Below the pieces are notes generated by a model. The model was not told the origin of the DNA. It was given only the letters and a program-made list of their open reading frames with translations, and did no database searches. Source: Mobula hypostoma (lineage: Eukaryota). Taken from it: DNA of 64,000 nucleotides. Position 1 is the first letter of the stretch, and every line of letters begins with the position of its first letter. Shown piece by piece: positions 1 through 64,000 of the stretch. Made by a program: the position numbers and the translations under genes. The DNA lies in the NCBI RefSeq assembly GCF_963921235.1, contig NC_086097.1, positions 99,388,001 through 99,452,000 on the forward strand, in the 5' to 3' direction.

Positions 1-437
1 CATTTCCACAGACGCCCAGTAAAAGGGGGGTTCACTTATCCTCTCTCTCACTGCTGTCAGACTCTTGAACATGCACTTTGTGCAATAAGATAGACTCTTG
101 GCCTCAATATCTACAGTACCTAGGTATGATCTTTATCGTTTACACGCACAGCACTTCTTTTGGTAGCTTTTACACTTTATTCTGCATTGTTATTGTTTTA
201 CCTTATTTTTAGCTCAATGCACTGTGTAAAGATTTGTTCTGTATGAACAATATGCAAGGCAACCTTTCCACTGTATCTCGGTACATGTGACAATAATAAA
301 CCAAAACTGATCCCATCCAATTGTCCTTATATCCTCATCACAATATGCCCTCGCACATCTAGATCCTGAGAGTCCAACCTCTCCCGGCCCCCCACACATC
401 ATTAATATAAATATATAAATCATAATGAATTGAGAGC

Positions 438-3400
438 AGGCATCGGAGGAGTAGAGGGAGACAGAATAGGAAGACTTTGGCTCAACGGGGCTTCAGCGTT
501 AACAGGTCGAAGTGAGGTAGGTTGCCTGTGTAGAATACAGACAGGAAGTATGTGTGTGAGGCCAATGTTCTGTGCTGGGTGTCAGATGTGGGAAATCTGG
601 GAGACTCCCAGCCTCCCGGACGACCACATCTGTGCCAGGTGCTTCCAGCTGCAGCTCCTTGGGGACCACATTAGGGAACTGGAGATGCAGCTCGATGACC
701 TTCGTCTGGTCAGGGAGAGTGAGGGGGTGATAGAGAGGAGCTATAGGCAGGTAGTCACTCCGGTGCCTCAGGAGACAGATAAGTGGGTAACAGTCATGAG
801 AGGGAAGGGCAGGAGTCAGAGGCTAGAGAGTACCTCAGTGGCTGTACCCCCTTAACAATAAGTGCTCCTGCTTGAGTACTGTTGGGGGAGATGGTCTACC
901 TGGGGGAAGCAACAGTGGTCGTGCCTCTGGCACAGAGTCTGGCCCCGTGGCTCAGAAGGGTAGGGAAAGGAAAAGGATGGCAGCATTGATAGAGGACTCT
1001 ATAGTTAGACAGTCAGACAGGAAAGTCTGTGGATGCAGAAAAGAAACACAGATGGTAGTTTGCCTCCCAGGTGTCAGGGTCCGGGATGTTTCTGATTGCG
1101 TCCACGATATCATGAAGTGGGAAGGAGAACAGCCAGAGGTCGTGGTACATATTGGTACCAACAACATAGGCAGGAAAAGGGAGGAGGTCCTGAAAGCAGA
1201 CTATAGGGAGTTAGGAAGGAAGATGAGAAGCAGGTCCTCAAAGGTAGTAAACTTGGGATTACTGCCTGTGTCACGTGACAGTGAGTATAGGAATAGAGTG
1301 AGGTGGAGGATAAATGTGTGGCTGAGAGATTGAAGCAGGGGGCAAGGATTCAGATTTCTGGATCATTAGGACCTCTTTTGGAACAGGAGTGACCTGTACA
1401 AAAAGGACTTGTTGCACTTGAATCCCGGGGGACCAATATCCTGGCAGGGAGGTTTGCAAAGGCTACTGGGGAGAGTTTAATCTAGAATTGCTGGGGGGTG
1501 GGAACCAAAGCGAAGAGACTGGGGAAGAGGTGGTTGGCTCACAAATAGAGAAAGCTTGGAGACAGTGCGAGAGGGAGGATAGGCAGGTGATAGAGAAGGG
1601 ACGCACTCAGACCATTGGTTTGAAATGTGTCTATTTTAATGCAAGGAGTATTATGAACAAAGCGGATGAGCTTAGAGCGTGGATCAGTACTTGGAGCTAT
1701 GATGTTGTGGCCATTACAGAGACTTGGATGGCTCAGGGGCAGGAATGGTTACTTCGAGTGCCAGGATTTAAATGTTTCAGAAAGGACAGGGAGGGAGGCA
1801 AAAGAGTTGGGGGCGTGGCACTGTTGATCAGAGATAGTATCCTGGCCGCAGAAAAGGAGGAAGACATGGAGGGATTGTCTACAGAGTCTCTGTGGGTGGA
1901 AATCAGAAACAGGAAGGGTCAATAACTCCACTGGGTGTTTTTTTATAAACCACCTAATAGTAACAGGCACATAGAGGAGCAGACAGGGAGACAGATTCTG
2001 GAAAGATGTAATAATAACGGGGTTGTAGTGGTGGGAGATTTTAATTTCCCAAATATTGATTGGCATGTCCCTAGAGCAAGGGGCTTAGATGGGGTGGAGT
2101 TTGTTAGGTGTGTTCGAGAAGGTTTCTTGACAAAATATGTAGATAAGCCTACAAGAGGAGAGACTGTATTTGATCTAGTAATGGGAAATGAACCTGGTCA
2201 GGTGTCAGATCTCTCAGTGGGAGAAGATTTTGGAGATAGTGATCACAATTCTATATCCTTTACCATAATATTGGAGAGGGATAGGAACAGACAAGTTAGG
2301 AAAGCGTTTAATTGGAGTAAGGGGAATTATGAGGCTATCAGGCAGAAACGTGGAAGCATAAATTGGGAACAGATGCTCTCAGGGAAATGTACGGAAGAAA
2401 TGTGGCAAACGTTCAGGGGATATTTGCATGGAGTTCTGCACAGGTACATTCCAATGAGATAGGGAAGGGATGGTAAGGTACAGGAACTGTGGTATGCAAA
2501 GGCTGTTGTAAATCTAGTCAAGAAGAAAAGAAGAGCTTACGAAAGGTTAAAAAAAACGAGGTAGTGATAGAGATCTAGAAGATGATAAGGCTAGCCGGAA
2601 GGAACTTAAGAAAGAAATTGAGAGAGCCAGAAGGGGCCATGAGAAAGCCTTGGCAGACAGGATTAAGGAAAACCCCAAGACATTCGACAAGTATGTGAAG
2701 AGCAAGAGGATAAGACATGAGAGAATAGGACCAATCAAGTGTCACAGTGGAAAAGTGTGTATGGAACTAGAGGAGATAGCAGAGGTACTTAATGATTACT
2801 TTGTTTCAGTATTCACTATGGAAAAGGATCTTGGCAATTGCAGGGATGACTTAGAGCAGACTGAAAAGCTTGAGGATGTAGACATTAAGAAAGAGGATGT
2901 GCTGGAGCTTTTGGAAAGCATCAAATTGGATAAGTCACCAGGACAGAACAAGATGTACCCCAGGCTACTGTGGGAGGCAAGGGAGGAGATTGCTGAGCCT
3001 CTGATGATGATCTTTGTATCCTAAGTGGGGATGGGAGAGGTTCCAAAGGATTGGAGGGTTGCAGATGTTGTTCCCTTTTTCAAGAAAAGGAGTTGGGATA
3101 GCCTGGGAAATTATTGTCCAGTGGGTCTTACTTCAGTGGTTGGTAAGTTGATGGAGATGATCATGAGAGGCAGGATTTATGAACTTTTGAAGGGGCATAA
3201 TATGATTAAGAATAGTCAGCATGGCTTTGTCAAAGGCAGGTCATACCTTACAAGCCTGATTTAATTTTTTGAGGATGTGACTAAACACATTGATGAAGGT
3301 AGAGCAGTAGATATAGTGTATATGGATTTCAGCAAGGCATTTGACAAGGTACCCCATGCAAGGCTTATTGAGAAAGTAAGGAGGCATGGGATCCAAGGGG

Positions 3401-4470
3401 ACATTGTTTTGTGGATCCAGAACTGGCTTGCCCACAGAAGGCAAAGAGTGGTTGTAGACGGGTCATATTCTGCATGGAGACCAGTGACCAGTGGTGTGCC
3501 TCAGGGATCTGTTCTGGGGCCCTTACTCTTTGTGATTTTTATAAATGACCTGGATGAGGAAGTGGAGGGATGGGTTAGTAAATTTGTTGATGACACAAAG
3601 ATAGTGAGTGTTGTGGATAATGTGGAGGGCTGTCAGAGGTTACAGCAGGACATTGATAGGATGCAAAACTGGGCTGAGAAATGGCAGATGGAGTTCAACC
3701 CAGATAAGTGTGAGGTGGTTCATTTTGGTAGGTCAAATATGATAGCAGAATATAATATTAATGGTCAGACTCTTGGCAGTGTGGAAGATCAGAGGGATCT
3801 TGGGGTCCGAGTCCATCAGACACTCAAAGCTGCTGCGCAGGTTGACTGTGTGGTTGAGAAAGCATACGGTGCATTGGCTTTCATCAATCGTAGGATTGAG
3901 TTTAGGAGCCGAGAGGTAATGTCACAGCTATATAGGACCCTGGTCAGACCCCACTTGCAGTACTGTGCTCAGTTCTGGTTGCCTCACTACAGGAAGGATG
4001 TGGAAACCATAGAAAGGGTGCAGAGGAGATTTACAAGGATGTTACCTGGATTGGGGAGCATGCCTTATGCGAATAGGTTGAGTGAACTCGGCCTTTTCTC
4101 CTTGGAGCGACGGAGAATGAGATGTGAACTGATAGAGGTCTATAAGATGATGAGAGGCATTGATCGTGTGGATAGTCAGAGGCTTTTTCCCAGGGCTGAA
4201 ATGGCTAGCATGAGAGGGCACAGTTTTAAGGTGCTTGGAAGTAAGTACAGAGGAGATATCAGGCCTAAGTTTTTTTACGCAGAGAGTGGTGAGTGTGTGG
4301 AATGGGCTGCTGGCGGTGGTGGTGGAGGCAGAAACGACTGGGTCTTTTAAGATACTCCTGGACAGGTACCTGGAGCTCAGAAAAACAGAGGGCTAAGGTA
4401 AGGATGTGTTCGGCACAGCTTTGTGGGCCGAAGGGCCCGTATTGTGCTGTAGATTTTCTATGTTTCTATG
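438..4470 (+). mobile_element. Near full-length CR1 LINE (ORF1 plus ORF2), inactivated by stops and frameshifts
   Basis: ORF1: CxxC...CxxC, coiled coil, SGNH esterase-like motifs ([17 protein letters not shown]). ORF2: APE endonuclease (YFNARSI, AITETW, GDFNFP, SDHN) and RT ([23 protein letters not shown]). 3' TTTCTATG repeat tail; flanked by AGAGC (433-437 and 4471-4475). Confidence 0.95.
3277..4350 (+). pseudogene. CR1 ORF2 reverse transcriptase fragment
   Basis: 357-aa ORF with RT motifs; upstream ORF2 is broken into several ORFs (1488-3264). Confidence 0.9.
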
Positions 4471-5790
4471 AGAGCCAAAGTACAACCCTTGGGGCACTCC
4501 ACTGATTACATCCTTCCAGCTTGAAAAAGGACCATTTACTTTGACCTTGTTTTTTCTGTGATAAACAATCTTTAAAACCACACGAGCACATTTCTCTAAC
4601 TCCAAGAGCTTTTCTCTTCTGCACTAACCTTTCATTAATGGCTTATTAAATACTTTATGAAAATCCAAATTCTGTACATCTACAGGTTCCCCTTTATCAA
4701 ATCTGTGTGTTACATCCTCAGAGGTAAGGTCAATTTATCAAAGACAATTCATTCTTCATTAGACATAGGAACAGAATTAGGCCATTTGGCCCATCATGGC
4801 TGATTTATTATCCCTCTCAACCCCATTCTCCTGCCTTTTCCCAGTAATCTTTGATGCCTTTACTAATCAAGAACTTATCAGCCTCTGCTTTAAATATACC
4901 CAGTGACGTAGCCGCCACAGCTGTCTGTGTAATGAATTCCACAGATCCACCACTCTCTGGCTAAAGAAATTAGTCACATTTGTTATTTAGTCAGCAGCTT
5001 TTTTCCCACAAGTCAAATTAGTTTTGAAAAACCTCCCCACTGCTGCCACTTCCTTTACTGTGCAAGCCATTTCAGACCTGGTGGTTGTCTGCCTTTAGCC
5101 CTGTTAATTTTTACAATATTTTGTCCCTCAAGATTATGATTGCTACAGGTCATCTGTTTTCTTTGAAACTAGTCTATCAGAAATCTTAGGATTCTTGCGG
5201 TGTCCACCTTGTGAAGAATGGTGTAAAGTATTGATTTAACATCTGTCATTTCCTCTGTTCCTGTTATTAATTCCCCAGTCTTCCTCTCTAGGGGCCCCAT
5301 ACTTACCTCAGCTACCCTCTTCTGTTTATATATATCCATTGAATCCCTTGCTGTTTCGATATTATTTCCAAGTTTTCTCTCATTATCAGTTTCTTCCCTC
5401 CTATCCTTAGTAACTCACAGCTGATTCTTGTGAAAACCCCAGTTCTCTAGTGTATCATTAGCCCTTCCTGTTTTATTTGCTTTAGTATTTTACATGATTT
5501 CCTTTGTTAGTCACAGATGATTCACCTTTCTCCTGGGGTATATTTTTCTAATTGGGATGTTTCTGCTGAGAGTCATGAACTAGCTGCTTAAATATCTGCC
5601 ACTGATCTATTCCTTAACCCATTTTCATAGATGACTCTTATCTCTATACCATTGTAATTCCCCTTACTTATGTTGAGGGTGTTTGTTACGGATCCCTCAA
5701 TCGTATACAAAATTCTATCATTTTGCCATCATTACTCCCTGCAGGCGAATTCTTAACCACAGCGTCTTTGATCCTGCTTCATTACATGTG
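4471..5790 (-). mobile_element. Old degraded CR1 ORF2 remnant; continues at about 300-437 on the other side of the young CR1; carries a younger CR1 3' tail at about 4762-4970
   Basis: Minus-strand translation KVKVNGPFSSWKDVISGVPQG and decayed upstream RT motifs; far boundary approximate. Confidence 0.65.
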
Positions 5791-5802
5791 ACCAAATCAA
5801 GT

Positions 5803-5946
5803 ACAACACACACAAGATAACTCAGAAGGTCAGGCAGCATCTATGAAGGGAAATGAACAGTTGCCGTTAACAGCATCCTGGCCTGCTAAGTTCCTCCAGC
5901 AGTTTGTGTGTGTTGTTCAAGATTTCCAGCATCTGCAGAATCTCTT
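5803..5946. mobile_element. Short palindromic Penelope-like terminal-repeat remnant
   Basis: Same motif as the arms of the 38766-39270 element (caacacacac...ggtcaggcagcatctatg; gcctgct..gttcctccagca..ttgtgtgtgttg). Confidence 0.6.
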
Positions 5947-6367
5947 CTGATCAAATCTAGACATCTTTTTATCAGCCATGACTCTATTTTTGTTCTGATC
6001 AATCTTCTCACCTGCCACCCTGTTAAACTATATGCTTTCTCCAAAATTCAATACATTTTTACTTTGTTTTAGTTAGCAGTCGAGAATGAGTCCTCCTCTC
6101 AAAATGCACTATTGTTAGTTAATCTATAGCCTGAAAATTTCTTGACCATTACAAACAAGAATGAGATAGAATCAGAACCTGATGAAGAATGCATATAGCT
6201 CCCAGAAATCCTCTTCCAATCTTTCACATAGATAAAGTATCCTAAAGAGGTTCCCATCTCTCAGTTGTATCCCATTGATTTCCACACCATTTCATACGAA
6301 GATTCAGGAAAACCATCCAATTCTCCAAGCTTTCATATACAAAACAAAGTTATTCCTATGCAGTTAC

Positions 6368-6454
6368 CTCTTTTTCCTTTTCCTTAATCTCTTCAAAATC
6401 AGCTGCATGCTTTTCCTGGAGTTTGCTTTCTAGCTTTGACTGATTCATTAAAGT
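6368..6454 (-). CDS. PLCB2: PLCB2 exon (87 nt), probable penultimate coding exon
   Basis: ttgcag|ACT TTA...GAG|gtaact; [29 protein letters not shown]; phase 0 to 0. Confidence 0.88.
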
Positions 6455-9400
6455 CTGCAATAATACAGTGACATAATTAATAAAAGATACAGGCAAAGGA
6501 TGTAGTATAGAAAGGCTGGGGAGACATGGTGAGATGGGTAGTTCAGAGAATTAGATGCTCAGCTGGATGAGGAATCAGAGGTTTGCAGTGGCTGGTTGGG
6601 TAGTGGAAAGTGATGGGTGTGGAGTGGACTCTTAACTATTGTTGGTCAGAAAGAACGAAAGTTTACAAATCAGTGAATTCAAATGAATCAAGGGCAGTGA
6701 AATCAGACAGACTAATTGGCTTTGTTCTTGCTGCATGCTTGGCGATGGAGGCTGCCATTTTGTGAAGACAATCCATTCTCCATTTTGTGAGCTTGACATG
6801 CTTGGCTTGATCAATGTTTTAAAGAAGACACAATGAGTCTTCAGGTAATCTGCTGGACTGGAGATCATTCCCAAATAAGAAGTTATTTGTTAGGTGTTCT
6901 TTGGTTGGATGTAATATTCAGGTTTGTGAATGTTGGGATTGGTGCCTTCCTGGGGTGATTCAAGCTTGTTGCTGATTGAGAACGAAGAGCCATAAATTAT
7001 CGACTGTTACTTGATGGGAAGAGGGCAATAAATGGATGCTGGCCTGGAGCAGAGCCAATAACAAGGTGTTAAAGGACAGACACATGACCTGCAGCCAATG
7101 ACACTGGAATGCGATATTTGAATTGATAAGGGATGGATATAAAAGTGGATGCTTCGTGTGTGCTGGCAGCGGTAACTTCGAAAAATAACCATCACAGATA
7201 CAAGCATGAGCTACCCTGCGTGAAACACGTGGCGAATGAATTGGGACAACGAGGAACGCCTGGCCAGCGTAGACTCCTTTGTCCAGGTAATACCTTTGCT
7301 ATTCTTTGACTGTTCAGGAGAGTCAGGGATACTTAGCAGGTGTGTACACAAGGTATTTAGTGTATGAGTTCACGTACTTGTTAGTGTAAACAATAAAGGT
7401 ACTTATCAGTAAATACAGATCTCTCTGTGCCTCACTAATCATTGCTGTAAGAGGTAATTTTTACAACACTATGGATTGGAATAGTTGGTGGAGGTGTTGG
7501 CAGTGATTAGGGAATGATTTTATGGTGTGGGCTGGTCCGTTGAGGGTGGGACCAGTTTGTTGGAGAGTGGTGCCGTTGCTATGAGGAGACTAGAGCAATT
7601 TGTTGTAGAATGGGATCTGTTAATGGAATGGTATTTTTGATTGAGGTCTAGAGGTGTTAGGGCATCTGTTAACCATATAACCATATAACAATTACAGCAC
7701 GGAAACAGTCCATCTCAGCCCTTCTAGTCCGTGCTGAACTCTTACTCTCACGTTAATGTGTAGAGAGATTGATTCTACAATAGGCTGAACATACAGATGG
7801 ACTTTTATTATTGACTCTGAGTGCTTGGAACAAACTACAGTCCCGCACATAAAGAAAAAACAAAATGCTGGAACCATTTAATAGTTCAGGCAGCAGCTAT
7901 GGAATCGTTCATCAGAAAGGGAGATAAATTAGGTAAGGAATAGCCCCGAGTTTCCAGTTTCCTTCCAACTCCCACTCTGACCTCTGTCTGTGACTTCCTG
8001 AATTGTTACATCGAGATCCAGTGTAAACCTGAGGAACAATAGATCATCTTCCATCTGGACACGTTGTAGCTGTATGGACTTCACTGAATCCACTCCCTTT
8101 GTGGACCATACCCTTTCTATGTCAGAACTGGGTATTTCTGCCGCTCAGATTTTCTATCTCCATTAGGACAGCCTCACAAGTCTCACAATTCTGCTATTAA
8201 GAGCATGTAACAGGCAAGTCTCACAGTTCTATTAGGAACACATGACAGATAAATCATCATACATGCCCAAGTTATAGGGAAAGGCTGAATTAGTTAGGCC
8301 TTTATTCTCTGAAGCATAGGAGAATGAGGGGAGATTTGATGGAGGGACATATACAAAATTATGAGGAGTATAGATAGAGTAAATGCAAGCAGACTTTTTC
8401 CACTGAAGTTGGGTGAGACGATTACCAAAAGTCATCCAGTAAGTTACGGGTGAAAGGTGAAATCTTCAAGAGGAAAATGAGGGGGATCTTTTTCACTCAG
8501 AGGGTGGTGGGAGTGTGAAATGAGCTGCAAGTGGAAGTGGTGGGTGTGGGTTAGATATTAGCATTGAAGGGAAGTTTGGATAACGACAAAGATGGGAGGA
8601 GTGTGGAGGGCTATGGTCCAGGTGCAAACTGATAGAACCAGGTTCGGCATGGAGTAGATGGGCTGAAGGACCCATTTCTGTGTTGTAGTGCTCTATGTCT
8701 CTATTATCTGTTTTGACCAGGTCTCACTTGTCACAGGTATCCCTTTGTACTATTAATTCCTCTTGCCACCTCTTTAAATTAAGATTACCTTTATTATCTC
8801 TCCCATTTTCGACAATGTCTTTGACCTGTAACATTGACCGTTTCTCATTCCATAGACACTGCCTGATCTGCCAAGTGTTTCCAGCATTTCCACCCTCCAG
8901 CATCTACACTTTTATTTCTAATTCTGCCACACACCTGCTTGAATTCTTTCACCGACACTTGAATGTGGTGCTCAGCGATCTCTTTCTTGCGCCTGTGAAC
9001 AGGGAGCACAGTTGAATATCCACGAGTACAGAACAAATTAATTCCATGCTGCACTGCTTTCCCTCATAACCTGTGCAAGGGAACCAAAACCCCAGGGTGG
9101 CAACTGCTCAGAGTTCCAACCTCTCCTTCCAACAGGCACTTTCCCACTGAAATTGGCATATATACACCTGAGCTCAATGTTAGAGGGTAAAAGTGTGCCC
9201 TTACACGCATAAACCCAAGGTGTGAACATTGTATCTGGGTGATTATAGCAGGGGCTTGGTTGGGGGTGGGAGAACAGTGCCCCATAGTCATAAACCCAAG
9301 GTGTGAACGTTGTATCTGGGTGATTATAGCAGGGGCTTGGTTGGGGGTGGGAGAACAGTGCCCCATAGTCATAAACCCAAGGTGTGAACATTGTATCTGG

Positions 9401-12400
9401 GTGATTATAGCAGGGGCTTGGTTGGGGGGTGGGAGAACAGTGCCCCATAGTCATAAACCCAAGGTGTGAACATTGTATCTGGGTGATTATAGCAGGGGCT
9501 TGGTTGGGGGTGGGAGAACAGTGCCCCATAGTCATAAACCCAAGGTGTGAACGTTGTATCTGGGTGATTATAGCAGGGGCTTGGTTGGGGGTGGGAGAAC
9601 AGTGCCCCATAGTCATAAACCCAAGGTGTGAACATTGTATCTGGGTGATTATAGCAGGGGCTTGGTTGGGGGTGGGAGAACAATGCCCCATAGTTGCTAC
9701 TTCTGCACATTCATGATGCCAGGATCATTCTGTGCAAATCGTATTCTGCCTCTTCCTCATGTACCCGCAAGACCACAGTATTGTAAAACTGCTCAGGCCT
9801 CTTCTCAAGCTGTTGGGATGTTAGCATCTTCCCTCCCCAAAAGCATCTCCCCAATCTGGTGGTGAAAGGACCTACGCTGGCCTGGTCAGGTGTCATCCAT
9901 CCATGTTAGGCTTACTCGACAGATGGGAGATACTGAAATGATTCTTGACAATGTTTGTGGAGCAGCCCGTGAGCTCCTGTAACCTTGTTTGCATCCAGTT
10001 AAACAAATCTAGTCTGGATGATCACTCTTGTCTATAGTTTCCTGAAGAATCTACTATTTACAACAGGTGACACCTACCTTACCAGAAACTTGCACAAGTT
10101 GAAAGAATTCATGAAATATGCAACTAGTGCTGAAGATAGCAAAAGGTCATGTCCTCACATCATCACTCTTCTAACACAATGCTGTAGTGTTATTCCTAAC
10201 CACACACACACAGCTAATACCTTGTGCTTCCCAAATCAGTGCAACTGAGTGTGGGACCCACTAACATGAAGCCATTGCACCACCGAGCTGCAGCTCCATT
10301 GGGTAAATGGTGGGCTGGATCTTCTGGATGTGTTGTTTATAGGGCTAGTAAAACAAAACTTCATGCCATCTTAAAAGTTTCTTCCCCAATCTACCACTCT
10401 GGTTAGGTCCGTCCCAGTCCCCTCTATCTATTACCCCTATCACTGCAGTGCACTGTAAACACTTTGAACCTTTTTGTAACGATGTTTACTTTGTAAACAC
10501 ATGCTGCCATTTGTGTATTTACGCACATTTACTTTATACTTTATCCTTTATTGTCGCCAAACAATTGATACTAGAATGTACAATCATCACAGCGATATTT
10601 GATTCTGCGCTTCCCAGTGCCTGGATTACAAGTATTAAATATTAAAAATAGTAAAAATTAGTAAATATTAAAAATTTAAATTATAAATCATAAATAGAAA
10701 ATCGAAAAATGGAAAGTAAGGTAGTCCAAAAAAAAACTGAGAGGCAGGTCCGGATATTTGGAGGGTACGGCCCAGATCCGGGTCAGGATCCGTTCAGCAG
10801 TCTTATCACAGTTGGAAAGAAGCTGTTCCCAAATCTGGCCGTATGAGTCTTCAAGCTCCTGAGCCTTCTTCTGGAGGGAAGAGGGACAAAAGTGTGTTGG
10901 CTGGGTGGGTCGTGTCCTTGATTATCCTGGCAGCACTGCTCCGACAGCGTGCGGTGTAAAGTGAGTCCACGGACGGAAGATTGGTTTGTGTGATGTGCTG
11001 CGCCATGTTCACGATCTTCTGCAGCTTCTTTCGGTCTTGGACAGGACAACTTCCATACCAGGTTGTGATGCACCCTAGAAGAATGCTTTCTATGGTGCAT
11101 CTATAAAAATTAGTGAGGGTTTTAAGGGACAGGCCAAATTTCTTTAGTTTTCTCAGGAAGTAAAGGCGCTGGTGGGCCTTCTTGGCAGTGGACTCTGCTT
11201 GGTTAGACCAAGTCAGGTCATTTCTGATATTGACCCTGAGGAACTTAAAGCTTTTGACCTGTTCCACTTGCGCACCACCGATGCAAATTGGGTCGTGCGG
11301 TACGCTACTCCTTCTGAAGTCAACAACCAATTCCTTCGTCTTGCTGACGTTGAGGAATAGATTATTGTCTTCGTACCATGCCACCAGGTTCTTAATTTCC
11401 TCTCTATACTCAAACTCATCACTACCCGAGATATGGCCTACAATTGTTGTGTCATCAGCAAACTTATATATTGAATTTGATGGAAACTTTGCTACACAAT
11501 CATGGGTGTACAGTGAGTACAGCAGGGGGCTGAGTACACAGCCTTGTGGGGCACCGGTGCTCAGAGTGATTGTAGAGGAGAACTTGTCCCCTATTTTTAC
11601 AGCCTGGGTCCTGTCTGTGAGGAAGTTGAAGATCCAGCTGCAGATCTGAGTGCTAAGGCCCAGGTTCCGGAGCTTCGGAATCAGTTTATTGGAATGATGG
11701 TATTAAAGGCAGAGCTGTAGTCAATGAAAAGGAGCCTTACGTATGTGTCTTTATTCTCCAGGTGTTCTAAGGAGGAATGTAGGGCCAGAGAGATGGCATC
11801 TGCCGTTGACCTGTTGCTCCGGTAGACGAATTGCAAAGCGTCGAGATTGACCGGTAGGCTGTGGTTGATGTGTGCCATAACCAATCGCTCAAAGCACTTC
11901 ACAGCAATTGATGTCAGAGCCCCAGGTCGATAGTCATTCAGGCATGCCACCTTGCTCTTCTTCGGCACTGGGATTATCGTTGCCTTCTTAAAACACGAGG
12001 GGATCTTAGACTGAAGCAAGGAGCAGTTGAAGGTGTCAGCAAACACTCCAGCTAGCTCGCTTGCACAGGCCCAGAGAACCCGTCCTGGGACGCCTCTGGG
12101 CTCATTGCCTTCCTTGGATTTATCTTCAGGAAGGCCCTTCTAACGTCCTCTTCGGTGACAATGAATCTCAATGCCACCAGGTCCAGTTCATCCGGAGGGA
12201 GTGGGACGTTCCTCTTCTGTTCGAATCTTGCGTAGAATACGTTAAGTTCGTCAGGAAGAGAAGTGCCACAGTTATTGATATTCCCAGCCTTTTCTTTGCG
12301 CCCAGTAGTCCCATTTAGACCCTACCATAGTCTACTGGCATCCCTCTGGTTAGCCTGGGCTTCCAACTTGGCTCGATATTGCCTCTTGGTGCCCTTAATG

Positions 12401-15400
12401 GCTTTCCGTAGTTCCCGTCTGGATTCCGTGTAGCAACTAGTATCCCCGGACCTAAAAGCCACAGCTCTAGCTTTTAAAAGGGACCTGACCTCATAATTCA
12501 TCCAAGGTTTCCGGTTAGGGAATACCTGGATTGTCTTGTGAGACACACAGTCCTCCATGCATTTCCAAATAAAGTCCGTGACAGCTGAGGCATATTCATC
12601 GAGGTTAGCTGCTGAGTCCTTGAATACTAACCAGTCCACCGATTCAAAGCAGTCACGGAGGACCTCATCCGTTTCCTCTGTCCAACGCGACACTACTTTT
12701 GACACCGCGACCTCCCGCTTCAGTTTCTGTCTGTAAACCGGGAGGCAGAGTACGGCCTGATGGTCTGATTTTCTGAAGTGAGGTCGTGGGACGGAATGGT
12801 AGGCATCCTTGACTGCTGTGTAGCAGTGGTCAAGTATATTCAGGCCTCTAGTGGGGCAGGAGACATGTTGGTATAACTTTGGCAGCACTTTTCTGAGGTT
12901 GGCCTGGTTAAAGTCCCCGGCTGTAATGAGCAAAGCCTCCGGATACCTAGTCTCAAGTTCACTGATGTTGGCATACAGTATGTTCAGAGCACACTCCACG
13001 TCCGCCTGGGGGGGAGTGTAGACCGCTGTCAGTATGACCGAGGTGAATTCCCGTGGCAGATAGTAGGGACGACACTTCACCGACAGGTGTTCCAGGTCCA
13101 GGTTGCAGGAGCTTGTCAGTGCCACTGTGTCCGAGCACCACGCAGTGTTGATCAGTAGACAGACACCACCTCCCCATGTCTTGCCCGAAGACGCCGTGTG
13201 GTCCATCCGATGGATCGAAAATCCCTCTAGTTGGATGGCACAGTTGGGGGTGGCAGGGGAGAGCCAGGTCTCGGTGAAACAGAATACATAGCAGTTCTGC
13301 ATCTCCCTGCAGTAGTTGAGTCTCCCTTTAAGATCATCCACTTTGTTCTCTATGGCTTGCACATTAGCTAGTAGGATGGTGGGCATAGGGACCCCAAAGC
13401 CCCTCAGCTTCAATCTGACCAGCAGCCCAGCTCTTTTCCCACGCTTCCTTGGTAAATAGTGCATCTTTCCAGGTTTCCATCGATGCAGTGTGTTGTTGTC
13501 AGCTCTTTGAGGTTGGTGGACGCACCCTGCGGGGATCGATCGGCGGGTTGCGTCTATGGACGCTCCGGATTGGGCCGAGTAATGGGGGAGGCTCCGCTGC
13601 CACTTACAGCTGTCGGGGGCCTGGGCTGTCGATTGGGTTGGGCCCCGAAGCTGACACTTAATCCCAGATGGCTGGGCTCCTGGCTGAAACAAGTCCTTAA
13701 GCCGAGTCACAGTTGCGGAGGCCTCCGCTCCAGCCGAGCCTTGGGCTCGATTTCCGAGGTCGGCGGCAGAGGCCTCACTTCCGGCAGCTGTGGATGGCCA
13801 CCAACGGGGCTTTACGATGATCGCTCCAGGGAAGCATCTGGGGCACCTTGAGATCTCTGCCGTCACTTCTGTGCGGTCGTCTGCTCCGGAGAGGTGCTGG
13901 TCAGAAAGGGCCGTGTCTCCAAGCGATCTGGCACGGTAGCAGACCGCGGGTCTCCGGGAACGTAGTGGGCCTCGCTGGCCGGGTCCAGGTGGTCATTCCA
14001 TATCTGTACTTTAATCTCTAATTTTAGTTCTTTATAACTGCTGAATGTTTTTCTTTCTTTTTCCAATATTTTTATTAAATTTATTAAATTTCATATACAT
14101 AAATACAGAATTCATAGGATACTTATTAAAGATCAAATTAAGGTGGCACATAATGCACTATATATAAATCACACTGATACAATCACGGTATCCCATATTC
14201 ATGATCAATCAAATAAAATAAATTGAATTATGAAATACAATAATATGGTTAATTATATTATTAAAAAAATCTGTACCCACTACCAAGACAAAGCTAGTTA
14301 GTAAAAAAAAACAAAAAAAGAGTACTTTACCATATAGTGTTTTATAATAATAGCCCAGATCTATATTTTAATAACAACAATTCAAAGATATTCAAAATAG
14401 TTCAGAAAGGGTCCCCAAACGTTTGAAAATCTTGATTAGAATCAGAAATCGAACAACGAATCTTCTCTAAATTTAAACATGACATAACATCGCATAACCA
14501 TTGAGCATGTGTGGGGGGGGGGGTGCAACTGAAAGTTTTTGAATAGTTTTTGTTGCATTTCACACCAGCACACCCCAGTAAATTCCTAATAGATGTATGT
14601 ACAGTATATGGTGAATAAGGTCGATTCTCAAGTTGATCCTTTCTACAACATATTTACCCAGTACACGCAAGAGTAGGCAATGTGACAAATTTAGCACATT
14701 GCTGTCACATAATTAATTTAATGCTGGTTATCAGACTCTACTACGTCTTTATTAAAAAGAAGGGATGTACTGATCACCGACCTCTCCCGGACAATCCTGT
14801 CTGCTGTGCTTTTCATCATCACCTCAATCTTCTCCTGTCGCTTCTGCTCCAACCTTTTCTTTACCTCCTTCATTTCACTACCAAGTAAACAACAAAGCCT
14901 TGATTACAGAGAGCTCTATAGCATCATAGCCATCCCAAACACTGGCACTAAAGTGATAAAAAGATTGGAGTTTCCATGTCTGGAATCACTTGTATCCATG
15001 AAACACTTTCACAGACCAGGAATATTAAAGACAGGACACTACCTGTGGTGCATTTTGGATGTCTCTGCAATTTTCAATTTGAAGTCATAGTTACTAACCC
15101 TTTGGGATGATGACAGATAGTAGAGAAAATAAAAGTGATTGTATAGAGAGCAAGTTTGCTTGACAAGATGAAGTTGATTTGCATTTTCCTTTAAAACAGG
15201 AGATGAGAATGCTTGATGTCTTTAATCATCACTTTTAGGAATTAGCTGCCCCTTCACCATCAAAAATATTTAATTTCTTTTACTGAAAATAGCAAAAATA
15301 CAGAAATATGTAAATAATTACATGCCCACATTTGATAGATCTTGCATTCAGATTGTGGTTTCCAAATTGAGCCAGAAACTAGGAAGATGCCATCTCACCT

Positions 15401-18400
15401 GACACAGAATACCCACCCTGATGAGACTTTCACCCAAATGCTGACATAAATGCTTGTTTCAGCATTGAAATCCATTTATTTTGACTATTATTCATTGTGT
15501 TGCAATTTCTGCAAATACAATTCATGTCCATTAGCATTCCATTTATCTTTTCAAGGGGTTGAATTTAGGACGTCTGAAGGACTAACTCTATTATAGACAT
15601 CAGTACCACTTAATGGATAAGTATAGAGAAAGGTTATTGTTATTTTACCTCAGGGAGCCTGGAATACTGAAATCTTCTAAGTTCCTTGGGAGTTTGAAGA
15701 TTCTGCATGACATCTAAAACTTTGACAAACATCTATGGTGGAGAGTATATTGACTGGTATGGAAACACCAACGCTCTTGAATGGAAAACCCTACAAAAAG
15801 TAATGGTCCAACACGGGTAAATCCCTCCCCACCACTGAGAACATCTACATGAAGCATTGTCAGAGGGAAGCAGCATCCATCATCAGAGACCCCCACCACC
15901 CAGGACATGCCCTCTGCTTGCTGCTGCCATTGGGAAGAAGGTAGAGGAGCCTCAGGACTCACATCAGAGATTCATGAGTAGTTATTACCCTCAGCCATGA
16001 GGCTCTTGAAACAAGGGGGGATAACTTCACTTGAGGCATCATTGAAATGTTCCCAGTGGAACATTCAAGGACAGTTCATCTCATGTTCTCGATATTTATT
16101 GCTTATTTATTTATTATTTTTATTTATTTATTTTTGTATTTACACAATTTGTTGTCTTTTGCGCACTAATTGAATGTCCAAGTTGATGCAGTCTTTCATT
16201 GGTTCTATTATGGTTATTATTCTATTATGAATTTATTGAATATGCCCGCAAGAAAAAGGATCTCAGTTTTGTTTCTGGTGATATACTTTGTTAATAAATT
16301 TACTTTGAACTTGTAATTTTTGCTGAAGTATTCCTGTCCAGTATTCAAAGTCGAGTTTATTGTCATATATACAACTATCTACACACAAGTGCAATGAAAA
16401 ATTGACTTGCAGCAGCATCACAGGCATATAGCATCATATAAGCAGTATGCACAAGAACAACATACCCTTTTGGTAGATATGTATCATCTTGAGAGAATTT
16501 CCTTCTAACTCTCATGAATCTCTTGAATTCCTCATGGTAATGCATCCATTTCCTGCTGGGAATTTCCTCACTATTCCACTGGATCAGAAATAGAAATCCA
16601 CAGTCTACTAAAATTATTGTTTAACTCCTCACCTCTCTCCTGCATCTTTCAAATTCTTCAGTTCAATTGCTTGTTTTTCTTTTGCTAGCTCCACTAGTTT
16701 GGCCATTTGCTGTAAGTAGAAAGATAAAATTATTATTTGGATTGTTGCCTGCAATAGTCTGTCATCTTTGCAATACAAGAGTAAGGAAGTGATAAACGAT
16801 GGGGTATTGAAAAGGCACAGCAAAGTCTGCAAAGATTGCAAAGACTGGCTCCACGACTAAACCAAAATCCCTTCTTTAGTTTCTCTCAGTAACATTGCAA
16901 GTTTCAGTTTATACTGTAGAACAATGTCCCAAACCACTCCATTCTTGGGGTTTTGGGTTACTTTTAGCAGCCAAATAACTCCCCCCACCTCCCATTATCC
17001 ATCCTGTCGAAATGCTTGACGTATCCTTCATTGTTCATCCATTATATGTGTATGTGTATATTAACGGTCTGCTGAGGAGAATAACCACCTCATGCTCCAG
17101 GTCCATACAGTATAATAAAATCTCGTATAGGATTATTCGAATCTGTCCCTCAAGCCTGTCCACCATTCAACAGAATAATGCTGAATTAACCCCCTAAGAA
17201 TCTTGCATGTTTCATTAAGGTTGTCCCTCATTCTTCGAAACTCCAATAAATACAGCCCAATCTGTCCTTGCAGTGCAACATTTACACACATTTACTACTC
17301 TCTGGCTAAAGAAATTCCTCCTTACCTCTGTTCTAAAAGGTCACCCCTCAATTTTGAGACTGTGCCCTCTAGTTCTGGATATCCCCACCATAGGAAACAT
17401 CCTCTCCACATCCACCCTGTCTAGTCCTTTCAACATTCGTAGGTTTCAATGAGATCCCCCCGTGTTCTTCTAAATTCCAATGAGAACAGGCCCAAAGCTG
17501 CCAAACACTCCTCATAATTTAACTCCTTCATTGCTGGAATCATCCTCGTGAACCTCCTCTGGATGCTCTCCAATGACAGCATGTCCCTTCTGCGATATGG
17601 GGCCCAAACTGTTGACAATACTCCAAATGAGGCTTGACTAGTGTCTTATAAAGGCTCAACATTATCTCCTTGCTTTTATATTCTATTCCCCTTGAAATAA
17701 ATGCCACCACTGCGTTTGCCTTCTTTACCACAGACTCAACCTGTAAATTAATCTTCTGGGAGTCTTGCATGAGGTCTCCTAACTCCCTCTGCACCCCTGA
17801 TGTTTGAACTTACTCCCCATTTAGATAATAGTCCGCACTATTGTTCCTTTCACCAAAATGCATTATCATACATTTCCCAGCACGGTGTTCCATCTGCCAC
17901 TTTTTTTTTGCCCATTCTTCCAATTTGTCTAAGTCCTGCTGCAATCACGTTGCTTCCTCAGCACTACCTACCACTCCACCTATCTTCAGATCATCCACAA
18001 ACTTTACCACAAAGCCATCAATTCCATTATCTAAATCATTGACGAACAATGTGAAAAGCAGCAGTCCCAATACTGACCGCTGAGGAACATCACTAGTCAC
18101 CGGTAGCCAGAAAAGGCACCTTTTATTCCCACTCACTGCCTCCTGCCTGTCAGCCATTCCGCTATCCATGCCAGTATCTTTCCTGTACATAGGATTTTAT
18201 TTTGTTAAGCAGCCTTATCAAATGCCTTCTGAAAAGGTGATACTTTATCAAACGCCTTTTAAAAATCCAAGTAAGTAATATTCACTGCCTCTCCTTTGTC
18301 CACCCTGCTTGTTACTTCCTCAAAGAACTCTAACAGATTGGTCAGGCAAGACTTCCTTTACAGAAACCATGCTGACTTTGACTTATTTTGTCACTAGCCT

Positions 18401-21400
18401 CCAAATACATCGAAGCCTCATCCCCTGGTGGGAAGATGGCGGTGCGGCGCAACGCAGCTCCCAGCAGCCACTCTGGTGGTGATGTCTGTTATCTGTCAAG
18501 TAGGGTGCCATGCACAATCCTGATTTGATGGAGACAGATGTGTGAGCACGGAGGAATATCTGGTGAAACTTCTGAAATGCCTGCTTCGCTGCTGCTGCTA
18601 CTGTGTGATCCAGAATCTCCGGAGAAGGCCCCGAGTCCTCAGCTTTGCTTGTTGCTCGGCGGCCGGGGAGGGGTCAAAGTGCTTGGCAGAGGATGGTGCT
18701 CGGAGAGGCTGTGTCGGAGGCTCGAAGTTTTCAGGCGGACTCAGAGTCCGCTGCGGTCGGATGCTTCCAATGGTGCTGCATCGGCAAGTTGGCGGCGCTT
18801 GGAGGTTCATGGCAGGGAGAGTTCCTCCCTCGTGCCGCCTGCATGGGATGATGAGTCAATCGGGACTTTGAGACTTTTTTTTACTGTGCCCGTGGTCTGC
18901 TCTTTATCAAATTATGGCATTGCTTTGCACTGTTGTAACTATATGTTATAATTATGTGGTTTTGTCAGTTTAAGTCTTGGTTTGTCCTGTGTTTCTGTGA
19001 TATCATTCTGGAGGAACATTGTATCATTTTTAATGCACGCATTTCTAAATGACAATAAACGAGGACTGAGTGTCCTCATAATCTAATTATAGACTCCTGT
19101 AGCGGTGTGCTACGCACAGCGCTAGAATAACCACATGGAGTCGGTGAGTTGGAGTTGCGATGAAAGAGGTTTATTCAAACTTCGCGGCCTGCTTTAAAGC
19201 CTTCCCGTTCCCGCCCTCCCTGGGGCGGGACTGCTGTGGGGAATGCCTATTCCCAGACCCTTTCTGCGTGCGCTGTTTCGTGAGCCGGTTTGTGGGTGCT
19301 AGAAAGTGGGTCGCCACATAACCTCCCCCCAGAACCGGCGATACCTCCCCCAATGTCCACAGTCTGGATCGGCCTCTGTTTGGGAGGTCTGCCCCTGTGC
19401 CGCGGTGCCTGAGCCCGGACCGGCTGCGCCAAGTCCACATGGGCCGGTTTGAGTCGGTCCACCGTGAAAACCTCCTCTCTCCCCCCAATGTCCAGCACGA
19501 ACGTGGACCCGTTGTTCCTGATCACCTTAAATGGCCCCTTGTAGGGCCGCTGTAGCGGTGCCCGGTGTCCGCCCCGTCGTACAAAAAGAAACTTACAGTT
19601 CTGCAGGTCTTTGGGTACGCAGGTCGGGCTTTGTCCGTGCTGTGAAATGGGTATGGGGGCCAGATTACCGAGCCTCTCCCGTAGTCTGTCCAGGACAGCT
19701 GTGGGTTCTTCCTCTTGCCCCCTTGGGGTCCGTATGAACTCTCCTGGGACTACCAGAGGTGCACCGTACACCAACTCGGCCGACGAGGTGTGCAGATCCT
19801 CTTTGTGCGCTGTGCGGATTCCGAGCAGGACCCAGGGAAGCTCGTCAACCGAGTTAGGCCCCTCCAGGTGGGCCATGAGAGCCGATTTCAGATGACGGTG
19901 GAAGCGCTCCACTAGTCCGTTCGACTGTGGGTGGTAGGCAGTTGTGTGGTGTAGCTGTGTTCCTAAAAGTCTGGCCATAGCCGAAAACAGGCTGGAGGTG
20001 AACTGGGCACCCCTGTCGGAGGTAATGTGGGCCGGTACCCTAAAGCGTGCTACCCAGGTTGCGATCAGTGCTCGGGCGCAGGAATCGGAGGTGGTGTCGG
20101 TGAGCGGGACTGCCTCTGGCCATCTGGTGAACCGGTCTATCATAGTTAGGAGGTACTGCGCTCCTCACGACACTGGCAGGGGCCCCACGATATCCACATG
20201 AATGTGGTCGAACCTCCGGTGGGTGGGTTCGAACCGCTGCGTCGGAGCCTTGGTGTGCCACTGCACCTTGGCCGTTTGGCACTGCATGCACGTTTTGGCC
20301 CATTCACTGACCTGCTTACGAAGTCCATGCCACACGAACCTGTTGGAGACCAGCCGGACAGTTGTCCTGATGGAGGGGTGCGCTAAGTTGTGAATGGATT
20401 CGAACACCCGCCGGCGCCAGGCTGCTGGGACGACGGGGCGGGGTTGGCCAGTAGCTACGTCACATAGTAGGGTCCTCTCACCTGGGCCTACAGGGAGGTC
20501 TTGGAACTGCAAACCGGAGACTGCAGTCCTGTAACTGGGGATCTCCGCGTCTGCCTGCTGTGCCTCTGCCAGCGCTGCATAGTCCACCCCCTGGGACAGG
20601 GCCTGTATGGTCGGTCGGGGTAGTGCGTCCGCCATGACGTTGTCCTTTCCCGAGACATGCCGGATGTCCGTCGTGTACTCGGAGATGTAGGACAGAGGTC
20701 GCTGCTGGCGGGACGACCAGGGGTCGGACACCTTCATGAACGCAAAGGGAAGCGGTTTGTGGTCTGTGAACGCGGTGAAGGGCCTACCTTCTAAGAAGTA
20801 CCTGAAATGCCGGATTGCCAGGTATAGTGCCAATAGCTTCCGGTTGAAAGCACTGTATTTGAGTTCGGGTGGTCGTAGGTGTTTGCTGAAGAACGCCAGG
20901 GGTTGCCAGCGACCCTCGATGAGTTGTTCCCGCACTCCACCGACCGCTGTGTTGGATGCGTCCACCGTGAGGGCAGTAGGAACGTCCGTTCTGGGGTGCA
21001 CTAGCATCGCGGCGTTTGCCAAGGCTTCTTTGGTTTTAACGAAAGCGATTGCGGCCTCTTCGTTCCAGGTAATGTCCTTGCCCTTACCCGACATCAGAGT
21101 GAACAGGGGGCGCATGATTCGGGCTGCTGAGGGGAGGAAACGGAGGTAGAAATTCACCATACCCACGAATTCCTGCAGGCCTTTGATTGTGTTGGGTCGG
21201 GGGAAGTGGCGGACCGCGTCTACCTTGGCGGGCAGCGGGGTTGCCCCGTCTTTAGTAATCCTGTGGCCCAGGAAGTCGATGGTATCGAGTCCGAACTGGC
21301 ATTTGGCTGGGTTGATTGTAAGGCCGAATTCGCTCAGGCGGGAGTAGAGCTGGCGGAGGTGGGACAGATGCTCCTGCCGACTACTGCTGGCTATGAGGAT

Positions 21401-24400
21401 GTCGTCCAAATAGATGAATGCAAAGTCCAGGTCGCGTCCCGTCGCGTCCCACCGCGTCCATTAGCCGCTGGAAAGTCTGCGCGGCATTCTTTAGACCAAA
21501 CGGCATTCGGAGGAATTCGAAAAGTCCGAACGGGGTGATAAGTGCTGTTTTGGGGATGTCGTCCGGATGTACAGGGATTTGATGGTATCCCCGGACGAGG
21601 TCTACCTTGGAAAAGATCCTTGCGCCGTGTAGGTTTGCTGCGAAGTCTTGTATGTGCGGCACAGGGTAGCGGTCTGGCGTTGTAGCCTCGTTCAGCCTGC
21701 GGTAGTCACCGCATGGTCTCCAGCCCCCCGTTGCCTTGGGCACCATGTGCAGGGGGGAGGCCCATGGGCTGTCGGACCGTCGTATGATCCCCAATTCCTC
21801 CATCTTCTTGAACTCCTCCTTCGCCAGTCGGAGCTTGTCCGGGGGAAGCCTTCGAGCACGGGCGTGGAGGGGTGGTCCCTGGGTCGGGATGTGGTGCTGT
21901 ACTCCGTGTCTGGGCATGGCTGCCGTGAACTGCGGTGTCAGTACTGATGGGAGATCCGCCAGGACCCTGGTGAATTCATCGTCGGACAGCGTGATGGAGT
22001 CCAGGTGTGGCGCTGGCAACTGTGCTTCACCCAGGGAGAACGTTTGAAAAGTCTTGGCGTGGACTAATCGCTTCCCTTGCAAGTCGACCAGCAGGCTGTG
22101 GGCTCACAGAAAATCCGGCCCCAGGAGTGGTTGGGCCACGGCGGCCAGTGTGAAGTCCCACGTGAACCGGCTGGAGCTGAACTGTAGCCGCACCGTGCGG
22201 GTGCCGTAGGTTCGTATTGTGCTGCCATTTGCAGCCCTCAGGGTGGGTCCCGGTTCTCTGTTGCGGGTGTCGTAACTCGTTGGAGGTAAGACGCTGATCT
22301 CCGCTCCGGTGTCGACCAAAAAGCGGCGTCCCGACTGCTTGTCCCAGACGTACAGGAGGCTGTCCTGATGGCCAGCCGCCGTAGCCATCAGCGGCGGCTG
22401 GCCCTGGCATTTCCAGGAAATTTGCAGGGTGGTCTGCAGTGGCGGGCCTCTGTGCCCCACCGCTGGTGGTAGAAACACCATTGTTCGCTGGGCTGCTCAC
22501 TCCCGTCGCCGGGTTTTGTAGGCTCTGCTGCCGGGCCTGGTCTGGTCTGTCGTTGGGCACGCGGCTTGGTGATCTGTGCGACGGATGCCCCTCTCTCTTT
22601 CCTGGCATTCCACAACACATCTGCTCGGGCCGCCACCTCCCGGGGGTTGCTGAAATCTGCGTCGGACAGCAGCAGGCATATGTCCTCGGGCAGTTGCTCT
22701 AGGAACGCCTGCTCAAACATGAGGCAGGGTTTGTGTCCTTCAGCCAGGGCCAGCATCTCGTTCATTAATGCTGACGGCGGCCTGTCTCCCAAACCATCCA
22801 GGTGCATTAAGCGGCGTGCTCGTTCGCACCGTGAGAGTCCGAAAGTCCTTATGAGCAGGGCTTTGAATGCTGTGTATTTGCCGTCCTCCGGGGGCGACTG
22901 TATAAACTCCTCAACTTGTGCAGCTGTCTCCTGGTCGAGGGAGCTCAGCACGTAGTAGTAGCGAGTGGACTCCGAGGTTATCTGCCGAATGTGGAATTGA
23001 GCTTCTGCCTGTTCGAACCATAAATGGGGTCACAGCGTCCAGAAGCTTGGCAATTTTAACGAAACTGCGTGAACAGATGCAGCGTCGGTCATCTCTGGTC
23101 CAAATATCGTTTGGGCCGTCGGGGTCACCAATTGTAGCGGTGTGCTACACACAGCGCTAGAATAACCACATGGAGTCAGTGAATTGGAGTTGCAATGAAA
23201 GAGGTTTATTCAAACTTCGCGGCCTGCTTTAAAGCCTTCCCGTTCCTGCCCTCCCTGGGGCGGGACTGCTGTGGGGAATGCCTATTCCCAGACCCTTTCT
23301 GCGCGCGCTGTTGTGAGCCAGTTCGTGGGTGCTAGAAAGTGGGTCGCCACACACCAACAATTTCCCAATCACTAAAGTTAAGATAACTAACCTGTAATTT
23401 CCTTTCTTCTGCCTTCCTCCCTTCTTAAAGAGTGGAGAGACATTTGCAATTTTCCAGTCCTCCGGGACCATGCCAGAATCAAATGATTCTTCAAAGATCA
23501 TGACCAATGCATCTGTTATCTCTTCAGTAACCTCTCTCAGGATTCTGGGATGTAGTCCACTTGGTCCAGGTGACTTATCCACCTTAAGAACTTTGAGTTT
23601 GCCTAGCACTTTTTCCTTTGTAATAGCAATGGCACTCACTCCTGTTCCCTGACTCTCATGGACTCTGGCACACTGTTAGTGTCTTTCACGGTGAAGACTG
23701 ATGCAAAGTACCCATTAAGTTCATCTGCCATTTCTTTGTCCCCCATTACTACCTCACCAGCAGAATTTTCAGTGGTCCAATATCAGCTCTCACCTCCCTT
23801 TTACTCTTAATATAACTGCAAAACTTTTGGTTTTCTGCTTTATATTATTGGCTAGTCTGCCCTATTATTTTATTTTTTCCCTTCTTACAGCTTTATTAGT
23901 TGCCTTTTGTTGGATTTTAAAAGCTTCCGAATCATCCAACTTTCCACTCACTTTTGCTACCTTATATGTCCTTTCCTTGGCTTTTATGCAGTCCTTAACT
24001 TCCATTGTCAGCCACAGTTGCCTACCCCTGCCATTTGAGAACTTGTTCCTCTGTGGAATCTATCTATCCTGTGCCTTGTGAACTAGTCCCAAAAACTTTT
24101 GCCGCTCTGCCCTGCCGTCATCCCTGCCAATATCCTCCTCCAATCCACCTGGGCAAGCTCCTCTCTCATGTCTCTGTAATTCCCTTTATTCCATTGTGAC
24201 TGATACATGTGAGTTATGCTTCTCCCTCTCAAATTGCAGTATGAATTCAATCATATTATGATCACTGCCTCCTAAAGGTTCCTTTATGTTAAGCTTCCTA
24301 ATAAGATCTGGATTATTACACACCCAACCTAAGACAGCCTTTCCCTGAGTAGGCTCAAACATGAGCTTCTCTAAAAATCCATCTCATAGGCCTTCAACAA

Positions 24401-27400
24401 AATCCTTCTGCGATCTGTCACCAACCTGATTTTACCAATCCCCTTGCATATTGAAGTCCCCCATTACAATTGTCATTACCCTTATTACATGCCTTTTCCA
24501 GCACCCTTTGCAATCTCAGCCCCACATCTTGGCTACTATTTGGAGGCCTATTTATGGTTCCCATAATGGTTTTTTTTAACCCTTGCAATTTCTTAATTCC
24601 ACCCACAAAGATTTGACATTCTCTGACCCTATGTCACCTCTTTCTAAAGATGTAATTCCATCTCTTACCAACAGAGCCACACCACTGCCTAAGCCTTCCT
24701 GCCTGTCCTTTTGATACAAAGTATTTCCTTTGATGTGAAGCTCCCACTAAGACCTTCTTTCAGCCACAACACAGTGATGCCCACAATGCCATACTGACCA
24801 GTCTGTAATTGCGCCACGAGTTCATCCACCTTATTCTGAATGCTGCGCGCAGTTACATACACCTTCAGTCCTGCATTCTTTGCCCTTTTGAATTTTGCCT
24901 CTGTGGTACAATTTAACTCTTTACTCTGTCTGCATTTGTAGCCAATCATTGGCTTGTTTTTCCTTACATTCATGTTACACCCATCATCTACTTGTAAACC
25001 TGCTGGCTCATCCTCAGCTCTATCGTACTGGTTCCCATCCCCCTGCCATATTAATTTAAACCACTTCCAACAGTTCTATCAAGCCTGCCCACAAGACTAT
25101 TGGTTCCCCTTGGATTTAAGTGAAAACCGTCTCTTTTGTACAGGTCACACCAGTCCCAGAAGAGGTCCCAATTATCCAGAAATCTGAATCCCAGCCCCCT
25201 GCTTCAATTCTTCACCCACGCCTTTATCTGCCACCTCATTCTATTCCTATCCTCACTGTCATGTGGCACAGACAGCAATCCCGAGAACATTACATTTGAG
25301 GTCCTGATTCTCAGCTTCCTTCCTAACTCCCTGTATTCTATTTTCAGGACCTCCTTCCTCTCTCTTCCTATGTCATTGGTACCAATATGTACCACGACTT
25401 CTGGCTGCTCACCCTCCCTTATCAGGATACCATAAATGCGTCCAGAAACATCTCGGACCCTGGCACCTGGGAGGCAACCTACCATCCATGTTTCATTTTT
25501 ACGTCCACAGAATCACCTATCTGTCCCCCTGACTATAGAGTCCCCTATTACTGCTGCTATCTTCTTCAGTACCCTACCCTTCTGAGCCACAGGGCCAGAG
25601 TCAGTGCCAGAGGCATAGCCACTATTGCTTCCCCCGGGTAGATCATCCGCCCCAACAGCACTCAAAATGGAGTACTTATTGTTGAGGGGACAGCCATGGG
25701 TGCTCTCCATTATCTAATGTTCCCCTTCCCTCTCTTGACAATCACCCATTTATCTGTCTCTTGTAGCCTTGGGGTGACTATCTCCCTGTATCTCGTCTAT
25801 CACCTCCTCACTTTCCCTAACAAGCCGAAGGTCATCGAGCTGGAGCTCCTGTTCCCTGTCACGGGTCTCTAAGGAGCTGCTTATTGATGCACCTGGTGTA
25901 GATGTGGCCATCGGGGAGGCTGAGAGTCTCCTGGAAACCCCACATCTGGCACCCAGAACAGAACACTGGCTCTGTAGACATGCCCCCTATTCTCTCTAGG
26001 GTTGAATAAGAGATAAGGACTGAACTTACCTACACTCTGCCTGTTCCTGCCAAAACCCTGTTGAGCCAAAGCCTTCCTACTCTGCCTGAGACTACTCTGA
26101 TGACGATCGCTCCCACGATAACCGCTCCGCTAGGTGGCACCTCTCTTTTATAGAGACTGGGCTTCCCATCAAAAGTCTTCGTCCAACCTGTGTGGGAACA
26201 TACCTGTTGCATCTGCAGAGTACTCCAATAAATGACTCCCATCAAAATACTTGCTGCTTTTTCAAGCTCTTTGACGGACGTGCATGGGAATGTTCCTGTT
26301 GCGTCTGTGCAGTACTCCAATAGCATTGAAATTCAACTCTGAACTCCAATGCCCCCAGCTGAAATAGTGTCACGGTAACCACTTTGCCACCCATATGACT
26401 TCTTTGCTTTTACACCTCCGTGAAATAAGGACTAATGTTCCATCAGATTCCGCCATTACCAGCCACATGTGCAGGCTTTCTTAGTTTCATGTACAATGAA
26501 CCCTGAATGTCTTTCTATCATAGCTTTCTATAGTTTTTTCCCCCATTTAAATAATACTCTTTGTTATTCTCCCTTCCAAAGTGAATAACTTCACATGCTG
26601 GCTGGGCTTGATCAGAGTTTTCCAAAAATGCCACCTTAATAATTGATTCTAATATTTTTCCCCAACAGTTGATGTTAGATAACCAGACCATAGTTGCATG
26701 CTTTTTCATCTCCCTTTTTGAATAGGGTTGTTATATTAACAATTTACCAGTTCCTCCTGAATCTCACAATTCATGGAAGATTCACCCCGTTAATCTGCCT
26801 AACACTAATTCTCTAGTGACTGTGAAATGGATGCAAAGTACCCTGCCATTTTCTTGTTCATCAACATCATTCTCCAGGGATCAACGTTCACTTGTACTGT
26901 TCACTTATATATAATCCCAATTGCCTCCCAGAAGCGAGGATGGAATGTATGGGGCCTTTAATATAATCAGAAGGCCAGGGACTGATTTTTGTTTTCTCCA
27001 AGACATCTGATCATTTGAAGTTCTAGGAGTATCACATTAAGACCGGAGTCTTGGGGCATTCTTAAGAATTAACCAGTGTAGGACAAGGACCTGGTGAGTA
27101 GGTCAAGAGGTGTGGATGAAGATAGGGTCATGAATTTCCCTGCCAAGTTAATACTTTTCCAGATTAATGGGATGTCTAGATAGAGTAAAATGCTCACACT
27201 CAAAAATGGGGAATCATCAAGGAAGGATTTTCAGCTTTTGTGAGCCACATGTAGCATCCAGGGAAAGCAACTCCCCCGGGCATTTGTGCTACTAAGATCA
27301 GACATTAAGAGTACTGAATCAACATCATTACAAAGACCAAGGGTGAGTGACTGAGTGACTGAAACTGGGAGCACTCATTTGCTGGAGGGGATGGAACATC

Positions 27401-30400
27401 ATGAGTTGTAGTGAATCCCCAGATCTGAGCAGATCATTAGCATGGTTTACAGAAAATCCCACAGCCTGCAGATAGAATGAGGCACAGCATTACTTCATGC
27501 TACAGGAAATGGATAGACCCACTACACCACAAACAAATGCCAATTCTGGCTCATTACCTCAGTGATGTGCTGCTCTTTCTTGTTCCTGATGAGTTCATAG
27601 TGCTCTGCATAAACTTGCATTAATTCTGCCTCCATGTTGTCCTTGAGTTCACTCCATTTTTCAGCCTCTGGCCCCATGCTCAAAACTTCCTGGAGACCAC
27701 TCTCAGGAGTACTACTGAAGCTCCTACAATAGAGAGGAATATCACTGCTGGTGACTCCAATCTAATACTTGTCACCTAATTTGGTTTTGGAACTACATCA
27801 ATTTACACTGTATCTCCTCACTAAAGAAAGAAATTTTGCCAGCTGAATCTACAGTTCTAAAGCTCCACACACCAACAAAACGATCCTTATATTCTCACAC
27901 AGAATAGGTTACAAAGCAGTACAAAGCCTGACATTTGAGCAGGACCAAAATGAGATTGTCAGTAAAGGACTGTCCTCTAGTTGGAGGACCCTATGACACT
28001 TTATACACCAGGATGTAAATATATCCTGTGCTGCTTATTCAAATCTAATACAGCCTTACTTCACCATGTGCTGAGAACACAAAAGAATTATATTTTAGCA
28101 CTGTAGTGCATTGCAATGATGCAAGGAAATTAGTGACAGTGGAAGGAGTGGGTGGAGAGGAAAGGAATGTGTGGTGAAGGGAGAAGAGCAATGGGGGAAA
28201 TGATATATGAGGAAGGGCCATTACGTGGAGGTCCAAGGAAATGAGGTAAATGAGGAATACCCCATGAGAACTGATACTGTATGTAATACGCGACTGGCTG
28301 ACTATCTAAGACTCGGCAGCACAGAAATATCTATGCTGAAAATAAGAAAAGCTTCATGAAGTTTCATTAACATAAAATTTGTAGTCTTACTGCTTGTAAA
28401 CTCTGTGCTGCTTATTCTGGTGTAATTATCAGTGAGCGTTGTCTTCTGGTGTTCTCTACATGCCCCATAACAAAGGAGGGTTAAGATGTCACATTTACCA
28501 TTTCTTCTTGTACGATTTGTTAAGTGATTGCTTTTTCTTGCACTGTTCTGCAAAGCTGCTGGTATATTTCTGGATCACTTCATTTCTCTTCTTCTGAATC
28601 TTCCTCTCCAACTCCTTCAATTCTTTCTCATGCTTTTTCTGCATTTTGATATGTGCCTTCTGCATCTTCAGTTCCTCTGTAGTAAATAGCTCTATTGTTG
28701 GATTAAAGAAGATCATTTTAATGGATCACAGCAGCTTCCCAAAGGAACAGTGGAACTTATGTAGTTATAAAACATAGAACATAGAAATCTGCAGCACATT
28801 ACAGGCCCTTCGGCCCACAATGTTGTGCCGACCATGTAATCTACTCTAGAGACTGCCTAGAATTAATTTACCACATAACCCTCTATTTTTCTAAGCTCCA
28901 TGTACCTATCTAAGAGTCTCTTAAAAGAGCCTATTGTATCCACCTCTGCCACCTTCCCTGGGAGTGCACTCCCCACACCCACCACTCTCTATGTGAAAAA
29001 CTTAACTCTGACATCTCCTCTGTATCTACTTCCAAGCACCCTAAAACTATGTCCCCTCATGTCAGCCATTTCAGCCCTGAGGAAAAAGCCTCTGGCTATC
29101 CACACTATCAATGGCGCTCATTATTTTATACACTTCTATCTGTTCACCTCTCATCTTCTGTCACTCCAAGGAGAAAAGGCCAAGTTCACTCAACCTATTC
29201 TCATAAGGCATGCTCTCCAATCCAGGCAATGTTCTTGTAAATCTCCTCCGCACTCTCTATAGTATCCACATTCTTCCTGTAGTGAGGTGACCAGAACTGA
29301 ACACAGTACTCCAAGTGGGGTCTAACTAAGGTCTTATACAGCTGTAACATTACCTCACGGCTCTTGAACTCAATGCCACGGTTGATGAAGGCCAACACAC
29401 CATACGCCTTCTAAACTATCAACATGTGCAGCAGCTTTGAGTGTCCTGTGGACATGGACCCCAAGATCTCACTGATCCTCCACACTGCCAAGAGCCTTAC
29501 CATTAATATTATATTCTGCCTTCAAATTTGACCTGCCAAAATGAACTACTTCACACTTATTTGGGTTGAACCCCATCTGCTACTTCTCAGCCCAGTTCTG
29601 CATCCTGTCAATGTCCTGCTGTAACCTCTGACAATCCTCCAGATTATCCACAACATCCTCAACCTTTGTATCATCAGCAAATTTACTAACCCACCTTCTG
29701 CTTTCTCATCCATGTCGTTTATAAAAATCACAAAGAGGAGGGGTCCCAGAACAGATCCCTGCAGAACACTACTGGTCACCGACCTCCATGCAGAGTATGA
29801 CCTGTCTACAACCACTCCTTGCCTTCTGTGGTCAAGCCAATTCTGGATCCACAAATCAAGGTCTCCTTGAGTCCTATGCCTCATTACTTTCTGAATGAGC
29901 CTCACATGGGGAACCTTATCAAATGCCTTTTCTGAAATCCATATACACTACATCCATTGCTCTACCTTCATCGATGTGTTTTGTTACATCCTCAAAGAAT
30001 TCAGTCAGTTTCATAAGGCATGACCCGCCCTTGACAAAACCATGCTGACTATCCCTAATCAGATTATGTCTCTCCAAATGCTCATAAATCCTGCCTCTCA
30101 GAATCTCCAACAACTTGCCCACCGCTGAAGTAAGACTCACAAACTAGTGACCACGTTTTCTGGCTTAGACCAACAAGAGATCACATCACACAGACCAATC
30201 CGAGATATCCACTTCAATTATAATCATTGAACTAATCTCAGAATCAATCTAGAACAAAGGGAGCCAAACACTGCCTCAACTTTCAAATTTCCATTGCCAT
30301 TCCCCTTGGGTGGATTAATGACTACCACTCAGTGTCTCTGACATCCACCATCATGAAGAGGCAGGTCTTGGCACACATTAACTGTAGCCTCCCAGACAAC

Positions 30401-33400
30401 CATGACCACTGCAGTTTGCCTATTTCCAAAACAATTCTGTATGCAGACACCATCTTCATGCCCTAACACCCATCTCTGGGACACATCACGTGTTCAGCAA
30501 AGTTCATTGTTTATTGTCTACTCTTCCAGCTTCTGTACTATAATTCCAAGAAAACTCGTCTCCACACTCCTAGACCCTGGAGCCAACAGCTCTTTTTGTA
30601 GCTGGACTCTTGATTTCCTGACCAGCAGACTGCAATCAGCAAGGATAAGCAGCAACACTGTCATCACAATTATTCTCAACACTCCCACAAGGCTGCATCC
30701 TCAGCCCCTTATTCTACTCTCTGTACACTCACGACTTGGTGACCAGAGCTTGCTCTATCTCCATCTATGAAGTACATGACACCACAGTAGTAGTAGTAGT
30801 ATTTCAAATAATGCTGAGTCAGTGTATATGAAAGCAATAGAGAGGCCAGTGCCATGGTGTCATGACAACAACCTTTCCCTCAATGTAAGGAAAGTAGAAG
30901 AGGTGGTCATTGACTTCAAGAAGGGGGTTGGTGCTGTTGCTCCTGTTTACATTAATGGTGCTGAGGTCAACGGGATTAACAGCTTCCAGTTATTGAGTGT
31001 GGACATCACCAGTGCTAGTCCTGGATCAATCATAAAGATGTCAAGGCCAGGAAAGCTCACCAGCACCTCTACTTCCTCAGGAGGTTAAAGAAATTTGGCA
31101 TGGTGCCTTCAACCCTCTCTTTTTATTGATGCACCACAGAAAGGTTCCTATATGGATACCTCACGGCTTGGCATTCTGACAATAAGAACCACAGAAAGGT
31201 TCCTATATGGATACCTCACGGCTTGGCATTCTGACAATAAGAACCACAGAAATGTTCCTATATGGATACCTCACGGCTTGGCATTCTGACAATAAGAACC
31301 ACAGAAAGGTTCCTATATGGATACCTCACGGCTTGGCATTCTAACAGTAAGAACCACAGAAATGTTCCTATATGAATATCTCACGGCTTGGTATTCTGAC
31401 AATAAGAACCACAGAAAGGTTCCTATATGAATATCTCACAGCTTGGCATTCTGACAAAAAGAACCACAGAAAGGTTCCTATATGAATATCTCACGGCTTG
31501 GTATTCTGACAATAAGAACCACAGAAAGGTTCCTATATGAATATCTCACGGCTTGGTATTCTGACAATACAAAACTGCAGAGTTATGGACACTGCTCAGC
31601 ACATTATGGAAACCAGCCTCCCATGTATTCTGTCTGCATGTATTGCATCAGTGAAGCAGCCAGCATTATCGAAGACTTTATCCACCCCGGCTGGGCATTC
31701 TATCTTCTTCTTGCTCCCATTGTGCAGAAAATCAAAAGCCTGAAAGCACCAGGCTCAAGCATAGCTTCTCTCCCATTGTTACAAGACTATTGAGTGGTCC
31801 CTTAGTATGATAAAATGAACTCTTGACCTCACTCTTGCCTTGCACCTTATAGTGCGCCTGCTTTGCACTTTTTCTGTGACACTTACTCTGAATTCTGTTT
31901 TACCTCAATAAACTGTTGTAATGAAATGATCTCTATGGATAGCATGCAAAAGAAAAGTTTTTCCACTGTATCTCAGTACATGTTGACAAAAATAAACCTA
32001 TTTACTTCTCTTATTCTTCCTATCTCTCTCGCCTGCCAAGATATCTGCATTCCTCCAAGTCTGGCCTGTGCTAATCCCTGGTCCTTGGTCTCATTTTCTT
32101 TTAGATGTTTATTGATGGATAGGTTTGTCTCCAAATATGTCACTGCCTCCTGTGACAACATCATTTCAGATGAATTATTATCTCTTATTACTTGCATTCT
32201 ATCTCCTTGGGAAAGGTGGGTTAGCATGCATCCCAACATATGTGAAAATCTGATTTGTGTGGGGAATTGGGTTGTGAACAGAATTTAGGTCGGGTGTAAT
32301 GTGTATGGGACATAGTGTCTGGACATGAGCAGTAGCATGCCTGGAAGGAATTTTCTTTTGTGTGTGATTAGTTTGACTAATTATTGTCTGGCTCCATTTT
32401 ATCTTTCGCTGCTCATTGTCTACATGAACCAGACATGAGCACCAGGCAGAACAAGGCCAAAGATATTATAAAGACTCCTTCAACTCTTCAGCAATGTGAA
32501 GCCATCAAAACTAATCTAGAAACATAACATCAAACCCCTGCTAGTCAGGGTGAGAGTACTTTTGACCCCAGCATATGATGGTGTTGGTTCAAGTAGATGG
32601 TTTAAAAATTGCAAAATAATTCATCTCCTCTCCTCAAACCAGTCCCTTTCTAGTTTTAACAGGCTTAGTGTCTGAAATCTTTTATCTGGATTGCATGACT
32701 TCAAGTTGGCAGAATTTCTTTTGGATACACACCGAGTATTTTAGTGGTATGTGAAAGAAGGCAAGAAGGAGCAGGCATTAAACACACAACCTGTGCACCA
32801 GACAGAGCAATGTTTCCAAGTTTGCCATGCATTTTCCCCCCAGTCAGACTCAGTGATTACTGCCAAATACTGCTCATGGCCTCACTCACCTGACCCACGA
32901 TGAGTCTGTTAAAAAGTTAGAATATATCAAAACTGTTCGAATTTGGGAATCCCAAAAGGACTGAGATCATTGACTTACCCAGAGCATCCTTGGAAGATTC
33001 CTCAAGGCCAGAGCAGGTAGGATTAGAAGGACCTGGAAGAAATGTAGTTTGGTTATCCTGGACCCATTGCTAGTGCCTTTTCTCTTCTGTTCCCGCTGAG
33101 TGTGCCTGAAAGCTGATGGTCTTACATCAGTCAGGTAACTCCCCAGAAAATGAAAGATTCAGCAGTGGTTCATTTTGTAGCACTCCTGACTTAAGGATTA
33201 GACGTTCTTGGTTCACATCCCACTATAGATATCAGACCATTGATGTTCTTGTGCAATACTGAGGGAATTCTACACTGTGAGAGGTGCTGTTTAAAGAAGA
33301 AATAGACCATAGTCTTTTTTGCTCTTTAAGATGAAACATAAAAGGTCCCACAGTGTTGTCATAAATAGCCCAGCAAAGTCTTCAATGGTGTCTGCACCAA

Positions 33401-36400
33401 CATTTAACCTGAAAACTGTTTATGTGGTCATATCACTTCACTGTTTGTGGGATATTGCAACGAGCAACTTGACACTTCCTACATTATCACTATGTCAAAT
33501 ATTCTTCTGGGACTTAAAACATTCTGGATTAACCAGAGATTGTCACTACTTCTATACCTCTCACAGCTTCTTCCTACCCACATCTTCAGTAAGCTAAACC
33601 ACAGCACAGGTCCACAACTGTAAGCCCTAAAATCTGGCATTCTTCCAGTTTGTCAATTGTAGAGAGGCACTCAAATGTAAATTGAAAGTAAATTGGATTA
33701 GACATTGGCTTTGTGGGCAATGGTTGCCTCTCTGACTAGAAGCCTGTGGCTAGTAGAGTGCCACAAAGATTAGTGCTGCGTCCATTGTCAGTGATCTGGA
33801 TGATAATGTGGTTAACTGGATCTGCAAATTTGTAGGTGACACCAAGATCAGGGGTGTAGTAGACAGCGAGGAAAACCATCAAAACGGGATCTTGACCAGC
33901 TGGAAAAATGGGCTGAAAAATGGTAGATGGACTTTAATGTAGACAAGCGTGAGATGTTGCACTTCGGTAGGACCGACCAGGGTAGGTCTTACACAGTGAA
34001 TGGCTGGGCACTGAGGAGTGTGGTAGAACAAATACAGGTCCACAGTTCATTGAAAGTAGATAAGTAGATGAGCACAGGTAGATAAGTTCATAAAGAGAGC
34101 TTTTGGCTCATTGACCTGCATAAATCAAAGTAATGAATACAGGAGATGGAATGTTATGTTGAAGTTGTATAAGACATTGGTGAGGCGTAATTTGGAGTAT
34201 TCTGTGCAGTTTTGGTTACCTACCTACAGGAAAGATGTAAATAAGTTTGAAAGAGTATGGAGAAAATTTACAAAGATATTGCTGGGACTGGAGGACCTGA
34301 GTTATAAGGAAAGATTGGTAGGTTAGCACTTCATTCCTTGGAATACAGAAGATTGAGAGGAGATTTGCTGGAGGTATACACCATTACGAGTGGTATAGAT
34401 AGGGTAAATGCAAGCAGGCTTCTTCCACTGAGGCTGTGTGGGACTACAAACAGAGGTCATGGGTTAAGGATAAATTTGTAAATTTTTGAGAGGAACACGT
34501 GGGGAAACCTCTTCACTCGGAGGTAGTGAGAGTGTGGAATGGCTGTCAGCGCAAGTGGTACATGTGAGCTCAATTTCAGCATTTAAGAGAAGTTTGGGTC
34601 GGTACACGGATGGTAGGGGTTTGGAGGGTAATGGTCCTGGTGCAGGTTGATGGGAGTGGGCAAGGTAAATGGTTTGGCACGGACTAGATGGGCCACAGGG
34701 TCTGGTTCTGTGCCGTAACTTTCTATGACTAAATTCTTTCATCCCCTGTGAACCGAACCTTATGTTCTCTTGTCATTTATATCAAATTGTAATACTTTGA
34801 AAAGGAATGATTTACTGCATGCTTCATTGGTGTCCGTTGTTCCACTGTCACTCTCCTGCATTTGCGCTTCATCTTCTGTGACATCCTGCAAGCAATGCAC
34901 AAGAGAGATCTTTCAGTGCCTACCAAAATATCCATCAATCAATGTCAGCCTCCCAAATGTGTGGTGGAGAGTGGCTGCATTACGGTCGTTATGGGAACAC
35001 CAATGCCTGCGAGTGGAAAATCCTACCAAAGGTAGTAGATTTGTCCCAGTACATCACGGGTAAAACCCTCCCAACCATTGAGCACATCTACATGAAATGT
35101 TGCTGTAGAAAAGCAGCATCCAGCATCAGAGATCCCCACCACCCGGGCCTTTTCTCACTGCTGCCATCAGGTAGAAGGTACAAGAGCCTCCGGACTCACA
35201 CCACCAGGTTCAAGAACAGGTACTACCCTTCAACCATCAGGGTCTTGAACAAAAGGGGATAACTACACTCATTTAAGGACTCTTATCTTGTTATTTCATG
35301 CTCATTATTTATCCCTATTTCTTTATTATCTGCGTTTGCAGGGTTTGTTTACAATTTACTGTTCCTGATGTTTACGGCTTATGGATCCTGTTTACAGTTA
35401 CTGTTCTATAGATTTACTAAGTATGCCCACAGAAAAAGAATCTCAGCGTTGTATGTGGTGGCATGTGTGTACTCTGATAATAAATTTTACTTTGAACTTT
35501 GAAATTTAAGGAGGCTTTTTCTTTAGAAAATGAAGTGGACGTAATGGCATCTTTTATCACCTGTACATCATAATAATGATTGAAATGAAGTATCACAGCA
35601 ATATTCTCACACTTGCAGATATCCAGCCCAAAGCAATACACTCAATCCCATGTACACCCAAACTCTAAAACCAACACACACAATCTCACGTACATCTCTG
35701 CTCTCCTGCCAATTACCTTTCCAGAAACTGCTGATGAATCCACCTCCGACTGTATGCTCAGCCTGCGGATGAAGTTTATTGGGTCAGCCAATGCCTTTGT
35801 TAAATCTGCCAAGAGAAACAGTGGTGATAGTTCTAATCCACGATTGTGCAGAAAGGAGCAAGTGTGTGAAAAGTTCTGCCCCTTCCAGAAGATAGTATCC
35901 CTTACCCAACAATCTACTCACCATCTTATTTCCATTCAAGTGTACAAGGACCCAAAAGGTCTCAAGAGCATCTACAGACATTTGTTGGATACAGTGTGAA
36001 GTTCCCTTTATGCTGACTATCAAACACAATTGGTACAAGTTCAAAATAGGTTTGACACAAAATAGAGGTCCCTCCATAACACCCCATTGAGCAAAAAAAA
36101 CAGCATGCAGAACTCAGAATAAAACTTCCTTTTCTCTGCCCTATCAAAAATACCTGGTAAGATCTAGTAAGGTAATGGTTGATCTGATCTTGGCCAGTTT
36201 TCCTGTCTTAACATATTTATCTGTAGTCCAAAACTCTATCTCAACTTTCAATAAATATATTTAATGACAGGACATACTGCACACAACTTTCTGGTAGAGA
36301 TTCCAAACCGTCACAGCCATCACAGGGAAGAAATTCCTCAGCTCCTTCTTAAAATGGATGCCCCTAGTTCTGGATTCCCTTACAGAGGGAAGCATCTTCT

Positions 36401-39400
36401 CACTGCCTTTCCTGTCCATCGCTATGAAATTTGATATATCACCAAAGAAGATAGCAAATTTCTACAGATCTGCCATGGAGAGCATTCTAATCGGTTGTAT
36501 CACCGTAAGGTATGGAGGGGCCACTGCAGAAGATCGGAAAAAGCTGTAGGAAGTTGCAGACTCGACCAGCTCCATCATGGGCACTAGCATCCCCAGCATG
36601 GAGGACATCTTCAAAAGGCGATGCCTCGAAAGGCAGTGTCCATCATTAAGTGTTCCCATCACACAGGATGCACCCTCTTCTCGTTGCTACCGTTAGCGAG
36701 GAGCTACGGGAGCCTGAAGACACACACCTGAGTGTTTTAGGAACATTTTCTTCCCCTTCCCCATCAGATTTCTGAATGGACAATAAATCCATCAACATAT
36801 TTTTCCCTCTCTTTTTGCACTACTCATTTAATTGAATTTATATACATATATTTCTTACTGTCATTTATGGAGTTTTATGTATTGCAATGTACTGTTACTG
36901 TAAAACAACAAATTTCACAGCATATGCCAGTGATACCAAACCTAATTTTGACGCCGATTCTGATTCTGTTGTCATGAAACAATGGTTTTCATCAGCTCTC
37001 GCATGCGCACTTCCACATCACCTTAATTCATAAATATTAGGAGTAAGTAGTAGAATTTGTTTCAGCTTTTAAATATAAAGCTTCACCACTGCCCCCATAT
37101 CTCCAAAGTTTGTTTAATAATGGACACTTCATCAATGGATTCTGATTCTGCCAAGACCCATCCCAAGACTATCATCTGGGTTTCAATAAGATCACCTCTC
37201 ATTCTTCTAAACTCTGATGTATTTGGTCCAACCAACATAACCTTTCCTTAATAAGGGGAGGGAACGTCGACTCAGACCATGAGAGACCTGCATCGGGCAT
37301 ATTCACGCCTTACAAGGCGCAGATTGGAAGTCTATGTGGGGCACCACTCCTCGCACAGACTAGAGCAATGTGTGATTAAGTGCCTTGCTCAAGGGCACAA
37401 ACACGCTGCCACAGCTGAGGCTCGAACTTGCGACCTTGAGGTAACTAGACGAACGCCTTGACCACTTGGCCACGTGCCCAACACAAATAAAGCATAAAGC
37501 ATGCTTTCCTTAATAAAGCATCCCCTTAATCCTGAGAATCAACCCAATAAATCCTCTCTGATATGTTGCCAAGGTATCTGTAATTATCTTTAAATAAGGA
37601 AATTAAAGCAGCATGCAAATGTCCAGATGTGGTCTCAGTACAGTTGTGGCACGACTTCCTCACATTTACACTTCATTTTCTTTGGACTATAATCAACATT
37701 CCGTTGGCCTCCCTTTCTGATTTGTCATACCTGCATACTAACTTTGCGTCAAGTGCAAGAACAATCAAATGCTTCTAGATGCCAGAATTCTATAGAATCT
37801 ATACATTCAAACAACATTCTGCTTATCCATTCTTCCAGGAAAATATTTCCACACAGTATACTTTGAGATACCTTTGTCCACTCAAATATCTGTAATCTTT
37901 ATGTTCTCTTCACAACTCTCTTTTCCAGGATTATAATGAGAGCAGATAAAGGTTTCCCATTCACCTGTCATTAATAAGACTTATAAATCACTGAGAGCCC
38001 TGCACTGATCCCTTTGTAAACTCATCACTTACAGCTGAAAAATACCATTTATACTGCCTCTGTTTTATGTTGCTAAGTGATCCCCTATCAATGTTAAAAT
38101 ACAGTATCACTTCCAACACCATATATTGCAATAATCTATATGTGTCACCTTATTGAACTGCTTTGGAAATCTAAATGGACTTCATTAACCCTTCTTGTCA
38201 TATTCTTAAACGCACCTTAAAGTTTGATTCAAAGTAAAGTTTCCTCCATAATGCCCCATCAAGAACTCCAACAAGCAGAGACGCAGCACAATTTATATAT
38301 GGATTAAGGCCTCCTCTATATTCTCCCATCAAACACTCCTACAGCAGTATCTCACATCCTTGGTCAAGTTCCCTCCATACTGGCACATCAAGCACTTCAC
38401 AGCAGGCCTATTATATTAAATATTGGATAATGTTCCCTTCTACCTCTTCAAACACTCCCAGTGAGCAATCATAGCTGTTTGACATGGAGTTAAAACTGTA
38501 TCAGTAGCCTTTAGCACCCAAGCTGGGCACAGCCAAGTTTAATACAGAGTGAGTCTCCGCTAAACTATCACGGACTGGTGCAGGAGTAAATACTTTCCTT
38601 ACCCAACCCAGAGACATCTGGAGATTATTGCAGCCAGCCACTAACACAGAGTCAGAATTGACATCCATAGTGAGAAAGGTCCTCCCAGCCTGATTTGAAG
38701 TCTCTCATTCATTCCCTGTGGGCTGAAGTTGCTGCTTGACTGTATAACCACTGAATGTGAAACCACAAACACGAGGAAATCTGCAGTTGCTGGAATTTCA
38801 AGCAACACACATAAGTTGCTGGTGAACGCAGCAGGCTAGGAAGCATCTCTAGGAAGAGGTACAGTCGATGTTTTGGGCCGAGACCCTTCGTCAGGACTAT
38901 CTGAAAGAAGAGATAGTAAGAGATTTGAAAGTGGGAGGGGGAGGGATGGAGCCAAGAGCTGGACAGTTGATTGGCAAAGGGGATATGGGAGGATCATGGG
39001 ATCCCCTTTTCTTTCTCCCTATGCCTCCTGTCCCATGATCCTCTCATATCCCTTTTGCCAATCAACTGTCCAGCTCTTGGCTCCATTCCTCCCCCTCCTG
39101 TCTTCTCCTATCATTTCGGATCTCCCCCTCCCCCTCCCACTTTCCAATCTCTTACTAGCTCTTCTTTCAGTTAGTCCTGACAAAGGGTCTCGGCCCGAAA
39201 CGTCGACTGTACCTCTTCCTATAGATGCTGCCTGGCCTGCTGTGTTCACCAGCAATTTTTATGTGTGTTGAATGTGAAACCAGTTCCCTGAGCACTTCCA
39301 TCCATTTCCTTACCTCGGGCAGGTATAGTTCAGCTACCCAACCTGAGCCTGACTCCATCCGCTGATACATGCGTGCATGTTCCACCAAGATACTCGTGTC

Positions 39401-42400
39401 ATGTAACACTGGTTCAGTGTTCACGTTATCCAGATCAGATTAAGTCTTGTTGATGGCTAACAATTGTGTTGGCAGGATGCAGTGAAAGTGCTTGACCTGG
39501 CTGGAAGGCTGATGTTTGGGTGTCAAGTTTGAGCCCATAGGGAAGTGAAAGCAAACATTGCACAATGCTTTACTGGGAGCCGGCTTCATGTTTGCCTTAG
39601 TTGTGTAGTCAGACAATCACTTCTGCTGATAGCCCATGGATGAAGAACCACAACCCGGGCTGCAAGTACATTTATCTGGCAAGGGTTTCAATGCCTCCAG
39701 CTCAGGTAAGGCGATACGAAGACAAGGCCAGGTTTATACCAGAGCAGATTTTAAGGGCACGTGTGGCTGAATATGGAGCTTACTCTACACCTGTTGCAAT
39801 AACATTAAGAAAGTGTGGAACTACAGTAGATGTGAGCTTGCAATGCGATGATCCACCTCACCTGCCCAGGTGTGAGGCACATAGTCCTTCACTTCAATAT
39901 AAGCAAATAGCGTTGCCATGGGGAGCAGATGGTTAGTCTCATTCCGCAGGCCAATATGATGATATCCTGTGGAGAGAAGGGCACCCCTTTTAGGTACATT
40001 ACCTAGCAGAAGGTTCAGCATGACCAAGGGAGAGGGTATTAGGAGAAGATAAATAATGTGGGAAAGGAAAGGAAATGTGAAATAAAATCAGAAAACACTT
40101 CTGTGAAGGAAGAAAAGGAGTTAACATTTCAGGTCAGTGACCTTTCAATTCTAACTTCAAACATTTCTTCACAGGTGCTGTGTAACTTGATGACTATTTC
40201 CATCGGTTCGTGCATTATATATTGTTCACATAAACCATGATGGAGTTGCATAGTAGTATCTGTGAAATGGAGTTCAGGCGTGTCACTGGGAATCTGAGTC
40301 ATTTTTATTACATTGAATGTGAACATTGCTGGCAATGTCAGAATTTATTTTCCATCCTTAATTGCCCCTGAACTAGGAAGGCAGTCAAGAGTCAACCATG
40401 TTGGTGGGATCTGGATCACAAAGTCCCACAGCTGCCTTATGGATATCTCCCACTCTGCTTCCTGTATGGACTCCAATTTATTTTCCCAGCTTCTCTTTCA
40501 AATCTGCTCTCATAATGAAATCATCCGCTCCTGGACCCACCTATACCTACCAGGTTGCTCCACCCTTTCCCTCCACCTTTTTATATTAACTATCTCCCCT
40601 ACGTTCTTTTTGGTCCAGATTAATGGTCTCAACGCAAAGCACTGACTGTCCATTTCATTCCTTAGATACTGCCTGATCCATGGAGTTCCTTAGTACTTTG
40701 GGTGTTGGCTCCAGTTTCCATCTGCAGTCTCTGTGCCTCTATATACCTTTACATAAATCTGGGTGCATGTAGTTGTGGCTGTGTGACATGTGAAAATGTG
40801 GAGAATGTTCATAAATAATAAATAGTAGATCAGTCTGTATAATGATGGGAAGCATCTATGCTTTAAGTACCTGTTTGGACAGCAGTAACTGATAGAATCC
40901 TCTGTCCAATGAACTTCCCACTTTCTTCATACGTGGCAATTCTTACAAAAGCCAATTCTGGCACAAGGATCTGCAAGTCAGGAAGTTTCTTATTAGACAG
41001 TAGCTAAAGAGTAATTCCCAAACAGGCAGCTAAATCAACTCAGAGACCGTATTGATGGAGTTGGGCAGTGAACCAGCAGAGTGAGAGGTCTGAACTTATA
41101 GAGGGTGGCCAGATTGTCCTCGACCAGCCCACTGCCCATTTTAGCCACTGCTTTCACCATGCCAGCCCAGACTGAGGTCTTCCTGATGGGGAGACTTGAG
41201 CAAGCTGGCCCTCCATCTTGAATCGGGATCTCACAATGTCCCAAGTCCCAAGTTCCCAGTTTCTCTGGACACACAGTAAATGAGATAGAGACCCAATCAG
41301 CCCAGCTCACACTGAGATGGGGTTCTGGGATCACACCCAAAGACCCAGGGCTAAAAAGCTCATGAAGAACTTCATGGAATTCTACAGCATAGAAGAATGC
41401 CCTATGGCCCACCGAGTTCATGCCAAACAGTAATCACCCACATACAGTAATTCTTTATTCTCCTGTCACTTCCATCAACTCCCACAGATCCTACCAGCCA
41501 CCTACAGATACAGGGGGCAATTAACCAACTGACCTGTAGACCTTTGCAATGCTGGAGAAAACCAGAGCACTCAATGAAGGTGGACAAGAAGTTGGGATTA
41601 AACTGGGTCTTTGAGACAGCATTTTTACTAGCTGCACCAGTCTGCTTTCTCTAGCGTAGTGAATCCGTGGACAAAAAGAATGGGCTGGTAAACAGAACAG
41701 CAACAAACAGGAAGGCTGAGGTCAAATGAGCCTTCTCAGATGGGTCTGGGGTCCAAAACGCTGGTTCACATGGTGCTTAGGTACAGGGGCACTGGGGCTG
41801 TTGTCTGAAATACTGGGATCTGGTGAGTCTGTATCCTGGGAGCCTGTCTCACATGGTGAGTTTGACCCGGAGTGTACACAGGGCATTGTGTCTACTTAGA
41901 AACCGGCTGACATAGTGGCTGGGGTTCAATCAAGGATCTCAACACGTACGGTGCTTAAACTAGGTCACCAAGGTCCTGGCATCTTGTGAACCTAGCTAAT
42001 ACTGGCACTGGGGCCTAATGAACAGGCTCAAATACCAATAAAAGTGGGGATCTCATGATTCTGCAGAACAAGGTGACTGACATCTATTAATCGCAGCTCA
42101 CGTGGGGACTTGGGTCTACTATATTTACTCATATCCACATTGAAATTCAGTAGGTCAGTAGGTACATCTAATGTCAGAGAAATGTATACATTATACATAC
42201 TGAAATTGATGACTAGTGAATCGGTCTTCCTTGAGGCCTAGGCTTAGGGTCCTATGAACATGTTTACATGGGTCCCGGGACAAATGAGGGCCTGGCTCCA
42301 ATGAGCAAGATGATCTCAGGGAGGGTGTCTGATGAGCCATGTTCACAATGGCACTGAAACACTGAGCTGGGAGAACACTGGAATCCATTACTAAAGAGAT

Positions 42401-45400
42401 TCCAGGGCATTTGGAAAATTGTAACATGTTCAAGAGTTGATATAGCATTATGAAAGAGAAAATGTGTTTTTCTTTCACAATACTACATCAACTCTTGCAT
42501 GTACCTCAAGGATGTGTGCTTAGCCCACTGCTCTACTCTCTTTACGCCCATGACTATATGACTAGGCATGGCTCAAATACCATCTATAAATTTGCTGATG
42601 ATACAACCATTGTTGGCAGAATCTCAGATGGTGATGAGAGGGCGTACAGGAGCGAGATATACCAGCTAGTTGAGTGGTGTCACAGCAACAACCTTGCACT
42701 CAGTGTCAGTAGGACAAAAGAGCTGATTGTGGGCTTCAGGAAGGGTAAGACGAGGGAACACACACCAGTCCTCACAGGGGAATCAGAAGTGGAGAGAGTG
42801 AGCAGTTTCAAGTTCCTGGGTGTCAAAATCTCTGAGGATCTAACCTGGTCCTAACGTATCGATGCAGCCATAAAGAAGGCAAGAAAGTGGCTATATTTCA
42901 TTAGGAGTTTGAAGAGATTTGATTCATTATCTAAAACAATCAAAAAGTTAATAGATGTGCCATGGAGAACATTCTGACAGGCTGACTATGGGATGGGGAT
43001 GGGAACTACTTCACAGGACTGTTTTTATTTTCTTTCTATACTATGTATTGCATTGAACTGCTGCTGCTAAGATAACAAATTTCACAATACGTGCCGGTGA
43101 TAATCAACCTGACTCGGAGTCTGATTCTGTTTGGTTATCTGGAAGTCAAGTTTATTGGCATATGCCCAAGTAGGTGCAATGAAAAGCTTACTTGCAACAA
43201 CGTCACAGCCATATAGCATCATGTAAGCAGCATTCACAAGAAAAAAAACAAAGTAATTATAACTTACATTCAACTTTTACAAGAAAACAAATACGTTGAT
43301 TTTTGTGCAAGGTGGTCAAAGTGGTCCTTGAGGGGGGATAAAATGAGAACCATTATATTTGGATTCCCAGAAGCCATTCCACAAGGTGCCACATCAAAGG
43401 TCACTGCACAAGGATCTTTTTGTTTTTGAGATGGATGTAGTTAGTGTGGTTCATAAACAGAAAACAGAATTAGATGAGAAAATACTGTGGTGCCACAGGG
43501 ATCACTACTCAGGCCTCAACTATTTCTAATCTCTAGTAGTGACCTAGATGAAGGGCAAACTGTAGGCACATTTGCTAAGGACACAAAATCAGGTGGGAGA
43601 GCAAATTGGGAAAAGGCCACAAAGAATCTCCAGAGGGATTGCAGAGATTAACGGAGTAGGAAAGAAGTTGGCAGGTAGATTATGATGTGGGAAAGGGTGA
43701 GATTAAGACTTCGGAATTAAGAATGAAAAGAACAATTTCAGTGGAGTGTGAGTACAAACATTGTGGTGTGAGGGGATCAGAGCGTTCTAATAAAAGTTGA
43801 GCTTACTTTCATATGCTTAAGTACATCGACAGGTGCAATGAAAAATGTACTTGCAGCAGGCACATAAGCAGTATTCACAAGAAAAACATGAATTATATGC
43901 AATGTTTACAATAGAACCCAATTAGAACAATAATTGCATGAAGAACAAAATTAGTATGTAGGGTACAGCAGGCAGTTAGGAAGGAAAATGAAATATTGGC
44001 TCTTATTGCAAGGAGTATATACAGTATGTAAGAGAGATTTAATACAACATGGCACCATATGCAGAAAGGTTGAGCAGATTGGGCTTATATCATTGGAGTT
44101 TAGAAGAATGTAAGATGACTTTATTGAAACAAAGTTTTAAGGGGAATTGACGAGGCTGGGTGCTGAGGGTATGTTTTCTCTTGCAGGTGTATCTAGAACA
44201 AGGAGACTTAATTTCAGAGGAAAGTATGGCTCATTTAAGATGAAGATAAAGAAAAATTCTTCTCCGAGGATCATAACACTTCAGAGTCATTGATTAGATC
44301 AAGAGGCATTGAATCTCGAGGGAGCAGAGTTACGGGAGAGAGTAGAAAGTAGTGTTGAGGCTATGTGTGGATTAGCTATAACCTTGTCAACTGGCAGGCC
44401 AAGCACAGGAGGACGAGTGGGGCTTCATCCAACTCACGTTCCAGCAAGAGGACTGGGGTCCAAGCAAGGCAATATAGACTACCATTCACCTGTCTAATGA
44501 GCTGGCTCACCTGGAAAGAGAGCAAGGCTTTAATAGTTGTCTCTGAGGCAACATCCTCCCAAAAATAGCTCAGAGAGTTTTGTCTTATGTCTGGTTATTG
44601 TGGGGACTGGTGTCTGATGAGTCTGTTAGCATGGGGATGGGGTGAAGTTAGTCTCATACATCCAGTGAGCCCAGCTTACATGGCAATTGGATCTGGAATC
44701 TCCTAACAAGTTCATATGGACAGCCGGGCTTAACGATCCTGGCTAGGATGAAGGCTGCATATACTGTAATGAGCTTGTACTTCTTGGAGGCTGGGGTCCC
44801 ATATGTCTGGCTCATGTGTAAGTGAAGCTGGAGAATTAATCATTAATGGGACTAGGCTGTATCTGCAGGAGGGGACACCATGTTTGTGTTGTCGATACAC
44901 CGTCTTCAACACTGTACCTTTTCAAAAAGGAAGGGTTCCTTGTCCCTCCACTGAGGGTTGATGGAATTTTGCTCAAGGGACAATTTTGTTCTGAACTTCT
45001 GCTTAGGATCATTGGGGAGTCCAAATAATTCCACTTCAACATAGAATCTTGAGTTGCGATCTGACAGAAACTGCCCAGATATAATCTGCAATAGGAAATA
45101 CCAGGAGTTAAAGATCACAGTACATGATCTGTTCTATTCAAAACTACCTTAAAGGCAAGGTACACTGTGGGTGGTAGCAGTAATTCAGTGTTGCCTAGTG
45201 ATGAAAGAGGACTAGGAGCACAGAGGATTTATCTTAAGGCTGCATGGTCTTCTGGTGGTCATTCAGCTTCTTATGCAGTCATGAGGTTGACAGCCAGGCA
45301 GGTCAATGCCTGGGATGAAGCTGCAAGGATAAACTCGCAGTACCGGAAAGACCACAAGACCAAAAAAAGGGAACAGAATTAGGCTATTTGGTCCATCGAG

Positions 45401-48400
45401 CCTTCTCCACCATCTCAGCTTCCCTCTCAACCCCGTTCTTCTGCCTTCTCCCTGTAACCTTTGAAACCCTTCTTATCAAGAACTTATTAACTGACTTGGC
45501 TTCCACAGCCGCCTGTGGCGTTGAATTCACAGATTCACCACTCTCTGGCTAAAGAAATTCTTCCTCATCTTCATTCTAAAACAACATTCCTCTTTTCTGA
45601 GCCTATGACCTCTGAACCTAGACTCCTCACATCCATTCTATCTAGGCCTTTCAACATTTGATAAGTCACAACGAGATCGCCCTCATTCTTCTAAATTCCA
45701 ACGGGTTAAGGCCCAGAGCCATCAATCTTTTCTATTCTAGTCCTCTCAAAATGAATGCTAACATTGCATTTGCCTTCCTCACCACCGACTCAACCTGCAC
45801 AAGGACTCTCAGGTCCTTTTGCACCTTGGATTTTGTTTAGTTTTCTCCCCACTTAGAAAATAGTCTATGCTTTTAGTCCCAAAGTGCATGACTCTACACT
45901 TCCCGACACTGTATTCCATTTTCCACGTCTTTGCCCCCTTTCCTAATCTGTCTAAGTCCTTCCACAGCCTCCCTGTGCTCAAAGATGATGTACTGTATGT
46001 ATTCTCTAATACCGTTATCCAGCAGCTGCATTATTAACTTCAATATTGATATCCTCATCACTTACCTATCAACAACTCTATCAATTAGGGCAAATATCCA
46101 ATGTCTACTTAGTTCACCTCAAGTTTTTAGCATCATACCCATATTCAAAGCATGCACACCCTCCCAGTTATTCAACATTGAGAGGCACGTGGAATCATCA
46201 AAATCCACAAAACATGCAAATTTATTGTGTCTGTACCAGCAGGAAAGACTTATTCAGCCTAATTCTTCCTTCTAGCTCTTGGCTATTAACTTACTTTGTA
46301 GCTTGAATACTTCTTTGCTTATTGTCTTGTTTATTGTTTATTATTTATGGTAATGCCTGCACTGTTTTGTGCACTTTATGCAGACCTGGATAGGTCTGTA
46401 GTCTAGTGTAGTTTTTGTGTTGTTTTATGTAGTTTAGTGTATTGTCTCATGTAGCACCATGGTCCTGAAAAACGTTGTCTCATTTTACTGTGTACTGTAC
46501 CAACAGTTATGGTCGAAATGACAATAAAAAGTGACTTGACTTGACTTGATCTGCAGTAGCCACTGCAAATCTAAATGGAGCATCATAATTTCAGTACCAT
46601 TGATGTCCTAATTGTTATTAAACAGAATCCAATAATCTGCACGTGATGAGATGCTGGACACAATTCCCTGCATCCACAGCAGGGGACAAAGACAGCACCT
46701 GTCTCTAAAACGTTTCAGGGTCTTGCCTCTCAATTCTGTTTCCATTGTCCTGATAAGCCTTCAGGAATACCACATTTCCTGTTTCTATTTCAGGTTTCCA
46801 AGATGGCATTTTGTTTTATTTTCTTCAAGATGCCTGTGTTCCACCGGTTCCATTTTCCCCTTGAACTCCAGTATCCACAACCCATCCAGCAACACCCCTT
46901 CCCCCATCCAAAATAAAATCTGTTTCACTACTACTTTTCTGATCTTTAAGACATTTGTGAACACACATCTTTTAGTTACCCTAACATCACCTTTGTTAGA
47001 GGCTTAGGAGCATAATATATTTATAGACAAGACCAAGTTCAGAGTATTCAGGGCAAAGTGCCAGATAGAACAAACATTAACAGCTGGGATAGGGATATAG
47101 TTTGCAGACAACTAAATAGGAACGGACAAATTGAAGCCTTTGCATCTTTACTACAAGAGCTGAAGGACACAATCACAAACAATTGCTCCATGAAGAAAGA
47201 GACTCCACATTCATTAATCAGCCAAGCACTGGTTGACTTGATAATCCAAATTATGACATTACTAGATACATTAAAACAGCAGCAAGCCCACTGAACCTAC
47301 TCTGCAATTCTATCCCAATACCATGTTGTGCCTTTTGTGCCTAAAACTCTATCTTTTTCTTAAATGTGTTCAGCTTCATGGCCACTACAGACTTCTTTGG
47401 TAAGGCAGTCCCTGAGGAAAATGTTTATCCTCCGGGAAAAGCCAAACTACTGGAGGAGCACAGCAGGTCAAGCAGCATCTGTGATGGTAAAGGGATAGTT
47501 GATGATTTGGATTGAGACCCTAACCTCTTCTTCAAGGAGGTTTCTCTTCACCTCAGTGCTCAATGTCTTAACCCATACTCTGACAACAACAAGGAAAGTA
47601 TTTAAAATAAATCGTGCTTGCAGAAGGGACCCTTGTTTACTTGTGGGATGTTGATGAAATCATTAACTCTTGAAGTTGAATAAAATCCAAACTTTACCAA
47701 AATGGACAATGAGCTTGGTGCAACAACATCTATCTGATCAGCAGTGAAAGGATCAAACTTCTTATCCTGACAACGCAGCAGCTTATGCTTCAGAATATAG
47801 CCACACCGCCCGTTGAACTCAAAGCATGAATTGTTCAGCTGCATGGGGATATCTAAAAGAAAGAAAGGAGAGAAAATTATCAATGATAAATCAGAAAATA
47901 GTCCCTGGGGTTAGCTAGTCAACCTGAAGAACATAATTAGTTTTAGAACTATAGGGTCGATAACTAGTCCCCAGGATTCTGTGTCAGAGATCACAGTCCA
48001 GGGTGTAGGTTCAGCATCATAAGGTGAGTAACAAAGGCCCAAAATCACAATCAGGATGCTCAGTCAGTTTCTGAGATCTTCAGATCACAATCAACAGATA
48101 CTGAGACAGCATTAAAGTTATCAGGATTGGGATTCATGTACCAGCTCTTTTGTGAAATGCTGACCTGAGAAAAGCTGGAAATCTGGAGTAACACAGTATC
48201 CCAATGAAGGGTCTTGACCCAAAACATTATCTCTCCCTCCATTCCCCTCCACAGATGCAGACTGACCTGCTGTGTTCCTCCAGCATTCTGTGTCACTTCA
48301 AAAATAATAACCATCTTCAAAATACTCAATGCAAAAGGGAGCCCTTCTTCAAACATTATTCTAGAAACTGTATTCCACTTGTTTTGTTAATTTAAGACAC

Positions 48401-51400
48401 AAAAGACTACAAAGTGCAAATTTGAGTTAATTGAAACTTTTGTTATCCAAACCAGTTTATCACACAGTGGTCCTTTCCTCATTTTTGAGTGGTCATTTCA
48501 GTGATCTTTTATACCAACATATTGGATTCAGAGCCAACTTGCTCACGGAAGGCAGAGGGTGGTTGTAGATGGAGCCTATTCTGCCAGGAGGTCGGTAACC
48601 AATGGTGTTCCACAGGGATCAGTTCTGGGACCCTTGCTCTTTGCAATTTTTATAAATGACTTGCATGAGGAAGTGGAAGGGTGGGTTAGTAAGTTTGCAG
48701 GTGACACGAGGTGGGTGGATTTGGGGATAGTGAAAAAAGTTATTGCATAATACAATGAGACATTGACAGGATGCAGAGCTGGGCTGAGAAGTGGCAGATA
48801 GAGTTCAGTCTGGAAAAGTGAAGTGATTCTTTTTTTGAAGGTTCAATTTGAAGGCAGAATACAGGGCTAATGGCGGGATTGTTAGCAGTGTGGAGAAACA
48901 AGAGGGATCTTTGGGGTCCTCGTCCATAGATCTCTCAAAGTTGCATCTCAAGTTGGTAGGGTTGTTATGAAGGAGTATGGTGTGTTAGTCTTCATCAGTC
49001 AAGGGAATGAATTCAAGAGCCGTGAGGAAATGTTGCAGCTCTATAAAACCCTGGTTAGAGCACACTTGGAATATTATGTTCATTTCTGGTCACCTCATGT
49101 GGAAACTTTAGAGAGGGTGCAGAGGAGATTTACCAGGATGCAAGTCTTATGAGAATAGGTTGAACAAGCTAGGACCTTTCTCGAGGGAGGATGAGTGGTG
49201 ATTTGATGAGTGAGGTGTACAAGATGATAAGAGGACTTCATTCACCAAGTGGACAGCCAGAAACTTTTTCCCAGAGTGGATACGAGCGGACGTAATTTAA
49301 AGGTGATTAGAGAGAAGTATGGGAGGGTGTGCGGATGTCAGAGGTGGGTGTTTTTTACACTGAGAGTTGTGGGTACATGCAGTGCACTGCCAGGGTACTG
49401 GTAAAGGAAGAGACATTAGGGACATTGAAGAAACCCTTAGGTGGGTACATGGATAATAAAAAAATGAAGGGCTATATAGGAGGGAAGGGATAGAATGATC
49501 TTAGAGTAGGTTAAAAGGTCAACACAATATCATGAGCCAAAAGGCCTTTGCTGTGCTGTAATCTTCTGTGGTCTATATTGCTAACTCTATTTAATCCATT
49601 GCCTACTTCTCTCTGAAAGTCTTCAAGTTAACCCATTATGCCTTTTACAATCTCTGGTGGCATACTTAACTCTCTTGTGATCATTATCCTATATTAATCT
49701 CATTGCTTCTCTAGTTGATCTTTATCTTCATTGATCTGATTAATTTGCTCCTTAATCTACTTCATTCATAGTTTAAATTTGATTATTACTCTTACTGCCC
49801 TATAGGCGTCTCAGTTCCAATCTCCATTACCTTTTGTCTGTACTTTCATCAGTCTCCATACTTCCCTTCCTAAATCTCTTCACTATTCCCTCCTCCTTTA
49901 AAGAACGTTATAGAACATACCAATCTAGACAAACTTTTTGCCATATGCTCCAATTTATGGTTCAATGTCAGAGATTTTATCAAATAAAAAATGATGAGTT
50001 TTACCCTGTTAAGCATGTGACATAAATCTTGCCCTCAACTCTATGATTACTCTTTTATTGACCTGGTTTCAACAACACTCAGGAAGCTCAGCACCATACA
50101 GGACATAGCAACCTGTCTGATAGGCACCCCATCTACAACCATTCACTCAGTGCACCACTGCCGCACAGTAGCACAATCTGTACCATCTACACAACTCAAC
50201 CAAGATCCCTTCGGGAGCACCCTCCAAACCCACCTACCAGCTAGACAGACAAGGGCAATGAAAGGAGGGATACACCAGCCTTTGCAAGTCATCCTCAAGC
50301 CACGCACCATGCTGACTTGGAAATTGTCTCTGTTCCTTTTACATCATTGGGATCCTATAAAATCCTATAACTCCCTCCCTGTCAGCATTGTGGATATACC
50401 CACATCACGAGGTCTGAGTGGTTCTAGAAGGCAGCTCACCACCACCAGAGCCAGTTAGGGAGGAGAAGCTAAATGTTGGCTCAGCCTGAGAAACCCACAG
50501 TCCCTGAGTGAATGTGAAAGCAAAAGGCACAATGAGCCCTGAATCCCGTCTCTGCTCTGCCACTCACCTGCCGTCTGAAAGTTGAGAGCAACCATCTGAC
50601 AGCCAGTGTTCCAGAAGACATTAGGTAGGTAGTTTGAGGAATCCATTCTCGACCCTTTGGGGTAAATGCGACTCATTTGTCTCTTGTTGTATCTGTGTGA
50701 GTGTATAGGAACTGAGAAACCTTTGAGATATTAGCCAGTCCCTCTCAAGATGGGAGGATGGCACGCGAACCATAGAAACATAGAAACATAGAAACATAGA
50801 AAATAGGTGCAGGAGTAGGCCATTCGGCCCTTCGAGCCTGCACCGCCATTTATTATGATCATGGCTGATCATCCAACTCAGAACCCAGCCTTCCCTCCAT
50901 ACCCCCTGACCCCTGTAGCCACAAGGGCCATATCTAACTTCCTTTTAAACATAGCTAATGAACTGGCCTCAACAGTTTGCTGTGGCAGAGAATTCCACAG
51001 ATTCACCACTCTCTGTGTGAAGAAGTTTTTCCTAACCTCGGTCCTAAAAGGCTTCCCCTCTATCCTCAAACTGTGACCCCTCGTTCTAGACCTCCCCAAC
51101 ATCGGGAACAATCTTCCTGCATCTAGCCTGTCCAATCCCTTTAGGATCTTATACGTTTCAATCAGATCCCCCCTCAATCTTCTAAATTCCAACGAGTACA
51201 AGCCCAGTTCATCCAGTCTTTCTTCATATGAAAGACCTGCCATCCCAGGAATCAATCTGGTGAACCTTCTTTGTACTCCCTCTATGGCAAAGATGTCTTT
51301 CCTCAGATTAGGGGACCAAAACTGCACACAATACTCCAGGTGTGGTCTCACCAAGGCCTTGTACAACTGCAGTAGTACCTCCCTGCTCCTGTACTCGAAT

Positions 51401-54400
51401 CCTCTCGCTATAAATGCCAGCATACCGTTCGCCTTTTTCACCGCCTGCTGTACCTGCATGCCCACTTTCAATGACTGGTGTATAATGACACCCAGGTCTC
51501 GTTGCACCTCCCCTTTTCCTAATCGGCCACCATTCAGATAATAATCTGTTTTCCTATTTTTGCCACCAAAGTGGATAACTTCACATTTATCCACATTAAA
51601 TTGCATCTGCCATGAGTTTGCCCACTCACCCAACCTATCCAAGTCACCCTGCATCCTCTTAGCATCCTCCTCACTGCTAACACTGCCACCCAGCTTCGTG
51701 TCATCCGCAAACTTGGAGATGCTGCATTTAATTCCCTCATCCAAGTCATTAATATATATTGTAAACAACTGGGGTCCCAGCACTGAGCCTTGCGGTACCC
51801 CACTAGTCACCGCCTGCCATTCTGAAAAGGTCCCATTTATTCCCACTCTTTGCTTCCTGTCTGCTAACCAATTCTCCACCCACACCAATACCTTACCCCC
51901 AATACCGTGTGCTTTAAGTTTGCACACTAATCTCCTATGTGGGACCTTGTCAAAAGCCTTTTGAAAATCCAAATATGTAACAAATTCTACAGACTCATGA
52001 AGATTAGGTCAGAGGGAAGAGGTGGAATCGGATACGACAGCAAGTTGGAGAGACGTTTAGATAGGTCCATGAATATGCAGGGACGAAGGGATATGGATCA
52101 TGTGCAGGCAGACAAGTTCAGTTTAATTTGGCGCCATGCTTGATGCAGAATCTTAAGCTGAAGGGCTTGTTCCTGTGTTGTACAGTACTATGTTAGGAAG
52201 AAGACAAGAGGCTTGTTCTGAGAAACAGACCAGTTCTAAACAAAGGGCGTAATGAGCAGGGGAATTTGGAGCCAGTTTTCACCATTCTCTAATTGGAGAG
52301 ATTCAGTCTTCAAAATGAGCTAAAACGGGGTGAGGATGAGTGGTAAAGGTGGGTGGGCGGACGAGAGGGAGGGGAATAGTCAGGGTAGGCACAGCAAGGT
52401 AACAGGAGCTGTCAGAGGAGAGTGAGGAGGGGTGGGACAACAGGAAATAAGTAGGGAGGAGGAGGAGGGAGAACATGGACAGAGGAGGAGGGGTTGAAAG
52501 AGCAGGAAGGATCAGGAAAGGGAGAGGGTGTAAAGGCAAAATTAGCTTGAAAATCTGACTTAACTTTGGACCAGGGCACTGGGATTCTGAGTAGCAGGTG
52601 GAGGGAAAACAGACAGTTAAAATATTATTTTGCCTCACTGATTACCAGGAGTCCTTTCAGAGAGATGTGATACCATAAAATGAGATTAAAAATAACATAA
52701 TACCACCGTAAACTAAAGCAAAAAGAAATAGTAAATTAACTCATCAACTCAAAGAGGATAGACCCCAGTGCAGACAGATCACACCTTCACAGTTTACAGA
52801 ATCTAGAAGAGATGGCAGAAGAACTATTTCATCAATTTAGTGATGTTATTTAAAAACAGATGACATGCCAGGGAATGTTAGATGATACTGCAAATGTATC
52901 AGAATGAAGAGAGGAAGCCAGTGCAGGAAGCTTTAAAGCATCAGCTTTGATTTGGTGGTAAGAGAAACAATAACCACTTAAGGAGGAGAATAGAAAATAA
53001 ATCTGGAACCAAAAACATAATGGGTAGTCAGCACGAATTACAAAATGAAATCTTGCTTAAATGTAGCTCAACAAATGACTTGAAGTAATCTGGTGTAGTA
53101 GCATCTGCACTGGACGTCAAGGTGAGTGGTCCCCAGTTCAGATCTGGCCAGTTGCTTACATGCGTTCCATCCGCGCTGGGTGAAAATCAAGCTAGCAACT
53201 CAGTCTTGTAAAAAAACAGACAAAAATGCTAAGGAAGCGCCCAATGTACCACAAGATGCGGGAATGAAAAAATGAGGTAATGTGAAAGATGTAGTTTCTC
53301 CAGACACAATAGCTAAAGAATAACAGAGCATAGGGTCAGCAGTAAGGAACAGAAGGGGTCATCACCAGTAAGGCTGAAGACAGGAAGGTGAAAGTTGCAG
53401 TAAAGCATGGCTATTGAGTGGCAGAGTGTGGAGAATGGGTCTCCAGCAAAGATCAAGTCGGAGTCAGGTCTGCAGCTGTTCACGTGTGTTGAAGGCTTAA
53501 ATCTTGCAATTAAAAAAAGGGTTCAATTTACAAATTATTGGGAAAATGGGTGTTACTGAAGAGGACTACAGTACATTGATAAGCTTGCTGAATGAGCTCA
53601 GTATTAACAGGTAAATGTCAACATAAATCATGGAGTTACAGAGGCACAGATCACACATGCCCTTCAGCCCATTATGCCCTGCTGTCATTCAAGTATTCAT
53701 CCACACTCATCTTATTTATCACTGCCTTGGTCAGTAGCCTTCTATGCCCTGGTGACTCAAGTGTGCATGAGATACCGATGGGTGGTCAGAATGGTGCATC
53801 TAAAAGGCTTGGAGCAGCAAAATGATTGGACTGTAGAGAAGCAAATAAAAATAGTGAAACAAGTGACAAGGACATAAATATCAAATGTAATTCCAAAGTT
53901 TATTTCCAAAGGAATAAAGCTGAAAAGTGAAAGAAAAGTTGCAATGATCTTTGGATTGAACCTTGGAGAATGGCAGACTGCTCGGTCTCCATAACAATAG
54001 AAAGGAAGAGAGATGATAGGGGAGATGTGAAAATACATTTTCAAGACAGATCCAGAGATCTTTTTCAGGAAGGATTGTACAAGCTGGGTCAATATTTTTG
54101 GAAGAGAAAAGGCTTAGACATTACCAAAATAGAAGGTGAATAGAATTCTGATGGGTTTTTGCTGGAACACCTGAGGGGGAAGGGTGAGCAAACCTGTAAA
54201 CCATCCATGTAAACAAGTCATCAAGAAATCAAACAAGGACATCTTTATCCAGAGACTCGTTATTATGGATTGAGGAAGAAACAATAGGTGTTCTTAAGGA
54301 AGGGCTCCACAGGCAATTGAGGAAGAAAAAATTAGAAGACAATACAAATAAGATTAGAAAAGACAGGAGGTGCTTGTTCCATTACATATTCTATTTTGTA

Positions 54401-57400
54401 TAATTCGATACATATTTGTAATTCTATTCGACACTATTTGAACTCCTCAATTAGATTGCAGCACATAACTCACTCCTTCGTAATTGTTATTCCATAGAAA
54501 AGCTATTCAGATTCCCTGATTAGATTCCAATACGAAGTCAATCCTAGTTATCTGTTCTGTCATCCATAAATACCACAGTTTCTTTGATTAGATTCCATCT
54601 CAGACACAGGTATCTAATACACAAACTATCCAAACCTCCCAATTTAAATTGTGGGATGAGTGGCAATTATTACTTGGATTGCCGAGACAATTCAAATAGA
54701 TTTCACTCTCTAATTCCCCCTTGAGAGACGGGCTCCTTCTGCCTCGCTGTGCTGTGCTGTGTTGCTGCCGATGTTTCTGTGTCACAGAAATTTCTATTCA
54801 CACCTACAACCAGGTATGAAACCACACCATTTAGCATGGAACTTTTGAAAAGATACTCCACAAAATCCACGGCGAATTTCATGAGCAGATCCAGAGCTTT
54901 GGTCTCCGTGAAAGATGAGACTATGTGGGATAGATTTCTTTCTGTAAATAAAGAAGCCAACGTTAGTAAGAACACTACTATAGTTTTACTGGGATAAGGG
55001 GATATTCTGCATTATGGATGACTCTATCAACAGATCACCCTGAAGCTTTCTGACATTCGGGCATTCTGGTGTCCATCTCTGATGCGAGAGAAGAGCTCGA
55101 GCCTGTGCATACATTCTACATAACAGAGCAGAAAATCACAGCATCAGTGTGGATCACGAGATGCACATCAAACAAAATGGAATAACACAGTAATAGTAGG
55201 TTCTACTGCGGCTCAATGTCATGTTACCAACAGGATGCTGACCTGAAATGGGAAATATGTCATCAGCAATATTACAAGCAGCCAGTGACTGTCACTGTGA
55301 AACATTATAGGGAGCTGGTGACTGTCACTGTGAAATATTACAGGGAGCCGGTGACTGTCACTGTGAAATATTACAGGGAACTGGTGACTGTCACTGTGAA
55401 ATATTACAGGGAGCCGGTGACTGTCACTGTGAAATATTACAGGCAGCCAGTGACTGTCACTGTGAAATATTACAGGGAGCCGGTGACTGTCACTGTGAAA
55501 TATTACAGGGAGCCGGTGACTGTCACTGTGAAATATTACAGGCAGCCAGTGACTGTCACTGTGAAATATTACAGGGAGCCGGTGACTGTCACTGTGAAAT
55601 ATTACAGGCAGCCAGTGACTGTCACTGTGAAATATCACAGGGAGCCGGTGACTGTCACTGTGAAATATCACAGGGAGCCGGTGACTGTCACTGTGAAATA
55701 TTACAGGCAGCCTGTGGCTGTCACTGTGAAACATTATAGGGAGCTGGTAACTGTCACTGTGAAATATTACAAGGAGCCAGTGACGGTCACTGTGAAATAT
55801 CACAGGCAGCCGGTGACTGTCACTGTGAAATATTACAGGGAGCCGGTGACTGTCACTGTGAAATATTACAGGCAGCCTGTGGCTGTCACTGTGAAACATT
55901 ATAGGGAGCTGGTGACTGTCACTGTGAAATATTACAGGGAGCCGGTGACTGTCACTGTGAAATATTACAGGTAGCCAGTGACGGTCACTGTGAAATATCA
56001 CAGGCAGCCGGTGACTGTCACTGTGAAATATTACAGGGAGCCGGCGAATGTCACTGTGAAGTATTACAGAGAGCCGGTGACTGTCACTGTGAAATATTAC
56101 AGGGAACCGGTGACTGTCACTGTGAAATATTACAGGCAGCCAGTGACTGTCACTGCTGAAATATTACAGGCAGTCAGTGACTGTCACTGTGAAATATCAC
56201 AGGGAGCCGGTGACTGTCACTGTGAAATATTACAGGGAGCCGGTGACTGTCAATGCTGAAATATTACAGGCAACCAGTGACTCGCACTGTGAAATATCAC
56301 AGGCAGCCGGTGACTGTCACTGTGAAACATTATAGGGAGCTGGTGACTGTCACTGTGAAATATTACAGGGAGCCGGTGAATGTCACTGTGAAGTATTACA
56401 GAGAGCCGGTGACTGTCACTGTGAAATATTACAGGGAACCGGTGACTGTCACTGTGAAATATTACAGGCAGCCAGTGACTGTCACTGCTGAAATATTACA
56501 GGGAGCCGGTGACTGTCACTGTGAAATATTACAGGCAGCCAGTGACTGTCACTGCTGAAATATTACAGGGAGCCGGTGACTGTCACTGTGAAATATTACA
56601 GGCAGCCAGTGACTGTCACTGCTGAAATATTACAGGCAACCAGTGACTGTCACTGTGAAATATCACAGGGAGCCGGTGACTGTCACTGTGAAATATCACA
56701 GGGAGCCGGTGACTGTCACTGTGAAATATTACAGGCAGCCGGTGACTGTCGCTGCTGAAGTACTGCATAGCTTTGGTCTCCGTGTCAGAGAAAACAGGAC
56801 TTTGCTTTGAACCCAGCACAATGGAAGTTCACTGGGTTGCTTCATTGACTACTGTTTGGGTCTAAAGGCATTGGAGTTTAGTGTTAGTGAAACCCAAGAC
56901 TCTGAGGGGAATGACAGAGTGTTGCTGAGAGGATGTTCCTATTGGTGTATGTGTTAAAACCAGGGGCTCTGGTTTCTGACAGAGATGAGAATGAATTTCT
57001 TCTCTTGGAGGATGATGAATCTGTGTATCCCTCTGCCTCTGCTGGAGTCATTGAATATATTCACGGAGGAGAACGACCAACAGTGAAATTACAATGGGAT
57101 CAGGAGCACTGGGAGGAGAATGGAAAAGATGAATTCAGATTGCATCACCCAGGATCTTATTAAATGGTGGAGGAGGCTCCTGCATTCTAATTCCACTATG
57201 ATTTGATTACTAGTCTGAAACTTGAAGAAAAATCAAAACCTACCGATAGCTTCCCTTGGGTTCGAGAATGACTTGCATCCATTCTGGTTTCTGAGGTGAC
57301 AGATGAAAACAATGAAAGAACTACATGCTCTCCCATACGCAGAACGCGAGCTACCTAATGTAGTGGGCAGATAGGATATTTTGTGAGGTGGTATGCTCCT

Positions 57401-59084
57401 TCCGTAATTCAGGCAAATCTTCCATACGTTCCTGATGCTTGGACTTAATAAAGTGCTCTTTCCACACTTGGTCAGGTCATGGGCCAATGATTTCCAAGCA
57501 TCATTAGGTACTGTATATTGCATTTCTTCTCAGAGCTTCGGGTACACCTTTCAATCTTTGAGTTCTTCAAACCAATGAGCGAGCATGAAATACTGTCGCA
57601 GTTTGATGTGAGACTGACAGACAACATGGCCTGCCCAAGGCAAGCAGCTGAGTGTAACAAGCACCTCCGTGTGAGGTGTGGTCCTGGGAGAAGATGCTGA
57701 TGTTGGTGTGATGGTGCCATGGTAGCACGATCACTTTCCAGTGCCAGTGATCCGGGATCAATCCCACCGCTGTCCATAAGGAGTTTGTACATTCTGCCCA
57801 TGTCAGAGGGTGCTCTGGTTTCCTTCCACCTTCCAAAGACATACAGTCTGTTTAGGGTCAGCAAGTTGTGGGCACGCTATGTTGGCACTGGAAGCATGGC
57901 ACTGGAAATACTTGTGGGCTGCCCCCCAGCACGATCCTCGGAACGTATCGTGGTCGTTGACACAAAATGGCTTATTTCACTGTATGTTTCAATGTTTTGA
58001 TGTCCACGTGGCAAATAAAATGAATCTTAATCTTATCTTACTCTTTTGCTTTCAGTGAATCTGGAAGATTTTGCAGGGACAACAGTGATAAATTCTTTTC
58101 TCGGCCTCAAGTTACCTGCATCAGACTCCAAGATTGTAAAAAACCATCTCATCCACGGAGAATCTCCCCTCGATACTCTGACCCAGACATTCCTGGAGTC
58201 AGAGAATCTCCCTTCGATACTCTGACCCAGACATCCCTCCAGACAGGGAATGTACCCTCGTTACTCTGACCCAGACATTCCTCCAGACAAGGAATCTTCC
58301 CTCGTTACTCTGACCCAGACATACCTCGAGTCAGAGAATCTTCCCTCGTTACTCTAACCCAGACATTCCTCCAGACAGGGAATCTGCCCTCTTTTCTCAT
58401 ACTCATCAACACATCCTCCTTGCTATGTTTATCCTCCCTTGAAACCAGGGGTTCCCACCCCGTGGCCCACGGACCCCTTGCTTAATGATATTGGACTGTG
58501 GCATACAGATGGCTGTGAACGCCTGCTCTAACTGTATCTGTCTGAGTTCCACATGTTAGTGGTATTGGACTGTGGCATAAAGTTGGTTGTGAACCTCTGT
58601 TCTAACTATATTGGTTTGAGTTCCATATGTTAATCATTGGTTAAAGAAGTTACTCTGAAATTTATTATTGGATGTATTCATTATCCAGCCATATCCTCTC
58701 ATTGTAGTCTCCTCCATAAATGGGATCACTTCCTCTCTATTTACTTCATCTAACATTTCTATAGTTTTAAGGACTGATGTTAAGATGCTCCTCACTCTTC
58801 CCTGCCTCAGGGAAAAGAGCCCTAACTAATTCATTCTTTTCTGATGGACAAAATCTCTCAGTTCTGTCATTACAATAATTTGCACTTCAAAAGAATTTGT
58901 GTTGTTCTGTTTTCTTGTTGTACAGCCATAGTGTGGTGGGAAGCAGTAAACGGAATTGACCACTGCCAGAAACATAGGACATCTTACCCTTGGAGAAATC
59001 GAAGGAGACAAACTTCACGGGCTGAATGTAGTTGACGAGACTGGACATCTCCTCATATGCTCTCACTTCCTGGCCAGCAGTCCC
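6368..59084 (-). CDS. PLCB2: Phospholipase C beta (PLCB2 or PLCB2-like), partial spliced CDS of 16 exons: Y-box, C2 and C-terminal domain. 5' exons and last exon are outside the window.
   Basis: Exons assembled by hand with AG/GT boundaries and matching phases, 1725 nt, open frame. Motifs [63 protein letters not shown] and [20 protein letters not shown] resemble human PLCB2 as recalled more than PLCB1/3/4. Confidence 0.9.
6640..7468 (+). mobile_element. Solo LTR, 829 bp
   Basis: TGTTG...CAACA inverted termini; 4-bp TSD CTAT (6636-6639 and 7469-7472); TATAAAA at 7138-7144; AATAAA at 7392-7397; interrupts otherwise continuous G/T-rich intron sequence. Confidence 0.8.
7861..8910 (+). mobile_element. 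Penelope-like element 3' remnant (decayed endonuclease C-terminus plus terminal repeat), interrupted by a CR1 3' end at about 8270-8700
   Basis: About 7945-8090 resembles the KLEEQHLIFRLGTLQP-type end of Penelope GIY-YIG ORFs (tgtaaacctgaggaacaatagatcatcttccatctggacacgttgtagc); terminal-repeat motif at 7861-7905 (inverted) and 8820-8890. Confidence 0.55.
8935..8992 (-). CDS. PLCB2: PLCB2 exon (58 nt), distal CTD
   Basis: ttcacag|G CGC...CAG|gtgtgt; [19 protein letters not shown] (cf. PLCB2 LKREINNSHIQEVVQVIKQ); phase 2 to 0. Confidence 0.9.
9208..9694. repeat. Minisatellite, 81-bp unit x6
   Basis: Unit CATAAACCCAAGGTGTGAAC(A/G)TTGTATCTGGGTGATTATAGCAGGGGCTTGGTTGGGGGTGGGAGAACAGTGCCCCATAGT; starts at 9208, 9289, 9370, 9452, 9533, 9614. 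Confidence 0.98.
10532..13994 (-). mobile_element. Rex1/Babar-type LINE, near full length, frameshifted
   Basis: APE domain (LLANVQ, FTETWL, GGGVC, GDFN, LDHCY, SDH) in 12322-13866. RT ([28 protein letters not shown]) and C-terminus ([19 protein letters not shown]). 3' AATAAA plus short tandem tail at 10532-10553. Confidence 0.9.
12322..13866 (-). pseudogene. Rex1/Babar endonuclease-containing ORF fragment (514 aa)
   Basis: APE endonuclease motifs; RT continues in broken frames 10783-12046. Confidence 0.85.
14053..14528 (-). mobile_element. 5'-truncated L1-clade LINE (ORF2 C-terminus, 3'UTR, A-rich tail)
   Basis: Minus translation [21 protein letters not shown]...[18 protein letters not shown] then A-rich tail; TSD ctgaatgttttt (14041-14052) and ctgaaagttttt (14529-14540). 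Confidence 0.75.
14782..14877 (-). CDS. PLCB2: PLCB2 exon (96 nt), distal CTD
   Basis: ttggtag|T GAA ATG...GAG AG|gtcggt; (S)[31 protein letters not shown](R); phase 2 to 2. Confidence 0.92.
15690..16312 (+). mobile_element. Rex1-like LINE 3' fragment
   Basis: Decayed ESILTG..WYGN / [16 protein letters not shown]-terminus; AATAAA and (tttgaac) tail; same family as 34955-35500. Confidence 0.7.
16633..16709 (-). CDS. PLCB2: PLCB2 exon (77 nt), distal CTD
   Basis: cttacag|CAA ATG...GAG AG|gtgagg; [25 protein letters not shown]; phase 0 to 2. Confidence 0.93.
18425..19086 (+). mobile_element. Non-autonomous, non-coding retroposon (~660 bp) with LINE-type 3' end
   Basis: Interrupts the CR1 RT. 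GC/CpG-rich 5' part begins AAGATGGCGG (18433-18442). 3' end AAATGACAATAAA, hairpin GAGGAC-TGAGT-GTCCTC (19061-19077), short TAATC tail. The 3' end resembles the tail at about 46300-46549. Confidence 0.7.
19098..19318 (-). repeat. 3' LTR of Gypsy element 1 (221 bp)
   Basis: Direct repeat of 23133-23351; adjacent PPT GGGGGGAGG at about 19322-19330 (minus). Confidence 0.95.
19247..22415 (-). pseudogene. Gypsy pol (PR-RT-RH-IN), disrupted
   Basis: ORF pieces 22104-22481, 21381-22082, 20165-21409, 19247-20143; two TGA stops and one 10-bp duplication. Confidence 0.92.
22388..23092 (-). pseudogene. Gypsy gag with one premature stop
   Basis: ATG at 23092: [32 protein letters not shown]...; ends [12 protein letters not shown]. 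Confidence 0.88.
23117..23130 (-). promoter_or_regulatory. Primer-binding site for tRNA-Trp
   Basis: TGGTGACCCCGACG 2 nt inside the 5' LTR, complementary to the vertebrate tRNA-Trp 3' end ...CGTCGGGGTCACCA. Confidence 0.9.
23133..23351 (-). repeat. 5' LTR of Gypsy element 1 (219 bp)
   Basis: 8 substitutions and one 2-bp indel versus the 3' LTR. Confidence 0.95.
27558..27723 (-). CDS. PLCB2: PLCB2 exon (166 nt), distal CTD
   Basis: ttgtag|G AGC...GAG|gtaatg; ...[32 protein letters not shown]; phase 2 to 0; not in ORF track. Confidence 0.92.
28499..28691 (-). CDS. PLCB2: PLCB2 exon (193 nt), distal CTD coiled coil
   Basis: caatag|AG CTA...AAA TG|gtaaat; (E)[42 protein letters not shown]...; phase 1 to 2. 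Confidence 0.9.
28771..30140 (-). mobile_element. 5'-truncated CR1 LINE
   Basis: RT fragments ([43 protein letters not shown]); AACATAG tail repeats at 28771; 3' end very similar to 438-4470. Confidence 0.92.
30330..31998 (+). mobile_element. Degraded Rex1-like LINE 3' portion containing an internal minisatellite
   Basis: [29 protein letters not shown] motifs; AATAAA near 31991. Confidence 0.8.
31133..31568. repeat. Minisatellite, 55-bp unit x~8
   Basis: Unit ACCACAGAAAGGTTCCTATATG(G/A)ATA(C/T)CTCACGGCTTGG(C/T)ATTCTGACAATAAGA with period 55. Confidence 0.97.
32979..33032 (-). CDS. PLCB2: Probable PLCB2 exon (54 nt), CTD linker
   Basis: tttcttccag|GT CCT...CTG G|gtaagt; (S)[17 protein letters not shown]; phase 1 to 1; strong splice sites. 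Confidence 0.75.
33690..34730 (+). mobile_element. 5'-truncated CR1 LINE, degraded
   Basis: [22 protein letters not shown] motif; CR1 3' end ...ttctgtgccgtaactttctatgact. Confidence 0.85.
34816..34885 (-). CDS. PLCB2: Probable PLCB2 exon (70 nt), acidic CTD linker
   Basis: gcttgcag|GAT GTC...TGC A|gtaaat; [23 protein letters not shown]; supplies the phase 0 to 1 step needed between its neighbours; poorly conserved, weak donor. Confidence 0.65.
34955..35502 (+). mobile_element. Rex1-like LINE 3' fragment
   Basis: [43 protein letters not shown]; (tttgaac) tail. Confidence 0.85.
35717..35805 (-). CDS. PLCB2: PLCB2 exon (89 nt), proximal CTD with Galphaq-binding ALxxPI helix-turn-helix
   Basis: ttggcag|AT TTA...AAG|gtaatt; (D)[29 protein letters not shown]; phase 1 to 0; donor less certain than acceptor. 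Confidence 0.85.
36422..36968 (+). mobile_element. Rex1-like LINE 3' fragment
   Basis: [26 protein letters not shown] tail repeats at 36956-36967. Confidence 0.8.
37255..37484 (-). mobile_element. tRNA-derived SINE with CORE-like central domain
   Basis: A box TGGCCAAGTGG (37462-37472) and B box GTTCGAGCC (37419-37427), then GTGCCCTTGAGCAAGGCACTTAATC; flanking repeat CTTTCCTTAATAA at 37242-37254 and 37504-37516. Confidence 0.8.
38225..38600. repeat. Highly degenerate ~60-70-bp tandem repeat
   Basis: Recurrent ccc(c)atcaa(a)cactcc motif near 38255, 38325, 38385 and 38445. Confidence 0.45.
38863..38898 (-). ncRNA. Minimal type I hammerhead ribozyme motif (G12 to A mutant)
   Basis: AGTC-CTGACGA-A-GGG-TCTCGG-CCC-AAAAC-ATC-GACT on the minus strand. 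Confidence 0.6.
39173..39208 (+). ncRNA. Minimal type I hammerhead ribozyme motif (G8 to A mutant)
   Basis: AGTC-CTGACAA-A-GGG-TCTCGG-CCC-GAAAC-GTC-GACT: helix I AGTC/GACT, helix II GGG/CCC, palindromic ACGT helix III. Confidence 0.65.
39862..39966 (-). CDS. PLCB2: PLCB2 exon (105 nt), end of C2
   Basis: ccacag|GA TAT...GCA G|gtgagg; (G)[34 protein letters not shown]; phase 1 to 1. Confidence 0.95.
40871..40970 (-). CDS. PLCB2: PLCB2 exon (100 nt), C2 domain
   Basis: ttgcag|ATC CTT...ACA G|gtactt; [33 protein letters not shown]; phase 0 to 1; not in ORF track. Confidence 0.95.
42500..43128 (+). mobile_element. Rex1-like LINE RT/3' fragment
   Basis: [18 protein letters not shown]...[12 protein letters not shown]...[19 protein letters not shown]. 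Confidence 0.88.
43330..44300 (+). mobile_element. Old degraded CR1 RT fragment
   Basis: Decayed [11 protein letters not shown] (ggattcccagaagccattccacaaggtgccaca) and GVPQG (ggtgccacaggga) motifs. Confidence 0.65.
44918..45085 (-). CDS. PLCB2: PLCB2 exon (168 nt), C2 domain
   Basis: ttgcag|ATT ATA TCT...AAG|gtacag; [56 protein letters not shown]; phase 0 to 0. Confidence 0.95.
45348..45965 (-). mobile_element. CR1 3' fragment
   Basis: CR1 3' tail (gaccacaagacc..gaacagaattaggc) and similarity to 17300-17940. Confidence 0.7.
47698..47852 (-). CDS. PLCB2: PLCB2 exon (155 nt), end of Y-box and start of C2
   Basis: cttttag|AT ATC...TTG|gtaaag; (D)[51 protein letters not shown]; phase 1 to 0. 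Confidence 0.95.
48520..49578 (+). mobile_element. 5'-truncated CR1 LINE
   Basis: [39 protein letters not shown]1 3' end. Confidence 0.88.
50568..50692 (-). CDS. PLCB2: PLCB2 exon (125 nt), catalytic Y-box
   Basis: cacacag|A TAC...GCA G|gtgagt; [41 protein letters not shown]; phase 2 to 1. Confidence 0.97.
50771..51975 (-). mobile_element. Young 5'-truncated CR1 LINE with an uninterrupted 364-aa ORF2 C-terminus
   Basis: [25 protein letters not shown]; (CATAGAAA)x4 tail at 50771-50802. Confidence 0.95.
53088..53272 (+). mobile_element. Probable tRNA-derived SINE, decayed
   Basis: A-box-like TGGTGTAGTAG, B-box-like AGTTCAGATC, A-rich end. Confidence 0.5.
54857..54941 (-). CDS. PLCB2: PLCB2 exon (85 nt), Y-box
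   Basis: tttacag|AA AGA...GTG GA|gtatct; (E)[27 protein letters not shown](E); phase 1 to 2. Confidence 0.95.
55268..56760. repeat. Minisatellite, 33-bp unit x~45
   Basis: Unit GTGACTGTCACTGTGAAATATTACAGG(G/C)AGCC(G/A); the 11-codon period explains the ORFs on both strands. Confidence 0.98.
57712..58040 (+). mobile_element. V-SINE (HE1-like) copy
   Basis: tRNA-like head (GGGATCAATCCC), V-domain GGAGTTTGTACATTCTGCCCATG...GGGTGCTCTGGTTTCCTTCCACCTTCCAAAGAC, AATAAA plus AATCTT tail. Confidence 0.75.
58160..58391. repeat. Minisatellite, 44-bp unit x~5.3
   Basis: GAATCTCCCCTCGATACTCTGACCCAGACATTCCT(GGAGT/CCAGA)CAG. starting at 58160, 58204, 58248, 58292, 58336, 58380. Confidence 0.92.
58446..58633. 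repeat. Small hAT-like MITE remnant (~58446-58525) overlapped by a ~74-bp tandem duplication
   Basis: CAGGGGTTCCCA...TGTGAACGCCTG imperfect TIRs; 58489-58559 repeated at 58563-58633. Confidence 0.5.
58988..59084 (-). CDS. PLCB2: PLCB2 exon (97 nt), end of X-Y linker and start of Y-box
   Basis: tttctgatag|GGG...AAG G|gtaaga; [32 protein letters not shown]; phase 0 to 1; not in ORF track. Confidence 0.95.
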
Positions 59085-60592
59085 CTATCAGAAATGGATA
59101 CAGCAACAAGCACACAATTTATCTCAGCTAAGAACAGTACCAGTCAAAACCGGACCCATTCAGTCCAGCTTCTGAATCAGTACCAGTTTTATTATCACTG
59201 ATATATATCATGAAATGTATTGTTTTCTGGCACTGTAGAAGAAATACTGTAAGTCACAATAAAATAAATAAATAAACTGTGCTGAGGGGTCAATCACTGT
59301 AAACTATGGGCATGTCCCAGTTTTGTCCCTGGGTAGAAGGCAGGTGAAAAGGCCGGATTGTACAGGACAGTGCTAGCTTATCTAGACATGAGCAGGAAGG
59401 CTATCACTATCTTCCTCCCCTTGAGAATGCGGTGGGGAATCACTTCCTCAAACTCCTATAATCCCGGTGGTGGTGCTTAGTGCTGGGCACACCTCATTAC
59501 TTTGGGTCTAAGTCCTGCATATATAAGTAATTTCCAAATACCTAGCAACAGGAAGGGCATGGACCAGGAATATATATATATAATGCAAAAAGAGAGTTAA
59601 AAGAGTGAGGCAGTGTTCATGGACTCAGTGCCCTTTCAGAAATCTGACGGCAGAGAGACAGAAGCTGTACATAAAACATGGAGTGTATGTCTTTGGCTCC
59701 CGTACCTCCTCTCTGATGGTGGCAATGAGAAGACGGCATGCCCTGAATGGCAGGGGTCCTTAATGATCGATGCCACTTTCTGGGATTAAAGAGCTCCAAA
59801 GGTTAACAATTCTGTGAAAGGTGTTTTTTCTCCTCATCTCCCCCTCAGCTTCTAGATTGCCCCTTAAGAGGAAGCACTCTCTTTGCATCTCCCGTCAGAA
59901 TATTTTTGTTTCAACAAGACCATCCCTCATTCATGTCACAAGACTGTACAACCTTCCCTAATAATCTATTCTCTTTTTATCTTCTCTCAACTGCTTCCAA
60001 GGCAAGGATGTCTTTACTTAAATAGAGAGATAAAACTCTGCCTTTCTCTTCTTACAAGTCAAGTTTAATTATTATTCACTGTACATGAATATAGTCAAAC
60101 AAAACAGCATTTCTCCTGGGCCGAGGTGCAAAACACATCGCCGACAGCACACTGCACTTTCCCCAAATGTTGCCATGGTTTGTCCACTCACTAAATCTGA
60201 TTGCAAATCCCTGTATCTGATTTTAGATACAAACAATACACACGGTCTCTTTGTGAAAATAAGGGATATGCTGGTATTGGCCTCTGCAGTACTAGTTACT
60301 GTTCGCCAATCCGAAAATGGTCCATCCATCCTGATGCTCCATGATTGGTTAGTTGGCCATGCTAATCTATCACCCTCAACATCACAAGCTCTTATATCTT
60401 GCACTGTCCATCACTGCATCATTTCAACCAGTCATACCAAACACGATGCAAGGAATGAGGGCTAAACTTCCAATGGTGAACCAGAGCCATTGACAGAAAA
60501 TGAACTCCCATGGGGACAGGATCCTCCACAGTGAGCCTGGTGCTTCCCATATGGCGTACGGTAGAAGAATCTCTTAATGGGAGTGCTTGACC

Positions 60593-63500
60593 TAGTGGCT
60601 TTCTAACAGAGTTCTGGTTAACATTCCTGAGACTGATACGCAATGAGTGAAAGCAACACACTGAGTTGAGCAGGGTCTGGTTGAACTGTTTACTGTTTCA
60701 ATCCATGCGCGTTTAAGTGCCCGTTCCCAGCATCCCCCACACTTTGCAGGGTGGAAGTGACGTCGGCTTCCGGGCCGAGGTCTGCCCCGTACTCTCGGTT
60801 GCTGCTGGCTGCAGGCTCGCCCGCCACTGCTGGAGCCGGTTTGCTTGCCGTGTGGGTGAGCTGCCACATGACCCCCCCCCTCCCCCAGAACCGGCGATAG
60901 GAGGTGCAGAGCCCACAGCCTGCACACTCTCAGTTCTTTTAGGTGGCCGGCCTCATTGTCGTGGGGATGGTACTGCAACCGAGCATTCAAGGGCTTGATG
61001 CGCTGGTTTGAGACGGTCAATAGTAAAAGTCTCTTCACGACCACCGATGTCGAGAACACAGGTCGGCCCATTATGGCGCATCACCTTGTAGGGTCCCTCA
61101 TATGGTCACTGCAGGGGTGGTCCGTGCGCGCCTCGGTGAACAAAAACATACTCGCTCTGTTGTAGGTCCCTGGGCACGAAAGAGGGTGTTGTTCTGTGGT
61201 GGGACGTCGGAACTGGAGCAAGTGTTCCAAGCCGCTCCTGGAGTTTAGTTAGGACCCTAGCAGGTGTGTCCTCCTGGCCACGGGATGCTGGCACAGACTC
61301 ACTGGGAACTGTGAGCGGGGCACCGTAAACAAGTTCGGCCGATGATGCCGTGTGGATACCAAGCAGCACCCAGGGGAGTTCGTCCACCTAGTCTGGCCCT
61401 CAGAGGCGTGCCATCAGGGCCGACTTCAAGTGCCTGTGGAAACATTCCACCAGGCCGTTAGACTGCGGGTGGTAAGCAGTCGTTCGGTGGAGCTGGGTTC
61501 TGAGGAGTTGTGCCAGTGCAGACCACAAAGCCGATGTGAACTGCGAACCCCTGTCTGAAGTGACGTGGGCTGGGGGTCCGAACCGTGTCACCCAGGTGGT
61601 AATCAGGGCTCTGGTGCACGTCTCCGTGGCCGTGTCAGCAAGTGGGACAGCTTCCGGCCACCTCATGAACCTGTCCACCATGGTGAACAGGTATCTCGCT
61701 CCTCTCGAAACTGGCAGTGGCTGACGATGTCCACATGGACATGTTCAAACCTCCTATGTGTCGGCTGGAAGGGTTGCAGTGGGGCCCTCACGTGCCTCTG
61801 GATTTTGGAGGTTTGGCAGAGCGTGTATGTCCTGGCCCAGTGCCCGACCTCCTTGCGTAGGCCGTGCCACACAAACCTGTCTGCAATCAACCGGATGGTC
61901 GCCCAGATGGAAGAGTGGGCTAAACCGTGCAAGGCGTCGAAAACGCGGCACCTCCAGGCGGTCAGAACAATGGGCCGAGGTTGCCTGGTGGACACATCGC
62001 AAAGGAGCTTCTTACCTTCAGGCCCAATGGGTATGTCTTCGAGGTGGAGTCCTGAGACTGCAGTTTAGTACGCCAGCATCTCTCCGTCCAGCTGTTGCGC
62101 CTCAGCTAACGCCGCATAATCCACCCCCGGAGACAGAGAGTACACTGATTGGACGGAGGTTCGTGACAGCGCGTCTGCCACATTGTTCTTCCCGGAGATG
62201 TGCTTGATCGTGGTGGTAAACTCCAAAATGTACGACAGATGGCGTTGCTGGCGGCCCGACCACGGGTCCAACACCTTGGCAAACACGAAAGTGAGGGGCT
62301 TGGGGTCTGTGAAGGCCGTGAATTCCCTCCCTTCCAGGAAATACCTGAAGTGCCAGATGGCAAGGTACAGGGCCAGCAGTTCCCTGTCGAAAGTGCTGTA
62401 CTTAAGTTCCAGGGGTCGTAGATGCTGGCTGAAAAAAGCGAGCGGCTTCCACTGGCCTTCAATGAACTGCTCGAGCACGCCGCCAACTGCCGCATTGGAG
62501 GCATCCACAGTGAGGGCAGTGGGGACGTCGACCCGGGGGTGGACTAGGAGCATGGCGTTTGCTAGCGCGTTCTTGGCTTGTCCGAAAGCCGCCTTCGCCT
62601 CCTCTGTCCAGGTGACCTCTTTGACCTTGCCAGACATCAAGCTAAAAAGGAGCAGCATGATCCGGGCCGCTGAGGGCAGGAAACGGTGATAAAAGTTAAC
62701 CATCCCAACAAATTCCTGCAGGCCTTTAACAGTGCTGGGCCTGGCAAATTGGCGGATGGCTTCAACTTTCGCCGGTAGAGGAACAGCTCCATGGCGGTCG
62801 ATCTGGTGTCCCAAGAAGTCGATGGCGGATAGGCCGAACTGGCACTTGGCGGGGTTGATAGCCAGGCCGTGGTCGCTTAGGCAGCAGCAGAGCAGGTGTA
62901 GATGTGCTAGATGTTCCTGGTGGGAGCGGCTGGGGATAAGTATGTCATCCAGGTAGATGAACAGAAAGCCCAGACCTCGCCTTACTGCATCCATCAGGCG
63001 CTGGAACACCTGCACCGTGTTTTTGAGCCCGAGCGGCATCCTGAGGAACTTGAACAGGCCAATGGAGTAATGAGGGCCGTCTTGGGTACATCATCTGGGT
63101 GGACTGGGATCTGATGATACCCTCGGACCAGGTCAATCTTCAAAAAGATGCGCGCCCCGTGCAGGTTGGCCGTAAAGTCCTGGATGTGTGGTACCGGATA
63201 GCGATCGGACGTGGCGGCATCATTCAGCCTCCGACAGTCGCCGCACGGTCTCCACCCTCCCGTGGACTTGGACACCATATGGAGTAGGGAGGCCCACGGG
63301 CTGTCAGAACACTGCACAATCCCCATCTCCTCCATCTTCTTGAATTCCTCCTTCGCGAGGTGGAGCTTGTCGGGCGGCAGCCTGCGGGCCCGGGCATGAA
63401 GGGAAGGTCCCTGTGTGGGGATGTGGTGCATCACGCCGTGCTTGGGGTTTGTTGAGGAAAACTGCGGCGTGATGATAGCTGGGAACTCCGATAACACTCT

Positions 63501-64000
63501 GGCGAACTCGTTGTCGGAATAAGTGACGGAGTCCAGGTGCGGGGCCGGTAACCTGGCCTCACCGAGGGAGAAAGACTGGAACGTCTTCGCATCGACCACT
63601 CATCGTCCCTTCAAATCCACGGGCAGGCAGTGCGCGCGGAGGAAGTCCGCACCCGGCAATGGCTGTGACACTGCAGACAGCGTAAGTGTCCATGTAAAGC
63701 GACTGGAACCGAACTGCAAGGGGATGGTTCTTGTGCCGTAGGTGCGGATGGTGCTGCTGTTGGCTGCCGTAAGTTCCGGTCCTGTTCTTCTAGTTCGGGT
63801 ATCGTGGCTTGAGGGGGGTAGGACACTGATTTCCGCCCCAATGTCCACCAGGAATCTTCGCCCAGAGAGCTTGTTCCAAACGTAGAGGAGGCTATCACGG
63901 TGACCAGCCGCCATAGCCATCAGCGACGGCTGGTCCTGGTGTTTCCCTGGAATGAACATGGCAATCGGCAGCGGCGGGCCCCAGAACCCCACCTTTGATG
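60593..64000 (-). mobile_element. Second CsRn1/Kabuki-like Gypsy element (diverged subfamily), cut by the window edge, degraded
   Basis: PR (FLVDIGAEIS), RT (YLDD), RH and IN fragments collinear with element 1; PPT about 60872-60886; 3' LTR inner end TGTGGCAGC at 60868, outer end uncertain (~60593). Confidence 0.92.
62065..63039 (-). pseudogene. Gypsy pol RT/RNase H fragment
   Basis: 324-aa ORF with FIYLDD, TVDAS, FTD.KPL. Confidence 0.9.

What the first reader, a model, noticed from the sequence alone, without database searches (positions are those of the whole stretch)
38752..39282. TSD-flanked fold-back Penelope-like element with a hammerhead ribozyme motif in each arm
Seen: ~200-bp inverted arms, a 12-14-bp TSD, and a 36-nt motif in each arm whose consensus is AGTC-CTGACGA-A-GGG-TCTCGG-CCC-GAAAC-GTC|GACT. 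That is the hammerhead core CUGANGA/GAAA with a GUC cleavage triplet and a palindromic ACGT helix III. Each arm has a different CpG-type core mutation (plus arm CTGACAA; minus arm AAAAC-ATC), so only the consensus is intact. Known: Penelope-like elements carry minimal type I hammerheads thought to act as dimers, and often insert with an inverted terminal repeat. Inference: the ancestral insertion placed a self-cleaving motif in both orientations in a PLCB2 intron, and the pre-mRNA can still fold into a long hairpin (possible ADAR/Dicer substrate). Decayed relatives occur at about 5803, 7861/8820, 40610, 47449 and 48198.
Basis: partly seen in the sequence, partly recalled or inferred. Interest (0 to 1): 0.7.

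Follow-up and report, generated by a model that had tools for sequence, protein, structure and literature searches.

The report
Twin-primed Penelope hairpin, dead ribozymes
This mirror-image piece of DNA in a phospholipase gene's intron is an ordinary decayed insertion of two back-to-back ends of a very common Penelope jumping gene, whose two ribozyme copies are mutated and predicted to be inactive, but the family's rule of a short tail on exactly one arm suggests each such insertion was likely written by two separate copying starts, one from each cut DNA strand.

Summary
38752-39282 is a head-to-head pair of 3' ends of a Neptune-type Penelope-like retrotransposon, bounded by a 14-bp duplication, in an intron of a PLCB2-like gene (minus strand). 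Two related organisms hold the empty site with one copy of the duplication. The intact 36-nt hammerhead motif has 4,891 exact copies in this genome and lies downstream of RT/GIY-YIG reading frames. Here both copies carry core mutations, only one is in the pre-mRNA's sense, and it is predicted to be locked in the long hairpin, so host RNA cleavage is unlikely; editing was not testable. The layout (inverted copy, one-sided tail, duplication, hammerhead) is published. What the family adds: 69 of 69 duplication-bounded pairs have the ~37-nt tail on exactly one arm, whichever arm is longer. That argues against a fixed-order fold-back copy and for two priming events from a ~13-nt staggered break. 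Arm ends pile up at the ribozyme's 5' edge, not at its cut site. This scan noted the same class many times before, on other DNA and elsewhere in this genome.

The parts
38752..38765 (+). Target-site duplication, left copy (14 bp)
   Evidence: single copy at the empty site in two related organisms
38766..39001 (-). Left arm: 5'-truncated 3' end of the Penelope-like element, 236 bp, tailed, lacking a 39-bp internal segment
38766..38802 (-). ~37-nt tail, present on this arm only
38863..38898 (-). Minimal type I hammerhead motif, left arm; G12 (38874) and G16.2 (38869) changed to A; the only copy in the host pre-mRNA's sense
38998..39005 (.). Head-to-head junction (blunt, at 39001/39002, inside an 8-bp palindrome)
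   Evidence: sequence
39002..39268 (+). Right arm: 5'-truncated 3' end of the element, untailed, reaching ~29 nt further 5' than the left arm
39173..39208 (+). Minimal type I hammerhead motif, right arm; G8 (39182) changed to A; antisense to the host gene
39269..39282 (+). Target-site duplication, right copy; first 2 bases also match the element's continuation
35806..39861 (-). Host intron (GT..AG, 4,056 nt) of a PLCB2-like gene; the element starts 579 nt after the donor site
   Evidence: exon borders read by eye; gene identity; not confirmed by spliced RNA

Best explanation
The feature is a single, lineage-specific insertion of two 5'-truncated 3' ends of a high-copy Neptune-type Penelope-like retrotransposon, joined head to head between a 14-bp duplication; it was likely made by twin target-primed reverse transcription, and its two hammerhead copies are mutated and predicted to be inactive. 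Shown: element identity, empty site in relatives, one-sided tail, core mutations. Inferred steps: (1) the GIY-YIG endonuclease nicks both strands about 12-14 nt apart, leaving 3' overhangs; (2) each 3' end primes its own cDNA on element RNA, helped by 1-2 nt of pairing, one at the tail end and the other about 37 nt further 5', as expected of an asymmetric protein dimer; (3) both cDNAs stop early, independently, and are joined at their 3' ends; fill-in gives the duplication. The two templates are mostly of one source lineage (one RNA, or two RNAs of one master). The hammerhead rides along as part of the pseudo-LTR and then decays neutrally, mostly at CpG. The host pre-mRNA would fold into a ~200-bp hairpin with no shown function.
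For: Empty site: contigs of two related organisms join 38751 directly to 39269 (X11 record 204|205, X12 record 702|703). Family: 4,891 exact intact motifs, reversed control 0; arms run upstream into RT and GIY-YIG frames. One-tail rule: 83 abutting head-to-head pairs in 213 loci, 80 with exactly one tail; 69 of 69 among those with a duplication of 9 bp or more; cross-locus control for the duplication finder 0 of 300. The tailed arm reaches further 5' in 30 of 80, the untailed in 40, and 10 are level within 2 nt; arm lengths do not differ (23 vs 19 of 42, Wilcoxon p 0.79). Mean 1.57 nt of target-element overlap at 35 of 51 untailed ends without extra bases, against 0.35 by chance. Arms of one insertion differ at 34 of 359 linked diagnostic sites (9.5%) against 27% between loci. 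In vitro, an anole Penelope protein cuts and extends both strands, starts at two internal sites that bracket the tail, and is predicted to be a dimer (PMC11167929). Hammerhead helices have probability 0.00 in the folded pre-mRNA.
Against: No biochemical test was run on this family; twin priming is read from end products only. PMC11167929 saw no difference in start site between strands, so it does not itself explain why exactly one arm is tailed. Three of 83 pairs break the rule (L070, L084 two tails; L234 none; none has a duplication). One RNA or two is unresolved: 34 swaps exceed the 9 simulated for one template, but a threefold hypermutable-site model (27 swaps) is not rejected. Pfam matches of the frames are below the curated cut-offs (RVT_1 E 8e-5, GIY-YIG E 0.069). 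Ten level junctions and this locus's palindromic junction are also what fold-back priming could leave.
Confidence: 0.75

Rival explanations
1. Fold-back self-priming: one cDNA (or an antisense RNA) folds on itself and the second arm is copied from the first, as proposed for rotifer Penelope elements.
For: PMC3846280 argues for self-priming from palindromes at inverted junctions. Arms are far more alike than random copies (9.5% vs 27%) and share 6 rare variants in 42 pairs against 1.4 between loci. The junction here is an 8-bp palindrome; 10 of 80 pairs are level.
Against: A copy must lie inside the first arm, and a tail cannot be copied from an untailed arm: the untailed arm reaches further in 40 of 80 pairs and the tailed one in 30. 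Three of 39 pairs switch linked haplotype between arms. The 39-bp deletion is on one arm only in the 4 pairs scored on both arms (of 11 examined) and here.
Confidence: 0.1
2. Both ends are primed, but the tail asymmetry arises afterwards, when the endonuclease resolves the intermediate and trims one arm, not from two start sites.
For: PMC8557442 attributes the tail to endonuclease-mediated resolution. Untailed ends scatter more (ref 2035-2079) than tailed ends (mostly 2107-2113).
Against: In vitro start sites match both genomic end classes (PMC11167929). The excess target-element overlap at untailed ends fits priming there.
Confidence: 0.1
3. A co-opted regulatory element: the ribozyme or the hairpin controls PLCB2 RNA by cleavage, editing or small-RNA production.
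For: Very stable predicted hairpin, 579 nt from a splice donor.
Against: Absent from two relatives whose flanks differ by about 6%; each arm 12-13 changes from the family majority, with both cores hit; the sense motif is sequestered; thousands of like insertions exist.
Confidence: 0.04
4. A MITE-like DNA transposon or a fold-back unit that moves as a whole.
For: Inverted ends with a duplication.
Against: Junctions and arm lengths differ at every locus; the ends are unequal; duplications vary from 9 to 19 bp; arms run into a retroelement frame.
Confidence: 0.01

Closest known systems
Endonuclease-positive Penelope-like elements with an inverted 5'-truncated copy, one-sided 30-40-bp tail and short duplication (PMC8557442; PMC3846280)
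   Same: Head-to-head inverted pseudo-LTRs, tail on one end, duplication, hammerhead near the 3' end, RT plus C-terminal GIY-YIG with a CX4CX2C linker (Neptune/Nematis type).
   Different: This copy holds no coding sequence. The papers call the tail optional or frequent; here it is on exactly one arm in 69 of 69 duplication-bounded pairs.
Minimal type I hammerheads of metazoan Penelope elements (PMC4209133)
   Same: CUGANGA and GAAA core, bulged base before helix II, 4-bp helix I, palindromic ACGU in place of helix III; that paper also notes pairs on opposite strands 100-700 bp apart.
   Different: Helix II is short here (3-4 bp, against 7-8 in Schistosoma); both local copies are mutated; cleavage untested.
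PAc, Poseidon element of Anolis (PMC11167929)
   Same: Two end classes a tail-length apart; start sites internal to the RNA (some tailed ends here carry further element bases).
   Different: Different clade; PAc showed no strand difference in start site in vitro, whereas these insertions pair one start of each kind.
L1 twin priming (recalled, not read)
   Same: Both target ends prime cDNA and the two cDNAs are joined, giving an inversion with a duplication.
   Different: L1's second primer anneals far inside the RNA so nothing is duplicated; here both starts lie 37 nt apart and the 3' end is written twice.
Non-LTR retrozymes (bioRxiv 10.64898/2026.07.22.740005)
   Same: Short non-coding Penelope derivatives with type I hammerheads.
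   Different: Retrozymes are direct tandem repeats with same-strand ribozymes; this is an inverted pair.

Membership tests
EN+ Penelope-like element | RT followed by C-terminal GIY-YIG endonuclease in one frame, upstream of this 3' end | tested here: met
   Family copies L086, L102, L014; Pfam matches weak, below cut-off; the window's copy itself has no frame
EN+ Penelope-like element | [quoted passage not shown] | tested here: met
   VIYCVRCSRCGLLYIG and two later histidines, read by eye; feature from PMC8557442
EN+ Penelope-like element | Inverted 5'-truncated copy, 30-40-bp tail at one end, short duplication | tested here: met
Neptune/Nematis clade | CX2-5CxxC motif in the RT-EN linker | tested here: met
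   CKRNKCYTC; definition
Neptune/Nematis clade | Placement in an RT tree with reference elements | not tested
   no reference proteins fetched
Minimal type I hammerhead (family motif) | C3-U4-G5-A6-N7-G8-A9 and G12-A13-A14-A15.1 core with NUH triplet | tested here: met
   4,891 exact copies; 57 of 80 arms that are not exact matches still keep the core
Minimal type I hammerhead (this locus) | Intact core in each arm | tested here: not met
   G8 changed in the right arm; G12 and G16.2 changed in the left arm
Minimal type I hammerhead (family motif) | Helices I and II, supported by covariation | tested here: inconclusive
   Predicted in the isolated 36-mer (helix I 0.66-0.91, helix II 1.0) but helix I falls to 0.03 in a 160-nt context; only a one-sided C/U change in helix II (38 of 80), no double change seen; no Rfam hammerhead match
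Minimal type I hammerhead (family motif) | Self-cleavage after GUC, as a dimer or with protein help | not testable with these tools
   Indirect test negative: arm ends not enriched at the cut site, 2 of 25 against 2.8 expected
Non-LTR retrozyme | Direct tandem units each with a same-strand hammerhead | tested here: not met
   the two motifs are on opposite strands
MITE / DNA transposon | Matching terminal inverted repeats, fixed duplication length, unit copied whole | tested here: not met
   unequal ends, 9-19-bp duplications, locus-specific junctions

The most novel reading that the evidence does not exclude
Penelope-like elements integrate by obligatory asymmetric twin priming: a protein dimer makes a ~13-nt staggered break and starts one cDNA at each of two fixed RNA sites 37 nt apart, so every clean inverted insertion carries exactly one tail. 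The tens of thousands of hairpins in this genome are a natural record of that step, with many arms running off an RNA start at the ribozyme's 5' edge.
Probability: 0.6. Interest if true: 0.6.

Novelty: new member of a known kind. Interest (0 to 1): 0.3.

Why it matters
The locus itself is ordinary: one dead copy among many thousands. The family-level rule matters more. How Penelope-like elements make their inverted repeats and tail is stated as open in PMC8557442 and PMC11167929, and the published self-priming idea (PMC3846280) predicts a fixed order of arms that these counts contradict. The rule gives a sharp prediction for the existing in vitro system: one product from each start site per target molecule. 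The mass of intronic hairpins may also be a large double-stranded RNA load in these genomes, which is untested.

Tried and rejected
Rfam: 0 matches at gathering score over the window; no hammerhead family even at E 10 on an intact copy, so Rfam is blind to this minimal form. Two random RNA templates: rejected, arms are much more alike than random copies. 39-bp deletion as a subfamily mark: rejected; 1 of 94 unbiased arms, 11 carriers on 11 different haplotypes, between short direct repeats, so likely recurrent slippage. In vivo cleavage footprint: no pile-up of arm ends at the cut site. Cap-templated G before the motif's first base: 40 G to 60 A among the 100 listed of 1,376 matches, counted by eye, about what base composition gives. 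A 3' splice-site reading of the 5'-end pile-up was considered; no common upstream exon sequence was seen by eye. Expression and editing: no RNA holder listed; contigs of four guessed-RNA runs of other organisms fit the repeat only and did not bridge the intron. Co-folding two intact motifs gave an extended duplex, uninformative on the active dimer. No earlier scan note matched by sequence or place.

Full report
Observation. The stretch 38752-39282 is as described. A 14-bp exact repeat bounds it, and two inverted segments of 141 and 68 nt are 91% and 96% complementary. It folds at -393.9 kcal/mol, z -31 against 100 shuffles. The left arm (38766-39001, minus sense) has a ~37-nt 3' extension that the right arm (39002-39268, plus sense) lacks, and lacks 39 bp that the right arm has. 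Both arms point their 3' ends outward and meet at a blunt junction. Over 197 aligned sites they differ at 14, 4 at CpG; both carry the same minor alleles at two family-variable sites.

It is one insertion. Contigs of four related organisms were laid on the region. In two, a single contig joins 38751 directly to 39269, leaving one copy of the repeat; in the other two the contig pieces start at 39269 but do not bridge. The flanks differ from the window by about 6% (68 of about 1,117 and 64 of 1,045 letters). So the 517 bp and one repeat copy were added in this lineage.

Host. PI-PLC-Y matches window 50563-50697 on the minus strand, PI-PLC-X lies about 35 kb beyond the window on the same strand, and the exon at 44915-45100 best matches human PLC-beta-2 (E 1.6e-20; beta-3 5.6e-14). 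By eye, exons end at 39862 and resume at 35805 with GT..AG borders, which puts the element 579 nt into a 4,056-nt intron. Spliced RNA did not confirm this. The 3.48-Gb genome is probably a cartilaginous fish; that is a recalled likeness, from no call.

Family. The intact 36-nt motif occurs 4,891 times exactly, control 0. A pattern for arms that break off or diverge just upstream of it has 35,274 matches. Long copies run upstream into frames with RT motifs, a CX4CX2C linker and a GIY-CxxC-YIG endonuclease; Pfam sees RVT_1 and GIY-YIG only below cut-off. By the features in PMC8557442 this is an endonuclease-positive Penelope-like element of Neptune/Nematis type; no tree was built.

Ribozyme. The family motif fits the minimal type I hammerhead of PMC4209133: 4-bp helix I, core, bulged base, helix II, palindromic ACGU. 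Of 171 arms spanning it, 80 are not exact matches and 57 of these keep the core; changes sit mostly at CpG. At this locus the right arm has lost G8 and the left arm G12 and G16.2; these positions are needed for catalysis (G8: PMC11167929; G12: established knowledge). Only the left copy is in the pre-mRNA's sense. The antisense arm is transcribed first, and helix I and II have probability 0.00 in the whole element, in 1,470 nt of pre-mRNA, and in a transcript cut 9 nt after the motif. A minimal hammerhead also needs a second sense copy. Cleavage of the host RNA is therefore unlikely now and was unlikely at insertion.

How it was made. I scored 213 loci: 97 anchored on the intact motif (the 100 listed of 4,891 hits, merged), 87 on short arms (from the 100 listed of 35,274; 3 listed places not fetched, neighbours merged) and 29 best hits of the left arm. 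They hold 83 abutting head-to-head pairs; 80 have the tail on exactly one arm, and all 69 with a duplication of 9 bp or more do. The three exceptions (L070, L084, L234) have no duplication. An earlier pass kept 41 of 60 candidate rows by duplication and coverage and found 41 of 41, duplications 9-19 bp with mode 13, cross-locus control 0 of 300. Independent choice of start would give about half. The tailed arm reaches further 5' in 30 pairs, the untailed in 40, 10 are level, and lengths do not differ. A fold-back copy must lie within the first arm and cannot gain a tail, so a fixed-order fold-back does not fit. The geometry is what two primings from a break with ~13-nt 3' overhangs would give: the top-strand end writes the left arm, the bottom-strand end the right arm. 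Untailed ends show 1.57 nt of overlap with the target against 0.35 by chance (35 of 51 ends scored). PMC11167929 shows both-strand cutting and extension, two internal start sites that bracket the tail, and a predicted dimer for an anole element, but no strand difference. The asymmetry is my inference.

One template or two. Arms of a pair differ at 34 of 359 linked diagnostic sites (9.5%), against 27% between loci and about 9 expected swaps for one template; 3 of 39 pairs switch linked haplotype. A threefold hypermutable-site model is not rejected. Shared rare variants: 6 in 42 pairs against a mean of 1.4 between loci, none A-to-G. Mostly one source lineage, sometimes perhaps two RNAs.

Where arms stop. 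Among 41 main-family arm ends in the 52 nt spanning the motif, 16 fall in the 8 nt at its 5' edge (p 2e-4 against uniform) and 2 of the other 25 near the cut site, 2.8 expected. An RNA start there is plausible (the bases fit an initiator consensus, recalled), a reading I took from earlier scan notes; my test for a cap-derived G was negative. This locus's own arms stop about 140-170 nt further upstream.

Comparison and novelty. The inverted copy, one-sided tail, duplication and hammerhead are all in print (PMC8557442, PMC3846280, PMC4209133). [quoted passage not shown] No supplements were read; those of PMC4209133 and PMC11167929 may bear on this family. What I saw: PMC4209133 and PMC11167929, parts 1-2 of 4; PMC8557442, passages and section 15; PMC3846280, passages; bioRxiv 10.64898/2026.07.22.740005, part 1 of 5 and passages; PMC7151607, abstract. 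The scan's own index lists 469 notes with these words in at least 42 genomes, several reaching the same twin-priming reading, one 3.6 Mb away in this genome; I had reached it before looking, and they are not independent support.

Verdict. A real, correctly described, ordinary dead insertion of a known class; interest 0.3, carried by the family-level tail rule and not by this locus.

Noticed in passing
L066, L149, L153, L158, L166, L170, L173, L175, L214, L220 and others: An older sister subfamily has C at hammerhead core position 6 (15 of 26 arms loosely classed as sister; 1 of 172 main-family arms); 202 exact matches genome-wide, some on the main background. A natural A6C variant that favours Mn2+ is described in PMC7151607 (abstract only). 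An amplified retroelement lineage with A6C would be worth a cleavage assay.
   Followed up: partly
family 3' end; window 39168-39178 (+) equivalent: 5' ends of short arms pile up in the 8 nt at the start of helix I (16 of 41); about 1,376 exact copies begin there with non-family bases upstream. Possible RNA start; cap-G test negative.
   Followed up: partly
window 5804-5945: Small older fold-back of the same superfamily (minus arm 5804-5868, plus arm 5877-5945) that stops short of the ribozyme core.
   Followed up: partly
window 7860-8889 and 47443-48293: Two further head-to-head pairs of decayed family ends, about 930 and 690 bp apart; possibly older twin insertions.
   Followed up: no
window 50878-52008 (-): 376-aa open frame of a CR1/L2-type LINE 3' end (label recalled) just upstream of the PLC-Y exon; many shorter fragments of the same kind lie in the introns.
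   Followed up: no
L070:6280-6734: Complex insertion: one minus arm followed by three short plus-strand units in tandem, bounded by a 15-bp duplication; suggests repeated template jumps.
   Followed up: no
L084:4311-6634: Long head-to-head pair with tails on both arms and no duplication found, the clearest exception to the one-tail rule.
   Followed up: partly
L094, L097, L136, L138 tailed ends: Some tailed ends carry 8-16 further shared bases beyond the usual end, showing that the RNA template continues past the tail.
   Followed up: no
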